This document shows positions 1 to 20,000 of a stretch of DNA of 20,000 nt, piece after piece (position 1 is the stretch's first letter; every line of letters starts with the position of its first letter). Origin of the DNA: an uncultured virus (IMG/VR IMGVR_UViG_3300037455_001519) (Duplodnaviria; Heunggongvirae; Uroviricota; Caudoviricetes); the IMG/VR virus record IMGVR_UViG_3300037455_001519. One strand, 5' to 3'. The notes under the pieces are model-generated. The model had not been told where the DNA came from and ran no database searches. It saw nothing but the letters and a program-made list of their open reading frames with translations. The position numbers and the translations under genes are program-made.

Positions 1-293
1 GGAACGCCGTTAATTTGAACTCCAGTTTTAGAAGAAAGTTCATTTATTTTAGCTTGATTATTATTATTTTCCCAAACTTCATAATCAATTATATTTATCT
101 TATTCTTATATTTACCATTTTTTAAACCTTTTAAATAATTCATTTCTGCTGCACAATGAGGACAACCTTCTCCTCTAAAGATATAAATATTTATAGGTTC
201 AATTTTAGGGTTGTGAGAATTGTAATAAGTTACACCACTAAAAATTAAAAAAATACTTAAAATAACTAAAATTATAATTTTCTTTTTATCCAT
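1..293 (-). CDS. Membrane-anchored thioredoxin/glutaredoxin-like protein (runs off left edge)
   Basis: Not in ORF track. Manual translation from ATG at 293 (RBS GGAGGT at 301-306): MDKKKIIILVILSIFLIFSGVTYYNSHNPKIEPINIYIFRGEGCPHCAAEMNYLK...YEVWENNNNQAKINELSSKTGVQINGVP. N-terminal TM/signal, CPHC redox motif and cis-Pro GVP motif. Confidence 0.85.
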   Translation of the reverse strand, partial: MDKKKIIILVILSIFLIFSGVTYYNSHNPKIEPINIYIFRGEGCPHCAAEMNYLKGLKNGKYKNKINIIDYEVWENNNNQAKINELSSKTGVQINGV

Positions 294-297
294 ATTT

Positions 298-1188
298 TTA
301 ACCTCCATTTTCTACAGGTAACAATTGTATATCAAAAGTTCTTAACCCATTAGCACATCTATAAACTTGGTCAACGACTCCAATATACATAATGTCCCTA
401 TGTTCAACTAAAAATTCTATAATATAATTAGGTAATTCTCCTAATTTTTTATCATCTTGATTTAAAACAAAAATCTTATTATGATTTTCATAAGAAAGAT
501 GAACTATGTCATCTTTTTGTAATTCTTTAATTCTGTCTTGAATCTTTTTATCTTTAGATGTATTTTGAGTTTTTACAATATTAGTTTTTAACAAGTAATC
601 TTCTTGTCTTTTTTTATTATCAATATCAGTATAAACGCCAACAGCTAATCTTAAATATTGATTATGCATTTCTCTAAAACAAAAATCTAACAAATAAGAT
701 TCTCTTTTAATTATTTTTAATAAATAATCTTGCATTTCTCCATTATACATAGTACCGATAAAAGTATCATTATTATATAATTCAATGGTAGAATTATTTT
801 CTTTAATAATCAAATTAGTAAAATATTTATTCTTCTTGCTTCGAAATTTTTCATCCATAATAAATGTTAATGAAGCAAATGAATATTTTAAAACTTTATT
901 TTCTAAATCTTTAGGAAACTCATATTTATTATGACAATGATAAGAAATAGATTTTTTCCATATAAATCTTTTTTCTTCTCTGTTAATTTTATGTTTAAAT
1001 TCAATATCTTTAATAGTTAACAATAATTTACTAAAACTAAAGTTTTCTGTGTCAATTTTTTTAACTTTTTTAATACATTTTGTACAAACAATTCTACTGT
1101 CTTTTCTTTTTTGTTTTGGATTAAAAAAATTAATTTTTCTTTTACAGATTTCACAATATAAGATTTTTCGTTTTACATTTTTATTCAT
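298..1188 (-). CDS. Zn-ribbon (CxxC...CxxC) plus HIRAN-like domain protein
   Basis: N-terminal CEICKRKINFF...DSRIVCTKC resembles DUF4428-type zinc ribbons. C-terminal IKELQKDDIVHLSYENHNKIFVLNQDDKKLGELP resembles HIRAN. ORF is open to 1212; ATG 1188 chosen for AGGATGG RBS spacing. Confidence 0.55.
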   Translation of the reverse strand: MNKNVKRKILYCEICKRKINFFNPKQKRKDSRIVCTKCIKKVKKIDTENFSFSKLLLTIKDIEFKHKINREEKRFIWKKSISYHCHNKYEFPKDLENKVLKYSFASLTFIMDEKFRSKKNKYFTNLIIKENNSTIELYNNDTFIGTMYNGEMQDYLLKIIKRESYLLDFCFREMHNQYLRLAVGVYTDIDNKKRQEDYLLKTNIVKTQNTSKDKKIQDRIKELQKDDIVHLSYENHNKIFVLNQDDKKLGELPNYIIEFLVEHRDIMYIGVVDQVYRCANGLRTFDIQLLPVENGG

Positions 1189-1193
1189 ACACA

Positions 1194-1634
1194 TTACCAT
1201 CCTAACGCCCAATATATTTTCATTAAAAGTTTATGCGATTTATCAAATTCTTTTTTAATAATAAAATAATCTTCTATATCTAAAGTATCATAATCTCTAT
1301 TTAAAAATTCCAGAGCTTTTTCTTCGGTTGCAGCATATAATTTATAACCGTAAATAATTTTATCTAAAGTTTTTAGCCATTTTTTATGGCCCTTATTTCC
1401 TTCATCTGCGCCCCCATCTGATAAAAACATTCCAGGTGTAACTCTATCAGCAATATATTCTCTAAAATAACATAAACGAGAATAGATTTCCATTGCCATT
1501 GTTACATCCAAATCATAAAACTCAGCAGGTACAAAATTATTTTCATCAGGATAATAATTTTTATCTTCTTTTTTAAAAGGAAATGTTTCTTCGGAATAAC
1601 CGATTTCTTTTAAATATTTGTTTAGTGTTAACAT
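1194..1634 (-). CDS. Hypothetical protein (phage-type conserved hypothetical)
   Basis: 146 aa with RBS GAGGTG. The pattern LDVTMAMEIYSRL..F...TPG...W...LDKII...L...YW.LGW recalls uncharacterised phage proteins. Confidence 0.6.
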   Translation of the reverse strand: MLTLNKYLKEIGYSEETFPFKKEDKNYYPDENNFVPAEFYDLDVTMAMEIYSRLCYFREYIADRVTPGMFLSDGGADEGNKGHKKWLKTLDKIIYGYKLYAATEEKALEFLNRDYDTLDIEDYFIIKKEFDKSHKLLMKIYWALGW

Positions 1635-1655
1635 ATTGTGTCACCTCACAATATT

Positions 1656-1684
1656 ATTATAATATATTTTATTAATATTTACAA
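1656..1684 (-). promoter_or_regulatory. sigmaA-type promoter for the 1634/1188/293 operon
   Basis: Minus strand TTGTAA-N17-TATAAT. Confidence 0.5.
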
Positions 1685-1769
1685 GTCTTTTCAGAACTAG
1701 AACATTTTAACGTTTTTAGAAAATATAACAATATATATAATATAAGTATGAGAAGGAGGTTAGATAAAA

Positions 1770-2180
1770 ATGTCTACAAACACAAATAATTTATGGTATG
1801 TTATTATTGGAGCATTAATCGTTCTTGCTATTTTTTTAGGAATAAATGCTCACGTCAATGATTCTGTTAATAGCGTATTCGAGCCTTCTAAAGAGACTAT
1901 AGAAATTAACAATTTTGATAAAAATGAAATTAAAGCAGAATGTTTTGTATTTACAAATTTTAAGACAGAAAATGGAGTGTTAACAGCTAACATAGAAAAT
2001 AAATGTTATAACGATAAAACATATACATTCGAATTTACAATTTTTAAAAACAAAGAAGAAAGTGTAAAATTACCAAATTTAACAATAGCCATAACTGGTG
2101 AAAATAAAATAGAAAATAAAGTATTAGGCTCTATACAAGGCATAGAAAGCATTTATGACCTAAAAATAAAAAGCATATAA
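1770..2180 (+). CDS. Membrane-anchored protein with pilin-like N-terminus
   Basis: RBS AAGGAGGT. N-terminal TM (LWYVIIGALIVLAIFLGI) followed by a beta-rich domain with two Cys. Confidence 0.65.
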   Translation: MSTNTNNLWYVIIGALIVLAIFLGINAHVNDSVNSVFEPSKETIEINNFDKNEIKAECFVFTNFKTENGVLTANIENKCYNDKTYTFEFTIFKNKEESVKLPNLTIAITGENKIENKVLGSIQGIESIYDLKIKSI

Positions 2181-2196
2181 ATATATGCTTTTTTTT
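2168..2196. terminator. Bidirectional intrinsic terminator
   Basis: AAAAAGCATATA-aa-TATATGCTTTTT between convergent genes. Confidence 0.8.
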
Positions 2197-2824
2197 ATTT
2201 TCTTTCTTTTTTAGATTTTGATTCTAAGATTTCATCAGCTAAACCTTCTTTAACTGCTTGTTCGGCATTAATCCAGCAATCTGAATATTTTTTATCTTTA
2301 TATTTATTAATTACTTCTTCGCTACTAGCTTCTGCCATTAATTTAAATACTAAATCATTTAAATATTTAGATTCAGCTACTTCTTCTTCCATACTAGCTA
2401 ATTTACCTTGTGTTCCAGAAGATACACTATGAATCATTAATCTAGAATTTCTGCCAATTACGCGCTTACCAGTTGCTCTAATAAATAATATAGCCGCACA
2501 AGAAGCTGCCATACCATAACAGATAACATTTACCTTTGATTTTAAAGATTCCATTGTATCTATAATTCCTAATAAAGCATAAGCTTCTCCACCTGGAGAA
2601 TTAATAATCATTGTGATATCTTTTTCTTCAATTGCATCAAGATAAACTAATTGAGAGTGAATTAATTCAAACATTTGTTGATTAAATTCACCTGTAACAT
2701 AAATTATTCTGTCTTTTAAAACTCTTGAAAAAACATCATATGTAAATCTACCTTTATCGTTTTCTTCATTAATACTAGGAACTACACTTAATCCAGTAGT
2801 TTTATTAAATAATTCTTGTTTCAT
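2195..2824 (-). CDS. clpP: ATP-dependent Clp protease proteolytic subunit
   Basis: YDVFSRVLKDRII, INSPGG, GMAAS (catalytic Ser), MIH (His), DCWINAEQAVKEGLADEI (Asp). RBS AAGGAG. Confidence 0.93.
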   Translation of the reverse strand: MKQELFNKTTGLSVVPSINEENDKGRFTYDVFSRVLKDRIIYVTGEFNQQMFELIHSQLVYLDAIEEKDITMIINSPGGEAYALLGIIDTMESLKSKVNVICYGMAASCAAILFIRATGKRVIGRNSRLMIHSVSSGTQGKLASMEEEVAESKYLNDLVFKLMAEASSEEVINKYKDKKYSDCWINAEQAVKEGLADEILESKSKKERK

Positions 2825-2847
2825 TTATAATCTCTCCTTATTACTTA

Positions 2848-2982
2848 TTATTTTAAAAATCCTATAATTCCCATTGCAAGATATATAATTGCAAGTAAAA
2901 ATATAACGCCGCCAATTATATAAAATAACAAATTAGAATTTTTAGTATTTTTATCTAAGCTATTTTTTAAATTTTTAAACAT
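2848..2982 (-). CDS. Small single-TM protein (44 aa)
   Basis: Not in ORF track. MFKNLKNSLDKNTKNSNLLFYIIGGVIFLLAIIYLAMGIIGFLK, RBS GAGGAGGT, directly downstream of a consensus promoter and upstream of clpP. Confidence 0.8.
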   Translation of the reverse strand: MFKNLKNSLDKNTKNSNLLFYIIGGVIFLLAIIYLAMGIIGFLK

Positions 2983-3011
2983 AAATAGAACCTCCTCTAC
3001 TTGATATGTAT

Positions 3012-3040
3012 ATTATATCATAATTAACAAAAAAAGTCAA
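3012..3040 (-). promoter_or_regulatory. sigmaA promoter for small ORF-clpP operon
   Basis: Minus strand TTGACT-N17-TATAAT with TG extended -10. Confidence 0.7.
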
Positions 3041-3089
3041 TAAAACTATTTTTTTCTAATATAATAAAATAAATGAAGGAGGTATAAAT

Positions 3090-3206
3090 ATGGACAATCT
3101 TGTTGTGTTAATAATCATATCATTTTTAATGATTGGTTCTATAGTATACTTAAAATCAAAAGAAAAATCTGATAAAAAAGATACAAAGAAAAAAGACTCA
3201 GAATAA
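3090..3206 (+). CDS. Small membrane peptide (38 aa)
   Basis: Not in ORF track. RBS AAGGAGGT; MDNLVVLIIISFLMIGSIVYLKSKEKSDKKDTKKKDSE; ends in a terminator hairpin. Confidence 0.8.
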   Translation: MDNLVVLIIISFLMIGSIVYLKSKEKSDKKDTKKKDSE

Positions 3207-3217
3207 GAGTCTTTTTT
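3190..3217. terminator. Bidirectional intrinsic terminator
   Basis: AAAAAGACTC-agaataa-GAGTCTTTTT between convergent genes. Confidence 0.8.
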
Positions 3218-5147
3218 AATTTTCTTCATTTTCATCATCAAATAGAGAATCAATATCAAAGAATGCTTTATCTTGATTTTTATCATCTGAACTATTTTCC
3301 TTTTCTTCTTCAACAGAAATGATATCTTCAGAAGTAGTATCTGTTTCAAAATCGTCATAAGCATAATCAGGTATAAAATCAGGATAATAATTATTGTATT
3401 GTTCTTCTTCGGCATCAGCAAGTTTTTCTAGAGAATTATCAAATTCATCATCTATAGTTTTAATTTTTGGTTCTTCATATTTACGTTCTATATTAATAAT
3501 CATATCTTCATCATCATTATCTGAAATGTAATTTTCATCTACTGTCTCTTCAGATATATTTTGATTATCATCTTCTGTGCTATAATCTATTACTTCATTT
3601 TCAGTATTTATAACATCAGGAGTACTCACAACAGAATTATTAATATTTTCAATAATGTCTGTAAAATCATTATTTTCTTCAGCATCTATATCTGAATCAT
3701 CCTCTATATCCGTACTAGCTTCTTCAACTATATTAATAATGTCATTTTCACTTTCTTCTTCAGGTTGTTCTACATTTTCTTCAGAAACATTTTCATTTTC
3801 TAATACATCATCTTCAATTTTATTTACATCATTTGTTTCTGTAAAAATTGATTCTACAACATTGTTTAAATTTTCAGCAGCATTTACTTCATTTGATAAT
3901 TGATTTTTCTTTTTCTTCTTTTTCTTTTTTTTCTTTTTACTTTGAGTTTCTAAAGCTTCAGGATTAATATCAACAAGATTATTAATATCAAAACTTTCTG
4001 TTTCGTTTCTATATAAAGTAGGAATATCATCAATATTGTCTAATATAGCATCTACAATATTATCAGATGCAACAGGAAGTTCTTCTTGATTAATAGGGTT
4101 AAAAGTAGATTTTGCGCTATTATTAGATAAACTTTGATTAATATTATAAACTCTATTATTAAAATCTTCATTACTTATTTTAAAAGGAATATTATTATCA
4201 GGAACGATTGTTTTCTTTTTTAACTTTTTACCAATATTAATAATAGATATTCTTTCTTCTTCGTCATCTAACCCATTATTATAAAAAGCACATTTTCCAC
4301 ATTTTTTAATACCCTTATCTACAGTCATATAAAAAATGGTATTAGGAGTACGTAATGAAAGTTCTCTAAATAATTGAATCTTATATAAATTAAAATCATC
4401 AACTGTTGTAATAGGTTTAAAATAAGAAAATTTATCAACAAAATATGTTATATCATTAAATACTAAACCAGATAAAAGAATGTAGTTTTTGACACAACTT
4501 TCTAATAAATATTTAGCATCATAATCAAGTTCAGTAAACGAATTTAAAAATAATGTTGTTGATAAGTCATAGTTTTCATTATACTTAAGTAAATCTCCAA
4601 TTTCTGTAATATAGTTATCTGCATCGTCTACATATAAATAATGTGGTCTTTTTAATGTAACTTCAGTATTTTGAATATCTATATATAAATGATGTAATAT
4701 TTTTTTAAGCATTCTTCTACTTTTGTCTTTATATTTTTCTTCTTCTAAATCGATTATAATAATAGACTTATTTCTTATTTCTTGTTTATAATCAATTAGT
4801 TTAGTCATTTCATCATAATCATAAGGTTTATCTTCTAAAAGCATTTTATAAGTAGTAATATCAGCACTAGGTTTAATTACTTTTAATTGTGTTTTTCTTT
4901 TTAATCTATTAGCAAGAGACATTAAAAAATAAGCTTCTTCTTTATCATTAACTATAAAAGTACATCCAACAAAATTACCACCATTTTGAATTTGTTGTTT
5001 AGCAAATGCTGGAATAATTTTTGTAGTTTTTCCTGAATTTTTAGTTCCTATAACAGCTAAATTTAATAAACGACTTTTTTCAGAAATTTCAACAGTTTCT
5101 TCTTTGTCTATACCAATGATTAAATTTTGAATAGATTTATTATTCAT
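3216..5147 (-). CDS. Degenerate TraD/VirD4-like P-loop protein with long acidic low-complexity tail
   Basis: SRLLNLAVIGTKNSGKTT (Walker A in coupling-protein context) and PHYLYVDDADNY (Walker B-like). C-terminal ~300 aa are D/E/N-rich with an 11-Lys run. No N-terminal TM. Confidence 0.6.
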   Translation of the reverse strand: MNNKSIQNLIIGIDKEETVEISEKSRLLNLAVIGTKNSGKTTKIIPAFAKQQIQNGGNFVGCTFIVNDKEEAYFLMSLANRLKRKTQLKVIKPSADITTYKMLLEDKPYDYDEMTKLIDYKQEIRNKSIIIIDLEEEKYKDKSRRMLKKILHHLYIDIQNTEVTLKRPHYLYVDDADNYITEIGDLLKYNENYDLSTTLFLNSFTELDYDAKYLLESCVKNYILLSGLVFNDITYFVDKFSYFKPITTVDDFNLYKIQLFRELSLRTPNTIFYMTVDKGIKKCGKCAFYNNGLDDEEERISIINIGKKLKKKTIVPDNNIPFKISNEDFNNRVYNINQSLSNNSAKSTFNPINQEELPVASDNIVDAILDNIDDIPTLYRNETESFDINNLVDINPEALETQSKKKKKKKKKKKNQLSNEVNAAENLNNVVESIFTETNDVNKIEDDVLENENVSEENVEQPEEESENDIINIVEEASTDIEDDSDIDAEENNDFTDIIENINNSVVSTPDVINTENEVIDYSTEDDNQNISEETVDENYISDNDDEDMIINIERKYEEPKIKTIDDEFDNSLEKLADAEEEQYNNYYPDFIPDYAYDDFETDTTSEDIISVEEEKENSSDDKNQDKAFFDIDSLFDDENEEN

Positions 5148-5274
5148 AATAATTATCCCTCCTCAAGATATATATATTATACTTTCTTTTATTTTAATAA
5201 AAACCTTTTTAATGTTTCAACTTTTTTTAAAATATAATAATATATCTAATAAGAATTAGATAAAGGAGTAAAAT

Positions 5275-5895
5275 ATGAAAAAACAAAAAACAAGACTAAG
5301 ATTAAAAAGAAATGTAAAGGTTACATTACTTTCAATATTAGTCACTTCTATTATGGCAGGAGGTATTGTAGGTATTAAATCATTACAAACTCCACCAACA
5401 ACAGTTGTTGACGCTGCTAAAGCAGAAATAACTGAAATAAAAATAGAAGAAATTGAAACTACTGAACCTACTACAGTAGCTGCACCTGTTGTAGCGCCAG
5501 TTGAAGCTGAGGGAACGAAGAAAGTTGAAGAAAAAACAGCAGTAGAAAATAATTCTATGCAATATAGAATGACTTTCTATGCTACTGATGACGGTTATGG
5601 AACTGGTTCTGTAACTGCTTCAGGAAAATCTACTAAAGATTTTCAAATCAATGAAAATGGATGGTATACATACCAAGGAAAACTTGTAGTTGCAACAGCA
5701 TCAACAAGACTTGGTAAAACCAATCAAAAAACATACAAACTTTACGATGAGTTAGAAATAACTATTAAAGGTAAAAAATACGATGCTATCGTATTAGATG
5801 CTTGCGGAGCTTGTATGAAGGGTAAAAAAATTGATTTATTTGTTAGTTCAACAAAATATGGCTATGACGGCCAAGTTACTGTAGTAAAGAAGTAG
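5275..5895 (+). CDS. Membrane-anchored 3D-domain (double-psi beta-barrel) cell-wall protein
   Basis: N-terminal TM, T/E/P-rich linker, C-terminal MTFY...VTASG...AIVLDACGACMKGKKIDLFV matching the 3D/MltA-like pattern. RBS AAGGAG. Confidence 0.7.
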   Translation: MKKQKTRLRLKRNVKVTLLSILVTSIMAGGIVGIKSLQTPPTTVVDAAKAEITEIKIEEIETTEPTTVAAPVVAPVEAEGTKKVEEKTAVENNSMQYRMTFYATDDGYGTGSVTASGKSTKDFQINENGWYTYQGKLVVATASTRLGKTNQKTYKLYDELEITIKGKKYDAIVLDACGACMKGKKIDLFVSSTKYGYDGQVTVVKK

Positions 5896-5898
5896 TAA

Positions 5899-5929
5899 GG
5901 GAAGACCAATTAAATGGTCTTTTTCTTTT
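5899..5929 (+). terminator. Intrinsic terminator
   Basis: GAAGACCA-attaaa-TGGTCTTT followed by a T-rich tract. Confidence 0.75.
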
Positions 5930-5939
5930 GGTTTTAACC

Positions 5940-5968
5940 TTGAAAAAAGATTAAAAAAATGTTATAAT
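5940..5968 (+). promoter_or_regulatory. sigmaA promoter for recD2
   Basis: TTGAAA-N17-TATAAT with TG extended -10. Confidence 0.7.
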
Positions 5969-6055
5969 AATAATCAGAAATAAAGAAAGAGATATGAAAA
6001 ATATAAAATATATTAATTGATAATAATCAATTAGTTTAAGAAAGGAGATATAAAA

Positions 6056-8476
6056 ATGAAAATTGTTGTGCAAATAAGATTTAATACTTATTACAAACAA
6101 AAATTTGGAATCTATAAAGCTTTCTTATATGATAACAACGGGTATTGTATCGAATCTCAATATTCTTTAAAAGGAAAAACAATTTATCCTTTATTAGAAG
6201 GAAGATGTTATGAACTTGAAGGAAACGAAGAATATGATAGTAAATATGGTAGAACATTTAATTTTAAAACTGCATTTGAAATTTTCCCAGTTAATAAAAA
6301 ACAAATGTCATATTTAGAAATATCTGAGATTAGAAGAAGCTACAATCGCTTTTTTACTAGTAATATAACAACAAGTGTTATTCAAAAAGAGTTAAGAGAG
6401 AGAATTGATGAAGAAGATAAAGTAAGACAATTATTAAATTACAATATCAATTTCTTAGATGCTCAAAAACTAGTAGATAACGATGAAGATATTTTAGACA
6501 AAATAAAACAAGACCCGTATATACTATTAGATATTGCAAAAAACTTTGATTTCTTAAAATGTGATAAAATTGCATCAAAATGTAATTTAAATCCAAACGA
6601 TTCTTATCGAGTTAGAACAGGAATTAGAGAAACTTTAAAAGACATTTGTAATAGAACAGGTAATAGTTTTGTTGTTATTGATGAATTTTTTATTAAACTT
6701 GTAAATGAAAATCTTAAATATTATTTAATACCTGAAGACATAAAAGAAATTATGTCGATATATAATCAAGATAAAAATAATAAATTAATTGATTTTAATG
6801 TATTTCATTTCTTTTATAATACAGTATTTATTCCTGAATTAGAAGAATGCATTCAAAACAATGAAAAGTATTTATTTTTTGAAACAGATTATGATAATAT
6901 TTTAAATGAATTAACAAAATCAGATAAGAAATTTACAGTATATCAAGATAAAATTTATTTAACAGAATTATATGAGGCAGAAGAATTAATTGCTAATAAA
7001 ATAGTTGCGTTAAATAAAAATAAATCAGATAAAAATGATAAAAAAGAATTAAAACAACATATTCATATGTACGAAAGTAAAAATTCTATTACGCTTAATA
7101 AAAAGCAAAATGAAGCAATTAACCAAATTCTTGAATTTAAAAATGGTGGTGTATATATATTAACTGGTAAAGCAGGCACAGGCAAAACAACTGTTGTCGA
7201 CGCAATAGTTAATATAAATAATTCACTTAATAAACATTCATTAGTGGCTTTAGCAGCTCCAACAGGAAAAGCTGTAAAAGTAATAAAAGAATCCTTAACT
7301 ACCTATGCACCTGTTAATACTATTCACAGAATGCTAGGATATAATGGAGAAGAATTCCTTTATAATGAAAAAGCACCATTAAATGAAAGTTTTATTATTG
7401 TTGATGAAACTTCAATGCTAGATTTAGAAATGGCTTCAAATCTTTTAAGAGCTATTAGAGACGACAGTAAAGTTTTATTTTTAGGAGACCCAAATCAATT
7501 ACCTAGTATTGGTCCAGGTAAATTCTTAAAAGATATCATAGAATGTCTTCCGGACAATATTATTGAATTGACTGAAATATGTAGACAAAAAAATGGGTCA
7601 GGAATTATAGAAAATAGTTCCAATATTTTAAATGAAGATATGATACAAACTTCTCAAACTAAAGATAATTATGTATTTTGGGGAAATAATGTAGATTTTT
7701 TTACAAAGAGATTATTTCAATCCATAGATTATTTAAAAAATAAATGTGGATTATCTAATGACGAAATAGAAATATTAACGCCAATGAGAATTGGACCATT
7801 AGGAACATATCAATTAAATAAAATATTACAACAAAAATTTAATCCTCAAGGATATTCATTAATGGATATAGAAGAATATACCGATATTAAATCTTTCACT
7901 CCTAACAAATTCAAAATAGGAGACAAAGTAATTAATATTAAAAATAATTATCAAATTTATAAATACGATAGACCTATTAACAGCGTAAACATAGATAGTT
8001 ACATTGTTTATTGTACAAATATTATTATGAATGAAAATAATGTAAATAGATTAGACGGTAAAATAAAAGCTATAGGTGTTGCTAATGGAGAGTCTGGATA
8101 TATTACAGACATCTTTAGCACAGAAATTCCTATATTCGATTCTAAAGGAAGATTTAGAGGAAGAAAGAAAGCTGATTGTATTACCGTTGAGTTTGATGAC
8201 GGATATATATGTTTCGTTGATTCCACTGATTTACGTTTAGGTTATGCTGTAAGTGTACATAAAAGCCAAGGTAGTGGATGGAAAGGTGTAATTAGTATAG
8301 TTGGCCCTGGTCATCAAAAAATGGCTTGTAATGAATTAATATATGTTACAAATACACGTGCAAGAGAGCAAAATATTTATATTGGTAGTGAAGATATTTA
8401 TAAAGAAGGTATTCACGTTCATTTAAATGATAGATTAACTACTTTAGTAAAAAGATTCCAACAAAAAAACAAATAG
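6056..8476 (+). CDS. recD2: ATP-dependent RecD2-like SF1B DNA helicase
   Basis: GKAGTGKTT, AAPTGKA, TIHRML, IVDETSM, GDPNQLPSIGPG, LTEICRQ, GYAVSVHKSQGS, YVTNTRA. RecD2-type N-terminus (SKYGRTF, DPYIL, DKIA). Confidence 0.93.
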   Translation: MKIVVQIRFNTYYKQKFGIYKAFLYDNNGYCIESQYSLKGKTIYPLLEGRCYELEGNEEYDSKYGRTFNFKTAFEIFPVNKKQMSYLEISEIRRSYNRFFTSNITTSVIQKELRERIDEEDKVRQLLNYNINFLDAQKLVDNDEDILDKIKQDPYILLDIAKNFDFLKCDKIASKCNLNPNDSYRVRTGIRETLKDICNRTGNSFVVIDEFFIKLVNENLKYYLIPEDIKEIMSIYNQDKNNKLIDFNVFHFFYNTVFIPELEECIQNNEKYLFFETDYDNILNELTKSDKKFTVYQDKIYLTELYEAEELIANKIVALNKNKSDKNDKKELKQHIHMYESKNSITLNKKQNEAINQILEFKNGGVYILTGKAGTGKTTVVDAIVNINNSLNKHSLVALAAPTGKAVKVIKESLTTYAPVNTIHRMLGYNGEEFLYNEKAPLNESFIIVDETSMLDLEMASNLLRAIRDDSKVLFLGDPNQLPSIGPGKFLKDIIECLPDNIIELTEICRQKNGSGIIENSSNILNEDMIQTSQTKDNYVFWGNNVDFFTKRLFQSIDYLKNKCGLSNDEIEILTPMRIGPLGTYQLNKILQQKFNPQGYSLMDIEEYTDIKSFTPNKFKIGDKVINIKNNYQIYKYDRPINSVNIDSYIVYCTNIIMNENNVNRLDGKIKAIGVANGESGYITDIFSTEIPIFDSKGRFRGRKKADCITVEFDDGYICFVDSTDLRLGYAVSVHKSQGSGWKGVISIVGPGHQKMACNELIYVTNTRAREQNIYIGSEDIYKEGIHVHLNDRLTTLVKRFQQKNK

Positions 8477-8498
8477 ATTATTTTTCTATTTGTTTTTT
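8463..8498. terminator. Bidirectional intrinsic terminator
   Basis: AAAAAACAAATAGA...TCTATTTGTTTTTT overlapping both convergent stop codons. Confidence 0.75.
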
Positions 8499-8714
8499 AT
8501 TTTTCTTGATTTTAATAGCAGGGAATTTTAGTTTATCAAGTGAAATATCTGATTCATAAGGAACTGGATTATCTGTCTTTTTAGCTGCTAAATCCATATA
8601 AACAGTTGCAGTTTTAGAAAGAGTATCTACGCTTATAACTTTAACCATTATATTACTTTCTGCATATTCATCATAGAAAACCATCCACATACCTGGTTTA
8701 ATTTTTTTGTCCAT
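8478..8714 (-). CDS. Small hypothetical protein (possible SH3/KOW-like beta fold)
   Basis: Start reassigned to ATG 8714 (MDKKIKPGMWMVF...VKVISVD) because of the AGGAGG RBS at 8725-8730. Confidence 0.65.
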   Translation of the reverse strand: MDKKIKPGMWMVFYDEYAESNIMVKVISVDTLSKTATVYMDLAAKKTDNPVPYESDISLDKLKFPAIKIKKNKKQIEK

Positions 8715-8837
8715 AAAATGTAAGCCTCCTAATTCTATATAAAAAGTAGCAACCACACTTTAACTTTTTTATAAAAGTTAGCTATTTCTTAATATTTTAT
8801 AAACACACAATAAATATTTCTTATATTTATTAATACA

Positions 8838-8866
8838 ATTATAACACCTTTTGTAAAAAATGTCAA
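8838..8866 (-). promoter_or_regulatory. Consensus sigmaA promoter
   Basis: Minus strand TTGACA-N17-TATAAT with TG extended -10. Confidence 0.8.
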
Positions 8867-8943
8867 TAAGATGTTAAAAAATGTAAAGTGTTAATAATAA
8901 AAAATATTGTTATTTTTATAAAAAAAATAAATATAATATGTAT

Positions 8944-9057
8944 ATGATTAATAGAGGGTCGCGTCCTTTATTAATTCGTGTTCGAACACACAAAATCTTT
9001 AAATAGAACCCCTCATCTATTTAAAGGTGGAAAAGAAGGATTTATCCTTCTTTTTTT
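8944..9057 (+). ncRNA. Candidate ~115 nt small RNA (three hairpins plus terminator)
   Basis: TATAAT at 8932-8937. Stems 8946-8958/8964-8976, 8978-8989 and 8995-9007/9016-9028 (loop ACCCCTCA). Terminator 9031-9057. No ORF. Confidence 0.6.
9031..9057 (+). terminator. Intrinsic terminator
   Basis: AAAAGAAGGA-ttta-TCCTTCTTTTTTT. Confidence 0.8.
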
Positions 9058-9118
9058 GTGCATATTAAAATAAAAAAAATATAAAATATATTATAAAAAC
9101 ATTGGGAGGTAAATGCTT

Positions 9119-9259
9119 ATGGATGATAATACAAACACTATTTTTATGATAATAGTAGGAGTTATTATTTTATGTTTGATTGTAATATTATTTAGAGATA
9201 ATATTGGAGATTTAATTTCTGGAGCATTGGGTTCTCCTAATACTTATCAAACGCATTAA
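9119..9259 (+). CDS. Small Flp-pilin-like membrane protein (46 aa)
   Basis: Not in ORF track. RBS GGGAGGT; MDDNTNTIFMIIVGVIILCLIVILFRDNIGDLISGALGSPNTYQTH. Hydrophobic helix followed by FRDNIGDLI amphipathic segment, as in Flp1-like pilins. Confidence 0.7.
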   Translation: MDDNTNTIFMIIVGVIILCLIVILFRDNIGDLISGALGSPNTYQTH

Positions 9260-9289
9260 AAAAAGAGATACAAAAATATCTCTTTTTTT
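9258..9289. terminator. Bidirectional intrinsic terminator
   Basis: AAAAAAAGAGATA-caaaaa-TATCTCTTTTTTT. Confidence 0.8.
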
Positions 9290-9293
9290 ATAT

Positions 9294-9689
9294 TTAAATA
9301 TAATTATTGACAAAAGAATTAAATAAATGTTTGTCATTTATAAATATATTTTTATAAATATCTTCACATTCCAAGATGTATCCATTTTTTATTTTATCAA
9401 TGTAAATATCATTGTTTAATTCCTCTTGTAAAATATAGTCTATTTCTTGTGTAGTTAAATCGTTTTTTAAAGTTATTGAAAAATCAAGTGGAATATTATA
9501 ATATTTAGCTACACTTTCAATAGTATACCCTTTAGTATATAAATAATCACTAAATTCATTTCGATTTGTAATTAAAACGAATAATGTAGGATTTTTTATT
9601 AAGTTAAATTTACGTTTTAACAAATTAGACTTTATAATTGTATCCATAAAATCCCTACTCATTTTTACTTTTAAAAAATTATAATCCAT
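9294..9689 (-). CDS. Hypothetical protein
   Basis: Likely start ATG 9689 (MDYNFLK) after GGAGGGG RBS. No recognisable motif. Confidence 0.6.
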   Translation of the reverse strand: MDYNFLKVKMSRDFMDTIIKSNLLKRKFNLIKNPTLFVLITNRNEFSDYLYTKGYTIESVAKYYNIPLDFSITLKNDLTTQEIDYILQEELNNDIYIDKIKNGYILECEDIYKNIFINDKHLFNSFVNNYI

Positions 9690-9865
9690 ATTTTCCCCTC
9701 CAAACATTAATATTTTACAATTTAGAGAAATTGATAATAAAAATTGAAGCATTTTTAATCTTAAAATATTAATAAACCCTTATTTTAAAGGGCAATGAGT
9801 TATATTTTTATTATTTTACAATATAATAACATTGTGTGTGATTTTCTTTCTAGGGGGAGATAAAT

Positions 9866-10699
9866 ATGGAAGAAAAGAGGGAAAGATATTCAAGCAGAAT
9901 CGCTTGTTACAATAATATATATAATACGTCTAATGTGCCTTTTTGGGTATATTCAAACGTAATAGATAATTTTATGACAATGTTAGGAAATGTCGATGAA
10001 TATACAGAATATCATTGCTTTAGAGTAGCAACATTAACTAGCTTAATGTTAGAATTTGCAATAAATGCTCAAATAAATGAAGAAATTAATCAATTAAATA
10101 ATCTTCAATGCAAAGATATCGTATATGGAGCTTATGTACACGACATTGGAAAAGCACAAGTACCAAGTTATATCTTAAGAGATAAAGAAAAATTAACAGA
10201 AGATGAATGGGTAGCATTAAAGGCGCATCCTGTAAATGGTGCATTTATGTTTTTGGGCCCAGGATTTGAAACTATCAGAGAAACTATACTTGGACATCAC
10301 GAAAGATTTGATGGAAATGGATATCCAATGGGAGATTGTGGAAAACAAATCGCATTAGGAGCACGTTTAGTTTGCGTATGTGATTCTTTAGATGCAATGA
10401 CAGACAAAAGACCATATCAAAATAATCAACCATTAACATTAGAAGAAGCATTGGTCGAAATAAACAAATTTGCTGAAACGCAATTTGACCCAGATATTGT
10501 AAATATATTAAATGAACTCGTAAAAACTAAAGAATTCCAAGAATATTGGAATAATAGAAAAAATAAAGAATATTTAAAATTAGAATCAGAAAGAATTAAA
10601 AATTGGTTATATAATAAAGACCAACTTGAAGAAAAAATAAAAGTAGAAGAAAGAAATGTCGCAGTGATGAGAAAAATTTTAAATATAAAAAAGAGCTAA
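9866..10699 (+). CDS. Stand-alone HD-GYP domain cyclic-dinucleotide phosphodiesterase
   Basis: YTEYHCFRVA, HDIGK, HP..GA, HHERFDGNGYPMG, ARLVCVCDSLDAMTDKRPY, TQFDP: all HD-GYP motifs intact. Confidence 0.92.
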   Translation: MEEKRERYSSRIACYNNIYNTSNVPFWVYSNVIDNFMTMLGNVDEYTEYHCFRVATLTSLMLEFAINAQINEEINQLNNLQCKDIVYGAYVHDIGKAQVPSYILRDKEKLTEDEWVALKAHPVNGAFMFLGPGFETIRETILGHHERFDGNGYPMGDCGKQIALGARLVCVCDSLDAMTDKRPYQNNQPLTLEEALVEINKFAETQFDPDIVNILNELVKTKEFQEYWNNRKNKEYLKLESERIKNWLYNKDQLEEKIKVEERNVAVMRKILNIKKS

Positions 10700-10712
10700 T
10701 TAATAGCTCTTT
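10687..10712. terminator. Bidirectional intrinsic terminator
   Basis: AAAGAGCTA-attaa-TAGCTCTTT between convergent genes. Confidence 0.75.
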
Positions 10713-10718
10713 ATTTTT

Positions 10719-11165
10719 TTATTCAAAATCAAGAAGACTTTCGTCGCATTGTACTTCATTTTCTGAAAGGCCGTCTAAATCAAAACTAACTAAAGTAGAC
10801 ATACGATATTTTACATTAATCAAAATTTCTGATAAATATTTAATAAGTTCTTCTTTACTAGTAAAGGAAACTGTTTGAAATTTTATTTTATAATTTCTAT
10901 TTGTTCTAATGTTGTTGTTTTTGTCTAAACTTTGATTTTCTTCCATAAAAATTTGATATGCATAACCGCTATATACCACGTCAGGATTCATAACATTATC
11001 TATACCAAATTCAGTAGATACTTTATCCAAAATTTCATCAATTTTTTTTGAGATTAATTTAGGATATCTATTAGAAATTTCATTAATTTGTAAACTATAA
11101 TTATTGTCAATTTGAACAGCTATTAAATTTTCATCTGAATATAATATATTATTCATAATTTTCAT
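10719..11165 (-). CDS. Hypothetical protein
   Basis: 148 aa ORF; true start possibly ATG 11156 given AGGAG spacing. Own promoter upstream. Confidence 0.6.
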   Translation of the reverse strand: MKIMNNILYSDENLIAVQIDNNYSLQINEISNRYPKLISKKIDEILDKVSTEFGIDNVMNPDVVYSGYAYQIFMEENQSLDKNNNIRTNRNYKIKFQTVSFTSKEELIKYLSEILINVKYRMSTLVSFDLDGLSENEVQCDESLLDFE

Positions 11166-11192
11166 CTCCTAATATTGATATTTATTAATATA

Positions 11193-11221
11193 ATTATAGC
11201 ATATATATATAGTATGTGCAA
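11193..11221 (-). promoter_or_regulatory. sigmaA promoter
   Basis: Minus strand TTGCAC-N17-TATAAT with TG extended -10. Confidence 0.65.
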
Positions 11222-11297
11222 ATAAAAGATGTTTTATAAAAAAGAAAAGTAGAAGAATTTATATAAAAATATTATATAATAAAAAAGAGGTGAGCCT

Positions 11298-12071
11298 ATG
11301 AAAAAGAAAATATATATACTGATGGCAATCTGTGTACTATTATTAACAGTAACCGGTTGTGGAAAACAAGATAACAATAATAAACAAAATAATAATTCTC
11401 AAAACAAAATAAATATAGAAACGAGCGAAAGTGAAAATTATGAAGTTTTTACCAAAATGTCTATTAATGATTTATATGATGCTACGTGGTCAGATAATTC
11501 ATTCTTCGTTTTATACTATGATGGTTCTGAAGCTTCTGAGTTACTAAAAAAAGAAGTAGAAAAATTAGGTCATAAATACAAATGGAACATTTATTTAATA
11601 GATATAAATGAATTATATGAAGAAAAATTAAAAGAAAAAGACGTAATAGCCGAAATAGACTTAGAAAAACAAACGTTTATAGAAAAATATTGTAAATATA
11701 TCGAAATCAATGAAAGCAATATAAATTTATACAGTGAAGATGAAATTGAAACAAAAGATGGAAAACAAGTTGTCTTTGAATGTTCTGCTAAAGTTGCAAA
11801 AGAAAAAGACCCAGAAATTAATATAGAAGAAAATGAAATTCCAATGTATTCTTGCAATACCTGTGAAAAAGTAAAACGAGAAATATTAAATAGTTTAAAC
11901 ACAGAATATGGAACAGATTTAGTATATTATCAAGAAGGAGATATCGCTGCAAGTCTTGACGGATATTTACCTGATGGATATCAATCTTTAAACTATTCTG
12001 AAAAGAATTCTTTAATCGAAGAATCTAACGATAATCTAGAAACTTGGTTTAAAGAAATAATTGAAGCATAA
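11298..12071 (+). CDS. Lipoprotein with degenerate thioredoxin-like fold
   Basis: Lipobox LTVTGC. FFVLYYDGSEASELLK...IYLIDI and TDLVYYQEGD resemble thioredoxin-fold elements with SEAS in place of CxxC. Confidence 0.6.
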   Translation: MKKKIYILMAICVLLLTVTGCGKQDNNNKQNNNSQNKINIETSESENYEVFTKMSINDLYDATWSDNSFFVLYYDGSEASELLKKEVEKLGHKYKWNIYLIDINELYEEKLKEKDVIAEIDLEKQTFIEKYCKYIEINESNINLYSEDEIETKDGKQVVFECSAKVAKEKDPEINIEENEIPMYSCNTCEKVKREILNSLNTEYGTDLVYYQEGDIAASLDGYLPDGYQSLNYSEKNSLIEESNDNLETWFKEIIEA

Positions 12072-12073
12072 AT

Positions 12074-12106
12074 AAAAAAACTAGCTAATACAGCTAGTTT
12101 TCTTTT
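12074..12106. terminator. Bidirectional intrinsic terminator
   Basis: AAAACTAGCT-aatac-AGCTAGTTTT. Confidence 0.8.
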
Positions 12107-12849
12107 GAATATTTTTGAGGATTCTGTAATTGGTCAAGAGTTTGATTTTTTTCAGATTCATTGTTTACAACAATTACAGCACCTATATATTCTTTATTAT
12201 TTAATTTAATGCTATATGTGTATATTCCAGGTGTTGAAATATCAACATTTTCGGTATTTATTGTTAATTTATTTAACATATTTTTCGAAATATTTTCTTC
12301 TATATAAGCATCATACTGATTAGGTAACATTGTATTTTTAACTAATACAATGTTTTTTAATGTAATATTGTCAATTACTTGCTCTTCAACTGATTTAGAG
12401 TCATTAGAATTAAAATATCTAATTAAAGTATAAGTATTTCCAACAATCAAGAATAACATTAACACAATAAATATTATATAAATTTTCTTTTTATTTGATG
12501 GATTACTTTCTCTTATTTCGAACGATTTATTAGTTTTTTCATTAGTAACAATGAATTTCTTTTTTTCACTAATTAAATCTTCAATAAAATCAAAATCTAA
12601 TTCCTGTTTATTGGCCAGATTTTTTATTTTAAGATTTGAAATAATCGTTTTAGCTTTTATTTCATCAATAACAACAGGTGAAATATTTTTTTCTTTATAA
12701 ATCTTAAGAAGCGTTGAAGGAGCCCACTCTTCCGTAACCTTATCAAAACAATACTCGTCATCATCAATTACTTTTATTAAAGTATCATTTCTGAATAAAT
12801 AATATGTTACTTTAGGAGAAATGTCTGTCATTGGAGTGAATTCTTCCAT
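12094..12849 (-). CDS. Single-pass membrane protein with C-terminal Ig-like domain
   Basis: Central TM (IYIIFIVLMLFLIVG). C-terminal NVDISTPGIYTYSIKLNNKEYIGAVIV is typical of bacterial Ig-like repeats. RBS AGGAGGTG. Confidence 0.6.
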   Translation of the reverse strand: MEEFTPMTDISPKVTYYLFRNDTLIKVIDDDEYCFDKVTEEWAPSTLLKIYKEKNISPVVIDEIKAKTIISNLKIKNLANKQELDFDFIEDLISEKKKFIVTNEKTNKSFEIRESNPSNKKKIYIIFIVLMLFLIVGNTYTLIRYFNSNDSKSVEEQVIDNITLKNIVLVKNTMLPNQYDAYIEENISKNMLNKLTINTENVDISTPGIYTYSIKLNNKEYIGAVIVVNNESEKNQTLDQLQNPQKYSKEN

Positions 12850-12869
12850 TATTTTTCACCTCCTATTTA

Positions 12870-14363
12870 TTAATTTCTTTCAAAAACATAAATATTTAAT
12901 TCTGTATCAATAGCATTTTGTTCTTTTACTTGGTCGCTCATATCAGCAGCCTTTACTAAACTACAAGGAGTAATTTCATTTCTTGTAGCAAAATCTTCTT
13001 TATGATTAACATATTTTGTTTTAAAAATATTTAAAATTTTATTATATGTCATATCATCAAGTTTTTCATATCCTTCTTTTTCAAATTGTAAATAGCATCC
13101 TTTACCCCAAGAATAAATATTATCGCATTCTTCAAATAAAGGCATTATTGCTTTTACAACATCTTCAAAAAGAATACCATTGTTTACATCAATTTGTGTA
13201 ACATCTGTTCTTTCCTTGCAATAAGGAGAAAGCTTAGTAAATTTCATAGGTTTAACATACCAAAAATATTTTTCAGCATTTAAATCATTATCAACTAAAG
13301 TTAATTCTAATTTTATAGTTTCAGGAACTTCCTTAGCTCTTGGGTCTTTAGGATTAAATAAAGTTGGTATAACATTTAATAAAATATCTTTATTTTTAGC
13401 TGTTACATTTTTTAATTCTGGTAAAATATTGTTATTAGTAATATTGATATTTTGTACTTCTTCTATTTTTTCAGGTTCAGCTGTTTGTATAGTAATATCT
13501 GATGCTAATTGATTGTCAACTTTGATTTCTTCTTCTTTGTTTTCATCAATTTCACTTTGCTTTTCATTATCTACAACTTCCTTTGAAATAGATTGAGTTT
13601 TAATTACTTGTTTTTGATTTTGTTTCTTATTTTTCTTAGAAATTATTATTGCAATTACGATAATAATTAAAATAGCTAGACAGATAGCTGAAATACCTCC
13701 TATAAATAATATTTGAGAATTACTTAAATTAAACATTCTTTTGTTACCTCCTACATTATAATTTAAAGTGTATTTTTCTGCTCCCCAGATTCCAGATAAA
13801 GATTTTTGTGCGCTCTCTTGATTTTTATATAAAATATCATAATATTTTTCACAAGTTGAATATTTACAAATATCAGTATCTAATTTTGCAATTCCTTCTG
13901 AGATTAATTCGTTTTGAAACAAAGAATTATTTGTCCATACCCAAACTTGTATTTCGTGATTTTTATTATATAAGTTGCTTGTTTCATCTTTTTCTAGAAT
14001 TAAATAATTACTTCTTAATAATCTTGTAAAAATTTCTTTATCAAAATTATTTAAAGTTTCTTCTTTATTTTCAATATTTGTTGCAATATCTATTCCAAAT
14101 AATGTGATATCAAATTCTTGATTCTGATATTTAACTGTAAAAGTGTCAATATCTTTCATACCTACAACAGAAACCATTATTGGTTTAGACCAATCTATTT
14201 TATCTCCGCTAACTTGAACGGTTGTAGTTGTCTTACCGGTAATATTACTTGGTAAGTCTACTTCTTTTGTGGTAGTTGTAAGCGATTTAAGGTTAGCAGC
14301 TAACACATTGCTTGGAAAAAGAATTACAGACAAAAATATTAAATAGATAAATATTTTTTTCAT
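12870..14363 (-). CDS. Membrane protein: thermonuclease-like domain, TM and DEDDh exonuclease-like domain (both degenerate)
   Basis: Signal peptide. SNase-like DIDTFTV..ITLFGID..FQNELISEGIA..QESAQKSLSGIW. TM. KapD/ERI1-like YVKP...LSPYCKERTDVTQIDVNNGILFEDV...SWG. Confidence 0.7.
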   Translation of the reverse strand: MKKIFIYLIFLSVILFPSNVLAANLKSLTTTTKEVDLPSNITGKTTTTVQVSGDKIDWSKPIMVSVVGMKDIDTFTVKYQNQEFDITLFGIDIATNIENKEETLNNFDKEIFTRLLRSNYLILEKDETSNLYNKNHEIQVWVWTNNSLFQNELISEGIAKLDTDICKYSTCEKYYDILYKNQESAQKSLSGIWGAEKYTLNYNVGGNKRMFNLSNSQILFIGGISAICLAILIIIVIAIIISKKNKKQNQKQVIKTQSISKEVVDNEKQSEIDENKEEEIKVDNQLASDITIQTAEPEKIEEVQNINITNNNILPELKNVTAKNKDILLNVIPTLFNPKDPRAKEVPETIKLELTLVDNDLNAEKYFWYVKPMKFTKLSPYCKERTDVTQIDVNNGILFEDVVKAIMPLFEECDNIYSWGKGCYLQFEKEGYEKLDDMTYNKILNIFKTKYVNHKEDFATRNEITPCSLVKAADMSDQVKEQNAIDTELNIYVFERN

Positions 14364-14411
14364 TGTCTTATCTCCTTCGGTTAATTTTTATATTAAATAT
14401 CTGCAGTAATA

Positions 14412-14930
14412 TTAAAACTCTATAATAGAAAGTTTATTTTCAATAAGAGTTTTTTGTATATCGATAATTCTTTGATTAGTAGACCCTCTATATAAACAAT
14501 CAAAGCTTTTTTGTTTTAAAATAAAAGGTCCTTCAACTAATACATCAATATATTGCATTTTGTTTTTAATAAAATTTGGAATTTTTTCATAAACAAATCC
14601 AGTGTAAACCCAAACGTTTAACCCAAGCTCTTTACAATATTGAGTTAATTCACTTAAGGCGTCGATTTGATAAAGTGGGTCTCCGCCAGAAAAAGTTATT
14701 CCATCATAAATACCTTCGTCACATATTTTCTTAATTTCTTTTTTAACATCGATTATTTCTACATCTTCGCCAGCAGCAAAAGATTGTGTTTGTGGATTGT
14801 GACATCCGGGGCAAGCGTGTTGACATCCTTGAAACCACACAACAAATCTAAGTCCTGGTCCATCAACAATAGAATCCAGTGTAATATATTCACTAGGCTT
14901 ATCAGATATTAACTTTACTTTCGTTCTCAA
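14412..14930 (-). CDS. nrdG: Anaerobic ribonucleoside-triphosphate reductase activating protein (radical SAM)
   Basis: DSIVDGPGLRFVVWFQGCQHACPGCHNPQT, GITFSGGDP, WVYTGF, DVLVEGPF, RGSTNQRIID. TTG start with GAGGTG RBS. Confidence 0.95.
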   Translation of the reverse strand: MRTKVKLISDKPSEYITLDSIVDGPGLRFVVWFQGCQHACPGCHNPQTQSFAAGEDVEIIDVKKEIKKICDEGIYDGITFSGGDPLYQIDALSELTQYCKELGLNVWVYTGFVYEKIPNFIKNKMQYIDVLVEGPFILKQKSFDCLYRGSTNQRIIDIQKTLIENKLSIIEF

Positions 14931-15009
14931 TTAATATCACCTCATAAAATATTTAATACTTTATATTATATATATTTTTTTATATGAAAAATCTAGTTTT
15001 TTGTATAAA

Positions 15010-15040
15010 TAAAAACACTTATATGTGTATAAGTGTCTTT
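15010..15040 (-). terminator. Intrinsic terminator after lepB
   Basis: AAAAACACTTATA-tgtg-TATAAGTGT hairpin with minus-strand U-tract. Confidence 0.7.
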
Positions 15041-15041
15041 A

Positions 15042-15515
15042 TTAAAATCCAAATAGCATTTTACCTTTAAGTTGACTCTTATTAATTACACCTTGCATTC
15101 TTGAATCATAACTATTATTTCTATTATCACCCATTAAGAAGTATTCATCTTCGCCTAATGTAATTTGTTTCATATCTTTTGTAATCATTTCTTCTTTTAT
15201 GTAAGTTTCTTGAATTTCTGTTCCGTTAACATAAACTTTATTATCTTTAATTTCGATTGTGTCGCCAGGAACAGCTATAATTCTTTTAATAATTAATAGA
15301 GTTTCATTGGTAGTCTTTTTAGTTATTTTGGCTACAACAATATCATTTCTTTTATAGTTAACTAATTGTTTTTGAACAAATATCAATTGATTGTCGCGTA
15401 AAGTACTATCCATTGAATGTCCATCTACTCTAGCAAATCCTAAAAACATAGATATAATTATAGCAGCTACAAAACCTACAATAATTTCTATTGGAAAATT
15501 CTTAATTTTTTTCAT
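15042..15515 (-). CDS. lepB: Signal peptidase I
   Basis: VDGHSMDSTL (catalytic Ser), IIKRIIAVPGD (catalytic Lys), GDNRNNSYDSR; single N-terminal TM. Confidence 0.95.
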   Translation of the reverse strand: MKKIKNFPIEIIVGFVAAIIISMFLGFARVDGHSMDSTLRDNQLIFVQKQLVNYKRNDIVVAKITKKTTNETLLIIKRIIAVPGDTIEIKDNKVYVNGTEIQETYIKEEMITKDMKQITLGEDEYFLMGDNRNNSYDSRMQGVINKSQLKGKMLFGF

Positions 15516-15592
15516 TTTATATCATCTCTCTTTTCGTTTTTTTCAAAACTTTTCGAGAAATAATATTAAATTTCTTTTTCTTATCTAATTAC

Positions 15593-15621
15593 ATTATACC
15601 ACTTTACATTTTTTTTGTCAA
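15593..15621 (-). promoter_or_regulatory. Consensus sigmaA promoter for lepB
   Basis: Minus strand TTGACA-N17-TATAAT with TG extended -10. Confidence 0.8.
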
Positions 15622-15696
15622 CTATTTTTTAAAAATGTAAAATATTTAACACTTTTTCTCGAAAGATACACCTTCTTTACTATTAATATATGTAAA

Positions 15697-15730
15697 TAAA
15701 AATGTAATATACATAGTATTTACATTTTTA
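15697..15730 (-). terminator. Probable intrinsic terminator
   Basis: TAAAAATGTAA...TTACATTTTTA inverted repeat just past the stop of ORF 15738-16598. Confidence 0.5.
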
Positions 15731-15737
15731 TTTATAA

Positions 15738-16598
15738 TTACTCATCATATTTAAATTTAGATTGTATATCAGTATATTGATATACCTGTTCTTCATTTGT
15801 TAATTCAGCAGGAACATAAGTTTCAATAGTTGGAAAATCTTCTGTTAAAAAGATTTCCATATTTAAATTTTTATTAATTTTAGTATTTAATTCCTCATCT
15901 AGCACTCTATTATTAGTAAATTTTTTCAAAGTTTTATTATATTGAGTGTATAAAGCATCTAATTTTAATTTATTTTCATACTTAGCATCCATTAAATCTT
16001 CATATTTTGCTTTATCTTTTTTTGCTAAATCAATAGACATAATTCCTGCTTTTTGTAAAATACTTTTTTTATGACTTTTTTTATCTATTTCTAGGTAAAG
16101 ATTATTAATAGTTTCATTGTCTTTATTATAATCCGCTTCTAATTCTTTTACCTTATTTATAATATCTATTAATTCACTATTAGATGCCATAGAATATTCT
16201 CTATTAAATACATCTAAATCGCCATAATATGTTTCATCATAATATATACTCAATGGGCTATAATCTCCATTAAACACTTTATCATTCCAATCGAATTCTA
16301 AATTAGAATTTTCTAAAGTTTCTTTTAAATAATCTATTAAATTATAATAAATAGCATTATAAAAATGAGATAACCCTACAGCACCATATTTTTTATCGAT
16401 TTCTTGAAGAAAATATGCTAAAAAATCAGTATCTTCACTTAAACGGTTATATAATTGTTCTTGTTCTTTTAAGGAAATAGGTTGTAAACTAAAAAGAATA
16501 GTCTTTTCAAATCCATATTTAGAAAACAATGATATATAATAATTACATTTTTCCTTGCAATCATTTAAAAGAACTGAAATATCGGTTAAATTATCCAT
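15738..16598 (-). CDS. Hypothetical protein with coiled-coil region
   Basis: 286 aa, RBS GAGGTG, heptad-like central/C-terminal segment. Confidence 0.65.
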   Translation of the reverse strand: MDNLTDISVLLNDCKEKCNYYISLFSKYGFEKTILFSLQPISLKEQEQLYNRLSEDTDFLAYFLQEIDKKYGAVGLSHFYNAIYYNLIDYLKETLENSNLEFDWNDKVFNGDYSPLSIYYDETYYGDLDVFNREYSMASNSELIDIINKVKELEADYNKDNETINNLYLEIDKKSHKKSILQKAGIMSIDLAKKDKAKYEDLMDAKYENKLKLDALYTQYNKTLKKFTNNRVLDEELNTKINKNLNMEIFLTEDFPTIETYVPAELTNEEQVYQYTDIQSKFKYDE

Positions 16599-16703
16599 AA
16601 AATCACCTCATAAAACATTTTACAATAAAATAGTATTTTATATTAACAAAAAACTCAATAAGCAAAAAGAAAAATGTATAAAATAGGTCAGAAGGTGAAA
16701 ACT

Positions 16704-17537
16704 ATGAATGAAAGTATTTTTTATATAGATTATTGTTTAGATATATATTCAAAATTAAAAATTTGGGATGGTGAAATTAAAAAATATAATCCAAATACCG
16801 GAAGATTTGAAACAATTGAAGACAATAAGAAAATTTTCAAAAATAATGCTATAGAAATAGATTTGGATTCAGTAAGAAATATTATTAAAAATATGATTCA
16901 CTCAGAATATAGCAACTGTTTAGAAGAAAATGATGAAAAATGGTTGGATAGATATGAAAAAGAATCGAAAAAAAGACCTGAATTATTAAATAATCAAGAA
17001 TTAATGTTTAATTATCTAGTTTTGAAATCCAAGTTAGCTGGTTTAGATGAAGAAATAGCTTGTCAATTATATGGATATTATTTTAAATCAAAAAATGAAA
17101 GTGATATTAAATTACAAACAATTCCTGAAATTTTAGCAGTCTTAGAAAATTTTATAAATAACAAAAAATATTGGATACCAGATATTACAAATGAACTTAA
17201 TAAAGAGTTTTCTATTATAGACGATATTATGGTAAAAAGAATGTCTACAGTAACTTTTGATTTTTCATTTTTCGAATCGAGATATTTAGGAATCTGTAAT
17301 AACGGATATTTAAAAAGAATATATGAATATAATAACAAAATATCAAAATATGTTAAAAAGGAACAAACATTAGAAGAGCTAAAACCTTTCTTGCTTAAAT
17401 ATTACAAAAAGAAAACGAATGAATTTATGGATATTTTAACTGAAAAGTATGAATATTTCAGAAGCAATGTAGCTAGTAGAGCTATGATATATAAAAATAT
17501 GGAAGAAATCATTAAATATTCTATGAGATTTTGGTAA
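16704..17537 (+). CDS. Hypothetical protein
   Basis: ORF open from 16674; ATG 16704 follows an AAGGTGA RBS. Followed by a terminator. Confidence 0.65.
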   Translation: MNESIFYIDYCLDIYSKLKIWDGEIKKYNPNTGRFETIEDNKKIFKNNAIEIDLDSVRNIIKNMIHSEYSNCLEENDEKWLDRYEKESKKRPELLNNQELMFNYLVLKSKLAGLDEEIACQLYGYYFKSKNESDIKLQTIPEILAVLENFINNKKYWIPDITNELNKEFSIIDDIMVKRMSTVTFDFSFFESRYLGICNNGYLKRIYEYNNKISKYVKKEQTLEELKPFLLKYYKKKTNEFMDILTEKYEYFRSNVASRAMIYKNMEEIIKYSMRFW

Positions 17538-17553
17538 TACCAAAGTCTTTTTT
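17526..17553 (+). terminator. Intrinsic terminator
   Basis: AGATTTTGGT-aat-ACCAAAGTCT-TTTTT; insulates the downstream ncRNA from the upstream gene. Confidence 0.75.
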
Positions 17554-17586
17554 ATTATTAGTTTAAAATACAAGTATAATATTAAC

Positions 17587-18031
17587 ATAAGTAGAGGAAA
17601 GGATTCCCGCTTATAAGTGCTACATATGTTAGCACAAGTCTCTGATAATTTTAAAATAACCCTAATTATTTATTTTAAAATAAGACATTTGCCTTTAACA
17701 GGGTTGAGACTTTTTTACTCGTCTTAAACATTCCAATGCGAAAAACTTTTTAGTTTTGCGCGGGGCACTTAGTTTAAGAATGGATAAAAGAACTGTGAAA
17801 TTCGTTTAATCAATTTGAGGGAATTGATAAACATTAAGAATTTCCTTTTACATAAAAAGCAGTACATATGGCTGCTGTAATTGGTTCTATTTTTATCCTA
17901 GGGTTAAAAAAATAAATGTCAATAGCCAAAGGTCTTTCCAATGGCTTAGTACATATAAAGGTATTCCCGTATATATTTTTATATGTATATCTTATTTTTG
18001 TACCAAAGCTCCGCGCTGAGGTACTTTTTTT
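17587..18031 (+). ncRNA. Candidate large, highly structured ncRNA (~445 nt)
   Basis: ORF-free and GC-enriched relative to other spacers. TATAAT at 17575-17580. About ten stems with G-U pairs favouring the + strand, several long-range pairings, and a 3' hairpin followed by U7. Confidence 0.75.
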
Positions 18032-18047
18032 GTGCACTAAAAAAGTA
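18000..18047. terminator. Terminator region between ncRNA (+) and ORF 18061-19044 (-)
   Basis: GTACC...GGTAC followed by TTTTTTT, overlapping TACTTTTTT-tgtgcact-AAAAAAGTA. Confidence 0.65.
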
Positions 18048-18060
18048 AGATATTTCTATC

Positions 18061-19044
18061 TTACTTTCTTAATGTTTGAACCATTTTAACTAATCTATCA
18101 AAAACTCTGTAAATCTTTTGCATTTGGTCTTTTCTTATTATATAATAATCTTTTGCAATAAGAGCTTTTTCTTCTTTTAATTTAATATTTTCATTCTTAA
18201 TATTTTCATATTCTTGTTTAATAATATTAAACTCTTCTTTTATTTGTTGAATTTCATTCTCTTTTTCTTCTAAATTATTTTTATAAATTAAATTTAAGCT
18301 TTCTTTTTCTTGTTGTTCAGCTAATAAAGAATTATTTAATTCTTCTTCCCTACCTCTAATTTCTTTAACAAAATCAGAATTTACAAGTTTAAACGCTTCT
18401 GTATTAATATTGTTAATTTGTTCTATACTTAATTCAGTCGTTTCTTTTGTTGCAGGTAATTCGACAGTATCTTCATTACCTTCTTCTTCTAAAACTTCTT
18501 TAACTTTATCAACTAATTCTTCATCAATTTCTTGATTATGTGTATTAGATACATTTTCTTCTAATACTTCCACAGCTTCTTCAGCTGTATTTATAGTTTC
18601 ATCTAAGCTACCTGTATTAGTTTCATTAATAATATCTTGAACATCTTCTGTAGAATCATTTTCAATATTTTCTACAACTGATTGAACGTCTTCGTCATTA
18701 CTTAATTCGATATTATCTAATCTAAAATTAAGTCCATTTCCGTCAACATATTTGATAAGTGGTTTAGTATCCATAATATCAATTGGAGATACAAAATAGC
18801 TATAAACAATTCTAGCAATTTCTATTTCAGCAGCTCCTAATGTTTTACCACCAAATCTTAAAGTTAAATAAGCTTTATTATCTTTAACTAATGGTTCATA
18901 TTTTTCACCATCAAGAGTTTCGATTTTTCCACTTTCAAAAATTTTATAAGAATGAAATTTAATGTATCTACCTCTACCTTGTTTTACGATAGATACTTCC
19001 TCATTATTTGAGAATATCTTTTTTAATGCGTTCAACATATACAC
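18061..19044 (-). CDS. Degenerate HNH-like N-terminal domain with acidic linker and coiled coil
   Basis: YKIFESGKI...YLTLRF...IARIVYSYF...IKYVDGNGLNFRLDNIE parallels the phage HNH pattern (vHRlv..aF...vnHidG.k.nN...NLe) with both His replaced. C-terminal coiled coil. Confidence 0.6.
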   Translation of the reverse strand: MYMLNALKKIFSNNEEVSIVKQGRGRYIKFHSYKIFESGKIETLDGEKYEPLVKDNKAYLTLRFGGKTLGAAEIEIARIVYSYFVSPIDIMDTKPLIKYVDGNGLNFRLDNIELSNDEDVQSVVENIENDSTEDVQDIINETNTGSLDETINTAEEAVEVLEENVSNTHNQEIDEELVDKVKEVLEEEGNEDTVELPATKETTELSIEQINNINTEAFKLVNSDFVKEIRGREEELNNSLLAEQQEKESLNLIYKNNLEEKENEIQQIKEEFNIIKQEYENIKNENIKLKEEKALIAKDYYIIRKDQMQKIYRVFDRLVKMVQTLRK

Positions 19045-19077
19045 CTCCTAGGAAATACTTTTTGTGTGGTCTATATA

Positions 19078-19106
19078 ATTATAACAGTCTTTTTGAAAAA
19101 TGTCAA
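19078..19106 (-). promoter_or_regulatory. Consensus sigmaA promoter
   Basis: Minus strand TTGACA-N17-TATAAT with TG extended -10. Confidence 0.8.
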
Positions 19107-19679
19107 CTATCTATTTAAACTTCCTACAATACTTAAACAAATAGATGTTATTAAAGGAATCATTCCTATAAACATTGCCGTAGCAAATATATCACCTATT
19201 TTTCCAATAACTTCTTGTCTTCTTTGTGGATTGTTAGATGCAGCTCCTAAATTAATCATATTGTAAACAAAACCAAAACCAAGAATAAAGATGATAATAC
19301 CAATAGCAGTATTGATTATGTTTTTGATTAATGAAATTAGACCTTGCATTTTTTCACCATATACCGTAGTATTACTTCCTCCACTACCTTCTTTTAATGG
19401 ATATTTATAATATTTAATAGCAATATTTCCATTATCATTAGAATAAAAACTAGATATTCTACTTTTCATATTATAACAATCGGACCCACTTGCTCTAGGG
19501 TCACAAGCACAAGTTTTAGCTTCTTCACTAAAATCAGAAGACGAATTTCCATTTTTATTATTAGCAATAGTAGATGGGCTACAATATTTAACAGCACTAA
19601 CAGTGCTATGATTTATAGTACCAATAAATAAAAATACGCTAAAAAACGAAAATAAGATTACAAATATTTTTTTATTCAT
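19107..19679 (-). CDS. Secreted/membrane protein with C-terminal VirB2/TrbC-pilin-like hairpin
   Basis: Signal peptide and a 4-Cys domain, then TM-NLGAASNNPQRRQEV-TM, a pilin-like two-helix arrangement. RBS GGGAGGT. Confidence 0.6.
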   Translation of the reverse strand: MNKKIFVILFSFFSVFLFIGTINHSTVSAVKYCSPSTIANNKNGNSSSDFSEEAKTCACDPRASGSDCYNMKSRISSFYSNDNGNIAIKYYKYPLKEGSGGSNTTVYGEKMQGLISLIKNIINTAIGIIIFILGFGFVYNMINLGAASNNPQRRQEVIGKIGDIFATAMFIGMIPLITSICLSIVGSLNR

Positions 19680-19780
19680 ATATACAACCTCCCAAAGGAT
19701 TTTTTAACTTCTTTTATATTATATGGTAAATAAGTAGTAAATAGAAATAATTTTAATTAAAGAAAAATTTTCTTTTTTCT

Positions 19781-20000
19781 TATTATTATATATAAATATA
19801 ATTATATATAATATCAATATAAATTCTCAATAATATCAATATATTATATATAATTAATAATATTTATTTATTAAAATAAATAATATCAAAATAAAAAAAA
19901 TAAATTATTTATTATAAATAATAAAAATATTATTTTTTATATTAAATATAAAATATTATTTTTATATTAATTAATAATTAATTATTTATTATTTAAAAAA
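19781..20000. other. Extreme AT tract with short imperfect repeats
   Basis: 5 C and 0 G in 220 nt. AATATCAA occurs three times; imperfect tandem AAAATATTATTTTT(T)ATATTAA at ~19923-19970. Confidence 0.6.

Follow-up and report, generated by a model that had tools for sequence, protein, structure and literature searches.

A candidate large structured non-coding RNA between two convergent genes of a probable rumen phage

The intergenic gap at positions 17538–18060 of the window, i.e., the whole stretch of 20,000 nucleotides that was analyzed, is on balance best explained as the gene of a stand-alone structured non-coding RNA (ncRNA) of ~400–445 nt, which would belong to a new and narrowly distributed family of a rumen phage with a Bacillota-type host. 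The proposed transcription unit covers 445 nt on the + strand (17587–18031) and is put forward on the basis of its GC content, its predicted fold, the lack of an Rfam match and the lack of a credible ORF. What makes the candidate unusual is how large and apparently complex it is, together with its occurrence in the RNA libraries of five studies and the fact that it matches no known family.

The window has a GC content of 24% and carries densely packed genes on both strands. Its gene content is phage-like. Recognizable products include a ClpP-type protease, a RecD2/Dda-like helicase, an HD phosphohydrolase, an SNase-like nuclease, an anaerobic ribonucleotide reductase activase and an S26 signal peptidase, and the majority of the remaining ORFs gave no family match in Pfam or PHROG. 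The nearest phage relatives of the helicase are 25–30% identical to it and have Bacillus, Lactococcus, Listeria, Staphylococcus and similar bacteria as hosts. A megablast comparison of the whole window with phage and plasmid records yielded no match. Parts of the stretch are present in 20 sequencing runs, the sources of which are gut metagenomes of cattle, sheep and goat, and a relative of one of the flanking genes is carried by a contig of 203 kb. The carrier is probably a large rumen phage, uncultivated and with a Bacillota-type host, a megaplasmid of such a host being less likely. Neither tRNA nor tmRNA genes were detected by ARAGORN in the 20-kb window, and no paralogue of the candidate RNA was found elsewhere in it.

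The gap measures 523 nt and separates two convergent genes, at 16704–17537 (+) and 18061–19044 (−). The upstream gene encodes a conserved hypothetical protein of 277 aa, counted from Met11 of the listed ORF. Its five relatives, which are 56–79% identical and come from Logan or ENA assemblies, all start at the equivalent of this methionine. The protein has no Pfam or PHROG family, and no PDB fold matched its AF2 model (pLDDT 85.5) at E ≤ 0.001, weak hits to small β-barrels not being taken as evidence. The product of the downstream gene combines an HNH-homing-endonuclease-like N-terminal domain with an acidic linker and a long coiled coil. This description is based on PHROG (phrog_959, HNH endonuclease, E 1.6e-4), on Foldseek (best match I-HmuI, 1u3e_M, E 1.7e-3, prob 1.00, 93 columns) and on an AF2 model (pLDDT 72.6) in which the acidic linker is disordered; about 15 of the 19 relatives listed are clear. 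No evidence was seen for a functional link between this gene and the RNA. The gene is convergent and has its own terminator, a terminator-like hairpin followed by T5 on the − strand (18039–18067), which was read from the sequence and is not a scan result.

The composition of the gap differs from that of the rest of the window. Its GC content amounts to 29.3%, compared to 14.4–21.2% in the nine other gaps of more than 100 nt and ~24% in coding DNA, so that it exceeds each other long gap by 8–15 points. Structured RNAs of AT-rich genomes classically stand out by raised GC. Both this excess and the length of the gap, which is among the two longest in a densely packed window, argue against an ordinary intergenic spacer. 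In such a spacer, two convergent terminators would enclose a stray −10-like box and the chance complementarity of AT-rich DNA, and the contigs from RNA libraries described below would be a product of carried-over DNA, of read-through or of how the runs were selected.

The first-pass annotation had claimed that the region is an independent non-coding unit, delimited by an upstream terminator, a TATAAT box and a 3′ hairpin plus U7. The upstream terminator (17525–17559, +) was confirmed by a terminator scan, which places an 11-bp stem with a 3-nt loop at 17525–17549, followed by a T-run; it is the intrinsic terminator of the upstream gene. The promoter claim holds in so far as a −10 box, TATAAT, can be read at 17575–17580, 7 nt before the first helix; its −35 region is poor, however, and the site is absent from the list of a consensus promoter scan. 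Likewise, the 3′ hairpin with its U-tract (18000–18031) is present in the sequence and in the fold as a putative intrinsic terminator, with a stem at 18000–04/18020–24 and T7 at 18025–31, but is missing from the results of the terminator scan because its loop measures 15 nt. Taken together with the GC enrichment, these promoter-like and terminator features support the view of an independent non-coding unit.

Six of the 20 runs that contain part of the stretch are metatranscriptomes, and these come from five studies. Four of them, from four studies, were placed on 17000–18600 as assembled contigs only, for which the strand is not given. Their whole contigs all fall inside the gap, within 17599–17987. 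Run X4 contributes a contig of 334 nt (17599–17932) with a depth of 10.4, next to exactly matching flank contigs at 17430–17580 (depth 2), 18079–18238 (3.4) and 18267–18419 (6). Run X5 contributes 381 nt (17607–17987) at a depth of 24.8, with exact flanks at 17000–17052 (2) and 18298–18477 (4.7). For X17 (17617–17950, 333 nt, depth 23.2) and the sheep run X19 (17628–17779, 151 nt, depth 2.7), no exact flank contigs are listed. Depths in X4, X5 and X17 are thus 10–25 inside the gap versus 2–6 in the exact flanks of X4 and X5, where depth is a single figure per contig and the runs were selected for holding this stretch. The five- to twelve-fold higher depth of gap-confined contigs in three studies suggests an abundant transcript of the unit and speaks against a spacer, although DNA can occur in RNA libraries and contigs found there do not prove transcription. 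The segments 17581–17598 and 17988–18031 are without an RNA-library contig, and such uncovered parts say nothing on the ends of the RNA.

The contig data bear on a further explanation as well, in which the RNA would be cis-acting. It would then either belong to the upstream gene, as a long 3′ UTR or as a 3′ fragment produced by processing, or regulate the convergent gene through transcriptional interference. The RNA indeed lies directly 3′ of the gene at 16704–17537 and converges on that at 18061–19044, and its −35 region is poor. However, between it and the upstream gene lies a strong terminator, and in X4 the contig upstream (17430–17580) is separate and far less deep than the one inside the unit (2 versus 10.4). 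Moreover, the terminator of the RNA precedes that of the convergent gene, so that the two transcripts need not overlap. A cis-acting UTR is consequently regarded as improbable.

That the gap contains no credible ORF, as had been claimed from the sequence, is borne out. Only two ORFs of at least 50 aa overlap the region, namely one of 67 aa with a GTG start (− strand) and one of 57 aa (+ strand). The latter begins at 17916 and reads through both terminators, while a search for relatives of the antisense ORF returned only the ORF itself. Shorter + strand ORFs of 33–36 aa start from 17617 and 17626, and one of 15 aa from 17868; their products are hydrophobic, as is the 57-aa product. None of the short ORFs of the gap is preceded by a Shine–Dalgarno sequence at working distance, whereas 16 of the 20 ORFs in the window have, in a manual count, a clear motif of the GGAG, GAGG or AGGAG type within 20 nt upstream. 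Under genetic code 4, the gap gains no ORF, and among the accepted genes only one is affected, by a shift of its start. The existence of hydrophobic short ORFs could point to an mRNA for a small hydrophobic peptide, either type I toxin-like or a micro-protein, with a long structured untranslated body. Hydrophobic and aromatic-rich translations are nevertheless what T-rich DNA is expected to give anyway, and with neither ribosome binding sites of the kind seen in most genes of the window, nor relatives of the 67-aa ORF, nor a 57-aa ORF that respects the terminators, a peptide mRNA is very improbable. A type I toxin–antitoxin mRNA was rejected on the same absence of a Shine–Dalgarno sequence before any short ORF.

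Folding energy provides weak evidence and does not by itself single the region out. The + strand of the 445-nt unit has a minimum free energy (MFE) of −110.9 kcal/mol, which corresponds to a z-score of −4.32, and none of 100 shuffled sequences folds as well. This is not distinctive, because the − strand reaches an equal value (z −4.35) and because 7 of 44 control tiles of 445 nt, taken across the window with coding regions included, attain z ≤ −4. The proposed check against shuffled controls thus came out in favor of the RNA, and the comparisons with the opposite strand and with the tiles did not. Folding z-scores of −4 are common in a genome with 24% GC, a useful caution should the region turn out to be merely a GC-rich spacer, and both these comparisons are what a spacer would give. 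Folded alone, the individual sub-domains have z-scores from −2.3 to −5.7.

Self-complementarity is more discriminating. The region contains eight perfect helices of at least 7 bp with at least two G-C pairs, whereas 169 control tiles average 3.18 of them (sd 1.78). Only two of these tiles reach eight such helices, one of them being the other structured gap of the window. The region is thus in the top ~1% of tiles, which argues against chance complementarity in a spacer. This model-free count was relied on because a shuffle test of loop and linker complementarity (3 observed versus 0.11 expected; 0 of 1000 shuffles) depended on hand-trimmed stems. The shuffle test was withdrawn, as an automated local fold gave no such helix on the + strand of the target; it gave one on the − strand of the target, and at most one in any of 338 control tiles.

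The equal predicted stability of both strands would also suit an element acting at the DNA level, for example an origin of replication, a site for packaging or inverted repeats that are arrayed and bound by a protein. A GC-rich near-palindromic pair, GCGCGG/CCGCGC, with its halves 250 nt apart, and the neighboring gene with its DNA-binding homing-endonuclease-like domain fit with this possibility. On the other hand, no iterons or tandem repeats are listed within the region, and several stems hold G-U pairs that become A-C on the opposite strand and are thus specific to the + strand. The 3′ half has the more stable fold on the + strand (−28.7 versus −23.0 and −22.5 versus −17.3 kcal/mol). In addition, a terminator and a promoter-like box delimit the features, and the RNA-library contigs are confined to the unit. 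A DNA-level element is considered rather improbable.

For the preferred reading, that of a structured ncRNA, all 15 local and long-range complementarities listed in the first-pass annotation proved to be real. Fourteen are perfect or have G-U ends, and the helix 17804–16/17821–32 pairs only with a bulge. The ornate fold with multiple candidate pseudoknots is, however, a prediction from complementarity within one sequence. At its 5′ end, the unit is predicted to form two hairpins. P1 (17587–17614) consists of the stem 17587–92/17609–14 and an inner helix 17596–99/17604–07, with a pair probability of 0.81–0.84, and P2 (17617–17635) has a pair probability of 0.89. A 7-bp complement between 17614–20 and 17765–71 would compete with both. 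The predicted domain A (17636–17712) has a closing stem at 17636–42/17706–12 and two inner hairpins. It is the MFE structure of the isolated sub-domain, and its probability in the full-length ensemble is just 0.09–0.48. In domain B (17722–17779), a stem at 17722–29/17772–79 (0.47) is predicted around the hairpin 17738–61 (0.87–0.90), and the domain includes a G-rich strand at 17758–66. As a whole, the stretch 17636–17781 is ambiguous: folded alone it adopts the stems of the first-pass annotation, whereas in the full-length MFE structure it pairs with the linker at 17899–17921.

The best-defined part of the prediction is domain C (17782–17898), a three-way junction with hairpins at 17797–17844 and 17858–76 and pair probabilities of 0.72–0.99. 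In isolation it has a z-score of −3.54, and none of 200 shuffles is as good. It is followed by a linker (17899–17923), the halves of which are perfectly complementary to 17657–64 (8 bp) and 17684–90 (7 bp), and by two 3′ hairpins, at 17924–17946 (0.95–0.98) and 17949–17988 (0.99). Folded in isolation, 17921–17990 has a z-score of −5.66. The terminator hairpin (18000–24) has a pair probability of 0.87, and its loop contains the strand complementary to 17758–66.

The long-range pairings are less certain. Their ensemble probabilities are 0.12 for 17758–66/18008–16, 0.48 for 17657–64/17899–906 and 0.28 for 17684–90/17914–20. Two of these three pairings cross each other. The helix 17648–58/17671–81 shares 2 nt with the pseudoknot strand 17657–64, and 17758–66, which forms the 5′ side of the 9-bp GC pairing, overlaps the well-predicted local hairpin 17738–61. 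One candidate loop–loop pair can be added to the list, since the 7-nt loops at 17623–29, in P2, and 17864–70, in the hairpin 17858–76, are perfectly complementary. Both loops contain the palindrome CAUAUG.

Sequence variation among the runs is limited. The sequence of the sheep run X19 is identical bar one 1-nt gap, and the near-identity between cattle and sheep runs argues against a spacer. X17 is 96% identical, with 14 differences and one gap in 333 nt. Eight of these 14 substitutions are reported, plus the deletion; the other six probably lie within 30 nt of one or the other contig end, because the listed changes are at least 31 nt from the ends. These terminal segments cover P2 and the hairpin 17924–46. 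Two of the reported changes, A17861G and G17871A, keep pairs in the hairpin 17858–76 (A-U to G-U and U-G to U-A, respectively), which fits with an RNA from the + strand. A17647G and A17780G are situated at junction positions. Other changes are unfavorable to the model. A17742G, the deletion of 17743 and T17757G weaken the base of the hairpin 17738–61, and A17906T, which is also reported in X19, removes the terminal pair from the 8-bp long-range helix. The loop–loop pair is lost through G17870A unless C17623 has changed too; no state is given for this position, which lies 6 nt inside the contig end. With two one-sided pair-preserving changes and no double compensatory change, the variation in X17 neither supports nor refutes the structure model.

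Searches for relatives point to a very narrow distribution. The gap found no blastn match among phage and plasmid records, and the upstream protein no tblastn match among phages. Single flanking or nearby proteins, when searched against viral contigs, led to only two unrelated signal-peptidase loci. Alignment A1 had no match in metagenome, viral or genome contigs, alignment A2 had none in viral contigs, and exact patterns of the RNA had none in viral or metagenome contigs. A two-block pattern of the RNA occurs in at least 120 stretches of the genome contigs, and those listed are all chance matches. No match was obtained with the RNA as DNA query in three genomes, nor with alignment A1 in the 399 Clostridia genomes that were scored out of 401, both sets being samples from which absence is not implied. 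Among the 122 loci listed, none resembles the RNA (best blastn E-value 0.98), and only the two signal-peptidase loci, L001 and L002, are below 45% GC. The lack of relatives in any of the DNA collections searched is, together with the ambiguous folding energies and the status of the RNA-library contigs, what remains in favor of an ordinary spacer. Weighed against the GC excess, the length, the contig depths, the conservation between cattle and sheep runs and the self-complementarity, a spacer is judged unlikely.

If the gap encodes a structured ncRNA, as is preferred here, transcription of this RNA would start near 17587 on the + strand, driven by a −10 promoter of its own, and would end at the hairpin and U-tract at 18000–18031 or possibly earlier, near 17988. 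It would fold as a string of local stem domains, i.e., P1, P2, three multi-stem domains and the two 3′ hairpins. Loops and linkers would then pair mutually by means of one 7-bp loop–loop pair between the CAUAUG hairpins and three further long-range pairings. The RNA would thus act as a folded body, either with a compact tertiary structure or as a self-associating scaffold of the ROOL or GOLLD kind. Such a role would exclude that of an mRNA, an antisense regulator or a cis-leader. Few bacterial and phage ncRNAs of more than ~400 nt with complex folds are known. If confirmed, an unrelated class would offer a second, smaller system for probing what such RNAs do for phages. It would also indicate that such RNAs can be restricted to lineages that are narrow, uncultivated and overlooked by comparative pipelines.

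A bolder version of this proposal, which is thought unlikely, holds that the candidate founds a class of large phage RNAs, hitherto undescribed, that build an RNA-only homo-oligomeric scaffold or cage. The loops 17623–29 and 17864–70 would in this case kiss between chains, and the linker 17899–17923 would clamp domain A. This would be analogous to ROOL and GOLLD, to which the candidate is unrelated in sequence.

The statement of the first-pass annotation that the RNA could not be assigned to a known family agrees with the Rfam 15 scan of the whole window, in which no match reached the gathering score. At E ≤ 10, the 701 nt at 17450–18150 gave eight short chance matches to unrelated families only; ROOL, GOLLD, OLE, introns, RNase P, 6S RNA and tmRNA are absent from these. 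RNase P RNA, tmRNA and 6S RNA were rejected as candidates since none gave a model match and ARAGORN was negative for tmRNA. A group I or group II intron was rejected as well: no model matched, and there is no split host gene, given that both a stop codon and a terminator close the upstream ORF and that the + strand shows no continuing ORF past the RNA. Of the generic features of an ncRNA gene, a −10 box, a terminator hairpin and a GC excess are present; the −35 region is poor, and the RNA-library contigs inside the unit are suggestive of a transcript.

The alternative offered in the first-pass annotation, a divergent member of the ROOL, GOLLD or OLE families, is left unsupported by these covariance-model scans. 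A wider form of it would see the gap as a highly divergent ROOL, GOLLD or OLE RNA, or as a degenerate group I intron tied to the homing-endonuclease-like neighbor, which resembles I-HmuI. The rumen origin and the phage-like carrier would suit the former, since ROOL (Rumen-Originating, Ornate, Large) was first found in cow rumen data, and genes for both ROOL and GOLLD occur in phages and prophages. Nevertheless, no model matched even at the permissive threshold used for the 701-nt search, there is no tRNA in the 20 kb, and the candidate is, at 445 nt, shorter than ROOL (mean 581 nt) and GOLLD (often >800 nt). With no split host gene to accommodate an intron either, this explanation is extremely improbable.

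Large catalogues of phage RNA candidates exist, and a new candidate is not surprising in itself. One such catalogue of structured RNA candidates in phage genomes (Comput Struct Biotechnol J 2023, PMC10690425) relies on comparative evidence, as far as its title and the start of its abstract indicate. Its intergenic structured phage RNAs are of the same general kind as the candidate described here, which is known from a single sequence. Four short strings of the RNA are absent from six supplementary files of this publication, three files being left out of the comparison. A literature search found no description of the candidate RNA.

Several known systems are comparable in one or more respects. 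The packaging RNA (pRNA) of phi29-type phages is a phage RNA that multimerizes via complementary hairpin loops. The candidate is much longer than pRNA, and differs from it in having no Rfam match and no packaging genes identified adjacent to it. ROOL, GOLLD and OLE have recently been shown to form RNA-only multimers, their function being unknown. OLE, which is large and ornate and occurs in Bacillota, dimerizes as RNA only, has protein partners and is encoded by the chromosomes of extremophiles. The candidate is likewise a predicted large ornate RNA with a Bacillota-type host, but it has no match to the OLE model and sits on a rumen mobile element.

GOLLD is often found near tRNA islands, and its nanocages include self-interacting kissing loops. 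The phage association and the predicted large structure of the candidate are reminiscent of GOLLD, and its two CAUAUG loops recall the kissing loops. In contrast to GOLLD, the candidate is shorter, lacks a model match and has no tRNA island in the 20 kb. ROOL is described as having six multistem junctions along with three pseudoknots supported by covariation, as spanning three phyla, as being abundant as RNA and as forming assemblies that use kissing loops between chains. For the candidate, approximately three multistem domains are predicted, and its putative pseudoknots represent complementarity in one sequence. It differs from ROOL in its shorter length, in the lack of a covariance-model match and of nearby tRNA genes, and in its apparently very narrow distribution. 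It is similar to ROOL in that it appears to be large, non-coding and multi-domain, with predicted long-range and loop–loop pairings, and in that it originates from the rumen and has a phage-like carrier. By analogy, the candidate would resemble ROOL and GOLLD in kind, without being a member of either family.

Within the RNA, the proposed 445-nt structured ncRNA at 17587-18031 (+), there is a perfect 7-bp complement between 17614-17620 and 17765-17771, containing three G-C pairs, that was absent from the helices listed in the first-pass annotation. This pairing competes with the first two hairpins of the model, P1 (17587-17614) and P2 (17617-17635), and abuts the G-rich strand 17758-17766, which in that model pairs with 18008-18016. 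Because of this competition and this position, it could represent an alternative conformer of the RNA.

The most extreme folding z-score among 445-nt tiles of the window, compared with shuffled controls, is found at 5341-5785 (+) (z -7.55, MFE -109.2 kcal/mol). This region of raised GC content (0.31) is located inside the ORF at 5275-5895, and z-scores of this size therefore arise in the genes of this window. A second, small structured candidate is present at 8936-9060 (+), in the other long gap of the window. Here, a promoter-like sequence (TTGTTA-17-TATAAT) is followed by approximately 125 nt making three hairpins (MFE -39.7, z -6.2), the last of which is a terminator with T7. The candidate had no match in Rfam. 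Directly downstream lies a small ORF (approximately 9110-9259) with a strong Shine–Dalgarno sequence, and the candidate is possibly a leader or an sRNA.

A promoter-like block occurs in two copies, at 8833-8879 and 19073-19119 (- strand), with 74% identity over 47 nt. In the latter copy, the sequence at 19106-19078 (-) agrees with TTGACA-17-TATAAT at all 12 of 12 positions and also has a TG extension; it was the top match in the promoter scan. Both blocks probably serve the element as strong promoters; they contrast with the weak -35 preceding the RNA. The end of the window, 19680-20000, is extremely AT-rich (14% GC in 19501-20000) and carries several long imperfect inverted repeats shared with other AT-rich gaps. 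Regarding the genetic code, the 20 ORFs examined in the window end in TAA (16) or TAG (four), never in TGA. Under code 4, in which TGA is read as Trp, the start shifts in only one of them (1194-1634 to 1194-1649); these ORFs thus make practically no use of TGA.

In the product of the convergent gene downstream of the RNA (18061-19044, -), a fold resembling that of the HNH homing endonuclease I-HmuI is accompanied by an acidic linker and by a coiled coil of approximately 90 residues. The motif Y-x-D-x-x-G-x-N-F is invariant in 11 relatives. Compared with the canonical HNH motif, its first histidine is missing; the protein may therefore be an inactivated, DNA-binding derivative.
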